Positions 1 to 64,000 of a stretch of DNA of 64,000 nt are shown one piece after another. The DNA comes from Cyanophora paradoxa CCMP329. Its lineage: Eukaryota > Plantae > Glaucophyta. Where the stretch lies: assembly GCA_004431415.1 (NCBI GenBank), contig QPMI01000647.1:97888-161887 (forward strand), written 5' to 3'. The position numbers and the translations under genes were made by a program. The first letter of the stretch is position 1, and each line of letters begins with the position of its first letter. The notes beneath the pieces were generated by a model that was given only the letters and a program-made list of their open reading frames with translations, was not told where the DNA came from and did not search any database.

Positions 1-3000
1 TCGGCGGCCGCCCGGCGGATGAGGCGGCCCGCGAAGGCCCGCTCCGCCGCCACGCACGCTGCGCGAGACGCCACAATTTAATATTATAATATATATTGAA
101 GGCTCGCCGCGAGGGCCTATGTCCTAAGCTAAGCTCATCATTCAGTCTAAGCTTTGGGCTCGAGCGAAATTAGAATCAAGCTTATATTTAATTTAGGCCT
201 CTTGAACATGTTTAGGCTGCGGGCGCAGGCCCGCTAACTGTGGGCGCGCACCGTCTCGGATGTCGCGGCCGGCGAGGCCCTCCGAGGCGGCCGCGAGGGC
301 CGCCAGGTCCCCCTCCGGCAGCTGCGCCGGCGAGAGCGAGAGGCTGATCACGATCACGAGCCACGCGCGCGGGCCGGGGGCAGTCGCAAGCTTAAGATTA
401 AGAGGAGAGGCGAGTAGAGGAGCAGTGTTCAATGCTAGCTCGCTGCGCGCTCTAGATCCGAGCACCGTCAATTTAAACGCGAACTCGAACCTGGCGGGCG
501 TAGGCGGCGAAGATGGCGGCGCGGGCGGCGGCGTCGGGCAGCCCGAAGTGAACGACCAGGTCGAAGCGGCTGCCGCGCGGTGCAAGGAATCAAATTAGCT
601 GAAGGTCTGCGATGTACTAGCTACAGATCGAACTGCGAAAAAGATGCTGATAATTTATTATAAAGGAGGAGATCGAAGCCGTCCGCGATCGTCACCTGAG
701 GCCTGGGGGCGCGGGCGGCTCGGGCTCACCTGAGGAGGGCGGCGTCGATGTCCCCCCGCCGGTTCGTGGCTCCCACCAGCACCACCCTGGGGGGAGGGGA
801 GGGGAGGGGGGGGGGAGGGGGAGAAAGGGGTAGGGGTAATCAGGAGGGGGGAGCGAGGGCGCTGGCGCTGGCGGAAATTAATTATAATGGCGGGGGGCCC
901 GCTCGCCGCCTGCGCTGCTGCGAGTCGCGATGGTCCGCAGGGGCGCCGGACCCTCCGGAGCCGCCGGCCGCGGGCGCCGCGCCGCCTTCGGACTCTGTTC
1001 GCGAAAGTAAGAAGTGTCGCCGCCGTCGCCGCCGTCGCCGTCGTCGTCAGCGGGCAGGAAATTCGATTTCGGAGCCGCAAATACAGAGTTCAAGGGTCCG
1101 CCGGGCCGGGGCTGGTGCACGTGGCTGGGGCCAAAGAAACGCACCGAACCCGTCGATGTGCCGCAGCAGAATCGACATGACGCGCGTAGAGGCCTCATGG
1201 ACGCCTGGGGGGGGTATAAGAGCATATCGGATGAGGGAGAGGGAAAGGGAGTTTAATCGGTACCCCGAACGGAGTCCCGCGAGGGGGCCAGCGCGTCGAC
1301 CTCGTCCACGAACAGCAGAACGCTCGGCGCCAGCTGCGCATGCCCCGGATCGCGGGGGTTACTGGATATCGATTGCGGGGGGCGCGGGGCGGGAGGGGGT
1401 ACACGCGCCTTTCGGCACAGGGAGAAGACGCGACTCAGTTCCCGCTCGCTCTCTCCGTACCTAAATGGGGTACGACTGTCAAGTAGCCTGACATCGATAC
1501 GGGAGGGGCCGCTGGGGGCCGGGGTACCACTTGCTGACGATGGATTCGAGCGGCAGGTACACCAGCGGCGCCTGTACATGTGCGGGTACGCAGAGGGCGG
1601 GGTACGTCGTAAATGGGACGTGAAAGGAAGCGATAAAGAGGGGTACAGGTGCCCGCACGTCGCACTGGGCCGCGAGGATGCGCGCGGTCGTCGTCTTGCC
1701 CGTCCCTGTACACGTGAGGCTTCAGATTCTTTAGATTGAGATTTAGATTGAGACTAGATTAGCAGATTTAGATTATTCAGCTTTAGATTTAGAACGAGCC
1801 GAGGGCGCCGCAGACCGGCGCGCGGTGCGGGGCAGCTATGACGCGTCATATTTCATTTATTTATGTATATGCCGCCTCGAACGGGGCGGGACGAGGCGGG
1901 GAGGGATTCGAGGGGGTGGAGATGTAAATATAAGAGAGGGGGTACCGGGTGGCCCCTCGAATAGGATGGCGCGGGGTACGCTGCGCTCCGGACGCTTGCG
2001 CGTGCCCTCCACGATCTGAAGGTGAATCAAATTAAAAGCGATGGGCCTCGACCAGAGCTCGAGGAGAGTGGGATATATATAGGCGCGGGGTACAGCGCAC
2101 GTCCTCGAAGACGGAGGGGTACCTGAACGACAGAACCACCGCGTCCTCTATCTCCTGGAGGGGCGGAGGTACCGGTGTGGGGCGCGCGGGGCTCGCGCGG
2201 GGTACGTGTATAAATCCGAAGTCGCGGACCTGCTTAACGCTCTCGTACCCGGCCAGGCAAGCCCAGTCCAGGCCTAGGCTCGCCGCGGGGGTAGAGGTGC
2301 TGCCGCCCCGGGCCCCCTCTGCCGCTTAAGGCGCCCGAAAGACCAGAAAACCACTTCAGTCATAATATTAAATATTGGGCCCGCGCGTCGAGTTGTGGAG
2401 GGGTACGCTTCACCGTCAGCCCCATCGCCTCGAGCTTTCTCTCCGCATCGACGGATTCGCTGTCCAGCCGAGCGCTAGCTATAGCCTCCTCGGAGCTCCG
2501 CGAGGGCGCGCCCGGACTCGAAGCGGGGCTTTCCCGCTCCTTCGCGATCACGATCGGAGCCTGCGAGCGAAGAAGCGTGCACGTCCCTGTTATCCCTGCG
2601 CTGCCAAGGGGGAACAGAGCCGAAGGGGGGTACGCCGCACGACTTTGGGGGACGGGACTTTTGGGGGCGGGACGATACTCTCTAGCGCCAATTGCAAATT
2701 CTCTGCGCACGGGCCCGAGTGAGGGCCGTCCGGGCTTGAAATCAAATGTTGTAATTTATAAGCCGCAGAGAATTCGGTCTCACCGATGGCGCCGTCCGGA
2801 TCGACTTTCTTTCCGAAGGCCCTGCCGATCAGATCCGCCGAGCTCGAGCTCCCGAGGCGACCGCGGCCCTAGAGAGGGCGGTTGGCGCAAATTTAATGTC
2901 AAATAAAAGGCCATGCGGGGGCGGGCCGGGGGCGGCTGGGCGGGCGCGCGCACACTCCCACGCCGTGGAGGGCGTCGTACATCGCCGTCACGAGGTCGAG

Positions 3001-4654
3001 CTCACGGGACCCCGCACGAGGCCGCCCCTCCGCCCCCTCCGGTTCCTCCCCTGGCCCCAATCAACCCACAAATGTCGGACCCCCCGTCCACCCCGACTAC
3101 CACCATGGCTTCGGCCCCCCCCTCGGCTTCGGCCACCGCGCCGGCTTCGGCCCCTCCCTTGGCTTCGGCCACTCCATCGGCCTCGGCCACCCCCCTGGCT
3201 TCGGCCATCCCTCCTACTCCGACCGACCCTTCCCGACCCCTTGCGACCCGCCTCGTCTCCGCACTCCCCGCTCTCTGCGCCGCCTGCCAGTGCCCACGCT
3301 CGCTCCACACTGCCGTCCCGGCACCTCTCCCCGCCCTGCCCCGCATCCGCTGCCCACCCCCTACCGCTGCCTCCGCACACTCCCTCTCCTTCCTCATATC
3401 TTCCTCCTACCACCTTCTTCACCTTGACAAAACAGGACACCGTTTAATCGGGGTCCTGGGGCGCAGGTGAGGAGGAGGGAGGCGGCTGAGTGAGGAGGAG
3501 GAGGGACGGCGGAGCGGCGGCACGGGAGGGCGGCGGACTGCGAGACATTTCACTTCCAGGGCTCATGAGGGATGGAGGAGTTGATCAAGGGGTGGGCGCG
3601 CGGGTCTGGTTACGGCTATCACCGAAAACCATGGCTCCCCCACTCAGGCGAACCTCCCATTGTTCTCTGCGCGCGCCTCGCGATCGCGATAGCGGCAAAT
3701 TTATAATTAAAGCTGGCGATCAGCAGTCCGATATATACGTGCTTATAATTAGATCGTATCTTTAATTTAGCTTCTCTGCCTCCATGCATATGGCCGCGCC
3801 AGCAGCAAAACGGGGCACTTGCGCACCAGTTCTCAGATAGACGGAGACGCTCTTGGAGCCGGCCGTACGCACTCTGATCCAGAGGGCGAGCTCGCGGGCG
3901 CCTCTGCCGCCGCCGCCCCAGCCGCCCCCACCGCCGAACTTGAGTTTGACGCTCGACTCTGTGATGCTTGCTGTCCAGCCTGCGCAGCGTGGCGCAGGTT
4001 TGCATTTGATCATGAGATATATATGTATCGATCTATAGCTAGATCTAGATCTCGAGTTGAACGCTGCGGCGCGAGCTCGTGCACGCACCGCCAATTGCGG
4101 CGCCGATCTGGCTCGCGGACAGCGCCAACTCAGCGAGGAACCGTGGGACATCCGCCTCGCGCATGTCGATATCCCCATAATTAAGTGAGCAATCGCAAAG
4201 GAAGTGGACGGTGGCGACGCTCCCCCCGAAGCTGCTGGACTCCACTCCAGCGTCGATTGAGGTGGCCTTTCCTGCACAGGTGCACATGCGCGAGCGCGCG
4301 CGCGTCAGTCGAGCGGCATGCGCAAGCGGAGCTCTAGATCTAGATCTACGCACCTCTTTTGGCGGCGACGGCGTCCGCGTGCTGCTTGAGCCTGCGCTTC
4401 ACCTCCGCGATCGAGAGCTCGCGATCCGACTCGGCGTCATCGGCGGCAGCTTCCGCCGCACACGTCTCGAAGAGCAGGAGCGCCGAGCCGGCTGCGGCGA
4501 GCAGGAGCGCCGAACCGGCTCCCAGGGTCGACGTCTGCGGACGCGCCCCGCCGCGCCGCCACTCTCTCCTGTATACGTAGGACACGGGAGTGGCCGCGCA
4601 CGCGCGCAAGGCTGCGGGCGGATGACGGAGGCGCCTGATTGCCCGGGCGAGCAT
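1..4654 (-). CDS. AAA+ ATPase similar to the plant At4g04180-type family; multi-exon, probable mitochondrial targeting peptide, 3' end beyond the window edge
   Basis: Minus-strand exons: LDWACLAGYESVKQ (~2230-2275), IVEGTRKRPERSVPRAILFEGPPG/TGKTTTARILA (Walker A, ~1945-2018 plus ~1665-1707), YGESERELSRVF, LLFVDEVDALAPSRD (Walker B, ~1275-1335), HEASTRVMSILLRHIDG, VVLVGATNRRGDIDAALL, SRFDLVVHFGLPD, LAAASEGLAGRDIRD, CVAAERAFAGRLIRR (1-60). The N-terminus (MLARAIRRLRH..., ATG 4654) is inferred and less certain than the ATPase core. Confidence 0.85.
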
Positions 4655-4970
4655 CAGCGCGAGTACTAGTTTGCACCGGTACCCCTCCTGGAACTGCATT
4701 CCAACTGCGCCGGGCCGGCCGCTGCGGCGCTGCAGCTGGGCTCGGATATCGATCCGGATCCCGGAGGCTATGGCCCATGGGAGAGCTCCGGGAGGCTAGG
4801 GGATCCGGAGGCTTTTTTCTAAATAAATTGCGCTCGCAAGCCCCAGCTGCAGGCTGCAGCTCGAGGCATCAGCTGCAGCCGATTCAGCGCTAGCTAGCAG
4901 CTTGGAAGGCGAGACGTTTTCGGACAATTCGCTCTCGCATGCACTTGCGACCGGAGCCGGGCCAGGGCCG

Positions 4971-5420
4971 GCATAGTGGAATTCGAAGAACACGCGACTT
5001 TTTCGAAAAGCGAGGAAGCTAATGAAGACCGGACTCAGGGAGACAGGGAGAGAGGGCGGGGGAGGCCGGGGCCGGCGCCGGGCGCTCAGTCGGGGCCGCG
5101 GAGGGCGTACACGAGGTCGCCCGCGCCGCCCTCCGGCCCCCGCTCAGCGGAGCTCGAAGACGTCCTAAGAGAGTAGAAGGCCGCCACTCCGCCCAGGTAC
5201 TAGTAGCAGGGCCACTCCCCGTAGGGCCTCGACCCTTGTCTCCGCTCAGTCGGGGCCGCGGAGGCCGTAGACGAGCATAGTGGAATTCGAAGAACACGCG
5301 AATTTTTCGAAAAGCGAGGAAGCTAATGAAGACCGGAGACAGGGAGAGAGGGCGGGGGAAGCCGGGGCCGGGCCCCGGGCGCTCAGTCGGGGCCGCGGAG
5401 GGCGTAGACGAGATCGCCCG
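4971..5420. repeat. Local tandem duplication of the channel stop-codon region and its 3' flank (about 305 bp spacing)
   Basis: catagtggaattcgaagaacacgcg...gaagaccgga...gagagagggcggggga occurs at 4971 and 5276. ctcagtcggggccgcggag (the end of LVYxLRGPD*) occurs at ~5083, ~5244 and ~5382. Confidence 0.85.
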
Positions 5421-6079
5421 CGCGGAGCGCCGTGCGCCCCGCCGGGTTGCAGAAGACGAACCGCGCCTCGTCCCGCACCTAGGAGGGCGGCCGCGAGGTG
5501 AGGGGGGTACCGTCGAAAGGGGGGGTGTGTGGAGGGGAGCTCTTCGATGGAAACGGAAGGGGGGTCCCTAGAAGGAAGCGTACGGCTCGCCGGGAGGGGC
5601 TGGCGGGCCCGCGCGTTCAATTCAAAGGTGGCCCCCCCCCGGGTCTCGCGATCGCCTACCCCAGCGCCCTAAGCTCAAGGCCAGACACAAGGCCCGCGGC
5701 GCTCTCAGTGTATCTCTGACTTAGATCCGCTCAGGCTCAAGGCTCAGTTAGACTTCGGCTAAAGTTGGACTCAGGCTAAAGCCCCGCGGCGGTCTAGAAC
5801 AGTGCAGGGCCGGGCGGGAGCAGGGCACCGAGAAGCCGCCGCCGGCGCCGCCGGAGCCGACGGCGGGCCCCCGGCGCATGGCGGAGCGGTAGAGGCCGAG
5901 CGGGAGGAGGCCGCTGGCCAGCAGCTCGAGAAAGAGGTCCTCGTAGGGGGCGCCCTGCGCGGGTCGAACCTCAGATCGATGCGGGGGGGATGCAGGGCGG
6001 AGGGCAATCTCGGATAGGAAGCAGCTTAAGTACGAAAGTACGAGGATTGGGGATGGATTGAATTTAGAGCGGGGGCGTG

Positions 6080-6112
<33 letters not shown>

Positions 6113-9100
6113 CGTGGGGGTGGACCATGAGGCGGGCGGGTACGCGGTAGAGTGCGATGGAGGGCGGGCCGGACGGGCGGTGCTCCCCAGCGTCCAGCAG
6201 CCTCTCCACGATCCGCACCACGTTGTACCTTAACATTAAGGTTTGAATTAGTTAGGGCGCAAGGTGGTTTCAAATTAAAAAGCACCCGAGAAAGTAGGCC
6301 TGGCATAGGATGGACTCGAGGAAGTTGCGGCAGAGGGCGGCGCCGGTGGCGAAGGCGGGGCGCATGCGCGCGTTCCCCGCCACTGCCTCCGCCACCAGCG
6401 AGCCGCCCATCACCTGCGCGGGCGGGGGCGGGGGCGGGGGGGTGTTCGTAAGTGGTTGGAGAGGAGAGGATTGGGAGCCGGGTCCCTTGCAGGCGCGGGA
6501 ACGGTAGGAGCAGGGGCGGGTGCCGGGGGGATATCCTCAGGAGCGCCCCCTATCATCTAGATCCCTTACCATCTAGATCCCCTATCGTTGCTAGATCGCC
6601 TCATCGCCTCAAAATAAGGGATTAAAATAGATAGCTCTAGGGGATCTAGGAATAGATAAATCTACGGGATCTGAATCTAGATCTAGATCTAGATAGATAG
6701 CCGCCGGCACCTCGGCGTCGGCGGGGGCGAGGGCCGGGGGCTTCCTCAGGAGCGCGCGGTCGGATCTCGATCCCCTCCTAGATTTCTTCCCATCTACGCC
6801 AGATCCCTTAGGCACCTCGGTGTCGGCGGGGGTGAGGGCGGGCGGCATGCGGAGGAGCGTCCGGTCTGAGACGAGCTCGACGAGGACGCGGGCGGGGTCC
6901 GGCAGCGACGCCGAGGCGATCAGGTACGAGAGCACGGCCTGGCTCTCCGGCGCCTGCAGCGACGCCTGCCCGCGGGTTCAGAGGGGGGGGGGGGGGAGGG
7001 GTGGGGGGGGGGGTGGAGGTGGGGGTGGGTGGGCAAGGTGGGTGGGTGGGTGGGGTCTTAGACGCTTTGCTTTGTTTGGAAAGAGAAGATACTCCAGAGA
7101 GAGACCGAGGCGGGGCTAGCGCTCTCGAATCGAATCGAGTCGATATATGCCTCCGGCGGATTCACTCTTGAGAGTTCTCCGAGCGTCCCGCGAGGGGCTT
7201 AGCGGCCTGGCCTAGAGACGCTTTGCTTTGTTTGGAATGAGAAGATACTCCAGAGGGAGACCGAGGCGGGGCTAGCGCTCTCGCGAGAGGCTGGAAGAAA
7301 GTCTGCCGCGCTGCGCTGCGCTGCGCTGCGCCGTGCTGCGCCGAGGCGACGACGGAGGGGCGGGGCAGGCTCCGTATCCGAGACGCTCTGGTTTGGAGAG
7401 GGAAGGCCTAGAGGACACGAGCTAAGAGGAGGGGCGGGCGGGCGGACCTCGACGGCTGCGACGGCGTTCGCGTCCGTCGCGGTGGATCGGACAAGGACAG
7501 CGGCGGCGCGGGCGCCGCCGGCCCGTAGCAAGTCGTCGCCGCGCGTGCCCGAGCCCTCCACGTACCTGAAAGGATCTTCGTCAGCGACAACAACATGTAC
7601 ACCCACAAGGAGTTTCAGTGGATAGGCTCTGTTTCTTCATCTCTCCGGCAGATAAACTCAAGGGCCGGGCGGGAGCTCCGCGACGTACCATAGCGCCCGG
7701 TCTGCCCGCATCAGCCGCAGGACCGAAGCCGAGGGCGGGCCCTTCGCCAGCACCTGAGGCGGGGCAGAGGCTCAGAAGCGAGAAAGGGATGAGGAGGGGG
7801 AGGGTGGGTACCGCAACCACGCGGCCCTTCTCCCGCCTCATGCTCCTGAGAAGCCTCCGGAGGCCGCTGCGGCGGAGTCGGACGGCGAGGTTGGGGGGAA
7901 GAGAAGGGACCTGGGGTACCGGAGTCTGCCCGTGACCAAGAAGTGGTCGCGGATGAACGACGGCAGCTCCCCGTTGGGCCTGAGGAGGGTACGCTCCTCG
8001 GTGGTACGCTCCTTCTCCGCTTCGTCTTGCTCCTCCTTCTCCAGTCCAAAGGGGTGGTACGGCTCCCAGTCGCCCAGCGCCGCCGCCGCCGCCTCGGGGC
8101 CCACCGCCACCTGCAGGCGTACCCCCGCCAGCTCCGTCCCCCCCTCCGACCGCCCGTTTGCGTGCCCGTTCGCCTGCGCGTCCGAGGCCGCCACAGCCGA
8201 ACCGACGGTACCCCCCGCGAAGATCTCCCCCGTAGGCGATGCCGCCGCTTGCCTCGGGTCCTCCTCTGCGGGGGGTACGCCGCTCAGTGGCGACCCGAAT
8301 ACAGGCAACGCGAACGCGTCGCGGACCGCGGAGGGAGCGGCGGCGGTTGAGGGCGCGCAGGCGAGCTGTGAGCGGGCGGGAGGGCGGCGTGAGGGGCGGA
8401 CGAGCAAGCAAGGCGAGAAAGCAGGGTGGAAAGCAGGGCGCGCCTACGCCCGAGGACACGAAGGCGTTCTTGGTGCCGTGGAGCGATTCCTCCGCAGTAG
8501 CATCGGAGAGACGCTGCGCCGCCGCCTCCGACGTTGCTGCGCCGAAAACCGGGCGGCTCAGCTGAGCCGAGGGGCACGTCATCGCTGCGGCGAAAGCGTT
8601 CGGCGCGCACCGATGACGTAGGCGGCGTCACCAGCGGAGACGACTTGGCGGCTGGGCCCGACGTGGATCGGAATCTCCACTCCCGCCCGCGCCGCGGCGA
8701 TGCCGGCGCGGATGCTCTCCTGGTTGGGCCCGAACGAGCAGGAGCGCCGGGCGGCGAGGTTGGCCCCGGATCCCGAGCGTGGCACGCGGTCGTAGAGCGT
8801 GTTCTCGAAGGAGCTCCGGCCCCGATCCGACGAGGCGCGCCGGCGGAAGTCCATGGAGGAGCGCCCGGCCCCGGGCGAGCCCGGATCCATGTGGATGGAT
8901 GCCTGCACGGCCAGCAACAGCACACCGAACTCCACATGCGCTTTCTGCGGGCCGGGCCGAGATGAGGGGGGTAGAGGGGGAAGAAGCGCGGGGCACGGCG
9001 CGCCGCACCGCCGCGGCCTCGATGACGGTGTACCCTTCGAAAGCCGAGCCCAGGGGTACGCAGTAGATTGATTGGGCGTACCCGTAGTCGTACTCGGCGA

Positions 9101-12100
9101 TCCAGGATTCGTTGTACGGGGGCGCCTCCTCCCAGGGCCCGTCCCAGTCGCCCCCCTTGCGCTGCGGAGGGGTACGGCGATCAGAGAGGACGGGGGAGGA
9201 ACCGCGCGGGGGGTACAGCGCACGGAAGCGTCCTCGAAGAGGGCGCGGACGGCGGGGGGGAAGGCGCGGCGGGGGGAGAAGGCGGGGGCGTGCGGGGGCA
9301 TGCGGCCGTGGACGCAGAGGATGTTGAGGATGAGGGTGGAGAGGCCGCGGCAGGAGAGGGAGCGCGCGAGGAGCGAGGCGTGCAGGTGCCTCGTGGACAG
9401 CGCGAGCGAGGCGACTTCTCGGACGAGGGGGGTAAGGGATTCCCGCCGGAGGAGGCAGAGCATGACGGGCAGCTCGGCCGACTCCTCCCGCAGCGCTAGG
9501 GCACGCATGATGTTGCCCCCGTCCTCGTCCGCCGCCGAGGGCGCCCAATCGTCCGCCAGCAGAACCACTGCGCCGAAACCGGTGGACCAGGGGAGGGAGG
9601 GAGGGGGGGCGCAGCCAGGGGGTACAGTGCGGACCGGACTCTGCGTGGGATACTTTGGCGCGGCCGCGGTCTTGCCGGGATAGAATGGATCCGCGGAGGT
9701 AGACGAGGAGCGAGGCGTAGCGTGCGGACTGGACCAGCGCCTTAAGCTTAGGCTCCGGATCTGCGGGGCGGAGGATGACGACCACACGGCGGTCCACGCC
9801 GTGCGCCTGCGGGGGTACAGCGTTTAGAGAGGAGGGGGGGAACGAAGACGAAGACAGGGGGTACGCGCCGCGGTGAAGAACTCGTTGAGGAAGGAGAGGA
9901 TGACGTCCGCCGAGGCCGAGCCTGGGGGTACCGGGTTGACGTTTGGGGAGGAAGGGGTGGGGGAGGGCTTGGATAGTAGCCGCCTCACCGCCGAGGACGA
10001 TGAAGGGGGTACGGGAGAGGGCGTAAGAACCGCCGTACCCTGCGGTCGGGCTCGCAGGGTGCGGGAGAGGGTGGAGGGGACGGCGGGAGGGGGGTACGGG
10101 ATTCTTCTCGCATCGCGGCGAGGACGCGGGAAGTCTGCGCCGGAATGACGAGCAGCCCGACCACCTGGGGGTACGTGAGGGGCGGGAAAGGGTACGGGAG
10201 CGGCGCGAGAGGGGTACGTACGATGAGAACGACGACGAGGAGGCGCGCGTCCGCGACAGGCGCCACGTCGCTGAGAAAAGAAGGGTTGGCGGGGGATGGG
10301 AAGGGCCGGGGGAGGGCCCTAGCACCCGTATCCGAGGGTTGCGATCGTCACGACAACAACTGAAAGGCAGTGCGTCAGATCTAGACAGAGGGAGGGCGTG
10401 TTGTACCCGGGACGATACTGGAGGGAGGGGTGCACGGTACGCACAGTACACAAAGTCGTGGAACCGGAGAAGCTCGTGGTCCTCTGCGGGCGGAGCGGGG
10501 CAGGGCGGGGCAGGCCCGAACGGTTCACTCAGTTCAAGAACTAAAGAGAAGAAGGAAGACGGGCGGTGCTCGCGTTTTGCGTTGTCGAAAAAGACCGAGC
10601 CGGGCTCGGAGTTGGACGCCCAGAACTCCAGGATACCTGCGCCGAAAAGGGCGTATATACTGAGAAAGCCGAAAGGCGAGACAGCGCGAGGGAACCTCCA
10701 AGCGGCTGTCTTTGGACCGGCAGGGAGAAGGGGACAAGAGCCTTAAGGGAGTGGGGATGACGGGGGCTATCGGCGATCGATCTTATCGATTTATCTATGA
10801 CCGCTCTGGGCAGCGGGTACAGAGAAGCGCCGGCAAACGGTTCATATTCCTTCCACCCGCTGGCTTCGGGCGGGGTATAGGAGGATGGCCGGGGGGCAGG
10901 GGTACAACGCACCGGCGGAGACGAAGACGAGGGCTATGATGGAGATGACCATGGAGAGGACGGAGCGCGCCACGTCCCGCATCCCCAGAGAGAGCGTCTG
11001 CCGCGGCGGGGCGGGGCGTGAGGGGGCGGTGGAGGAAGGGGCGGGGCGGGGCAGGACGAGACGGGTAAAGCTGAGGAGGGGCGGGCAGGCGGGCGCTGCT
11101 CTAACAAGACGGTAAGCAGGGGGGACGGGAGTAGAGAAGGGGGGGGGGGGGGGGGGGGGGGGCGCGGCTGCGGGGGAAGCAAGAGGGGCTATTTCAAACA
11201 AGGCCGAAGGAAGGGAGGGAGAGGGAACCGCGAAGAGGCGGGGAGGGAGGGAGCCGGGGGGGGGGGGGGGGGGGGGGAGGGGCGGTCGAGGAGGGGCAGG
11301 CTGCAAAGCCATGCTAAAGCCATGCTACAGCAGAGAGAAAAAGCGAATGCAGGGCTCGAAATGTCGACAAGGAAGGAGGTCAGGGGGCGGGAGGGGGGGC
11401 AGGGAGACGGGGGGGCGGGGTCCGACCCCCGCAGACGGGGGTATAGAGCGAATGGGGCGCCTAGCGAGGGCCAAAGAGAGGGAAGGGCGAGGGGAGGGGT
11501 ACCGACCTGGACGGACGTGACGATCCGCACCGCGCGGAAGACCAGGAAGACGGAGACGTAGTACCCTTCCCTGCGCGAATCGGGAGGAAATCGGCTGGAA
11601 TTGAGGGGCTCTGGGAGCGGGGCCGGGGGCGGGGTGTTCGGGGAGAGAAGAGGAGAAGGGGGACCGGGGAGAGGGAAGGGGGAGGGGGGGCCAAAGGGGG
11701 GGGGGGGGGGGGTGGAGCTGGGCGGGAGCTGCGGACCGCACGCCGGAGAACTGGAGGATGAGGCCAACCATGGGGAGGACGCCTGCAGGGGGTATGAAGC
11801 TCGCAGGGGGGGCAAAGGGGGCGTACGGCACCTGCGAAGAAGTCGGCAATGCCGATGGGGCTGATTACGTAGCGGATGCGCTCTTCAGCGATCACGAAGA
11901 CGCGAACGAAGAATTCAAGGCAGAAGAAGACGGAGAAGAAGACCTCCGAGACAAACAGGCCGCCCCCGGAGTCTGCGGCGCGGGGCGTCGATTTGGGCGG
12001 CCGGCGGGCAGCGCGGCGGGCGGGGCACGGGCGCCGGGGCGCGCACCGGACGTGTAGGTTCGGATGATGTAAAATGCGCACGAGAGCGTTCCGAGCAGAA

Positions 12101-12556
12101 CAGAAAGCCAGTCGTGGATGTTCAGTCTGCGGTCGGCGCGTGTGAGAGTGGGCGCGGCAACGAGGACGCCGTAGCGCTCTAAAGTCGACTGTGCCCCACG
12201 GAGCTTCAAATTGATCAGGCAGGGCTCTCGAAGTTAACGACCCCCGCAAGGCGGCGGCCAACGCTCGTTTAGCTAAGCGAGTGTTCGAGGGGCGGGGTTA
12301 CACGCGCGAGAGACGCCTGTCATACTTAAGCAGGTTGTTACTGAGGGCACGCGTGCAGAGACAGGAAGCGCGGGCGGCACATTGGAGGCCCGATCTTTCA
12401 AGAAAGCTGGTTGCGTACGTGCGCAGCGCACCGATTGGAAAGGAAGAGCAGGATGAAGAGCCTCTGGACAAAACCGAGCTTTCGCTTGATCGCCTTGCCA
12501 CCGGAGCCCGGGGCCGAGCTCCCGAACCCCGGAGAGGCAAGCGCCGTGCGGGCCAT
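5383..12556 (-). CDS. Slo/BK-family potassium channel (transmembrane core plus two RCK domains), many exons
   Basis: S2-S3 EVFFSVFFCLEFFVRVF...SPIGIADFF; S4 VFLVFRAVRIV; pore FHDFVY/VVVTIATLGYG|D (~10270-10470); S6 VVGLLVIPAQTSRV; RCK1 ILSFLNEFF, LVYLRGSILSRQDRGRAKV, DGGNIMRALAL, EYDYGYAQSIY; RCK2 IRDHFLVTG, YVEGSGTRGDDLLRAG, RVLVELV, RPAFATGAAL...LESILCQ, YEDLFLELLASGLLPLGLYR; C-terminus RFVFCNPAGRTALRAGDLVYALRGPD* (stop 5383-5385). Confidence 0.9.
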
Positions 12557-12874
12557 TCTGATCTTTGGTCGGGCGCCGACTGCTGTGCAAGACAAGGACT
12601 ACTGCTCACTGGCAGCTGCGCGCACAGCTCATGAGCTATGACCGGCAGCCGATCGACTGCCGATCCACTCGCGACTGCTCAGGAATGCTGTGCTTTCTTG
12701 CTACCGAAGTGGTTTTCGCATCTCCTCGAAGGCGCGGCTGGCTGGGCGAAGCGCAGGTTGCTCTCGTCGGGGGTACAGAGCTTCCAGCACACGCCAGGCG
12801 AGTCTGAGGCGACCCCGCAGTCCGCAGCAGACGAGCCCGCAACCCCAGAGCCCGCAAATCGCAGCAGGCGCGTT
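12557..12874. promoter_or_regulatory. Probable bidirectional promoter region between the channel (-) and the NWD-like gene (+)
   Basis: The inferred start codons at 12556 (-) and 12875 (+) face away from each other, about 320 bp apart. This is positional inference only. Confidence 0.4.
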
Positions 12875-15800
12875 ATGGGCTGCCGTTATTCGAAGCATGG
12901 AGCTCGAGCAGCTCGCCCCGCACCGGGCGCCACGTCGCTCAATCCCTTTAACTCCGATCTGGCGCTTGCGCTGAAGGAGGGACAACTCCTGCAAGGCGAT
13001 GCGCATGCCCATAAACCGGAAAAGGGGAAAGGTTCGACAGCGCGTTCACTTCAACAGCTGCAGCGCTGACACGTCGCCGGGGCGCCTTCCCGATCCCCCT
13101 TGCGCAGAGAAGTTAAAGAAGTCGATCTTCCACGCTTGCAAGCAGCCCGCGTGAGCGTGTCTTCTCTCTTTTCCAGGGCCAGCTCGAGCTCCGTACGTAC
13201 GCGTCCGCGTACGTGCGCGTTCGCAGGGTTTCCGGAGTGGAGAGCCCGTCCGTGGCTGCAGGTGCGCAGTCGTGCTCTCTTCTCGCGCAGAATCGTCACA
13301 TATATCGAGCCCGCCCGCGTGGCAGAGATCAAATCCGCAGCTGCAAGGATTCCTCGGGAGGACCGCGCGGAGTTCCGGGCGATGCTCGAAGAGGCTGATC
13401 GTGCTGTTTCTATGCCCGCGGAGGAGGACGCTGCTGCGAAGGAGGCCCGAGCGCGGGTGCTCTGCGGCGACTTGTCGGGCCCGAAGCCGACCGCAGCTCG
13501 GCGCGTTCTTCGCGTCTTCTTCTCCTCTACGGTGCTCGCCACGCTTTCCCCGCCCTACAGTCCCGCCGCTGACGCCTTCCGTTGCTTTCCGATAGTTCAG
13601 CGGTGCGATCAATTTGCAATCGATCGCCCTCAGCGGGGCGAGCGCCCTGCAAACCGCGCGCGCGCAGACATGGAGAGCGAGCGCAACGACCTGCTAGAGG
13701 ACGTCTTCTCGTACCTCTCGACGCTCGCCCGCCGCCTCGGCCTCAGCTGGCAGGCCGTCGACATGTGCGGGCCCCGCGTCGCCCTCGCGTCTCGCCGCTG
13801 CGCCCTTGCTAATGTTTACTTGTCTGTGCGCGCGTGAGCAGGCGCTGGGGAGTTTCCAGCGAGTCTGTGGACGGTGCCTTGCCCCTCGGCGCGTTTGGCG
13901 TCCCGCTCTTCCCAGATGCAGAGCGCCCCCTCCGCAGACCACGACGTTACGGACATCTGCATCGACGAGGTCCTCCGCTGCGCGGCCGAGTCCGCAGGCG
14001 CGTCCGCCCCTGCATCGATACCGGCCCGCGCTGCCGGTCGGCTCGCCGGCCCGTGACCCGCGCGCGCAGGCCCGGCCTTCGTCTTCTTCGCGGGGGACAA
14101 GTACGGATACCGGCCGCTGCCGGCCCGCGTCCCCGCAGCCGAGTTCGAGGTGCTCCTGGCCCGCGCGGAGGAGCAGGGGGTACCCCCCGAGGACCTCGCC
14201 CTCTGCCGCAAGTGGTGAGCGCCATGTACCCCCCTTTTTCTTTCCTCCTTCACCCCTTATCCCCCTCGTCCCCTCCCTCTCCTTCTGCCCGCCGACCCGC
14301 CCACAGGTACGCGAGGGACGACAACGCGGTACCCCCCGCCTACGCGCTCTGGCGGATCTCGTCCCTCCTGCCCGGCGCCCTCTCTCCGGACCGGGCGACA
14401 CGCGAGGCCGTGCGCTCGTTCGATTTCTTGCGGCACGCGGGCGCCGACCCCTCTTGATCTTTGCGGTCAGGCGGAGCGGGAGTGGGCCGAGGCGAGCGAG
14501 CGCATGGCGGCGGCGCTGCGCGGGGCGTGCGGGGCGCTGCCTGACGAGGAGGCGCGGCGCAAGTACACCGTCAGCGTGACGGAGCTCGAGGTCGACGCCG
14601 CCCTGCGCGCCCTCCGCGCTGCCGACCGCGACGACGCTTTCTTTGCCGTCCGGTCTGCATTGCCTCCGGTCCCGTCGCGCCGCCCCGGCTGACGGCGCTC
14701 GCGCGCGCGTCTCGCCAGGCGCCGCATCGAGGGAGTCGAGGGCCTTGCAAGGGCGATCGCCGGCGGCGGCGGCGCCCAGGCGGCCGCCTCGCCGCGCTTC
14801 GCCGACGTCGTGAGCCGCTTCGTCGACGTGGAGAAGCTGCGGGCGCCCGCCGCGGCCGCGGCCGCCTCCGGATCCCGTACCCCCGCGGGCATAGGCCTCG
14901 GGTTTGACGCCGGGGCCCGCGAGCTGCTCCAGCGGCTCCTGGAGCGCGTGCGGGGGGCTGTGCCCGCCGGGCGCAGCGCGGAGCTGGCGACGCCCTTCGC
15001 CGTGCCGCTGCCCGAGGCGCACGTGCGGGCCTTCTCCGACGCCGTGTGCCGCCTCCTCGCCCGCGGCATCGTCGCCGCCGCCCGCCGCGCCGCCGCCGCC
15101 GGCGCCTCGGACGCCCTCGCCGCGGAGGCGCTGCAGCACCTCCAGCAGGCCTGGGAGGCCGCCGAGGCCTGCCACGGGCGCGCCGACATCGTCGCCCGTG
15201 CCGCCGCGTACCTCGACGAGGGCGCCGCGGAGGGCGGCGCCCCGCTGGCGCTGGTCGGAGCGAGCGGCGCCGGCAAGAGCTCCGTCATGGCCGCCGCGTG
15301 GCGGGCGGCGTGCGAGCGTGCGGCGGCGCGCGGCGCGCGGCCGGTCGTGGCCGGCCGCTTCCTCGGCACGACCCTCCACTCCGGAGACGCGCGCGGGCTG
15401 CTTGCCTCGCTGGTGGCCCAGCTGGCGGAGGCGTACGGGCAGCCCGCGCCGGAGCTGCCGCTGGGCGCCGACGCGCGCGCCCTCGCGGCGGCCTTCGAGT
15501 CGTGCCTCGCGTGGGCGACGCCGGAGCGGCCGCTCTTCGTGATCCTGGACGCGTTGGACCAGCTCTCGGACGAGCAGCGCGGCCGCGGCCTCGCCTGGCT
15601 GCCCGTCTGCCTCCCGCGCCACGCCCGCCTCCTCGTCTCCATCCTGCCCGGCCCCGCCGGCGGCGGAGCCCTCGAGGCGTTCCGGCGGCTGGGCGGGGCG
15701 GCGGTCGAGGTTCCGCCCTTCGAGCGCGCCGCCGCCGAGGAGGCCCTCGACGCCTGGTGCGGCCCCGCCCGCCCGTTCAGCACGCGCCCTTCCTGTCGCT

Positions 15801-18800
15801 CTTGACTCGGCTCGCAGGATGCGGGAGGCGGGGCGGACGCTTCAGCCGGCGCAGCGGGCGGAGGTCATGCGGGCCTTCGAGGCGGGCGGCACGCCGCTCT
15901 TCTTGCGGCTTTGCTGGGACGAGGCCCGCCGCTGGCGCAGCTCCGAGACGGGCCGCATCGCCGCGCGGGACGCCGCCGCTCTCTGCGAGCGCCTCTTCGA
16001 GCGCCTGGAGGCGAAGTACGGCCGCCCGATCGTGGCGGCCGCGCTGGGGCTCGTTACCGTCGCCCGGCGGGGCCTCTCGGAGGCCGAGCTGTCCGACGTG
16101 CTGAGCTGCGACGACGCGACGCTGGACGCCGTCTTTGCGTGGTGGACGCCGCCCGTGCGGCGCGTGCCCCCGAGCCTGCTCCTCCGCGTCTTCTCGGACC
16201 TCGGGCGCGCCCTCACCGAGCGCGGCTCGGGGGACGCCTCTGGCTCTACCGTCCTCGGCTGGTGCGCGCCCGGCCCGATCGCGAGCCAACGGTCGCGGCA
16301 TCGGTGACTCTGGGATTCGCACAGGTACCACCGCCAGTTCGCGGAGGCCGCGGCACGCCGCTACGTCCACTCCGACCCGCAGCGCACGCGGCAGGTGCGA
16401 GCGCGCACGCGCATTAGGAAGCGCCGCTTCGAGTTTCCTCTGGTTCTGAATTTCTGGATTTCGCGCCCGGCATCGATATCGCGCAGTTGCACGAGCTGCT
16501 GGCGGCCTACTTCGGCGACGCCTTCGCGCGGGGCAAGGAGCACCGCGGCGCGCTGGCGGACCGGCGCCTGGCCCCGCAGCCGCTCTTCCTCGGGGCGGCA
16601 CCCAACGTGCGGCGCTGCCTCATGCAGCCGGCACACCTCGCCGCCTGGGGCCAGCTGGCGGCCCTGCTCGACCTCTGCCGGCGCGCCCTTGCCCTTGATT
16701 TCAGCGTGGCCGAACTCTAAGCGAGCTGACCGCATGCCGGGCCGGGTCTGCACGCAGGGACACCGACTTCCTGGAGGCGTGCGCGCGGGGCGGCTGCGTC
16801 CCAAGCCTCCTCTCCGTCCTGGCCGAGGCCTCGGCGTCGGCCCCGCCCGGCGATCCCGAGCTGCGCGAGGGCTTGGCGGAGGTCGCGGGGTTCCTGGGGC
16901 GCCACAGGGGCCTCCTGGGCGCCCTCCCGGCCCGCGGCTTCCTCCGCCAGCTCGCCGCCAACGAGCGCGACGGGACGGGCCTCGCCCGCCGCGCCCGCGC
17001 CGAGCTGGAGGCCGCCGGCGCCGCGTGGCTCCGCCTCCTCAACAAGCCGGCGGGGCGCGACCCGTGCGCTTTCCTCGTCGAGGGCGTGAACCCGGTGCGA
17101 CGCGGAGGCCGATATATATATATCGATTTGCTTTTGAAATTGGAGTTTAAAGTTCGACGCAGGCGCGGGGCACGCACCGGGGCGGCAAGGCCCTCGAGGA
17201 CGCCCTGGGCGGCAGCTGCTCGGCCATGGACCTACTGGGGGACACCCACGTCGTCGTCGCGAGGTGCCGTCCCGAGCATCTGATGCGAAGCTGGGCTGGG
17301 CGGGCCGCGGCTGATCGGATGCGGCGTCGCCCTGGCCTGTCGCTCGCGCATGCAGCACCGCGACCGGAGCCGTACTCTGCTTCGACTGGGCCGCGGGCGA
17401 GCGCTGGACCGCGCGGCTCGCGCCGGCGGCCGTGCCCTCGCACCCCGTCCGCGTATCCAACGACGGCGCCCGCGTCGCCGTCGGCCTGCTCGACGTGCGC
17501 CGGCCCCACAGCCAAATTTAAAGCTCACGTGCACAATTGCAATGGATATCAGGCTAGCGCTCCGCCGCCGTGAGATGCTGACTTTGAGCGCGGCGCGGCG
17601 CGCCCGCAGTTCCCCTCGATCGCGGTGCTCTCTATGGAGGACGGACGGCTCCTCGGGACGCTCAGTGCGGGCGGCTTGCACCGCAAGAACGGCTACGGGT
17701 GTCCTCGAGCCCGCCCCCCGAGCCGTCGACGTCCCGGCGAGCGCGGCCTGAGGGGGACACCGCAGGGACCGCCTTGAAGCGCTCTGCTGGAGCGCGGACA
17801 GCACCAAGCTCGCCTCGGTCGGCACCTCGAGCCGCAGCCCCGGCCCGCCCTCGCCTGGCCCGCTTACGCCTCACGCTCGCAATCGCTCCAGGCCGCGACG
17901 GGCGACTGCTCGAGCCGCGAAATCGTGCTCTACGACGCCGTCGCCATGGCGCCGCTCCGCGCCGTGTTCGTGAGCTCTCTGCTTGTTCTTGCCCGGATCC
18001 GGATCCGCCGATATTCGACCGCCCCCCAACCGATCGCATCGCGATCGATATCGCCCGCGCACGTGCAGACGCTGCGGCCGTCGGGCGGGGCGATGTGGGA
18101 CATCCACGCGCACAGCGTCCTCGGCGCGCACGGGCGCTCGGGCTTTGGCTACGGCAACACGAGGGACGGCAAGCACGTCTTCTACCGCGTTGGCGACGAC
18201 GAGTGCGCGCCAGATCTGTCTTTTCCCCTGCCGCGTCGCACTCTTCAAAAAATATCCTGAGGGTCGACCTCCGCAGGGCGCAGCTGGGCATCGGGAACGG
18301 GTACAGCGGGAGCGAGCTCGAGGGCTTCACGTGCGCTTCGCTTCCCGCTGCGATGCTTCCCTCTCCGCTCGCCGCCCTCTAGATCTGAGCCCGCCCCGCC
18401 GCCGCACACGCATGCAGGAGGACGCTGGCGGAGTCCTACTGCGGGCGCCTGCGGGTCGTGTCGCGCCAGTTCGGCGCGCAGCGCGTCGTCGCCGTCGCTT
18501 CCTTCGGCAACGCCGCCGGCGCCGGCTCCGGATCCGCCGCCCCGCGCATCCTCTGCGTGCTGGGCGAGGAAGGCCCCGTCCACGGGGCGGCCGTCGAGCC
18601 GCTGGCGGGCCGCCCCGGCGTCCTTCGCGCCGTCGTCGTCCGCCATCCGGAGGCGTCTGTGCCGACCCTCCTCGAGTTCGACGAGGCGGCGCCGGGCGCC
18701 CCCGCTGGCGCGGTGGACCTGGCGGAGGTCGGCATCAAGGACCCCGGCGCCCTCGAGTGGGCTTCGCGGCTGCGGCTCCCGCGGGCGCGCCCCGCGGGAC

Positions 18801-21622
18801 GACTGGTCGGCCACGCCAGCAGCATTACGGCGATGCGCCTCGCGGAGGGCGGCCGCCGCCTCGCCACGTTCGACAGGCGCGACCTCCGCGGCTGGGACCT
18901 CGAGCAGGTGCTTTTCGCATGGATCAACTCGCGAGCGAGCGAGCGCTGGCCCTGGCCCTGGCCTCACGGATCTACGCATGCGCGCGCAGGTGAACCTCCA
19001 GGACTGCGAAGGGGGCGACGCGACGATGCAGGGGGGGCCCCCGCCGGCCCTCGTCGCCGCCGCGCCGCTCGCCGGCGGCGGCGGCGCGAGCCTCGTCGCC
19101 AGCCTGCGCGCCCCGGCGACCTCTCCCTCGTCCGCTGCGGCGGCGGAGCCGCCGCGGCCGCGGCCGTCGTGCGGCTCTACGATGCGACGGCGCGCGAGGC
19201 CCGCGCCGCCGCCTCCGCGCTCCTCGAGCTCCCCGCCGGTGGAAGAGACGGCTGCGCCACCGCCCTCTACGCGGCCGCCACGGACCGCGGCTCCCTGCGC
19301 TTCCTCCGCGTCGAGGCCCCCGCCGGGGCGCCGCGCCCCGCGCCGGGCCCCCGCCGACCTGCAGCTCGGCCTCCCGCCCCGCTGGTCGCCCTCGAGCTCG
19401 CCCCGGGCCCCTCCGCCGGTGCGCGCGGGCCGGGCGCGCCGGGGCGCCCGCGATCCGCCCTCCGAATTCCGCAGAGCTCGTCCAGGTCTTCGTCGGGCTC
19501 GAGGGTGCGCCCCCCTTTTATTCCGCGCACTTTCGCACCACCTTTGAATTTCGCGCACTTTCGCACCGCTGAGCCTCTCCCCGCAGACGGCGGCGTGCAC
19601 GCGTTCCTTGTCCGCCTCCCGCCGGCCGGCGCCGGCGCCGGCCCTGCAGCTGCTGCGCTCGAGCCCGGCGCCCGCCGGGCGTCCTGGTTCCACGGCGCCC
19701 CCGTCGCCCGCATTGCCGCCAGCACCGCCGTCGAGGTGCCGCCTTCAAGCTTCTCGCCGCTCTTCCCCTTGAGCTTCCCCCGCCATCGCCTCTGACACTG
19801 GCCCCAGGGCGGGCGGCCGCGGACGAGCGTGGCGTCGCTGGCGTACGACGGGACGCTCGTCCTCGCGGCGCTGGGCCCGCGCCCCGCCGACTGCTCCGCC
19901 GCCCTGCTCGACCGCTTCGAGGTGCGCCCCGGCTCGGGGTCGGCGGGCGGGGCGGGGCAGGGCGGGGCGGGGCGGCGTGGGGCGTAGATCTGACCGGGTC
20001 GTGGGCGGCTTGGCGCAGATCTCGGCGGCCGACGGGACGCCGGCGCTGGCGATCGGGCGGGGCGCGTCCCCGCTGGTCGCCGCCGCGGCCGGCGCGGAGC
20101 TGCGCCTGTACGCCGCGGGCCCCGACGTCGACGGCGGCCGCGCTGCGCGGCGCTGCGGGCCACTCGGGCCGGGTCGCCGCGCTGGACTTCGCCGCGGGCG
20201 GCGCGCTCGTCTCGGTCGGCGCCGACGGCGCGGCGCTCGTGTGGGACCCCGCGCGCCACGCGGCCCCCGCGCGGCGCCTGGCGCTCTGGCACGTGGCCGG
20301 CTGTGAGGTGCCGGTCTTCGGTGGGGCGGCCGTCTTGACGGCGGCCCCCAGCGACGGCGAGCCGGTCGCCAAGCTCGAGGTGCGCATCCTCTCTTCCACT
20401 TACGACTCCGCCCTGAGGTCCCCGGCAGATCGTGGACGTCGCTGGAATCCCCGCGGCGGGCGACGCCGACGCCGCCTCCGACGCCGCCGCCGGCGGCTGG
20501 CCCGAGGCGGCCGGCCCCGCGCTGGCCGCCTCGCCCGGGCTCTCCTACGCCGCCCTCGCGGCGTCCTTCGCGAAGCGCTTCTCCATCTCCGTCGGCGAGC
20601 GCTGCCACATGGACCAGCCGGCCTGCTGGTCCGGATCCGCCGCGACCGCGACCGCCTGCCCTGTGTCTTAAGCTTTAATTTCTTCTTTAGGATGCAGAAC
20701 TGGCGCGACTTCCCTGAGACGGTGCCGCCGTGCACGTACGCCGCGATCTACGAGGTGCGCATGCCTTAAAACATGCACGGCCGGCCGGCCGGCCGGCCGA
20801 CGCGGCCGACGCGGCTCTCGGGCAGCTGGAGGTGACCGAGGAGACGCGGGCGGACGGCCTCGTGCTCTTCGCGGGGGCCCTACGGGACGTCGCCTGCGCC
20901 GCCGAGCCGAGCGCTTACCTCGGCGAGTGCCGCGGCACCGACTACGACCCGTGCGCCCGCCGGCCCGGTCATCAAATTCGCTGCCCCGGCGCGCGCCGGC
21001 TCCTGCGCCCGCCGACTCGCCCTCCCCAGGCTGTCGTTCAACCGGCACGTGGACGAGGACGAGCAGATGGCGCTCTGCGGTAGCGGTGCGCCCCGGCCCG
21101 GCTCGGCCCGGCCCGCGCTCGAGCTCGAGCTCTGCACAAATTCGAGGGAGAGGCGATGCATATATATTGACCGGCGGCGCGCGCGGCAGGGTGGAGCGAG
21201 GTGCCGCAGAACCCCTTCCGCGTGCTGCGGGCCGGCCGCCTGCTCCTCGGCCTCCACCAGTCGAAGGACGCCGGCTGGAAGAGCGGCTACGGGTTCGGCG
21301 CCGCGCGGGTCCGTACGCGTCCGACTCCGCTCGCGATCGCGATCGCGATCGCGTTCGCGCGCACGCGTACCCCGATGCTGATCGCGAGCCGGCGCCAGGT
21401 CTGCCCGGCGCCTTCGGTCTCGTCCGAGGATGGCCGCGACGCCCCCTCTGCCGCCCGCGCCCGTGGTCGGAGGCCTTCCCTCTCGGAATCTGTACCCCCC
21501 GCCGTACAACTGCCTGTGCTGACCGCATCTGCCGCCGCGCAGCGTCTGGGCGCCCCGTGCCCGCCATGGCGGTCAATGCCGTGGCCGCTGGCGCCCACGT
21601 CGACGGCCCCTCGGCGGCGTAG
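12875..21622 (+). CDS. NWD1/NWD2-like NACHT (STAND) and WD40 protein with an N-terminal DUF4062-like domain
   Basis: MGCRYSK start; LRVFFSST..DMESERNDLLEDVF..WQAVDM|RWGVS; ICIDEVLRC; FVFFAGDKYGYRPLPARVPAAEFE; Walker A LVGASGAGKSSVMA (~15250-15292); Walker B LFVILDALDQL; RRGLSEAELSDVLSCDD; WWTPPVRRVPP; WYHRQFAEAAARRY; WD repeats LVGHASSITAMRL...WDL and GHSGRVAALDF...VWDP. The 3' end is approximate. Confidence 0.85.
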
Positions 21623-22829
21623 AACCTCTGCGCAGGCCGACATCCTTAAACTTGCTTCGAATTGCGATGAACCGCCGGGACTGCATTCGTGCTTGTAGGT
21701 TTCTAGATCTTCCGTTTCATTCCCTTTCATTCCTAGCTATAGCTATAGCTATAGCCTGCACAGCTTTTCCAATCTCATGACGATTATCATTAGCTACAGC
21801 TGCGGATGCATCCGCAGCTGTAATCATGATATCGATCATCTAACCGAACGTTAACCATGTCAATGCGCCCTTTCGTTTCCTTCAATTTCATGCCATGCCG
21901 ATAGCATGTTTCTAAATTTGCACAGCTTTTCCAAATACGATTCCATGATCATATGCATTGATATCGATGATCATGATTAACTGCAGTTGCAAAGGCATCA
22001 GTGTCCGTTAGTTACACGACCCACATGTTCGTTTTACGGCGCACGCAATCGCGTTTCAGTGCACAGTATGTACTAAGCATCAGATCTGCTGCTTCGAATT
22101 GCGTTAGAGTGCACAGTACACGTAGCTCTAGAGCTCTACATACACAGCTCGAGACCTAGACCATTAGCTAGACCGCAGGAGGACCATCATGAACCGCGCT
22201 ACGGTAGATAGATAGTTAGCGCTAGCTATAGTGACCTGATCATCATGAACCTGATTAAGCAGTAGTAGACCTGAACCTAGCTTAGCGAGCTAGCTGGAGC
22301 AGTAGTTAATGATCGAATTCGATTCAGAACCAAAGGCCCGAGATCAAGATTCAATCCAAGGCTGCAGTCATTATCACCGATCGAGACTTCATGCGTCGAT
22401 GTCAACGGCGTCATCTTGCGGCGCTAGCTGCAGCTGCGCATGCGGCGTTCAAAGAAATCGATCATGAATTCGTCGAAGGCCTGTCTTAACTGGCCAACTG
22501 TTGGATCCGGAGTTCGAAGCGTTCGGGACTATAGCTGAGCGTGGAAGCGTCCTCAACTCGGCGACAGCGTCGGACATGTACAGCGCACGAGCAAGCTGTT
22601 CCTGAACCGGGCTGTCCTCTCTCATGCCTAGCGGCTGCAATATCGCTAACTAACACACTAACACATAATCGTTATCACTGAATAGCTAGCTAGCGAGCTA
22701 TAGCCCGGGGCGTCTCAAACTCTGCGCCGACGGATGCGGGGACTCCGGGATTGGGGTGCGGGGGGTGCGGGGGGGGGGGGGGGGGGCGGGGGGGGGGGGG
22801 GCGATCAGGCGTCCAGCTCACGATCACGA

Positions 22830-25800
22830 TCAGGCGTCCAGCTCCGGTTTGGGCAGGGCCCGCCGCGCCCACGCGTCCCGCAGGCTGGCCGCCTCGCCCC
22901 GCCGCCCCCTCGACTCGTACCTGATCATGATCATGAGCCCAAAGCAAAACGTTAACAAGCGCGCGCTAAGCCGCAAGTCTCTAGATAGATCTCAGACGCA
23001 AAAGCAAAAGCACCATCTTAGCACCATCTATAGCTAAGCTTCTAATAAGAACTGTACGTATAATACTCAAGCACCATCTGAGGCCCTCGTCGTAGAAGGC
23101 CTCGGCGGCCGGCTCCCAGTCCAGCGCGAAGAGGAGCCGGAGGCCCCTCGGGAGGGGCCCGCCCGTGAGGCTCCTCACCAGCCTGCGCGCGCAGGTCGGC
23201 GTCAGCGTCGGCGGCCGATCGATATCGCGAGCCCGAGCAGCGGAGGAGGAGAAGTAGCCTAGAATGGCATACATATGTATATAGGATGGCGAGATCGAGA
23301 TAGCCTGACTTTAAGATCTAAGAGGGGAGCGTGCGGGTGCCCGGGCCGGGGCGGGCCTGCAGAGGTCGGCGGCGGAGCAGCGGAGGAGGCTCCCTCGATG
23401 GACGGAGCAGGAACGAACAGGTCGGCGTCGACGTCGGCGGCCGGCCGCGAGCGGAGATCTAGAGGGCCGACGAAGTACTAGTATCCTATAGCTAACACCG
23501 CATCTAAGAGGATATCGGCGGGCGGAGCAGGGGCGGGCCTAACATGGCATTCTAACATGGCAGTAATTTTTAAGAATATCCTAACATGGCATCTAATTTA
23601 GAAGAGGGGAGCGGGAGCCCGGGGCGAGCTAACGAGCCTGCAGAGGTCGGCGGCGGAGCAGCGGAGGAGGAGAAGTAGCCTAAAATGGCATATGTATATA
23701 GGATGGCGAGCTCGAGATCTAGATAGCCTGACTTTAAGATCTAAGAGGATATCGATGGGCGGGGCGGGGGGCGGGCCTGCAGAGGTCGGCGGCGGAGCAG
23801 CGGAGGAGGCTCCGGGCGTCCAGCTGGAGGCCCCGGAGCACCTCCACGTCCCTGCGGGCGGAAGAATTAGACATGAACAGAACTAAGAATCTGATGGAGC
23901 TGCTGAGCGGAGCGGAGCAGAAAAGAGGCGGACTCGTCGCTTATAAATTAGAAGCTTATATACAGTTCTTATAAGAAGCTTAGATGGCGCTAGACTATTA
24001 TGTAGGCTTCAGTACTAGTTCTTGTTAGGAGCAGATCTAGAAAAGGGGCGGACGCGTCGGGCAGCTGCCGCCTGGCGAGGAGCGTTGCTTCGAGGTAGGC
24101 CCAGACCCCTTCGTGCCCAAGGGACAAGACGTCGGCGCCGGCCGCTCTGGACGTAGATGGAGACCCGCGAAACACTTAGTTAGCACATGGACGAAGGCTG
24201 AAACAGTATCAGCTGCAGAAGAGAAAGAGCGCACGGGTGGGCACGGGCATGCATATGGCCATGGGCGGCCTCGACTGGCGCTGGCGTTGCCGGCGGACCG
24301 AAATGCGGAGGCGGCTGCGGCCTCTGCACGTGGCCAGGAGACGCGAGCGGCCCGGCCGAAGCGCACGGGGCTGCAGCTGCGGGCAGCTGCAGGCCGTCCG
24401 CGGCCGTTGAGGCCACGTCGCCTCGGGCCCCGCGATCAACGCCGGCGCCGGCCGCGGCGGCGCCCTCCGCCTCGAATTCGAATTCGTCCTGACGTGACGT
24501 TTCAGAAAATCCAGAAATGCTGGTGCGAGCGGCGGATCCGGAGGCTCGCCCGGAGCCAGCGCACCTCGAGCTCGTTGATGATCTCGACGGTGATGTCGTC
24601 GTCGTCTTCGTCGTCGCTCTCTGCTGCCGCGGTCGCGTCCCGCGAGCTCGAGCTCGAGGCCGCTGCGGGCTGCGGCTGCGCGTGCTGCGCCTCCAAATCT
24701 GCTGCGCTCAAGCACGCCGCTTGCCCGACTTGTTCGGCCTGTTCGGCTCGCTCGGCCGGGACGCAGATGCCGCCGCCGCCCACCTCTAGATCTTGCAAGA
24801 TGCCGTCCTCCGACGGCTCTGACGGCTCTGAGTGTGAGATGCGCGCACAGGCGCCGCGAGGCCCGAACGGACTGCTCACCGGCACCGGTACCCCGCTTTG
24901 ATCCCCCCGCGGCCCGCCCATCCAGCTCGCCGCCCGTTTCGGTCCACGGCCGGCTCGAGCTCCAGCGGCGGTCGCGATCGACGACGTACACGAAGCCCTC
25001 CTAAAGAGACGTGTCAGATTTGATACTAGAAATCAGATTAGAAATCTGATTAGCTACTGATAAGATTAGATTAGGATGAACGTTAACAGAGATCGCGATC
25101 GTGAGCGCGGATCCGGAGCACGTGCGGAGCGCTCATGCTAGAGCGCCGCGCTCACCATTCGCTTGGCGGTCCAGCTGACGACGCCCTCCTGCGTGCAGAA
25201 GTGGCGGAAGGGCCACCGGAAGATGTGGAGCGGCGAGCCGGCCTGCGCGCGCGCGCGCGAGCAGAGGTCAACGGGGGCGTGGCGATGCGCAAGCGAGCTG
25301 GCCGTGCGAGGCCAGGGGCCCGGGCTGCACGCACGAAGAAGCCCGAATGGGGCTTGTACTTCTTGTCCAGGTGCCGGAGCGTAAGGAGCTGCGATCGGCC
25401 CAATCGAAGTCAGAGGCCGACAACGTTAACACTCACATGAGGTGCTGGGCGGAGACCATAGTCTTGTCGGCAAGCGTCGCCTTGAACCGGTCGAGGATCT
25501 TTTGGGACAACTCCTCGGGAAACGCGAGGTTGGCCATGAAGATTTTTGAGTACCTGACGTCGCCGCTAGTTAAAGAATGGAAGATAATCTAGAATTAGAT
25601 TATAATTAGAAGGTTTTGGGGCCTCTGGGAGTGTTTGCAGTAACTGGCGATCGCGACGCCGCGCTTTCCGGGGCGCAGGCCCGCAAGGGCGGCGGGCCGG
25701 GGCGGAGAGCACAGGCTTCGGGGCCGGACGCGCGCACCCCTCGAAGCCGCTGTGGTCCGAGGCGTCCCCGCAGTGGAACTCGCACTCGCCCGCCTCGATC

Positions 25801-27318
25801 CCGTTCTCCGCCATCAGCTGCGCGCCCGGGGGGAGTCAGGCCTCATTTTTGAGATCTAAGAGGCATACAAAAACTTATATTTAGATGGGGTGGGGGGGGG
25901 GGGGGGCGAGGAGGGGGTGGGGTGGGGTGGGTGGGTGGGGGGGGGGGGGGGGCAGGGCAGGGCAGCCTCTTCTTTCTAGAAGCTAAGGGAGTGGCGGGGG
26001 GGGGGGGGGGGGGTGGGGGGGGGATGGGGGGGTCCGGGGGGGCTGGGGCGCACCCTGTTGAAGTGCGGGAGTACACTCATGGATGCTTGGTGGAGGTCGG
26101 CTCGGACCTCGATGCCGACCGCGCGGCAGCCCACCAGCGCCGCCACCTGCGCGCGTACGCAGTGTCAGGGAAGAAGCAGAGTCGCGGCTCCATCCGTCGA
26201 GTCACCTGGAAGACGACGTTGCCCCAGCCGCAGCCGATGTCGAGGAAGACGTCGTCCTTCGTCAGCTTGAGCTCCTTGATGATCTGCCGGCGGCGCGGTT
26301 GGCGGACAGCGGGCGGGGGACGCGGGCGGCAGAGTACTAGTCCGCTGCGGGCTCGCACGTCGACGCACGATGCGGACGAAGGGCGAGAGGACCTCGCCGT
26401 AGACCTCCCTCGAGAACGGCGTGTACTGCTTGACGATGCTCCCGTCCCAGTTCGCCAGGCGGTCCTGCGCCAGGGAAGACAGGCGGGGGGAAGGGGGTGG
26501 GGAAGCGGGGGGGGAGCGGATCAGGGACCGCGGGCCGAGCGGCGCGAACGCGGACGAGGGGGGCGCACGGCCTCGCTCATCAGCGCCTCGAGCTGAGTCG
26601 GCCGGGCGTAGGGCGCGCTGGGAGGGGCTCAGCGCGCGGGGGCGAGGGTGGGGGCGATCGCGAGCAGCCAAGGCGCGCGGGCGGCGCACCGGCCCCAGGC
26701 GCAGCCGTGGGGGAGCTTGGCTGATCGGATGTGGACCTTGGGCGGCTCTGGGGAAGGGGCCCGGCCCGGGGCCGAGCCCCAGCCGAGGGCGCGCTTCTTG
26801 GGGGCCGAGGAGTCGGGTCCGGATCCGGCGGAGGAGCCGGCGGGCGGGTCCGCGCCCTCCTCCTCCTCCCCGTCCTCCGTCTCGCTGCCCGACTCGTCCG
26901 CGTCGCGATCGTCGAGCTCCTCATCCGCGTATCCCTTCCACGACCTCCGCTTCTGCCGCTCGCTCGGCCCCCCCTCCGCTTCGCTCTCGCTGGCCGTGGA
27001 CTGCTCCTCGGCCTGCTCCTCGGCCCTACGCCGCCTCCGGTGCGGCGCTGCGGCCATCGGGGACGTCGCTACGCCCGAGCGCTCGAGCGTTGGGGCCAAG
27101 GTCCGGCGATGAGCCTTCCGAACGCGGAAGTCCGGGCTGCAGCTGACGGAGCGCGACGAACGGCGCGGGCCGCCCGACGGCGAGCGCGGAGCGTCCGGCT
27201 TCGGCTGCAAGCGCAAGGACGATCGGCCGCGGCTGCTATGAGGCGACTGTGGCTGCGCCCCCCGCGCCAGCTGTCTCGGCCGCAGCGTTGGCGTGTGAGC
27301 TCGACCGGTCTTCTCCAT
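22830..27318 (-). CDS. DOT1: DOT1-family histone H3K79 methyltransferase, copy A, with an acidic linker and SAM-like C-terminal extension
   Basis: Exons: YTPFSREVYGEVLSPFVRI; IIKELKLTKDDVFLDIGCGWGNVVFQ (motif I); VAALVGCRAVGIEVRADL; ECEFHCGDAS; YSKIFMANLAFPEELSQKILDRF; GVVSWTAKRM|EGFVYVVDR. Phase-compatible GT-AG splicing continues into EPSEPSEDG..., DVLSLGHEGVWAYLEATL, RDVEVLRGLQLDARSLLRCSAADLCR, TPTCARRLVRSL and ...PKPELDA* (stop ~22830). The catalytic domain is confident; the C-terminal joining is moderately confident. Confidence 0.85.
23230..23815. repeat. Intronic mosaic duplications containing copies of the adjacent exon end
   Basis: cctgcagaggtcggcggcggagcagcggaggagg occurs at ~23356, ~23637 and ~23776 (the last is the exon). 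The block gagaagtagccta..aatggcata..tgtatataggatggcgag..gatagcctgactttaagatctaagagg occurs at ~23249 and ~23670. Confidence 0.85.
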
Positions 27319-28260
27319 GGTCAGCGGCGAGGGCGGTACGTCGGGCTTCGGCTGTGATGATGATCAGCTGATAAAGAGCGCATGCGAGCGGGCGACGTAC
27401 CGCGCGCAGCGGCAGCTGCGCTGCAGCTGGACACGTACATGTACACGTACATGAGGTGACCGCAGTCGCGGCTGCCCCGCGACTCGTCCTGGCATGGCGG
27501 AGAACGCGCCGATCGGCAGCGATCGCGGTCTAGATCTTGTTTAGCTCTGCGTCGGGGCGCTGTCAATTGCAAGTGCGATCGATGGCCATGCGAGCGCAGC
27601 GGCGCGTCCCCGAGGCGTGCATACGCACCTTGTCCTTCGACAAGCCCGCCCCTCGGTCGTGCAGAAGCTAGGCGCCCGGCACGGATCGCGGGCATGCGAG
27701 GTCGTGCGCCCGACCGCAAGCTTGGTTGACTGCTTCAAGACTAGAGTCTGTCAAGCGTGCTGCGGGGTTGCAGATCTCTCCGGATCCCCGGCGCGCGGCC
27801 GGCGCCGCGGAGTTCAAGCCCACCAGAGGGGTATAGGCGCATGACCACTTCGTTCGCCGGCCGACGTCGACCCAGTTGCAATTGCACCGCGGCGCACTGC
27901 GGCAGCGCGCGCGCGCCTCAGGGCCCATGATGCTGTGGCCCTGCTGCTCCCCGTCCCACCTCGCGGCCGCGCGCCTCGGGCGCTGCAGCACTAGCTCTAG
28001 CACAGCGCTAGCGTGCATCTAGGCTTAGCTAATTGGGCCCGAGGTAGCGAGCCTCGGAGGAGGAGGAGGAGGGGGAAGAAGAAGAGGGGGGTGGAGGTGC
28101 TAAAAAAAAGGCAGAGCGGGGCCGGAGATGATCATGAGGGCCCCGGGAGGCCGGGAGGGGACGAGGGCCGGGGGCGGAAGGGCCCGGGGGCGAGGGCTGG
28201 GGGCGGGGAGCGGGGGGTGGGAGCGGAGAAGGAGGGAGGGGGACAGACGCCGCCGGCGCG

Positions 28261-31200
28261 CTAGCCGCCCGCCTGCGCCGCCGCCTGCGCCGGCCCCGCC
28301 GCGCCGGCCGCCGTCCACGGCCAGTTGCGCTGCACGACGTACACGAAGCCGTCCTGAACGAGACGCGTGGTCAGAATTGAGATTTGAAATCCCAGCTATC
28401 GATAAGATTGAATTTGAAATCAGAAAGCTTGAGATTAGATTCTGTAGTTAGCAAACGGGAGGGCTAGCTCAAGCCTACCATGTCCGTTGCGGTCCAGCTG
28501 ACGACTCTCCCGCGGGCGCGCGTCCGGACCTGGCGGCAGGGCCAGCGGAAGATCTGCAGCGGCGAGTCCGCCTGCGCGCGGGCGGGCGAGAGTGAGGGAG
28601 CACGGGGGACGAGTGAGGAGGAGGAGAGGGAGGGGGGGGAGGGAAGGGGAGGGGGGTACGGGCGCACGTAGAACCCCGACGTCGGCCTGTACTTCTTGTC
28701 GAGGTGCCGGAGGGTGAAGAGCTGCGAGGGGGGCGAGAGTCAAAATCCGGTACCGGTGTCAGGGCTGAATCTCGGAAGGGAGAAGAGGAGAAAAGACGGC
28801 CCGGCCCGGCTGGCCGCCCGCGGCCGACGCCACGGCTCCTAGTTCCACGCTTATGGTCGAGGCCGGGCCCGGCCCCGGGGCCAGGTCGGGAGCACGCGAG
28901 GTTCCCAAGAGGGCTTCTAAGGTCCAACTATGTGAAGGCCGGGGCCGGGGCCGGGAACGGGGGGGGGGAGCAGGGGGGTACCATGGAGCCGTCGGCGAGG
29001 GTCGCCTCGAAGCTGCGCTGGAGCTTCTGGGAGGTCTCCTCCGGGAAGAGCAGGTTGTTCATCAGGATCTTCGTGTACCTGGGGGGTACGTCGATTTCGT
29101 TCATCAGGGAAGTGGTGGGAGGGGGGGGGGGGGTACGGGGGCGCGCCTCTCGAAGGACCAGTCCTCAGCGTCCCCGCAGTGGAACTCGCACTCGCCCGCC
29201 TCGATCCCGTTCTCCGCCATCAGCTGCGCGCCCGGGGGCGGTCGGCTGCAGCGACAGCGCAGCGGGCCGGGGTTGGAGCTGGGGGTGTGGGGGGGGGGGG
29301 GGGGGGGGGCGGGGAGCGCAAAGACCTACATTAAGATGGGGCGAGGCGGGGCGGGGCGGGCGGGACGGCATCCTCTTCTTCTAATGGCTTAACTACGACC
29401 CCGCAGCGGTGCCGGGCGAGCGAGCGCACCCTGTTGAAGTGGGGCAGGAACTTTTTGGAGACGTCGTGGAGGTCCCGGCGGAGCTCGACGCCGACCGCGC
29501 GGCAGCCCACCAGCGCCGCCACCTGCACGCCACTGTATCAGGGAAGAAGCAGAGGCGCGGCTTCATCGAGTCACCTGAAAGACGACGTTGCCCCAGCCGC
29601 AGCCGATGTCGAGGAAGACGTCGTCCTTCGTCAGCTTGAGCTCCTTGATGATCTGCCGGCGGCATCGTCATCGCACAGCAGCGCGCGGCGAGCGGCGGCC
29701 CCGGCGCCCGCGGCGGGCTCGGACGCACGATGCGGACGAAGGGGGAGAGGACCTCTCCGAACGTGTCCTTGGAGAAGGCCGTGTAGCGCTTGGCGATGCT
29801 CCCGTCCCACAGGCGGTCCTGCGGAGGAGAAGAACTCAGGTGAGGCTCAGGTGTGCTCAGGTGAGCCGCAGGGCGCACGGCCTCGCTGATCAGGGCCTTC
29901 AGCTGAGTCGGCCGCGCGTAGGGCGCGCTGGGAGGGGCTCAGCGGGGGCGTGGGTGGGGGCAAGGGTGGGGCGAGCAGCTGCAGTTGAGGCGCGCGGCGC
30001 ACCGGCCCCAGGCGCAGCCGTGGGAGAGCTTGGCGGATCGAATGTGGACCTTGGGTGGCTCCGGGGAAGGGGCCCGGCCCGAGCCCGAGCCGAGGGCGCG
30101 CTTCTTGGGTGCAGACGAGTCGGATCCGGCGGAGGAGCCGGCGGGCGGGTCCGCGCCCTCCTCCTCCCCGTCCTCCGTCTCAGCGCCGGACTCATCTGAG
30201 TCGAGCTCCCCGGGCCCCTCGACCTCCGGGTTCGACTCCGGCGCTTTCCTCTTCCGCCGGCGCCTCCCGACGCTGGACGACGAGGCCCGCCTTGGCTTCT
30301 TCTGCTTCGGCCGCTCCTCTTCGTCCGCCTGCTTCGCCTCCTGTTCACCCTCGCTGCAGCTGGCCCGCTCCTCTTCCAGCCGCTTCCGCCCGCGGCCTCC
30401 GGACACCTTGACGCCCGTCTGCGCCGCTTGCCGCGTCCGCCCACGGCCGGCAGCGCTATTGGCAATCTTGACGCCCGTCTGCGCCGCCGGCCGCTTCCGC
30501 CCACGGCCGGCAGCGCTATTGGCAATCTTGATGCCCGTCTGCGCCGCCGGCCGCTTCCGCCCACGGCCGGCAGCGCTATTGGCAATCTTGACGCCCGTCT
30601 GCGCCGCCGGCCGCTTCCGCCCGCGCCTCGCCGCGATCTTGACGCCCGCCGACGCCGCTTGCCGCGTCCGCCCGCGCCCCGCCGCGATCTTGACGCCCGC
30701 CGACGCCGCTTGCCGCGTCCGCCCGCGCCCCCCCGCGATCTTGACGCCCGCCGACGCCGCTTGCCGCGTCCGCCCGCGCCCCGCCGCGATCTTGACGCCC
30801 GCCGACGCCGCTTGCCGCGTCCGCCCGCGCCCCCCCGCGATCTTGACGCCCGCCGATGCCGCTTGCCGCGTCCGCCCGCGCCCCCCCGCGATCTTGACGC
30901 CCGCCGACGCCGCTTGCCGCGTCCGCCCACGCCCCGCCGCGATCTTGACGCCCACCGACGCCGCTTGCCGCGTCCGCCCGCGCCCCGCCGCGATCTTGAC
31001 GCCCGCCGACGCCGCTTGCCGCGTCCGCCCGCGCCCCGCCGCGATCTTGACGCCCGCCGATGCCGCTTGCCGCGTCCGCCCGCGCCCCCCCGCGATCTTG
31101 ACGCCCGCCGACGCCGCTTGCCGCGTCCGCCCACGCCTTGCCGCGATCTTGACGCCCACCGACGCCGCTTGCCGCGTCCGCCCACGCCTTGCCGCAATCT

Positions 31201-33774
31201 TGACGCCCGCCGACGCCGCAAGCCGCGTCCGCCGCTTGACGCCCACCTGCGCCGCCAGCCGCTTTTGCCGCCGCCCTGTGGCAATCTTGACGCCCGCCGG
31301 CGGCGCAGGCCGCGTCCGGCCCCGCCCCGTAGCAATCTTGACGCCCGCCGGCGCTCCAAGCCGCTTTCGCCTGCGGGGCCCCGGGGTTTCGACGTCCTCC
31401 TGTGCCGCCAGCCGCGTCCACCTGCGCCCCGCGGCGACCTTGACGACCGCCTGCGCCGCCGGCCGCTTCTGTCCGCGGCCTCCAGCTATCTTGACGCCTG
31501 CCGACGCCGCCAGCCGCGTCCGCCGCTTCACGCCCGCCGGCGCCGCCAGCCGCTTTTGCCCCCGCCCCGTGGCAATCTTGACGCCCGCCGCCGTCGCCGG
31601 CCGCGTCCGGCCCCGCCCCGCGGCAATCTTGACGCCGGTCTGCGCCGCCGGCCGCTTCCGCCCGCGGCCGGTTGCGGAAATCGTGACGCCTGCCGGTTCC
31701 CCCAGCGGGCTCCACCCGCGGCCCGCTGTGATCCCGATGCTCGCCGACGCCTCCGGCGGGGCTATGATCTCGATGCCCGCTGGCTCCTCCGGCGGGCTCT
31801 GCTCGCCGTTCTCCGAGGTTTCAGCGGCCGCCTCCTCCTCCGGCCGCCGCCGGCTCCGCCCGCCGTCCGTGGCGAGGGCCGCGGGGTGCTCGTACCCGTA
31901 CCACGTTGGCGGGATGAGTCTCGCAAGCTCTCTGCTGGCCCCGCTCTTGCGCTGGTACTTCGCCTTCGATGCCGCCGCGCTAGAGGATTCCGCTGCGATC
32001 TCGATGCCCGCCTGTTCTTCCGGCCGCTTCCGCCTGCGGCCGGCAGGGATCTTGACGCCCCCCCGTGTCGTCGGCCGCTTCCGCCCGCGCCCCGCGGCGA
32101 TCTTGATGCTCGCCGACGCCACTTTCCGCGTCCGCCCGCGCCGCTTGGCGATCTTGCCGACCGACGTCGCCGCCAGCCGCTTACGCCGGCGGCTGGCAGC
32201 GATCTCGATGTCTGCCGGCCACTCCGGCGGGGCTGGGATCTCGATGCCCGCCGGCTCCTCCGGCGGGCTCTGCCCGCCGCTCTCCGAGATCGCAGCGGCC
32301 GCCTCCTCCTCCGGCCGCCGCCGGCTCCGCCCGCCGTCCGTGGCGAGGGCCGCGGGGTGCTCGTACCCGTACCACGTCGGCGGGATGAGTCTCGCAAGCT
32401 CTCTGCTGGCCCCGCTCTTGCGCTGGTACTTCCCCTTCGATGCCGCCGCGCTAGAGGATTCCGCTGCGATCTCGATGCCCGCCTGTTCTTCCGGCCGCTT
32501 CCGCCTGCGGCCGGCGGCGATCTTGACGCCCGCAGTCGCCGCCAGCCGCTTGCGCCCGCGCCCCTTGGCGATCTTGCCGGCCGACGTCGCCGCCAGCCGC
32601 TTACGCCGGCGGCCGGCAGCGATTTCGATGTCTGCCGGCTCTTCCGGCGGGGCTGGGATCTCGATGCCCGCCGGCTCCTCCGGCGGGCTCTGCCCGCCGT
32701 TCTCCGAGCTTTCAGCGGCCGCCTCCCCCTCCCGCCGCCGCCGGCTCCGCCCGCCGTCCGTGGCGAGGGCCGCGGGGTGCTCGTACCCGTACCACGTCGG
32801 CGGGATGAGTCTCGCAAGCTCTCTGCTGGCCCCGCTCTTGCGCTGGTACTTCGCCTTCGATGCCGCCGCGCTAGAGGATTCCGCTGCGATCTCGATGCCC
32901 GCCTGTTCTTCCGGCCGCTTCCGCCTGCGGCCGGCGGCGATCTTGACGCCCGCAGTCGCCGCCAGCCGCTTCCGCCCGCGCCCCGCGGCGATCTTGACAA
33001 CCGCTGACGCCACTTGCCGCGTCCGCCCGCGCCCCGCGGTGACTTTTAAGCCGCCCGAAGCTGCCGGCCGCTTCCGCCCGCGCCCCTTGGCGATCGTGAC
33101 GACCTCCTTCGCCGCCAGCTGCTTACGCCGGCGGCTGGCAGCGATCTCGATGCCCACTGGCTCCTCCGGCGGGCTCTGCTCGCTGTTCTCCGAGCTTTCA
33201 GCGGCCGCCTCCTCCTCCGACCGCCGCCGGCTCCGCCGGCGGTCCGTGGCGAGGGCCGCGGGGTGCTCGTACCCGTACCACGACGGGGGGAAAAGCAGTG
33301 CCAGCTCCCCGCCGGCCCTGCTCTTCCGCTTCTTCTTCGCCGTTGTTGATGCTGCCGCGTCTGAGGATTCCGCCGCGGTCGCTGGGGGCTGAGGCTGTGG
33401 CGCCGCGGCCGCCGTGAAGGACGAGCCGGCGGCGGCCGCGGCGGCCGCGGCGGATGCAGCAGCGCGCGTGGAAGGCCCCGCGACGGGCTGCGCCGTGCTC
33501 GAGCTCGAGCTGGAGGCGTGCGGCTCCGCTTTTCCCGCGGCTGAAGGCCGCCGGGCGCTCGTGGGGGCCGCTGCGCGCGCTCGGCGGTCAGAATTTGATC
33601 CGCGAGTGCGAGCCGGCCGGGCAGCGAACCATTGTCGCCCGCGCAAGAGGGAGAAGAAGGCGGCGCAGCCGTATTCAGCATCTCCTCGTGCGCTTGCCGC
33701 GGCTGCGGCTCGTCCCCCAGCGGCAGCTGCCGCTGTCTCGGCCGCAGCGTTGGCGTTCGAGCAGTCTTCTCCAT
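28261..33774 (-). CDS. DOT1: DOT1-family histone H3K79 methyltransferase, copy B, with a very long basic repetitive N-terminus
   Basis: ATG 33774 (MEKTARTPTLRPRQ, paralogous to MEKTGRAHTPTLRPRQ at 27318), a GT-AG intron ~33630-33571, a ~3.5 kb repeat exon, then YTAFSKDTFGEVLSPFVRI, IIKELKLTKDDVFLDIGCGWGNVVFQ, VAALVGCRAVGVELRRDL, ECEFHCGDAE, YTKILMNNLLFPEE, VVSWTATDM|DGFVYVVQRNW...AGG* (stop 28261-28263). Confidence 0.9.
30410..31240 (-). repeat. Coding minisatellites: about 12 x 51 bp (AGRGRTRQAASAGVKIA) and 3 x 60 bp (GRGRKRPAAQTGVKIANSAA)
   Basis: The unit ccgcgatcttgacgcccgccgacgccgcttgccgcgtccgcccgcgccccg recurs every 51 nt from 30631 to ~31230. A 60-nt unit occurs at ~30420, 30480 and 30540. 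Confidence 0.95.
31760..33310 (-). repeat. Higher-order coding repeat: four units of about 420-490 bp, each with an ELAxLxPPxWYGYEHPAALATD motif
   Basis: tccgtggcgagggccgcggggtgctcgtacccgtacca occurs at ~31866, ~32337, ~32757 and ~33243. Confidence 0.95.
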
Positions 33775-34429
33775 GCTCAGCGGCGAGCGCGGAACGTCGG
33801 GCTTCGGGTGCGATGAGATCAGTTGATGCAGAGAGCAAGCGAGCGGTCACGCACCGAGCGAAGCGGCGGCTGCGACGGCGGCTGCAGTTTTGGCGGCTGC
33901 CCCGCGGCTCGTCCCCGCATGGCGATCGCTTGCCGTGCGGCGGCCTGGAAGCATAGCGCTTGCTCAACGCTAGCTAAGCGGAGAGCGCATCGAGGTCCGC
34001 GTACCTAGGAGCCGCGGAGAGCCGCCGATCGGCAGTGACCAAGCGCTAGCCGTGCTCTGCGTTGGTACGCCTGGACGGCGCGGCGTCAAGTGCAATCGAA
34101 AGCGGCAGCACGAGCGCGCCAACGAGGGGCATAAGCGGACCTTGGCTGGTGACGGAAGCACGCGGGGGCGTGCGCGACGTGGGCGTGGGGCTCAAAGCGT
34201 GCCCAAGACCTTCGGAAGTCGCGCGGGGCCCCTGGCTGCTAGGACAACTGGTGCGGGGTACGAGGCGCCGAGCCCGGCCGGGTACAGTAGACGAACTCGG
34301 TGCCGACGTCGCGGGTCGGGGTACGGAAGCAGAACAGACGTCGGCCTTCGCGTTGCGACCAGTCAGCGGAGACAGCGGAGACAGGCTAAGAAAGCACACA
34401 AAGCGCACGAGAAGCCAGTTTTCTCATGG

Positions 34430-35053
34430 TCTGATTGATCATCGACGGTACGCGCGAGGCGCACGCGTGCGTCTCCGGCCGCGCGCACTCACTTCCTCCA
34501 CCCGCGCAGCCTGCAAGTGGGTGGCAGGCAAGATCTCGGGGTGCGCGGCCCTGCATCGGCATGGGGTTATCGCGCGTGGCGCGTGACGCTGGGTGCGCAG
34601 GAAGCCGTCGGAGCGGGAGGGGTGCATCCTGGCGCCCCCGCGCCGCAATCAGGACAGCATGCATCAGTATGTCGAGAACCCAGACAAGGCGGGCCACTAC
34701 GGAGGCTATGGAGGTTACGGGCAGGGCAATCCCGGCCAGGACCTGACCTCGTCCCCGTACGGCGGCACCGTGCGCCGCCTCCGATTGTTTGAGCCCTTTT
34801 CGCATGCTCACATGGATCTTTGCAGAGCCAGCGGCCTTCGCGGAAGAAGCAGTCGGGTATATCTGACTACGGCGACACGGGGCAGTAGGCTCCAACTTTC
34901 TGGTGCGCGCGCTCGGACTGACGCTGCCATTCGGATCGGACTCTGACCGCGCCGCGCACCCGCAGAGCCGGGCGCGCCCCGCGCTGCGCTGGGGCGGCGG
35001 GACCGACGAGCGGGCACGCAGAATGACGGACAGCGCAGCAAAGGCGTCCTCTA
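34430..35053 (+). CDS. Possible small spliced gene of unknown function (Gly/Tyr-rich segment)
   Basis: The exon-like segment KPSEREGCILAPPRRNQDSMHQYVENPDKAGHYGGYGGYGQGNPGQDLTSSPYGGT is flanked by gcag/gtgcg splice-like sites. No clear start codon or known homology was found. Confidence 0.3.
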
Positions 35054-35503
35054 ACACGACCGGCGCTGCCCCGAGACCTGTGCTCTGCTCGCGCGGACCT
35101 TCCGCTTCGCAGCCAGCGTGTGCGGGCTTGCGTTCGAGCTATGTACTAATAGCTTAAGTTTATGGATACGTAGCGATTAAGAACAAATGACATGATTTCG
35201 AAAAAGCTGCGAACGAGAGCTTGGGGAGCTCAGCGGCTGAAGTGTACGCCCGAAGCGAGCCCAGAAGCAGATCCACAGTCCCGAACGGATTCGAATTCGA
35301 CTTCGAATTCTAAGCCTTGAAACCTAGCTATATATAGACCTTTCGCCCAACGTTAACGCAGTCGACGTCCACCTCAGCCCAAGCCTAGGCCCCTAGGCCT
35401 CGAGTCTCTATGAACCCCCCGGAATCGAAAGTTTACGAACGACAGCCTTCTCCTTGTTGCGGGGTACGCTACCGGAGACTTCTCATTGTTACGGGGTACG
35501 ACC

Positions 35504-38500
35504 CTACGCGGCGGCGGGCGGCGCCTCGTCGCCCTCCAGCGACACGGCGGCCGACGACGGGGGGTACGCCCCCGCCCCCGCGCGGGCCGCCGCGGCGGCG
35601 GCCAGCGCCTCCCAGACGGGAAGCGCCGTCCCCGCGTGCTCCCGGATCCCCGTGCGAGCGACGGCCACGCCCCGCAGCGTCGAGCTGGTCGAGTCCTGCG
35701 CACGCGGATCAAATTCGCGTCTCGGATCAAATCAGGGCCCCGAGGGGGTAGGCGGTAGGCTTGCCTGGATCAAAACGGCGGCGTAGTCGCCGGGCGCCAG
35801 CTCCACCAGCGGCGCGGAGAGGTCGGTCGAGGCGGGGACGCGCCCCCCCGAGAAGGTCGTCCGCTTGTTCCCGTCCGTCCGCCCCGTGAGCATGTCCCTG
35901 TACTTGCGGTCCGGCTGGGCGGCGGCGGAGAAGAGTTAGGGGGGGGGGAGAAGGGGGCGAAGTACTGGGGAATGGCGTACCCCCTCGACGAGGACGAGCT
36001 GGATCGATCCGTGCAGCGCGCGGTTGCGGAGCTTCGCGTGCGCGTGGAACGTGAGCTGCATCTGCGCCGGTACCCCTCCTGTGAGCGGCGTAGCGGGGAA
36101 GCTTGGGCGGGGACGGGGGGGGGGGGGGGGGGGGGTGCGGACGCGCCTCGTTCACGCGGGCGCTCTTGATCTCCCAAGGGAGGTCGTCCCTGCGGGGGGT
36201 ACGTGGGCGAGCGTTATCACGGGGAGGGGTACGCGAACGTACACGTAGTTGCGGTGCGCGTGCGTCTTCTCCCGCATCGAGTACGCGAACATGAAGGCCT
36301 GCGGAAGGGGGGTACGCCGCTTAAGAAGACGGACCAAGGGGGGGAGAAGGGCGAGGGGGGTACGTGCGCGCCTGATCGTACTGGACGGCCTCGAGGAGGG
36401 ATACGGACTGCGCGTGGTCCTCGTCGGTCTCGCCTGCAAGGAGGAGGGCGGGGGGGGGGGTACAGGATCAGCGCGGGATCTGAGGCCTTGAGGACCCGAT
36501 GATCTCCCCGCGTCTGGAAGAGGGGCGCTCTCTCGAGCTGGCCCGGGGAGGGCGTGATTCTAGCCTAGCGGCTCGGTGGACGGGTGCTCTCTTATTCTTC
36601 TCCGTCCCTCTCTACGGCGGAGAGGACCTCGCACCGCAGAAGCCGGATATGAAGTCGGAGGAGATGCAGGCGCCGGTCCCCAGCTTCGCCTTGACCTCCG
36701 CGATCAGCTCCAGGTAGGCCTGCGGGCGGGCGGGGGCAAGCAAGGCCTCGTGAGAAAGGTCTCGCAAAGGACCGGCGAGGAAGAGAGATGTGCAACGTAT
36801 GTATGACGGATTTAGATGCTATACGAAGATGCTATATGTATGTAGGAACGGCGAGGAAGAGAGGACGGCGCCCGCGCTTCTTCTTCGAATTCGCACCTCG
36901 CGCGTGTAGCCGCGCCGCATGCGCTCCAGCACCGCCGAGCTCCCGCTCTGCCGCGGCCCGGGGGGTTACGACGCGGGTAAGGAGGGGAGGGATCGGGCCT
37001 TTGCGCGGGGGAAGGGGCGGGCGGGCGGGCGCGCGCGCCTGGGCGGGTATGTGCAGCTGCTTGCAGATGTTGGGGCGCGCCGCGATGACGTCCAGAAGGT
37101 CCCCTACCCCCCCACCGCCCGCCCCCCACCCCGTGTCAGCCTCGTCGGCCCGCGCGGCCCGCCCGCCCCTTCTCTCCCCTCCCCACTCGGCCCCCCCTTT
37201 GCCGCCGCCTCCCCCTCCCCACCTTCTCCACCCCCGCTCACCCGGGAAGTCCTTGGGGTGCGGGCTCGTGAAGCGGATGCGCATCTCGGGGTCGATCGCG
37301 CTCGCCTCCTCCAGCAGCTCCGCGAACCGGACCTGGGCGAGCGAGGCGGGTCAGGCTGGATCCGCGAGCCGGCTGGAGCCGCGCAAGGATCTAGCAAGGA
37401 TCTTGGAGAGGAACAGAACAGGTTGGATCAGCGGGCCAGCTGGAGCTATGCAGGGGACCCAGATGGAGAGCTAGAGCTAGAGCTAGAGCTAGAGCCCGGG
37501 GGCGGGCGGAAGAGGCGGCTTGGACGAGTTGCTGGGCGAGTTAAGAGCAGTTCGGATTCGCTTGACAGAGACCAGAGACGCACGGCGTGGGCGGGCCCCT
37601 TGGCCATGGCGCGGAAGCCCTGCCGCGGGGCGTACGCCGGGCCCGCCGGCGCCGCCCCTGCCTCCAGCGCGCTCTGGTCCGCGTAGCTGTTCACGTTCTG
37701 GCCCAGCAGCGTCACCTCACGGTACCCCTGCGGGACAGGGGGTGGGGGGGGGGGGGGGGGTTCACGGGGCGGTAAGTTATCGAAGGTGAAGGTGGGCAGG
37801 GCAGCCCGCCCGGCTCCTCTCTTGAAAGAAAGGGGAGAGTTCGTGCTCCCTCGGCTGAGCTAAGACGATCTGACAACCTACAGCTCTCTTTCGGCTCTCT
37901 GTGAGAGAACGGGAGCAGAGGTGACGGAAGGGCGCAGGAGAGAAGGGTGCGGAAGAGGCCAGGAGCGAAGGGGGCGGGGTCTGGTTCTCCCTCGGCCTTG
38001 CTAAGAGACTCTGGCAAACTAAAGCGGGCTTCTGCTCTCCGACTTCAAGCTAAGATATGCTTAATACCGGAAGCCAAGGAGAGAGGCCGAGCCACGCAAA
38101 GCGGGGCGGGCTTCGGCCCCCACCTGGTCGGAGAGGGCGCGGATCTCGTCCAGGATCGAGTCCATGGGGCGCGAGCGCTCGCGCCCGCGCGTGAAGGGCA
38201 CGATGCAGAAGCTGCACATGTTGTTGCAGCCGCGCATGATCGACCTGGGCGCGGGGCGAGGAGGAGGGGCGCCGCGGTGAGACGGGGGGAGAGGAGCATA
38301 GCTAGGGGCCGAGGCTGGGCGGGACGGGGGTACGCACACGTAAGCGGAGACGCCCCCGTCGTCCACGCGCACGGGGCTGATGTCCGCGTACGTTTCGTCC
38401 GCGCTGGAGGGGTACGTGAGAGGACGCCCGAAGGGGGTTCGGCGCAAAGCGGGGAGAGGGGAGGGGGAGGGGTACCTGAGGATCGTGTTGGCGACGGGTA

Positions 38501-39386
38501 CGCCGCCGTCCTCGACGTGCGAGACGAGGCGGGGCAGGTCGCGGTACGCGTCGGGCCCGACTACGATGTCCACCATCTTGTCGCTCTCGAGAAGCTTCGT
38601 CTTGAGTCGCTCGGCCATGCATCTGCGTATGCGGCGGGAAGGGCCGCGTCAGAAGATACGCGCGCGAGCGGCGAGGCGAGGCGAGGCGATGCGCGCGGGT
38701 GGCTCGCCCCAGGACGCCGACGATGGGCGGGCCGGTCTTCCGCCGCTCTCGCTTGATGAAACGGAAGTAGTTGAGGCGGTGCCACACCTTGTGCTCCGCG
38801 TTCTCCCGGATCGCACACGTGTTGACCAGGATCAAATTCGCCTGTCCCATAATCAGGCGCCTGGTGTGCGGGAGGGGCGCCCGCCGCGGGCCGCTAACCT
38901 CGCGCATATCATTGGTCTGCGTGAAACCGTCCGCCTTCAGAATTGAGAGGACGACCTCGCTGTCGTTTGTGTTCTGCGGGCGAGGTACGGGTGGGTGGCG
39001 GGCGAGAGCGGAGGCGCTGCTGGGGCGCAAACCATCTGGCAACCGTAGCTCTCAATGTACACTGCGGCGCGCTCGCGTCGTCAGCTCGCGCTGCGCCGCG
39101 CGCGGCAGCGCGGCGGAAGCGGAGTCGCGCCGGTTTACGGACCCTTTCGCCCGCTCGGCGACGCTTCGGGCTGTTCGAAAGAGGTACTAGCTGCCGTGCT
39201 CGCCCTCTTAACGAAGTCCCCGAGCGTGAGGCCATCGTCCGGAAGCGACGGTCGCGCAGCGGCTGTCGCTCCCGCGGGCGGGGGAGGCGGTGAGGGCGCC
39301 TCTGTTGAGAGCGCCCGCACCAGTCTGCGCGGCCTTGCGGCGGGGCGCTGAAGCGCTCCGCGGGCGGCCCGAATCGCGGCCAGCAT
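35504..39386 (-). CDS. CDK5RAP1: tRNA 2-methylthiotransferase of the MiaB/CDK5RAP1 type (UPF0004, radical SAM and TRAM domains), with an organellar transit peptide
   Basis: [10 protein letters not shown]|NTNDSE; [20 protein letters not shown]; VGVLG|CMAERLK; [16 protein letters not shown]; [25 protein letters not shown] (CxxxCxxC); [12 protein letters not shown]; [13 protein letters not shown]; HIPAQ|[14 protein letters not shown]; [10 protein letters not shown]|ETDEDH; [16 protein letters not shown]; GRTDGNKR; PGDYAAV. Stop at 35504-35506. Confidence 0.97.
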
Positions 39387-40591
39387 CGCGCGGTAGGTCC
39401 CGATCTGTGCTCGCCCGAAACAGCTGGCGAACGTAGCCGCTTGGCTCTGCTGGCAGCGGCCGGCCGGTGGGGGGCCACTGCAGCTGGGGGACCGTGGGCG
39501 CACTGGGGGCTCAATCCCGGGTACGCGTGGCGAGCGGATCAAATTCACAGGCAACCCGCCGGCCAGTTGACGCAGCGGCCAATGCAATATACCTTGCACG
39601 CGTGTGCCAAGATCTAGAGCAGCCGCGCGCGCACGCCCAGAGGCAGACCGCGTCTACGATATCGATCCGGATCCGGCCCGCGCTCGCCCGCCGGCGGCGT
39701 GTGACTCTCGAGCTCTGCCGCAGTGCGAGGCCCGGCGACGCCCGCTTCAGCGCAGCGACTTTCTCGGCCTGAAGCAAACGTTCAAGCCGCAGTCTGGACA
39801 ACCGACGCAACGCGTGCGGGTGACCCCGGCGTGTATGGCAGCAGCTGAGCGCCCCGCGTGCGGCGCCAGCGGATAATCGCAAGGACCTTCCGCTTGTCTT
39901 TATCCTGCGAGGCAACTCTAGATCTGAGCACCTAGGCTGCTTGCCAGGCCTAGCTATAGCTACAGCTAGGGGGGCACGGTTCGGGCCGCACCGGCAAGTG
40001 GGTTGCAATTGAGGTCCTCGGCTTCGATCAAGTCCGCCCGGCCATCGCTGCGCGGAGTCAGGACGCGGGTCTCCGAGCTCGCCGCCCCCGGCCCACTGCG
40101 AACGCATCGTCACGGCGCCGGCGTGGTAGCTATAGCGCTGAGCCCGAGGAGAGCGATAGCTACCTGCAGCATCCGATCCGGGAGAAGAACGTAGCATCCG
40201 ATCTAGCGGCGAACTTAGCTCGTTCGACGGTCCTTTTTCTGGTTCTCGTTCGACCGGTGGCGGTTTGAGCTGCAGATCGGCTGCGAGCCATGCGCTCGAG
40301 ACGCATGCACGACTCAGCAGCACGAGAGTGCATGCGGCGCTGCGCGCCGCTGCGGAGAGGAAGGTTGCGAAGAAAATGTGCGCGCATTGACGAAAGGGGT
40401 ACAGTCACAATTGAATTGACGAAGAAGCAGTCAGTCCCCCAACGGCGAGCGACCGCAGCGGCTTGCACGACGCTGATCGCTCTGGATTCGACGAGGGGAT
40501 CGACCCCGCGCGCCGTGCGGGGTCAGGTTTCGTAGGATATGGGCACCTAGTCAGCCACAATCAGGCGCAAGCTTAGCAGCCGTCCACGAAG

Positions 40592-43500
40592 ATGTTGGCG
40601 GCTCTTCTGCCGGCGGAGGTACAGCTCTTTCAGTTGCCTCCGCGCCGGGGTTGGGCTTGCGGACGATCGCTGGGGCCTAAGAGGGGGAGGGGGCGGGCCG
40701 CCGCCCGCGGAAACGCGCTGTTTCCATCGCACGCATCACTTAACAGAAGTAATTGCGGTCGGGCCGCCGCCTGACCTGCCCGGCGCAGGTCGCCCTCCTC
40801 CATTGCAACGAGGGGTCGGCGGGTCTCAGCCTCGCCTCCGATGTCTTTGGTGGCTGCGTGATCAGTTGTGATCTCACGGGCTTTACGGGTGAGTAGTGCA
40901 CGGCCGAGCTCCTAGCCGCGCTCCCACGAAAAGCCCATCGCGCCTCTTTGCTGGCTCACGGGCGGCCCGCAGCGCTCACCAGCGAGTATCAACAAGCTGG
41001 CGATGCCGGAGTCGAGGCGCTGCAGCGAAGTGCGCCGCCGCCCGGCGCGCCGCTTTCGCTTCTCTTGGCCGACGCGATGCCGCCGCGCAGTCCTCAACAC
41101 GTTCTTCCAAGAGCAGATCGGAGTGCTGACGAAGTACGGAGCCGATGTGGTCAGCGCCTCCGCCGCTCACCGCCCGCGCCGCCCGCGCCGCGCGCGTCCG
41201 ACCCGGGCGGCAGGTCGGCATCCTCGGGGATTGCGTCCTGGGGCTCTTCCGGGCGTGCGGGCAGGACGACCGGGGATCCGGGTGCAGGAGGTGCAAGAAC
41301 GCGCACAGCGAGATCTGCCGGCAGTCCCTGAAGCACGTGACGCTGCGGGCGGCGCGATGCGCGCTGGAGCTGCAGGCGCGGCCGCCCCGCGCGCCCTGCC
41401 GCCGCCGCCGCTCATGCGCGCGCCCCGCAGACGCGCATTGAATCGCTTGAGGTGGACGGCGTCCGGCTGCGCGTGAAGGTCGCCATCGGGGCCGGCCGCG
41501 TGATGGCATTCCACGGCGGCACCGCAGCCGGCCTCCCCCTCGTGGACGCAGCCTACGCCGCGCTCCCCTCGCACCGCTCCCTCGCGTACTTCATCACGGG
41601 CCCGGCGGTGGACCAGGTCGCCCAGCTCAAGGCGCGCCCCAACGAGGTCGTGCTCTCCGACGCGGCGATGGACCTGGTGGGTCCCTGGATCTCCCACCGC
41701 CCCCCCTCGGACCCGTGCCCCGGAAGCCTCGTCACCGCCGTCCTCACCGAGTTCTTCTCCGCCCTGCCCGGTACCCCCCTCTCTAAGAAGACGACGCCCT
41801 CTCTAAGACGACGCCTCAGGGGACGAGGCGCTGCCCGAGGAGGTGAAGGACCACCTGGATCACTTTGCAAGGGAGCTGGCCGAGGTGGAGGAGCGGCTCA
41901 ACCCGCCCATCGAGAACGCCCTCCTGCACTGTGCGCCCTTAGAGCCCTCAGCTGAGAGCTAGCCCTCGGCCGTTCGCCCTCCGCTGAGAGCCCATCGCAG
42001 ACGTCCCGGCGCCCGTGCGGTCGCTGCTCAAGCTCCGCTTTATGGACGAGACCTCGCTGGAGGAGACGGGCGGCGAGGCGGACCTGTCCGCCCTCGCCGC
42101 CCTGGGCGGCGGCGCCGGCGGCGGCGCGGGGGACGCGACCTTCCGACGGCGCCGCAAGAGCGTGGCGGGGATCAATGGATTCGCGGGGATAACGTCCGGC
42201 CCCGCGAACGACCGGCGCCGGAGCGAGAGCACGGCGGAGCCGCAGCCGCTGGTGCTCTCGCCTGCCTCGGACAGCCCCATACTCTCGGCCATGGCGGAGG
42301 CCCGCGCCGCCGCGGCGCGCTCGGGCGCCGCGCCCGTCTCGCTCCCGGGGACCGTCGGGGGCGGCCCGCCGGGGTCGCCCCCTCCCAGCCACCACCACCA
42401 GCCGGCGTCGGCCGGGACCGACATGGTAACCCAGGCATCGGGCGGCTCAGGCTCCAGCTCGGCCGTGGTGCCCCGGCCCCGGCGCAAGTCCATATCCCTC
42501 TCGGTCTCTGTGGACGCGCCCCCCGCCCGCCGCGGCTCCCTAAAGGACGACCCGTGGGGCGGGGGCGCCGTCATGGTCCCCAGCTCCCCCGCGCCCCGCC
42601 CCTCCAGCCCGACCGGCTCCGAGCCGAGCCCCGTCGAGTACCGCGGGCGGCGCGTCTCCGTGGAGGAGCCGCCGGCCCGCGGACCCGGCGGCGGACCCGG
42701 CGCCACGTCCTCGGCCCCCGCGCCCCTCCGCCAGGCCTTCTTCCCGTCCTCGCCGCAGCTCCAGGCCTCGACGGCGCACCCCTTCGGCCGCCCCCCGCCC
42801 GCCCTCGAGCAGCAGCAGCAGCTGCTGCAGGCCCCCGGCTCGCCGGCCCCCTCCCACCACCACCCGGACTCGGCCCGCTCCTTCAACGCAGGCCACGTAG
42901 CCAGCCTCTCCTCCCGCATCAAGACCTCGATCTTCCCCTCCTCCCCCGCCGTCTCCCCGGCCTCCCCCTCCACCCCCTCCGCCTCCTTCGGGCCGGGGCA
43001 GCCCCCGCCGATGTCCGGCCTCGCCCCGGCCGCCCCCATGCGGAACCGGTCCCGCTCGGTTTCGATCCTGGAGCCGCCGGCGGCGCACGCAGACGGGCCT
43101 TCAGACGAGGAGCCGAAGAACTCGCGCTCGTCCCGCGTCCGGCGGCAGTCCGGCGAGGGGTACGGGCACGGGCACGGGCACGGCCCCGACGCGGGGGGGT
43201 ACGGCGCCGGTCACTCGCTGGGCCCCCCCGCGGACTTCAGCGCCGTCCGCATGAGCCACGGGAGCCAGTCCTCGGCGGCGGCGGCCGCCCACGGGGGCAC
43301 CCTCTCCGCCCCCAACTCGACCCGCAGCGCCCGGCGCCCCTCCATCTTCTCCCGCGCCTCCTCCGCCATCACCGCCCAGGCGCCCCCGGCCCCATGCCGC
43401 GTCATTTCGGTACCTTCCTGACGATTCCCAACCCCCCCCCCTCTGCAGCGCGCCGTGTGGCTCTCCGAGTTTCGAACCGTCTCCGTCGTCTTCGCGAAGG

Positions 43501-46500
43501 TGCCGTACCCCTCTTTCCATCCCGCCCCGCGCGGGGGGTACGGTGTCGGACACCTTTGATCCGCGTACCCCAGATGGACCTGGACTTCAAATTCGACGGC
43601 GAGAAGAACGGGGCGCTGGGACTCCGCGTCGACGGGCGGCCCGCCAGCGCCGCGGACCTGTCGCTGGTGCGTACCCCCCTCCCGTTCTGCTCCCCCCCCA
43701 TCCCCCGGCGTGCCGCCCCGTCTCACCGGTACCCCCGCAGCTCTTCCAGCGCGTGCTGGTCGCCGGCCAGGCCGAAGTCTTCAACAACTCCGGGTACGCG
43801 ATTCCGTCCGGGGTACACCTCCCCCGGCCCCAGCTGAGCGTTCGTGCCCGTGCAGTACGATGCGCCAGTTCATCCAGGACGACAAGGTACCCCCCTGCCC
43901 CCCTCCGCCCCCCGCGCTCCCGCCCCCCGGATCGGCCGCGAGCGTACCCCCCAGGGCGACATCGTGCTCCTGGCGATCTTTGGGCTACCCCCCGCCTCCT
44001 CGGAGGATGACCCTCTACACGCTTTCAAGGCCGCTCTCGACCTCTCCTCCCGCCTAACCGCCCTCCAAGTACCCTCCCACGTGCGTACCCCCCCTCCATT
44101 CGGTCCACCCGCCTTTCCGCCCGCCTTACGGGGGTAAGCAGATTTCGGTGACGACGGGACGGGCCTTCTGCTCGCTCATTGGCGACGTGCACTCGCGCTG
44201 CGAGTACGCCGTCCTCGGCGCCGTGGTCAACCTGGCGGCGCGCATCATGGTACGCCTCGGAGACCGAATCGCACCGGACGGGGTTCGAACCCGCGCTCGC
44301 GCGCGCGCAGCAAAAGGCGCCCAACGGAGAGGTCCTGGTGGACGAGGCGACGCGCGGCTGCCTCTCCACTCGCGTCCAGATGGAGCAGGCGAGCGAGCTA
44401 GGGCGGTTGCCTGCTTGTTTGATTGCGTGTCTCTGTCTGACCGACTGTCTGTCAGGCCGGGGAGATGGTCCTGAAGGGCCTCCAGGGTACGGTGAAGACG
44501 TACCGCGTCAAGGGCGGCGCGGGATTCGAGGCGGCGCCGCCGTCTGACACTGAGTCGCCGAGCCGGGGGCTACCGCGCTCGGCGAGCGGGAAGCTGCCCC
44601 GCTCCAACTCGGCCCACCTGAAGCGGGCGCTGAGCCGGGCCTCGTCCATACGGCGGGACTCGGTCGGTCATTCCTCGGCGGAGGGTGGCGGCGGCGGGCC
44701 GGGGGCCGAGGCGGGCCCCTCCAGCGGCCTCTCCCCGACCCAGTCCCCTTCCGCGAGCCGCGGGCAGTCGCCCTCGCGGGGGCAGTCGCCCAACGGCGAC
44801 GGCGACACAGGCGAACAGTCGTTCGAAGACGACGGGTCTGCGGGCGAGGGCGAGGGCGAGGGCGCCGGCCGGCGGCGGCGCGCCGGCGGAGGCGGCGGGT
44901 TCCGCCAGCAGCTCGTGGGGCGCGCCTACGAGCGCCGCTTCTTCGCGCAGCGGGTGGACACCCTCATGGGCCGCACGTCCCTCGCCGCCTCCGCGGCCGA
45001 CACGCCCCGCGATCCGGCGGAGGCGGCCGCGAAAGGCGGCGGCGTCCTCATCGTCGAGGCGGAGGCCGGGCACGGCAAGACCATGCTCGTCGGCGCGTTG
45101 TTCTTCTTATTATTCTTTTTACGGCTCTTAACTTTCTTTCTTCATCAGAGGACTTCATCGCGACGGCGCGGGCCGAGGGCCTGCGCGTCGTCCTCTCGCG
45201 CTGCTCCTTCTTCCGCGCCTCTACCCCCCTCTACGCCTGGCGCTCGGTCGTTCTCCAGCTCCTCGGGCTGACGGAGGCTGACATGAAGGCGCTGGCGCCG
45301 GCGCTGGGCGCCGCGGAGGGCGCGGAGGCCTCGCCGCACGCGGCGGCCGAGGCGCCCTCGGACTTTCCGTCCCGGGTCGAGTCGCGCATGTCGATGAAGT
45401 CGTTCAGCGGGGAGGAGGGCGAGGCGGGGGCCCGCCCCACGGGGGTACGCAAGCCGGCCTCCAACGGCTCGGCCGGCGCCGGCGTACGCTCGCGTTCGCG
45501 CCTCCCGAGGCCGGCGCAGGCGACGGGGCCGGGGCCGGGGTCGGGGCCGGGGACCGGGTCGGCGACGCCCCACTCCCCCCACACGCCCCACGCGCCCCAC
45601 GCGCACCTCCCGCCCCACATACCCGGTCACGTCGTCTCCCCCCCCATGACCCGCTCCCAGTCCTTCGTCACCGGCGCCGACGGGACGATCCCGGCGCCCG
45701 GCGCTGCCGCCGCGGGCGCCGGGGCGAAGCGGCCGCCGAACATCCGCCGAATCACCTCCCTCAACATGAGCAACCTGCTCGCCTCGCGGACCAACGCGGC
45801 GAACAACTCGAGGGCCGGGGTGGCCTTCGCGGCGCCGGCGCCGGCGCCGGCGCCGCTCATCTCCGTCGCCCCGCAGTCGCCGCCGCCCTCGTCGCCCCGC
45901 CTCCTGGACGCGCCCATCTCGCCCACGGCCGCCGCCGGCGCCGCCGGCGGTGGCGCCGCCCGCGGGACCGTCGCCTTCCTCGCGCCGCACCTCGTGGCTG
46001 AAGACCGCGTCTCGTCTTTCTCCGGCTCAGTGGCCGGCTCCGGGGCCGGGAGCGGCGGGGGCGGGAGCCAGCCCGGTGTACCCTCGGGCATCCAGGGCGC
46101 CCTCCGCAAGGTCATCGACTCGATCGCCGGGTACGCCGTTCGCCCGTCGCTCGTTCGTTCGTACCCCGGCGAGTCGCCTGACCCTCCTCCTTCTTCCTCC
46201 TCCGCCAGGAACGGCGCCGGCATCGCCGAAGCGGATAAGGTCAAGCTGGCGGCCCTGGTGCGCAGTGAAGCTGCCTCAGTTCCGTCGGAGGAACGTTCGC
46301 CCAGGCGGACGTTCCGTTGAAGCCTCTTTAGTTCCTTCTTTTAGACGCTTCTAAGCTTCTAAGCTTCTTTTTAGTTCTCTCAAGTTTCTAACTTCGTTCG
46401 CGCCAGGTGAACGACATCCTCCCGACGGCGGGCGTCGAGGACGGGGCCGGGGGCGGCGAGGGCGGGGCGGGCAAGGCGGCTCTCGACGGCGCCCGGCGGC

Positions 46501-49500
46501 GCGACCAGCAGCACCTCCTCCTCATCGACCTCCTGCGCCGGGTACGCGCGGCCGGGCCGGGTTATGTAATTTAGGTCCTATAATCAAGGCCCCGGGCCCC
46601 GGGACCCTCCTTCCTTCCTAGGGTATAGATATATTATCCTCGGTTGATTAGAAGGTCCTAGGCCGATCGACCTCCTTCGGCGGGTGCGTCCGGCCGGGCC
46701 GGGCCGGGCCGGGCGTCTGTCGCGCAGCCGGGTTACGTTATTTAGGTCTTATAACAATAAAGGCCCCGTTATTTAGGTCTTATAACAATAAAGGCCCCGC
46801 ACCGCGCGCCCCGGGCCACTCCTTCCCCCGCCCCCTTCCTTCCTTCGTGTTATGACCCCGCTCGTCCCGCCCCCCGCTCCAGGCCGTCAAGCACCAGCCA
46901 ACCGTGCTCGTGTTCGAGGACGCGCACTGGTACCCCCTTCTTCTTCTTCGTCATGTACCCCCCTTTCTTCTTGCCTGACCGCCGCGCGCCCGCCCGCAGG
47001 GCGGACTCTGCGTCGTGGGGCGCCATCAACGCCCTTGCGCACGCGCGCGTCCCGGGGCTCCTCACGGTAGCGTACCCCTACCCCGCCAGCTCAGATCTGA
47101 TCTGATCCGATCCGATCTGACCTCCTTTGCTCTAGGTGATCACGATGCGGCCGACGGACCTCCCGCCCGGCTCGATCGTGGATCGCGTGGTGGACGCCCC
47201 AGGAACGACCGTCCTCGAGCTCTCCCCGCTCGCCGCGGTCCGTTTCTTCCTTTCCTCTCCTTTCCATTCCTTTCTAACGCCCATTCCAGCCCGAGATCGC
47301 CGACCTCGTGGCCTCACTCCTGGGCATCCCCATCGCGGACTCCTCGCACGCCCCGGGGGGCGACGGCCTCGCGCTCGCCGCCGCCGCACCGACGGACCGC
47401 GCCTTCAGCCCCGCGCTGCCCTCCGGCGAGGACGTCGTACCCCACGAGCTCGTCTCCTTCCTAGCGACGCACACGGCCGGCCTCCCCTTCTTCGCCTCCC
47501 AGGTACCTCGGCTAAATTTAGAAACAGCCGAGACGGAAATAGCTCATGCGGGGGGTACGTACGCGCGCGCAGGTCATCCTCTGGTTCCTCGAGCGCGAGC
47601 TGCTCACCGTCGAGGGCGGCCGGTGCGCCTGTACCCCTGCCCCCCAACCCCTCCGCGACATCCGAACCCCCTCACCCTCTCTTCCCCCCCGCAGGGTCAT
47701 CCTCTCCTGCGACCTGGGCTCCGAGGAGGTACTCGCGGGGATCCGCAGGTCCGCCTGCCCGCCCTACCCGCCGTACTTGAAGAAGAAAGAGCGCTAAAAA
47801 CGCTAGATAGAGCGTCCTAGAACGCCTTGAAGGGCCTTAGAGGGCCCCGCCCCGCCCTGCCGTCGAAGTAAACAAAGAAGCTATCGCTTAGAACGCTAGC
47901 TAGGCTGACCCGACTCGCTTGGTTCCCCGCACCACCCGACTTGTCGACCCGGCGGGAGCTGACCGCCCGCCCCGCCCCGCCCCGCCCCCCGCAGCGAGTC
48001 GGACTCTGTAAACCGCATCATCTGCTCCCGCATCGACCGCCTCGACCCCTCCGCCCAGTCGGTGCGCGCGGCGGGGCGAAGCTTCAACCCCCCCCTCCCC
48101 CACGCCCCCCCCTCACCCCCGCCTCCCTCTTTTTCGGCGCAGTCGCTGAAGGTGGCCTCCGTCTGCGGCCTCGTCTTCTCCGAGTTCATGGTCCGCCCCC
48201 CCCCCCCCCCCCCCCCCCCCCCGGCGCGCGGGCGCGCGCGAGTCAGCTAGCTAGCTCCGCCCGTCCCCTAGCCAGCTGGGGAGATGGGGGTAGCTAGCGA
48301 GCCAGCGCACCAGCTAGCTGGCGAACTAGCTAGCTCCGCCCGTCCCAGCTTGGCCATACCCGCGCCCCGCCCCACCCGCCCCGCCCCGCCCAGCCAACTG
48401 CTCTAGCCAGCTAGCGAGACCCGCGCCCCGCCCCCCGCCCCCGCCCCCGCCCCACTCACCCCTCCCCCCCCCCCCCCCCCCCCCCCAGCTGGACGCGGTG
48501 ATGCCGGCGGAGCTGCAGCCGGTGGACGTCGGCGAGGCGCTCGCCACCCTCGAGGACCTCGGCTTCATCCGCAGGTCCGCCCGCCCCGCCCCGCCCCGCC
48601 CGCCAGGCTAGGGGGGGGTGGAGGCCTGTAGCGTGGGGGGCCTTGGCTTGGCTCTGGAGCCCCCCTCTTAGCCTTGATCTTGGGGGCCCCCGGGCGGGAG
48701 GACCTCGGCCTCATACGCAGGCCCGTCCGGGCTGGAGGCCTTTGGAGGCCCCTCTCTTAGCCGTGATCTCCAGGGCCGGGGGGGATCCGGAGGGCTCTCG
48801 AAGACCCGAGGGGGGGCGGGCGCCCCCGGGCGGGAGGGGGGAGGAAGCCAAGCTCACGGGGGTACCGGCAGCGTGGAGCACGCGGAGCTGGGGCTGGACG
48901 CGACGAGCGACGACGTCGTCTGGGCCTTCTCCCACAACCTCATCCGGTGCGCCCCCGCCCCCCGCCCCGCGCCCCAGATCGAAAGATAGAAAGATAGATG
49001 GAAAGATATGGACAACGTCGACATCGCCCCCCGCGCGCCCGCCCGCTCTGACTGACCCCTTCTTCCCCCCCTCGCGCAGGGACGTGGCATACTCGCTGAT
49101 CACCTTCGCGCTCCGCTGCACGCTACACAACCGCGTCGCATACTACTACGAGGTCCGCCCGCCTTCATCTTATTGCATCCGACGCGCAGCTTTCTTCCTC
49201 CGTCGTATAAGCGGGCCTAACGCGCGGGGCGCCTCTCGCAGGAGATGTACTGCGCGAACCTGGCGCCCTTCTACCCCCTCATCGCCTCCCACTTCGTCAA
49301 CGCCAAGAACGTCGACAAGGTACCCCTGCGCGGCCTTGCCTTGTCTTATAAGCTGAACTAGCCGAGGCGCCCCTCTTCTCGACCCGATCTGACACATCTG
49401 ACACATCTGACCGATCTGAACTCGCTCCCTCCCCCCCGCCAGGCGATCGAGTTCCTGGAGAAGTCGGGCGAGCAGGCGGACCAGGTCATGGCCACGCAGG

Positions 49501-49779
49501 AGACCGTCTACTTCTACACCAAGGTTCCAGCCTCGTTGTTCCCTAATTCTTGTTCTCCTCTCTTATTCTTGTTCCCGAAGCTCCTGGACCTTTCGGGGGC
49601 GAACCCCGGCGCCGCCACGAGCGTCCAGCGCGCCTGCTGGTGCGCCAGGCCTCTCTCAGTCCGCTCTATGTACGTGTGTATGTATGTCTCATCTTCGGCC
49701 CCGCAGGCACCGGCGCCTGGGCGACGTCTACCACTTCACGAAGCAGCCGGGGATCGCCGCCGGCCACTTCCGCAAGGTC

Positions 49780-49816
<37 letters not shown>

Positions 49817-52800
49817 CTTTCTTCTTCTTTCCTTTCTTGAGATTTGATCCGGTTTTTCCTAGGCGCTGGCGCTTTTGGGCGACCGCGTGCCGGAGACGGG
49901 CGGCGCCACGCTGCTCCGCGTCGCCGCCGAGCTCTTCCGCTACGTCTTCGTCAGGTCCGCCGCGCTTTCGTTTGTTTGTTTGTCGCTCTGACGCGGGGCC
50001 CTCGTCGCCGCTGCAGCGAGCGGGCGCAGCGGCGGCAGTCGCGGCGGGCGGCCCCCGAGGAGCTCAAGGCGCGCCACCTCTTAACTTATCTAATCCAACC
50101 TCTAATCTCTAACCTCTACTCTCAGGCTGCGACGGAGCGGTACGAAGCGTGGTGGCGCCTGCAGGATCTCTCGCTCTCGGCGGCGCGGCGCTGGGATTCG
50201 GTCCTCGCCTCCCTCACCCAGGTCCTTCCTTAGCTAGCTTCTCCCTTCTCTCAGCTTCTTTCTTTTCTCTTCTGAGCTTCGTTCTCGCGTCTACAGCTCA
50301 ACCTGGCGCACCTGGTGACGCCGGACCTACAGGCCCGCTGCCACGCTACCTGGGTGCGCCCCGCCCGCCCACCCGCCCGTTCCCTCCCTCGAGGCCGCCC
50401 GCCTCGCTCTCTCGAGCATCCGGCCTCCCTTCCACTGGCCTCGCCGCCGCCGCCGTGCTCGGACCGTGCACACACTCTGACGACGGCCCCTCGCCCCCTC
50501 CCCCTCCCCCCAGAGCGTCGTGCTGCGGGACTTTGGCCTCTCGGCGCTCGCGCAGCGCGAGTTCGTCAGGGCGCGCACCCTCGCCGAGGCCTCCGACTCC
50601 CTCCGCTCCCAGGTGCCCGGAAAGGCTAGGCTTGAAAGCTTATGGCAGCTTGAAAGGCTGTAGTTGCGAGTTGTAGCTCGAAGAGCTCTAGAAAAGCCGC
50701 CCGCCCGCCCGCCCGCACGGCCTGACGCCTCGCCTTCCTTCCCGCCCCCGCAGGGGATCGTGGCGCGGCTGGGGGCGCGCGTGTGCGCCTCGGCGTGCCG
50801 CTGGCGCGAGCTCGAGGCGGAGGCGGAGCTCGCCTGCCACGCCTTCGCCGAGGTCCGCCCCGCTCTCTGCACGCTCTGCTGTGCTCTACTGTGCGAGGGG
50901 CATTGATTAGATTGGGCTCTGATTAGTATTGGACAACTGCCTCCAATCTATGTTCTAGCTTCTTCTTTCAGCTTCAATCTAGTCCTAGCTCGCCTGCCAC
51001 GCCTCGTTTTGCCGTCGTTGCCTGCCGCGGCCCCTGACGCCCCGCCCCGCCCCGCCCGCCCCCCCGCAGACCTCGGACCTCTACGGCCTCTCGATGACCC
51101 TCGCGACGCGCGCCCAGGCCAACCTCGTCACCTACAAGGTGACCAGCGGAACGGATCCTACGTTTCTATCTATCTATCTAATTCCATCTATCTAATTACT
51201 ATCCTTGTAATCCTAGACGGCGTCGGACCTGGAGTGGTGCCGGGAGGTCGCCTGCCGCATCGAGGAGTGCGAGACGCTCGCCGCCTCCGAGTTCGGGGGG
51301 TACTCCGAAGGCGTCTACGTCCGCGTCGCCCTCGCCCTCCGCGTGCGTCGCTTTGATTGATTATAATTATCTTATCGATCCTTCTATCTATCTATCGCAT
51401 CGAACATCTATCTATCTACCTATCTACCTATCTATCTATCTGTGTATCTATCTTGAGAGAAACTGTCATCTTATTATAAGCATCGTCCACGTCGCCCTCG
51501 CCCTCCGCGTTGTTTGCTTACTGTTGTCCATGTTATTATTGTCGTGCATCTATCGTTTGTAGATATCTCTATCGATTGTCATGTCCGGCCCTCGTAATCT
51601 TAGAGACCGTTTACGCCTCGCGCCCGCATCCCTGCCCGCTTCTTCTCACATCTCCTTCTTCTTCTCCAGATGGGAGCCCTTCCGGAGTGCCTGGAGCTGC
51701 GGGCCCGCCTCAACCTGAAGCAGCTGGCGGCGACGGCGCGCTCGGCAGCCGCCTCCTCCGCCGCCTCCTCCTCCGCCGTCAAGCGCATGTCCTTCTCTGC
51801 GCGCTCCCGCTCCGCCTCGACGCCCACGACCGCCAACTCCAGCCGCCTGGTCCGTTGGCTGGGCTGGGCTTGGCTAGGCTTGCTCAAGGTCTTGGTTGGT
51901 TTTCTTTCTGACGCCGCGCCCGCCGGCAGCTCAACGGAGGGATGGGGGGCCAGGCCTCCGCCCGCACCCCCGGGGGCGCCGCGGTGCGGCCCCCCTGCCC
52001 CCCTCCCGCTCCCGCCCCGCCCCGCCCCGCCTCACGGATCCGCTCCGCTGCGCAGGGCCGCGCCGCGTCTTTCTCGGGAGGCGGCGGGGGCGCCTCGGGC
52101 GGCGCCGGCGCCGGCGCCGGCGCCCTCTCCATGCCCTCGGCCCGCGTCCTCTCCGCCTCGGCCGCCCTCTGCGCAGTCGGCGCCGCCGAGCGCGACCCGA
52201 GGCGCGTACCCCTCCCTCCCTCGCCTTTCGTGTACCCCTCCCTTACTTCCTTTGTTCGCAGGGAGGCGCTCCGCTGGGCGCGCCTCTTCGTCGACATGTA
52301 CGAGACTCCCGTCGCAATGGACTACTGGTGCCCGGACCCGCCGGGTGCGTGAGCGTCCGATCCGACCCGATCAGCGCCGCCTGAGCCGCCTGAGCCGTCT
52401 GAGACGCCTAATCTGATCTGATCTGAGCTCAGGTCTGGTGGCCGAGGCGCTTCTCTCGCTGCTCGAGCTGGCGGAGGCGCAGCGGCGCCAGTCCGAGGCC
52501 GACGCTGCGCCCGCCGCCGCGGAGTCCGAAGTGTCCTCCAAGCCCCGCCGGTGCGCCGCCCCCGCCCGGCCGCCGCCGGCTTCCTGGCTCGGCTGAGCAG
52601 CAGCTCCGGCTGGCTTGCCCCCCCCCTCCGGGGTACGCAGCTCGTCGGTGTACGCGTTCCTCTCGTCGCTGTACGACGTCGCTTCGTTCGGCACGTCGGC
52701 GCGGGCCCTGCGCCGCCGCTCCTCGACCGAGACGGTCAGATCGGATCAGATCAGATCAGATCGGATCGGATCGGAAGGGCCTGACGCGCGCTTCGTTCGT

Positions 52801-53988
52801 TCGCAGGGCCCCTCCACCGCCTCCAACAACACGGTCGCGACGCCCTTGCGAGGCCAGGGCCCCAGCTCGCCGGTACCCCCCGGGTCGCCCGGGCTGGCGG
52901 CTACCATCTCGCGGGGCGCGCTGCACTCGGGCGCCGCGTTGCCGGCGCTGGGCCCGGCCGCCAGCCCCTCCTTCGCGTCGACCGGGAGCTGGGTGCACAG
53001 CAGCCACGAGAGCCGCCGGTCGAGCCGCGGGCAGGGCCAGGGTCCGGCCCAGGGCGGGGCCCGCGAGGGCTGGGGCCCCGGTCCCCTCTCGGCCCCCGCC
53101 TCGGCCATCGCGGACGCGGACGGGGTCGGACTGCGCCTGGCGCCGAGCCGGCGGACCAGCGTCCGGGGCGCCTCGCCGCCCCGCAGCGCCAGCGCCGGCG
53201 CCGCCGCTGCTGCGGACCGCGATCGCGATCGCGAGGCGCTGCCGGCCGCCCCGGCCGCCGCCCCGGCCGCCGCCGCCGCCGAAACGTCGAGCACGAGCCG
53301 CCGGCGCTCGAGCAGCGGCCTGAGCCGCAAGCAGAGCGCCGCCTCGGGCGCCTCGGGCGCCTCGGGCCTCCTCCCGACCGTCAACGAGGCCGCCGGGTCG
53401 TCCCGGGGCGGCGACGGCAGCAGCCCGGTACCCCCCGGCGCCCCCGCCGTGGTCTTTGCAGGCGGCTGGCTGCCCGGCGGCGAGCGGGAGGCGGCGCAGC
53501 ATGGGAGCCCCACGGCGGCGGCGGCGGCGCGCGGGCCGAGCTGGCACGCGCGCAGCGGTGCGAGCCAGGCGGTGCTGGGCATGGCCCGCGAGGAGATCCG
53601 CCACCTCGTCCGCCGGCTCGCACGCGCCCTCGAGCGCATCGCGCCCAAGCACCGCTCCGTCGGGCCCCGCGCCTTCTGGCTCCGAGGCCTCCTCCACGAC
53701 TCGGAGGGCCGCCCCGACAAGGCAGCCCGCACCTGGCTCCGGGGCCTCCGCCAGGCCGAGTCGCAGCGTATGCCGCCCGATGCGGCGCTGCTCTGCGCGG
53801 AGCTGGGGGCGCGCGGGCGGCCCCCGCACGTCTCCGAGGCCGCCGCCCGCACCTACGCCGACCGCGCCGCCGCATTCTTCGAGCGCGCCGGCGTCCCCGC
53901 CTACGCCCGGCGGTACGGGTTCGCCTCTTCGGCGGCCTCGTCCGCCCCCGCCGCGGCGCCCGCCTCGCCGCCCCCCGAGACGGCCTGA
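40592..53988 (+). CDS. Soluble-adenylyl-cyclase (ADCY10/sAC)-like class III nucleotide cyclase with two catalytic domains, a STAND P-loop and a TPR-like C-terminus
   Basis: C1: VISCDLTGFT, GVEAL, LNTFFQEQIGVLTKYGADV|VGILGDCV, AARCALELQ, LRVKVAIGAG, YFITGPAVDQV. C2: MRQFIQDDK|GDIVLLAIFGLPP, VTTGRAFCSLIGDVHSRCEYAVLGAVVNLAARIM, LKGLQG. STAND: LVGRAYE, LIVEAEAGHGKTML, VLVFEDAHW|ADSASW, TAGLPFF, ICSRIDRLD, LKVASVCG, FSHNLIR|DVAYSL. Stop at 53986-53988. Confidence 0.92.
51160..51460. repeat. Intronic (TCTA)n microsatellite patches
   Basis: tctatctatctatct at ~51165-51180 and degenerate TCTA runs at 51383-51452. Similar (GATCA/GATCG)n runs at 47090-47120, 52410-52430 and 52735-52772, and (GAGCTA)n at 37467-37495. 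Confidence 0.8.
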
Positions 53989-54886
53989 CCGGGCCCTTCC
54001 TTTCAAATGCTTGCCTTCTCCCTTTCGATTTTCGCAGCCTGTGCGCTGCACGCTTTTTTCGGTGTAACATAGATAGCTTTTAGGAACTATTGTGACAGAC
54101 CCAGGGCTAGGTTCATACAAGGCGTAGTAGCTCCATGCCATGATGCTTGTTTCTTTAAAACAGCTAGTCATGTATCAGAAGATCCAGAGCCTCGCGCGAT
54201 TTTGCTCCATCGTCGTCTCTTTCGCAGCCAATTGATGTGATCTTAGGGTCGTGGTTGCTCATCTTGTTCTCAGCGTGCGTAGCTTTAGTGTACCGTGAGA
54301 ACACTTCGACTTTTTTTGGCCTGGATTAGGGTCCTCGAGCTCCTTAATTCATTCCCCGAATCTGATGAGCGTTTTGTTTGTGCGTAGGGAGAGTGTCTAT
54401 GATACAGTCTTTTAGGTAGTAGCTGGCTTTAATTTTCCATCGGCATTACTATCTCAATATCAGGGCTCCGTAATTAATTACATAATTGCGTGCTCAAAAT
54501 CGTACTACGGTGTACTTCAGAATCGTACTACGGTGTACGGAGATATCTCAATATCACGTCTCCGTAAGTATAGTATTGATTACTTGTATCTATCGTATTT
54601 GCTGTACATGTGCGAATTCAACCTATAGCTATCAGCGTCGATCGCGGCGCCCACGGTGAGGATCATCGGATCATCGGATTGAGGTCCGAGATCCGGGCAT
54701 TTGGATGCGCAGCTGCCGCAGTGCGCATGCCGCAGTGCAGCGCAGGGCGGCTCAGCGCTAGCGGCTTCGGGATTCACGCATGCATCATGGCATGCCGATC
54801 GCGAGGGCTCAGATCTAGAAGAAAAACTGTTCGAATCCCCCCCCCCCCTGCATGCGCAGCTGAAGCTTAAGCTTGAAGAAGACCTA

Positions 54887-55074
54887 CTGTCATGGTATTA
54901 TGTTAGACGGGTATTAAGTTAGGCGCGGATAGACGAGAATCCTTAAAAGGGGGTATACCATATATAGTACCTCGTCTAACCAGAACCTCGTCTAACTTTG
55001 TCCACGTCTATCATGGTGGGTGGGCAAATTTTAAACGTCTAACTAAACACCCGCCTAAAATAATACCATGACAG
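54887..55074. mobile_element. MITE (188 bp) with ~39 bp terminal inverted repeats and TA target-site duplication, Tc1/mariner (Stowaway-like) type
   Basis: Left end: TA|ctgtcatggtattatgttagacgggtattaagttaggcg. The right end reverse-complements to ctgtcatggtattattttaggcgggtgtttagttagacg (5 mismatches in 39) and is followed by TA at 55075-55076. Internal acctcgtctaac occurs twice. It sits in AT-rich intergenic DNA. Confidence 0.85.
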
Positions 55075-55298
55075 TATTATGTTCAACGGTTCCCCCTGGA
55101 AGAAAATCTGCCAGCATTGATCGCGCTGTGAACAGTCGAACTCACAGAATGGATTTTGATATCTGCCAACCAGGCTGGCTCCTGGCTGCAGCTTCCAGCA
55201 GTTGTGCCAGTGTGTCTGTCAAGTGGCGTTTCCTAGCTATATAGTAGATCAAGCGATGCGCCCGACGGGCGCTGAAGGGCGTTAACGTTCGGCTGCTA

Positions 55299-56581
55299 CT
55301 ACGAGGCGGCCGAGAAGCGGCTGAGGACGCTGAAGCGGAGGGCCAGTGGCCCGAGCAGCGGGTGGGTACGCAGTAAGCAGGCCACGTTGCTCCACTGGCG
55401 GACCTCGAACCGCTCGCTCCAGCAGCCGCCCGTGAGTTTGTAGAAGGGCCCCGGCGTCATCAGGAAGCACTCGTACCCCCGCTCCGCGATCGTGCGCGTG
55501 ACGTCACGCAGGGACCGCTCGCGCCAGAGGCCCCAGCGGTGGTGCTCGAACGTGAAGAGGCCCACGGCGCGCCGGGAGAGGGTCCCGTTCATCCCGTCCA
55601 GCACGGCCGGGTCCCACCCCTCCGCGTCGATCTTCATGTAGTCCACCTGCGGGAGGGCTCGCGGTCAGCGCGGCCGCGAACAAGAGCAGGGATGAGCGCG
55701 GGGCGCGCGGACGCACGTAGTCGATGCCGAGCTCGCCCAGGAGCGTGTCGACGCGGCGGACGGGCGTGAGGACGCCCCGGCCCCGCTCCGAGATGTGGCA
55801 GAGCTCGCAGCCCTGCTCCCCGTAGTTATCCTCGAAGTGAACCATCCCTGCGAACGCGCGCGTCGGGAGCTCAGCGGCGGGCGCGGGCGCGGGCGCGGCG
55901 GAAGCGGCGGCGCGGACCGTCCTCGCTGGAGGCGGCCATCCACAGGACGTGCATGTTCGCGCCGAACTGCGCCTGGAGCCGCTCCAGCACGTCGCAGTTC
56001 GCGCGGCTGGGCTCAACGGCGTAGACCTGCGCACCCGCGCCAGGAATCAGGCGCGCGAAGCGCCCGAAAGTACGGCGCGCATGCGCACCGTCGGGCGGCG
56101 CGGGTCGCCGAGGCCGCAGATGGGGGCGAGCCCGCGGGCGTACTCGCGCGCGACGGTCTCCGCCGCGAGGTTGCCCCACAGGTGGAAGTACTCGTAGACG
56201 GAGAAGCCCTTGTTGGCGCCGATGTCGACGATGACCTTGTTCGGGCTGGGATCGAAGGCTGCGCTCCGCGTCGGCGACCGCTGGCGCTTCGGCGGCGCAG
56301 GCGAGCGCACCCCGATACAAGTGGAGCAGCGCCGACGCGTCGCAACAGCCCAGCACGAACTCGCTCTCGCCGACGCTGAAGCGCTCCTCCTGCGCCGATC
56401 GCAGGCGCTCGTCGCACGCGTACTCCTCCGCCACTGCTCCATCCCGCGGCTGGCCGCCGCTCGCTGCGGCTGCGCGTGCGACGAGCAGGTGGAGGGACAG
56501 CTGGACGCAGAGCACCACGAGCCAAGGGCGGCCAGCGCTCGCCGGGCCGCCCCCGCCCCGCTTGCTACCTCGCATCCGCAT
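55299..56581 (-). CDS. FkbM-family SAM-dependent methyltransferase with an N-terminal signal/TM anchor
   Basis: WLVVLCVQLSLHLLVA hydrophobic segment; KVIVDIGANKG; VYAVEPSRANCDVL; PVRRVDTLLGELGIDY|VDYMKIDAEGWDPAVLDG; FTFEHH; GYECF; WSNVAC. Confidence 0.9.
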
Positions 56582-57462
56582 GACCGCCGCTCATCTGCAC
56601 CCGCATGCGCTCGCGGCGAGGAGGGAAGGCGTGCTCAACCCGGACTGCTCGGCTAGCTATGCCTCGCTGTCAAATGAAATTGAGCCCCGCGGACTCGGCG
56701 TGGAACTTCGAAAATGCGGGTGGGCTCGCGCTTCGAGGAACACCTTGATAACTTGGTGGCCTGCGGCCAAAAGTTCGGCGCAAGCCGTTGTGGCTTGAGC
56801 TATGAGCTTGAGCCTGAGCCACGTGCACGAAGCTTGCAATGCATGGGCTCTGCCTTGAGCTTGAGCTGAAGCTCTGCGAGCTTGAACTACAGCTCTTCGA
56901 GCTTGAACTAGAGCTCTACGAACTTGTTAACAAGCCTGATGTGCTCGTTCTGTGCGGCTTGAGTTAGTTCCGAGTTGAATTGACGTGTACCCCACTTTTA
57001 TCGCTGTACCCCTTCTCGCGATCGAAGTTCGCGCTCCTCTCCTGGTGCGTGGGGGCGACTTTGATGATGTTGCGCATCATCTACATCCTCATTGGACTCG
57101 TGAACATCGATATCGGAGTCCCCCGCTCTACTGTCTTGGGCGTGGTGATGGGTGACACATTCGCGATCAGACGGTTCTTAGTGATCATGCTGTTTTTGAA
57201 GCCGGAATCGCATTTCGACGGCATGTTTTCAACTTTTGAGAAAAACGTCTGGAGATATGAGTCTTCTCCACCTTTTTAGCGTCTTTGCGGGGCGTGCGAT
57301 ACGTTCTTTGTGCAGCGAGACGTATTGACAGAATTTTGTATGAGAGCCATGAACTTAGAAGCAATTAACGGCTTGCGCCGAAAAGCTAGAAGCGCTTGTA
57401 CCCCCGCCCGCGAGCCGGTGAGGCTTCAGGCCCCAGCGGCCCAGCGGCTCCAGGAATCGACA

Positions 57463-60400
57463 ATGGCAGCCTACGATGACTTCTCGTCGATTGCATCGTC
57501 TATGCCGTCAGCCCGGTCCGAGAGGCCGGTGCGCCCTCGTTTTGAACGAGCGGATGCGCTGGGCCTAACGCGGCTTGTTTGCCAGAATTCATTCCAGCCG
57601 ACACTCGATGAGGCGCTGCGGGTCGTTCAGCTGGGCGACGAGCTGCTCAAGCTGTCGAGAACCGGGCGACTGGAGCTCCGGAAGTTCAGGCTCGATCTGA
57701 AGACCGGAACGCTCTACTGGTATTCCAGCAGCGAGCTCGTCGACCTTTTCCGGAGCAAGACTCGCTCCAGTGCGGCCCGACCCTCAGCGGACGTTAGCTA
57801 GCTGGCAGCCCTGACGCTGCCCGCAGTTCGGCTCACTAGCATTCGCGAGGTCCACATTGGCCAGCAGGGCAGTCCGAACTTCGCCGCTTTCCGCGCCCAG
57901 AACCCGGAGCTCGTCCGCATGGAGCCTCGGTCTTTCTACCTCGTTCTTGTGCGGCGCCAGCCCGCCGGGCACTTCTGGCCTTCTTTCGCTGACTTCTTCT
58001 CCCAGTCGAACACACCCGATCGGCGCCAGACCCTCGATCTCATCGCCCGCAATGCCCAGGCTCTGCAGTACTGGACCATGGCACTCAACTTTGCGGTGTT
58101 CCGCAAGAAGTACGCGGGCGCTTCTGCGATCTTTCCGACGTTTTGGACTCACTCCGAACGTTTCCAGCGCCCCGGCCCCGCCCCCGCCGCAGCCGATCTT
58201 GGTCCAGGTCCACACTCCCATCGGGATGCACTACCAGTGCGTGGGGCTCGCTTTTCCGGCCCCCGAAAGGCTTTCAGAAGCTATCTAGTTAGCTAGATTG
58301 GAGGCCCCCGGGGGATCGTGCCGCGCGGGTCTCCCGACGCTGATCGGTTTTCCCCTCTCGCAGGTGGCTCCGCCGCTTCTGGGATCGCTACATTACGATG
58401 ACGACGACCCAAAGGCTCCAGATCCACGTCCTGTGGGAGGTCATTTCCAGGTGCTGCGCCTCCGCCCGCCGTGTCTCTTTCTCTCTTTCTTCCTTTGCCC
58501 TTCTCCTTCTGACGGCGCGCCGCAGCATGAAGCTCGGCCTGCGGAAGGTCTACGTCGATCGCCTCGTGGACGTGCGCTCTGCCGCGCTCTCTTCGATCCC
58601 GTTCCGCGCCGACGGGTCGTCCGCAGGCCTTCCGCTCCCGGGGCAAGACCGATCTGACGTTCGAAGAGTTCTCGGCGGTCCGTCGCCTCGCCCCGCCCCG
58701 CTTCGCGCTCCGCCGCTCAGCGAACGCTTCGCCCCTCAGGTCATCCTGGACCTCTGCACGCGCCCCGAGATCGTGGCGCTCTTCGACGCGTACGCCGCGC
58801 CGGGGAAGGGCTACTGGACGGCCGAGACCCTCGAGCGCTTCATCCACACCGAGCAGCGGGTGAGCGAGGAGGGGCCCGCCACTAGTCGGCGAACGCTCCC
58901 TCACGGGCGGCAGGACAACACCGTGGACATCTACGCGTGCCGGGACATCATCGAGGAGTTCGACGGGATGCCGATCCTGGACGGGACGGTGCCCCAGGGC
59001 GAGGAGGAGCTCGGCATGCACCTCTTCGGCTTCCTCCGCTTCATGACCTCTTTCGCCCACAACAGCGCCTTCTCCGCGAAGAAGCAGGAGGTGCAATGCC
59101 GAGCTCCTCCTCCCTTCCTCCTCTCCTCCTCCTCCTCATCCTCTTCCTCCCCCCCGCAGGACGTGTATCAGGACATGGACCAGCCCTTCGCGCACTACTT
59201 CATCGCCTCGGCGGCCGCCTTCCAGCCGCACGACCTCAAGCACCGGCAGCAGGCCCTCGACCTCTACCGAAACCTGCTCCGCACCGGCTGCCGCTGCCTC
59301 GAGAGTGCGCGCGCGGCCCGTACCTCCCCTCGCTCCCCTACCTCGAGCCCGCGCGCCCCCCCGCAGTCCAGGTGTTCCGCGTGGGGACGCAGCTCTGCAT
59401 CACGCCGACGCCCTTCATGCACGGCGACCTCATCACCGTCGCCGACGTGCTCCGCACCATCGAGCAGTTCGGCTTCGAGTCCTCCCAGTGAGCCCGCTAG
59501 TTAGCTAGCTAGCTTTCCTCTTCCCTAGCTCCCTTCTGACTTCTCTCTCCACTCCTTCAGCTTCCCGCTCGTGCTCTCGTTCGACATGCACCTGGACGAG
59601 CCGGACCGCGAGGCTGTCGCCCGCATGATCACCCAGACCTTCGGCCGTGCGCCCGCCCCAGCGCCCCCCCGTCCGTCCGCCCCTGACCAGAGCGCCAGAG
59701 CGCCTGTACCACATCCGGGGCTTCCTGGATAGGTACCTGACGCCTCGCCAGCTCGCCGGGCGCGTTCTCGTCAAGGTTCGCTCAGCCGGGGGCCTGGGCG
59801 CAACGCTAAGCCGGCCGGACGCTTGGCTGAGGCACGTCCGTCCGTCCGTCCCGCCCGCGGCCAGATGCACACGCCGGGCTTCAGCGACGACAGCGGCGTC
59901 GTGACCGCCCGCCGGGACGGTCGCACCTCCTCGTTCCAGGCACGGCCGTACCCCTCCCCGCTCTCCAGCCCTAACTAACGCCCCGGGACGGCAGGACTGG
60001 GACGAGTCGTGGGCGGACCGGCCCTCGCGCGTGGGGCCGTACCCCGGCAACCCGCGGAGCCAGCCCTGGAATGACGTGATGGCGTACACGCCGCGCGTGC
60101 GGGACGACGGCTTCGCGGGCTCCTCCACCGCCGGCGCCCGCCAGGCGCAGATCGACCTCAGCGAGGTTTCCCCTCCCCCTCCCCCTCCCCTCCCCTCCCC
60201 TCCCCTCCCCCCCCCCCCCCCCCCCCCCTTCGAGGGCGCCGGCGCGGCCGACGCCGGCGGCCCGCGGCGCAGGTTCGAATGGAGGCGGCGGAGTTCGAGG
60301 ACACCCTGCGGATGACTTCGCCCGAGGCGATGGACGAGGGCCGCAAGTCCCTTACCGCGTCGGCGCTCACGGTCCGCGGGGGGTACGGCAAGTGGCAGGG

Positions 60401-61693
60401 CGGCGACCCCGCCCCCGGCCGCATCTACCGCGTCGCTTCGAAGGCGCCTCGCGGCCTTACCGAGTGCGGCCCCGTACCCCCCCCGCGAGCTTTCGTACCT
60501 TCCGCTCCCTTCTGATGGCGTACCCCCAGGTTCACGAAGAAGTACATCATCCAGGCATACGGGCGGAACCAGGGGCTGGAGGCGCCGAACTACGACGCGA
60601 TACCCCTCTGGACGGGCGGCGTCCAGATCTGCTCCCTCAACTACCTCATCCACGACCGCTCTATGGTCCGCCGCCTCCTGTACCCCCCTCCCCCCGACAC
60701 GAACCGCCTTCGAACTCTGTACCCCCGCAGTACTTCAACGCGGGCAAGTTCCGCGACAACGGATCCAGCGGATACGTCCTCAAGGCCCGCCGCCCCGCCA
60801 CGCGTCTTACCCCCCCCCCCTCCCGCTGAATCGGGTACCCCCGCAGCCTCTGTACATGCGCGCGGCGGACGCGGGGGCGTACGCCGATCTCTTCTCTCTC
60901 AACCTGCAGCCCGTGATGACCCTGAAGGTACCCCTACCCTGGCGGATCGGTCCAGAGGGGGGGTAGAGAGGTCTGACGGGTGTACCCCGCAGGTTAAGAT
61001 CATCAGCGGGCAGCAGCTGTACTTGGAGGGAGAGGACGCAGAGTCCACGGCGCCGACCCGGCCCTACGTCGAGCTGGAGATGGTCGGCGCGCCTGCCGAT
61101 TGCCGCTACTACAAGACTGGCATCCAGCGGAACGGGTTCGACCCCGTCTGGAACCAGAACTACGAGTTCCCCCTCGGTCCGCCCCTTCTTTCCTTTCTCG
61201 CCCCTCGTTCGTCTTCGCCTGACGCCGGGATTCAGCGGCGGGCGCCCTCGCGCTGCTCCGCATCGCTGTGTACAACCTGAGGCCCTCTGCTGGCCTCTCG
61301 GACGGTGCGCGGCGCGCGCGCCCGCGATGCGCCCCCTTCTCTTTCACCCTCCTGAGCCCGACTTCCGCCCGCGCTCAGACCTGACGGCGTCGCGGGCTGG
61401 CTCGCCCGCGCACCCGCTCGCCTCCTCCGTCTCTTCGATGCAGTCGGTGGCGCTGGGCAACAACGGCGTGGCGGACCCGCTGCAGGTGACAATAATGATA
61501 ATGACGACGTCTCCGTCTCCGGCCGGGAAGGAATTCGAACGAATTGCTCGCTCGCGCGCAGGACCGGCTGATCGGGCACGAAGTGATCCCCATCTCGGCG
61601 ATGCAGCTCGGGTTCCGGCACGTGCACCTCAAGACGGCCTCGGGGGCGCCCATCCCCCACGGCACTGTCTTCTGCCACTTCAGCTACGAGTAG
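57463..61693 (+). CDS. Phosphoinositide phospholipase C delta-like protein (PH, EF, X, Y, C2) with degenerate catalytic residues
   Basis: PH GDELLKLSRTG...IREVHIG...TLDLIA; EF LCTRPEIVALFDAYA; X VYQDMDQPFAHYFIAS...GCRCLE...FPLVLSFDMH...AGRVLVK; Y NYDAIPLWTGGVQICSLNY...NAGKFRDNGSSGYVLK|P; C2 VKIISGQQL, PYVELEMVG, NGFDPVWNQ, GFRHVHL. Stop at 61691-61693. Confidence 0.92.
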
Positions 61694-61989
61694 CCCTAGG
61701 ACAGGGCTGCCAGGCTGTGCGGCGCGTGTGTCGGTGTATACGTATTCCAGGATTTCTTCGATCTGCGATCGAATCCTCTGTGATCGGTGCTGGTCACCTT
61801 GTAGTCGTGCGGCCACACGTACCCCTCTCGGCCAGTTGGGTTTGGATCGGAGCGGAGGTGGCCAGTTCGAGTTTGGGCGGCACTGTGTTATGCACATGTA
61901 CGTCTTCGTCCTTGTTAGCTATAGCCTATAGGCCGTGGTTACGTCGCCGTCGACGGCGCGGCGGCACGCAAGCGCGCGGGATCTCCGGG

Positions 61990-63671
61990 ATGGCTACGGT
62001 GAGCGGCGATCAGCAGGCGACACTGCTGTCTTATGCGGCGGCGGTTGCTCGTCAAATAGCTGAAGCCGGCATCGATGGCGACGAAGCCAGCGGCCGCGAC
62101 CCGAGCTCCTGCTGGCGCGCGTTCATCGGCTTCAGCTCTGCCGTCGCAAGAACGCTTGAACAGCGGCATGCGTGCGTTCATAGATGGCCAGGAAAACGTG
62201 CCTGTGCTCGCGACTGACGAAGGCCGCATGCGTAGTGGCGCACAGTTCCTTCCCGCATTCGAGATCGTGTCCGAGCGCATGCCAGCCGGTACGTGCGCGC
62301 GTCGAAACTTGAAACTGAACAACAGTGCTCTTGATGATGAATGCACCGCAGTATTCCGGATGCGCTTGGCGCCTGCAGCTGGCGGCCGCGAACTCGAAGC
62401 GCTCCTGCATGCGCGAACGTCGGCCCCGCCCGTCAACCTCGTTCCCGCGGAAGGCACCCAGATGCACAGGGACTGGCTTCGGCTCTGGCGCTTGTCGCTG
62501 TCGTCCCCGGAAGCCTCGGGCCGGACGCAGTGGGACGCGGGGAGCGTCATCGGGCCCTCGTCGGTGCGCGCGCCGTCGACCGGCTTCGCCGCCGCATTTG
62601 ATCCCGTGCCCAGGACCTGTGGTGCCTCGGCGCCGTTCTCCACGGCGTGACGCACGGGCTCCGGCCGCCCTTCGCCGGCGCGGGGGCGGACCCCATCGCG
62701 ATTCTGCACGCGAAGATGACCCGCGGCCAGACGCGCTCGGGCCCCGGGCGCGCTCCGGCGGTCCTGGAAGACATCATCGAGGTCAGCCCGACCCGGACGC
62801 GCGCCCGCTTGATCCCTGCGCGCCTCACGCGCGCGCCCCGGCCCGCGGCCGAGCGCAGACTCTGCTCCACCCGGACCCCTCCTGCCGGTGCCGCCGGCCC
62901 GCCCGCGCCGAACGGCCCGCGCCCCCGCCCTGAGTTCTTGAGCAGGTACTCTTCCGCGGCCGCCCTGGCCGCGGACCTAGAAGCGTGCGGGCGCCTGCTG
63001 GACGCGGGGGGGCGAATCCCGCCCTTCCCCCTCGACGCCGCCCGCGCCGCCTCGCGTACCCCCGCCCCCTCCGCCCTCCAGGGCCGCGGGCGGCCGCGGC
63101 GGCGCTGGTGGCGGCCGGAGAGCGGGCGCTGCTGGCGCCGGGCGGGCGGGGCGTGCTGGCGGTGAGGGCGGCCCCGGCGAGGGCAAGACCTCGCTCCTGC
63201 AGCACGTCACTGCCTCGCTCTCCGCATCCCTCCGTGCGCCCGCATACCCCCGCCCGCCGCCCGCCCCGCCCCGCCCGCCCCGTGGGGCCGACTGGGCGCG
63301 GCAGGCCGCTGGGCGCGGGCCCCGCGGGTGGCCACCGGCAAGTTCGATCAAATCTCGCGGGGGCAGCCGTTCGCCGCCGCCGCCGCCTGTGTTCGGGACC
63401 TAGCCGCCCAGGCAGGCCCTCTGCTGTACTCCGCTTTGCTCTGCTTTGCTCTGCTTAGCTCTGCTTTGCGTCGCCTTGTAACCGGGCGGCAGGTGCTGGC
63501 CTCGGAGGGCGACCTGGCGGAGATCGCGGGGCGGCTGCGGGCTCTCTTCGGGGGGGAGCGGCCGGCGCGGGCCGCCGGCGCCGTTCTCTCCCTGGTCCCC
63601 GAGCTGGAGCCGCTCCTGTACCCCTCCCGCGCCTGCCGCCGCTCCAGCCTCTCCTGCACCTCCCCGGCTCG

Positions 63672-63716
<45 letters not shown>

Positions 63717-64000
63717 CCCGTCTCGCGCGGCTCTGAGGCGGGCGGGCGGGCGGGCGGGCGGGCGGGCGCGGCGCAGGAGCCGCGCCGCTTGAGCGAGGGC
63801 GAGTCCGACGCGGAGGCCGCCGGCTCCGTCGCCGCGCCCCTCCTCGTCCGCTGCTTCCGTGCGCGGCGCCCCGCCCCTTCCTCCCCCCGCGCCTCTCTGA
63901 GCGGGTGGGCGCGCGCGGGGGTTAGACGATCTCTTCCACTGCTTCGGCGACCGGGCGAGACCCCTCGTCCTCGTCTTTGAGGACTGCCAGGCGCGCCCGC
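61990..64000 (+). CDS. Ser/Thr-kinase-like plus AAA/STAND protein (COG3899 / HstK-type hybrid sensor architecture), 3' end beyond the window edge
   Basis: Kinase C-lobe SPEASGRT..DLWCLGAVLH..PPFAG..DPIAILHA..LEDII..LLHPDP..RYSSAAALAADL..IPPFPL; P-loop GGPGEGKTSLL; ATGKFDQISRGQPFAA; LVPELEPLL; PLVLVFEDCQ. Two apparent single-base frameshifts occur near 63090 and 63164. Confidence 0.8.

Follow-up and report, generated by a model that had tools for sequence, protein, structure and literature searches.

Two adjacent, transcribed DOT1 genes of an expanded family in the glaucophyte Cyanophora paradoxa

DOT1 proteins are class I, SAM-dependent protein-lysine methyltransferases, the known members of which methylate nucleosomal H3K79. 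The gene is usually present in a single copy, and the known exceptions, i.e., those in kinetoplastids and brown algae, have been informative on how the methylation states of H3K79 arise and come to be used in new ways. In a stretch of 64,000 nucleotides of the Cyanophora paradoxa genome (the window), two DOT1 genes, here called copies A and B, lie next to each other on the minus strand, to which all features described below belong. An initial annotation considered them as a two-part system, consisting of an active enzyme armed with basic repeats (B) and a probable pseudo-enzyme fused to a sterile alpha motif domain (A). This raises the question of whether the pair indeed combines an active and an inactive copy, or whether both genes encode enzymes.

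Copy A, as far as its transcribed unit is seen in spliced RNA contigs, occupies positions 22830–27818, and copy B extends from 28261 to ~33920. In blastn comparisons, segment 26048–26449 of A aligned with 29424–29809 of B at 82% identity, 26561–26905 with 29871–30203 at 85%, and 27266–27429 with 33729–33884 at 82%. The catalytic exons share 82–85% of their nucleotides, and the proteins are 78% identical over 269 codons, with a dN/dS of 0.42 and complete identity in the exon encoding motif I. All eight introns separating the nine core coding exons match in position and phase, and core exon lengths are either equal or offset by multiples of three. The 5' regions are similar as well, with 33699–33944 in B being homologous to 27243–27520 in A (blastn). 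A whole-gene tandem duplication, with common intron positions and catalytic exons and with divergence at opposite ends (a basic repeat arm in B, a C-terminal extension in A), had been proposed before and is borne out by these data. The proposed common start peptide fared less well: the 5' homology is real, but 'MEKT' of B lies in a different reading frame from the long exon.

Copy A consists of two 5' exons (27818–27629 and 27546–27401) and 16 coding exons, and ends with the stop codon TGA at 22830–22832. The first coding exon (26690–27318) encodes an acidic, Ser-rich stretch followed by a conserved 'KVHIRSAKLPHGCAWGR' element, in agreement with the short N-terminus attributed to this copy. 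The product measures ~753 aa when translated from ATG 27318, or ~666 aa from ATG 27057, which is the annotation's alternative start inside this exon. An upstream ATG at 27495 ('MPGRVAGQP'; 27401–27495) corresponds by homology to ATG 33920 of B and to the start of a paralog, g22066. RNA contigs agree with the genome in this region, and a 1-nt deletion in A relative to B has turned the ATG into the beginning of a short upstream ORF, ~41 codons in length. At 26690, the end of the first coding exon, the RNA contig departs from the genome. From the first exon to the DOT1 exons, the reading frame is restored by the exon 'APYARPTQLEALMSEA' (26569–26617, 49 nt). It was deduced from its frame, its GT..AG ends and its conserved counterpart in B, and is confirmed by the annotated protein P0002. 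The catalytic core (24962–26464), recognized by Pfam DOT1, a match to DOT1L and RNA joints, is encoded by eight exons, i.e., 26464–26369, 26283–26206, 26146–26054, 25817–25738, 25553–25457, 25388–25335, 25242–25156 and 25000–24962, the last being the start of exon 25000–24880. The rest of that exon, together with 24818–24565 and 24488–24235, encodes a linker of low complexity that is acidic and rich in Ala and Pro (24235–24961), as seen in RNA contigs and in the sequence of database protein P0001. A helical C-terminal domain of ~110 aa (22833–24146), supported by RNA joints and paralog conservation, follows in exons 24146–24054, 23851–23777, 23182–23075 and 22920–22833. The N-terminal half of the product matches P0002 and the C-terminal half P0001.

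Both copies are transcribed: RNA contigs from three runs in two studies show A in spliced form and cover the 3' end of B. After adjustment of the splice sites from RNA contigs to GT..AG, with verification of the reading frames, 11 canonical introns were found in A; an additional joint, 23183–23776, fits solely as a GC..AG intron. Among the RNA contigs listed, none contains the junction from 26054 to 25817 between the two halves of A, which is based on frame, GT..AG ends and the presence of the same junction in B and paralogs. RNA confirms the 11 canonical introns and the additional joint of A, as well as the last intron of B (28354–28478, in spliced contigs), but not the remainder of the B model beyond one indirect joint, since coverage of B is otherwise limited to its 3' end.

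The tail of A had been described as a sterile alpha motif domain and as a new extension. Probed exon by exon and via paralog g22066 (P0003) rather than as one joined sequence, it gave no Pfam family match, either for the tail exons or for P0001:300-411 and P0003:560-690, and a PDB sequence search with E up to 10 returned no sterile alpha motif chain. AlphaFold models, whose confidence is low to moderate (pLDDT 55 and 62.7), are all-helical, with 8–10 helices over ~125 aa; with these models, Foldseek and VIA-align yielded no sterile alpha motif domain among the best 50 matches, the best match (Z 5.8) being to generic helical-repeat proteins. The proposed domain thus receives no support from Pfam, PDB sequence or fold searches, and without such a signal nothing supports oligomerisation. 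The extension does exist, but it is not new: all four exons show 46–62% identity in g22066. The tail is a conserved domain, helical in the models, that is common to A and g22066 exon by exon and is probably ancestral; g22066 is located on the same contig.

In copy B, the initial annotation had noted a gain of basic repeats and a stop soon after the fold, both of which are found. A long 5' exon (30003–33973, with its splice donor at 30003) lies in a stop-free stretch of 1,344 codons (29942–33973) that is rich in basic tandem repeats, including four units of ~140 aa bearing 'WYGYEHPAALATD', a 17-aa unit present ~20 times and the motif 'GRGR[KT]R', which occurs 21 times. Every repeat period is a multiple of three, and the repeats are 93–96% identical to each other and therefore young. 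Their charge suggests DNA binding. AT-hooks were considered and dismissed: neither a GRP tripeptide nor an AT-hook Pfam match is present in the 1,344-aa exon, which has 'GRGR[KT]R' instead. The final ~60 codons are homologous to the first coding exon of A, and GC3 in the frame of the long exon is 0.84–0.90 from ~33570 downstream, as in known coding sequence. The end of the exon had no match among database proteins of 739–2,352 aa. No Met codon occurs anywhere in the 1,344 codons, and both ATG 33920 ('MRGRAAGQP') and ATG 33774 ('MEKTART') are out of frame with the exon as assembled; the long-read assembly may contain an indel near the start.

The remainder of B (28261–29927), delineated by tblastn with A proteins, splice sites and, for the last intron, RNA, comprises the 49-nt exon, the DOT1 core and the stop codon in exons 29927–29879, 29818–29729, 29652–29575, 29522–29430, 29223–29147, 29078–28982, 28721–28668, 28571–28479 and 28353–28261. 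The protein ends 18 residues past the DOT1 fold, at TAG 28261–28263. Intron 29079–29146 begins with a GC donor (AG|GCGCGC) instead of the GT found in A, and an intron AG acceptor that is conserved in A is altered in B. The core exons of B, the supposedly active copy, are intact with a GC3 of 0.97, but they contain a rare change: Phe replaces the Tyr of the YGE motif, a residue found in 151 of 152 family representatives. All other SAM-binding motifs are kept.

Membership of the DOT1 family is clear for A, whose N-terminal half (P0002) scored 68 bits (E 1e-18) against the Pfam profile PF08123, well over the curated cut-off of 23 bits, and matched human DOT1L with an E of 1e-11. A single exon ORF reached 25.5 bits, and the C-terminal half (P0001) by itself 11.5 bits over profile positions 126–202, under the cut-off. 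Exon ORFs of B, searched singly, gave no Pfam match, and its membership rests on the identity to A over the 269 aligned codons. A family profile matched DOT1L with an E of 2e-62 and yeast Dot1 with 4e-39. The duplicates do not stand alone: C. paradoxa has at least five DOT1 paralogs, which form a single clade (support 100/99) that a long branch (1.28) separates from other eukaryotic DOT1s. The DOT1 fold and a conserved element preceding it are common to all members, but the accessory regions differ; g7164 has a coiled coil and a RING finger, and g16466 a different N-terminal extension. Within the clade, B groups with g16466 (97/97) and not with A. Neither the number of paralogs nor this grouping supports a two-part system.

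The altered catalytic motif reported for A is present. At the position of Asn241 of human DOT1L, the first Asn of the Asn-Asn pair in motif IV (N241-N242), A has the Ala codon GCC (25532–25534), where B has AAC; RNA and DNA contigs contain no differing letters here. B and the other three paralogs all have Asn-Asn, and each further DOT1 in the alignment with A has Asn at the first position. Among 114 family representatives, this position is Asn in 108, Ala in three, Cys in two and His in one; Ala is thus rare but recurrent, copy A being one of the three cases. Apart from this change, A retains YGE, DxGxGxG, the motif II Glu, the GD Asp, the second Asn, SW and the final Tyr, together with all 12 near-invariant DOT1 residues. 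No other core among the five paralogs is as well conserved: at 252 alignment columns on which the other four are of one mind, A has two private changes, against 7–20 in the others (seven in B), and its end branch is the shortest (0.08). The substitution itself can be read in two ways. Trypanosoma brucei DOT1B is an active enzyme that naturally has Ala at this site, DOT1B Ala197 and DOT1A Ser218 determine substrate preference, and human DOT1L N241A still produces H3K79me2 in vitro (PMC10951340). Together with the conservation of the core, these data speak against the label of probable pseudo-enzyme. However, N241A is reported to lack catalytic activity in cells and in mouse, where it is used as an inactive DOT1L allele (PMC9207516), and modelling rated N241 as intolerant to substitution (PMC8671179). 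A loss or strong drop of activity in A is therefore possible.

The data above establish family membership, gene structures and transcription of A and B, together with the motif IV change in A and the strong conservation of its core. We consider it on balance probable that A and B are two transcribed tandem members of a lineage-expanded C. paradoxa DOT1 family that has diversified its modules, and that both are still active. The two proteins would still bind SAM and methylate their substrate, for which H3K79 is assumed from the family, and their accessory regions may aim them at different chromatin contexts. In B, which has nothing after the core, ~1,000 or more aa of recently amplified basic repeats ahead of it could serve as a DNA or nucleosome tether, similar to the Lys-rich segments of Dot1 and DOT1L; in A, the accessory regions are the short acidic N-terminus, the linker and the helical tail. 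By analogy with the Ser/Ala switch in trypanosome DOT1A/DOT1B, the Asn-to-Ala change in A may tune activity, or the preference for unmethylated or methylated lysine, rather than kill the enzyme. A more specific version, which we regard as improbable, is that A has converged on the DOT1B-type Ala and prefers H3K79 that is already methylated, so that it would carry to higher states the methylation initiated by B and other Asn-type paralogs. This would constitute a second independent origin of DOT1 division of labour, joined with a swapping of modules (the basic repeats as a tether, the helical tail or the RING finger) by which each paralog is sent to different chromatin.

Several other explanations have to be weighed against this reading. 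The original proposal, in which A is dead and acts as a reader or regulator oligomerising via its tail, with B as the active, chromatin-tethered writer, is rather unlikely. The Ala in A at a site that is Asn in nearly all representatives, the reported inactivity of N241A in cells and mouse and the conserved extra C-terminal domain fit with it, and the strong conservation of A would also fit a SAM-binding, non-catalytic protein. However, the tail provides no basis for oligomerisation, the active DOT1B has Ala at this site, DOT1L N241A makes me2 in vitro, all other near-invariant catalytic and SAM-binding residues are kept in the slowest-evolving paralog, B itself is not pristine (Phe in YGE, a GC donor, no in-frame ATG), and a family of at least five leaves no closed pair.

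Conversely, B could be a decaying or non-coding duplicate with a freely expanding array and no usable start, leaving the function to A and the remaining paralogs. The lack of Met, the out-of-frame upstream ATGs, the changed acceptor, the GC donor, the Tyr-to-Phe change in an otherwise invariant motif, the unmatched exon end and the youth of the repeats would be explained in this way. Nevertheless, the frame stays open over 4 kb and runs in phase into the conserved exon end, its GC3 is that of known coding sequence, all repeat periods are multiples of three, the core exons are intact with few private changes, and transcripts of the 3' end show correct splicing. Eukaryotes in general have functional GC-AG introns, and an assembly indel could account for the start; we regard decay of B as improbable. 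It is similarly doubtful that the whole clade is a divergent DOT1-like subfamily with a target other than H3K79, whether elsewhere on histones or in a non-histone protein. Such a shift would be in line with the long branch, with Pfam scores of 77–97 bits for the C. paradoxa paralogs vs. 131–192 for other protist DOT1s, with the low score of the C-terminal half of A, and with the poor correlation between writers and histone marks across eukaryotes (bioRxiv 10.1101/2021.11.30.470311). Still, all of the best relatives with a solved structure act on H3K79 or H3K76, the retained SW and YGE residues line the lysine channel and H4-tail pocket in DOT1L, and the nearest homologues outside Cyanophora include proteins annotated as H3K79-specific.

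A literature search found no paper treating DOT1 in Cyanophora; the single full-text co-occurrence was a study of SET-domain proteins. The C. paradoxa proteins resemble DOT1L and Dot1 in the fold, in the motifs YGE, DxGxGxG, motif II Glu, GD, motif IV NN and SW, and in having basic segments that adjoin the core; in Dot1 and DOT1L, these are reportedly needed for nucleosome binding. They differ from the single-copy DOT1L and Dot1 in being multi-copy and from DOT1L in the Ala at N241 (A) and the Phe at Y136 (B), in accessory regions unrelated to its AF9/AF10-binding C-terminus and in the lineage-specific 'KVHIRSAKLPHGCAWGR' element, which replaces the N-terminal helical region at the sequence level. 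The kinetoplastid H3K76 di- and tri-methyltransferases DOT1A and DOT1B are likewise paralogs differing at the motif IV residue, with Ala in DOT1B as in copy A. The corresponding difference between A (Ala) and B (Asn) is known here from the genes; in contrast to the kinetoplastid pair, there are at least five paralogs, those without Ala have Asn instead of Ser, and the kinetoplastid enzymes, with ~257 aa in the solved chains, are short and lack large accessory regions. As the Cyanophora copies form their own clade, the duplications were independent. Brown algae have expanded DOT1 into subfamilies DOT1.1–DOT1.5, also with lineage-specific multiplication, new domain associations, variable architectures and degenerate domains (Nat Ecol Evol 2026, PMC13076208). 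Glaucophytes belong to a different supergroup, so that this expansion is independent too, and the modules in Cyanophora are different, i.e., a basic repeat array, a helical tail, and a coiled coil with a RING finger.

The glaucophyte family, with at least five genes, offers natural material on the role of the motif IV residue, copy A being a natural Asn-to-Ala change on an otherwise almost unchanged core, and on how accessory regions aim DOT1 at chromatin. Public annotation breaks A into two models and skips exon 23851–23777, and no public model was found for B; a census of chromatin genes based on these models will therefore miscount DOT1.

The minus-strand DOT1 genes A (22830-27818) and B (28261 to about 33920) form a genuine tandem pair within a glaucophyte lineage-specific expansion of DOT1 with module swapping. 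In a stretch with a GC content of 57-78%, blastn of 22001-28200 against 28201-35000 gave collinear matches at 26048-26449 and 29424-29809 (82%), 26561-26905 and 29871-30203 (85%), and 27266-27429 and 33729-33884 (82%). The nine core coding exons of both copies have all eight intron positions and phases in common, and corresponding exons are of the same length, or one is longer by 3 or 6 nt. Against the background of about 82% identity, a block of 71 nt is 100% identical (25762-25832 and 29168-29238); it extends over an intron acceptor into the beginning of the exon encoding LMAENG, which suggests a recent gene-conversion patch.

Contigs of four public sequencing runs were mapped on 22830-28800. 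Three runs, from two studies, represent spliced cDNA; the fourth (2012) is genomic DNA, and its contigs are collinear with the window. No base differences between contigs and window were reported in this interval for any of the four runs. In A, spliced RNA revealed 11 canonical CT..AC joints, which, once slightly shifted, are GT..AG introns on the minus strand, and in B, the last intron (28354-28478) and the terminal exon were seen. Thus, both copies are transcribed. One further RNA joint, 25818>26103, is not taken as an isoform of A. Its 41 nt of about 95% identity run into the 71-nt block identical in both copies, and this block makes a copy-B transcript mapped onto A the best reading. A mis-join of two haplotypes is ruled out by the divergence of the exons (15-18%), by introns and gene ends on both sides that are unrelated, and by independent Illumina DNA contigs from 2012 over nearly all of 26837-28800. 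The sequence observations in the initial annotation were largely right, and they are now backed by RNA. Long poly-C/poly-G and CCCCCCA-type tracts are present in the introns before both LMAENG exons (25879-26042 and 29240-29330) and just past the 3' end of A (22753-22801); contig coverage falls at these tracts in DNA and RNA runs alike.

Membership of the DOT1 family is clear from P0002, the database protein for the N-terminal half of A, which scores 68 bits against the Pfam DOT1 profile and matches residues 121-190 of human DOT1L (E 1e-11). An exhaustive search with its residues 120-229 yielded 1,047 relatives, the closest of which are three more C. paradoxa proteins: g22066 (P0003), encoded on the same contig, with 690 aa and a C-terminal tail as in A; g7164 (P0004), with 810 aa and a DOT1 domain combined with a coiled coil and a RING finger; and g16466, with 811 aa, a different N-terminal extension and a B-like end. 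A profile built of 13 family members retrieved DOT1L (E 2e-62) and yeast Dot1 (E 4e-39). The nearest relatives outside Cyanophora are from amoebozoans, one choanoflagellate and metagenomes, and some of them are annotated as H3K79-specific. A DOT1 expansion comparable to that of Cyanophora is found in brown algae (PMC13076208). A literature search on DOT1 in Cyanophora found no paper; the lone full-text co-occurrence was a study of SET-domain proteins. In g7164 (tig00001127_g7164.t1), which is encoded outside the window, the coiled coil is a long repeat of AQLAQERTAREAAA, and the RING finger at the C-terminus is of the C3HC4 type (Pfam E 1e-11). Methyltransferase and probable ubiquitin-ligase functions would then be combined in one protein.

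Frame checks, pairwise dN/dS, the alignment of the five paralogs and the tree used spliced models of A and B; database and fold searches used single exons, stop-free ORFs or database proteins (P0001, P0002 and P0003-P0005) as queries. In a maximum-likelihood tree of DOT1 cores, the five Cyanophora cores form a single clade (100/99) on a long branch, with an uncertain root. Within this clade, the grouping of B with g16466 is supported (97/97), A is the next to join with weak support (71/41), and g22066 is basal. A and B are 78% identical (dS 0.35, dN/dS 0.42), which is no higher than the identity between A and the dispersed paralogs. Since A is no closer to B than to these paralogs, A and B do not make up a young two-gene system closed in itself, and the proposal of a two-part H3K79 system made up of A and B is not upheld.

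Two other parts of the earlier interpretation, a SAM (sterile alpha motif) domain at the C-terminus of A and the novelty of this tail, are not supported either. The tail of A, about 110 residues from its last four exons, shows 46-62% identity to the end of g22066, which therefore has the same tail. Because the tail is common to A and g22066, it would most simply be ancestral and have been lost or replaced in other lineages, as far as the uncertain root allows this to be said. Pfam gave no signal for a SAM domain in the minus-strand ORFs of 22450-25030, the tail exons, P0001 (the database protein for the C-terminal half of A) or the tail of P0003; a sequence search of the PDB gave no signal, and a feature search of the ESM Atlas no usable match. 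AlphaFold models of the g22066 tail, alone or with the pieces of A as alignment, were all-helical with low to middling confidence (pLDDT 55 and 62.7), and three fold searches (Foldseek, VIA-align) returned no SAM domain among the top 50. The best fold match (Z 5.8) was to generic helical repeats and is uninformative by the tool's own guidance. With no pointer from any of these approaches, the SAM identity is not supported, and the tail is best called a conserved, probably helical domain of no recognised fold. The suggested oligomerisation via the tail finds no support in the sequence or fold searches.

The altered catalytic motif of A was correctly noted before. In a profile alignment, the first Asn of the family's NN (motif IV) corresponds to N241 of DOT1L; A has Ala at this position, encoded by GCC where B has AAC, i.e., two base changes. 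Among the 114 family representatives covering this column, 108 have Asn, three Ala (one of which is copy A), two Cys and one His. On the effect of Ala at this site, the literature is split. N241A serves as a catalytically inactive allele of DOT1L in the mouse (PMC9207516), and modelling indicated that N241 is intolerant of substitution (PMC8671179). In contrast, quantitative mass spectrometry showed that DOT1L N241A still makes H3K79me2 on ubiquitinated nucleosomes (PMC10951340). The kinetoplastid enzymes DOT1A and DOT1B are comparable to the Cyanophora family at this one residue: DOT1B of T. brucei, an active trimethyltransferase, naturally has Ala197 where DOT1A has Ser218, and swapping the residue alters the preference for unmethylated versus methylated substrates (PMC10951340).

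In 252 columns where all five paralogs are aligned, residues that differ from one common to the other four number two in A, seven in B, 12 in g22066, 11 in g7164 and 20 in g16466. The two in A are the Asn-to-Ala change and an Asp-to-Gly change at a site that varies across the family. In the tree, the end branch of A is the shortest, and A retains all 12 near-invariant residues of the alignment; it is otherwise the most conservative of the five paralogs. A single targeted change on such a tightly constrained core would fit better with specialisation than with decay. The same conservation is compatible with A being a possible non-catalytic protein that binds the methyl donor. Given the conserved core, Ala197 of DOT1B and the dimethylation by N241A, a dead enzyme is the less likely of the two readings. 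B has a deviation of its own: the tyrosine of YGE, found in 151 of 152 representatives, is replaced by Phe. The corresponding Y136 of DOT1L stacks on His18 of H4 in the active complex (PMC8671179), and Phe would keep the ring.

Gene A consists of two 5' exons and 16 coding exons, as deduced from RNA joints, frames and conservation. Single-exon searches matched P0001 and P0002, which are the EukProt C. paradoxa proteins tig00021521_g22084.t1 and g22085.t1. P0002 continues into the intron after HFNR, and P0001 begins with MAENG and omits a 75-nt exon (23851-23777). Since this exon is present in RNA contigs and conserved in P0003, the public annotation (22830-27318) is one gene cut into two models with one exon lost. 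No listed contig spans the point where the two halves meet (26054 to 25817); this junction is in phase 0 with GT..AG ends, leaves the DOT1 profile continuous, and is matched in B and three other paralogs. The GT..AG intron after GLRW (22921-23074) is backed by the annotation, paralog conservation and a contig break at 23073. At the RNA joint 23183-23776, a GC..AG intron is the only fit. Within this penultimate intron of 594 nt, with its GC donor, about 420 nt are duplicated in tandem; the duplication includes an exact copy of 46 nt from the exon-intron border (23348-23393 and 23768-23813), thus placing a pseudo-copy of the donor inside the intron. Upstream, the ATG at 27495 (MPGRVAGQP) has homologous counterparts in an ATG of B and at the start of g22066. 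Due to a 1-nt deletion in A relative to B, it now starts an upstream ORF of about 41 codons (27401-27495); RNA contigs agree with the genome in this region. The stop of this ORF lies 2 nt ahead of the ATG of MEKT. The conserved upstream ATG, M[PR]GR[VA]AGQP, is found at 27401-27495 and 33854-33920, and the intron that follows has an altered AG acceptor in B.

B stops 18 residues past the last strand of the DOT1 fold, and the donor of its intron 29079-29146 is GC instead of the GT found in A. Its 5' exon is stop-free over 1,344 codons and encodes about 20 copies of a 17-aa unit, 21 GRGR[KT]R motifs and acidic stretches, as well as four longer units (about 140 aa each) that carry WYGYEHPAALATD. 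The repeat periods (51, 60, 87, 138, 240, 291 and 420 nt) are all divisible by three. Over the first 134 codons, GC3 amounts to 0.64; downstream of about 33570 it lies at 0.84-0.90, as in known coding sequence (0.87). Frame-wise GC3 in windows of 90 nt is too noisy in the start region to locate a frame change. The 1,344 codons include no Met codon in frame, and the conserved upstream ATGs (33920 and 33774) are both out of frame with the exon, which could reflect decay, an intron that escaped notice or an indel in the assembly. Among proteins of 739-2,352 aa, no annotated model for B matched the terminal part of the long exon. Lys-rich segments of Dot1 and DOT1L provide a precedent for DNA binding, and, by their charge and by analogy with these segments, the repeats may have a similar role; as the GRP core is absent from the 1,344-aa exon, they are not canonical AT-hooks. 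On the plus strand opposite the repeat exon, ORFs of 1,135 codons (29985-33392) and 859 codons (30428-33007) are read as by-products of GC-rich, stop-free repeats rather than as antisense genes.
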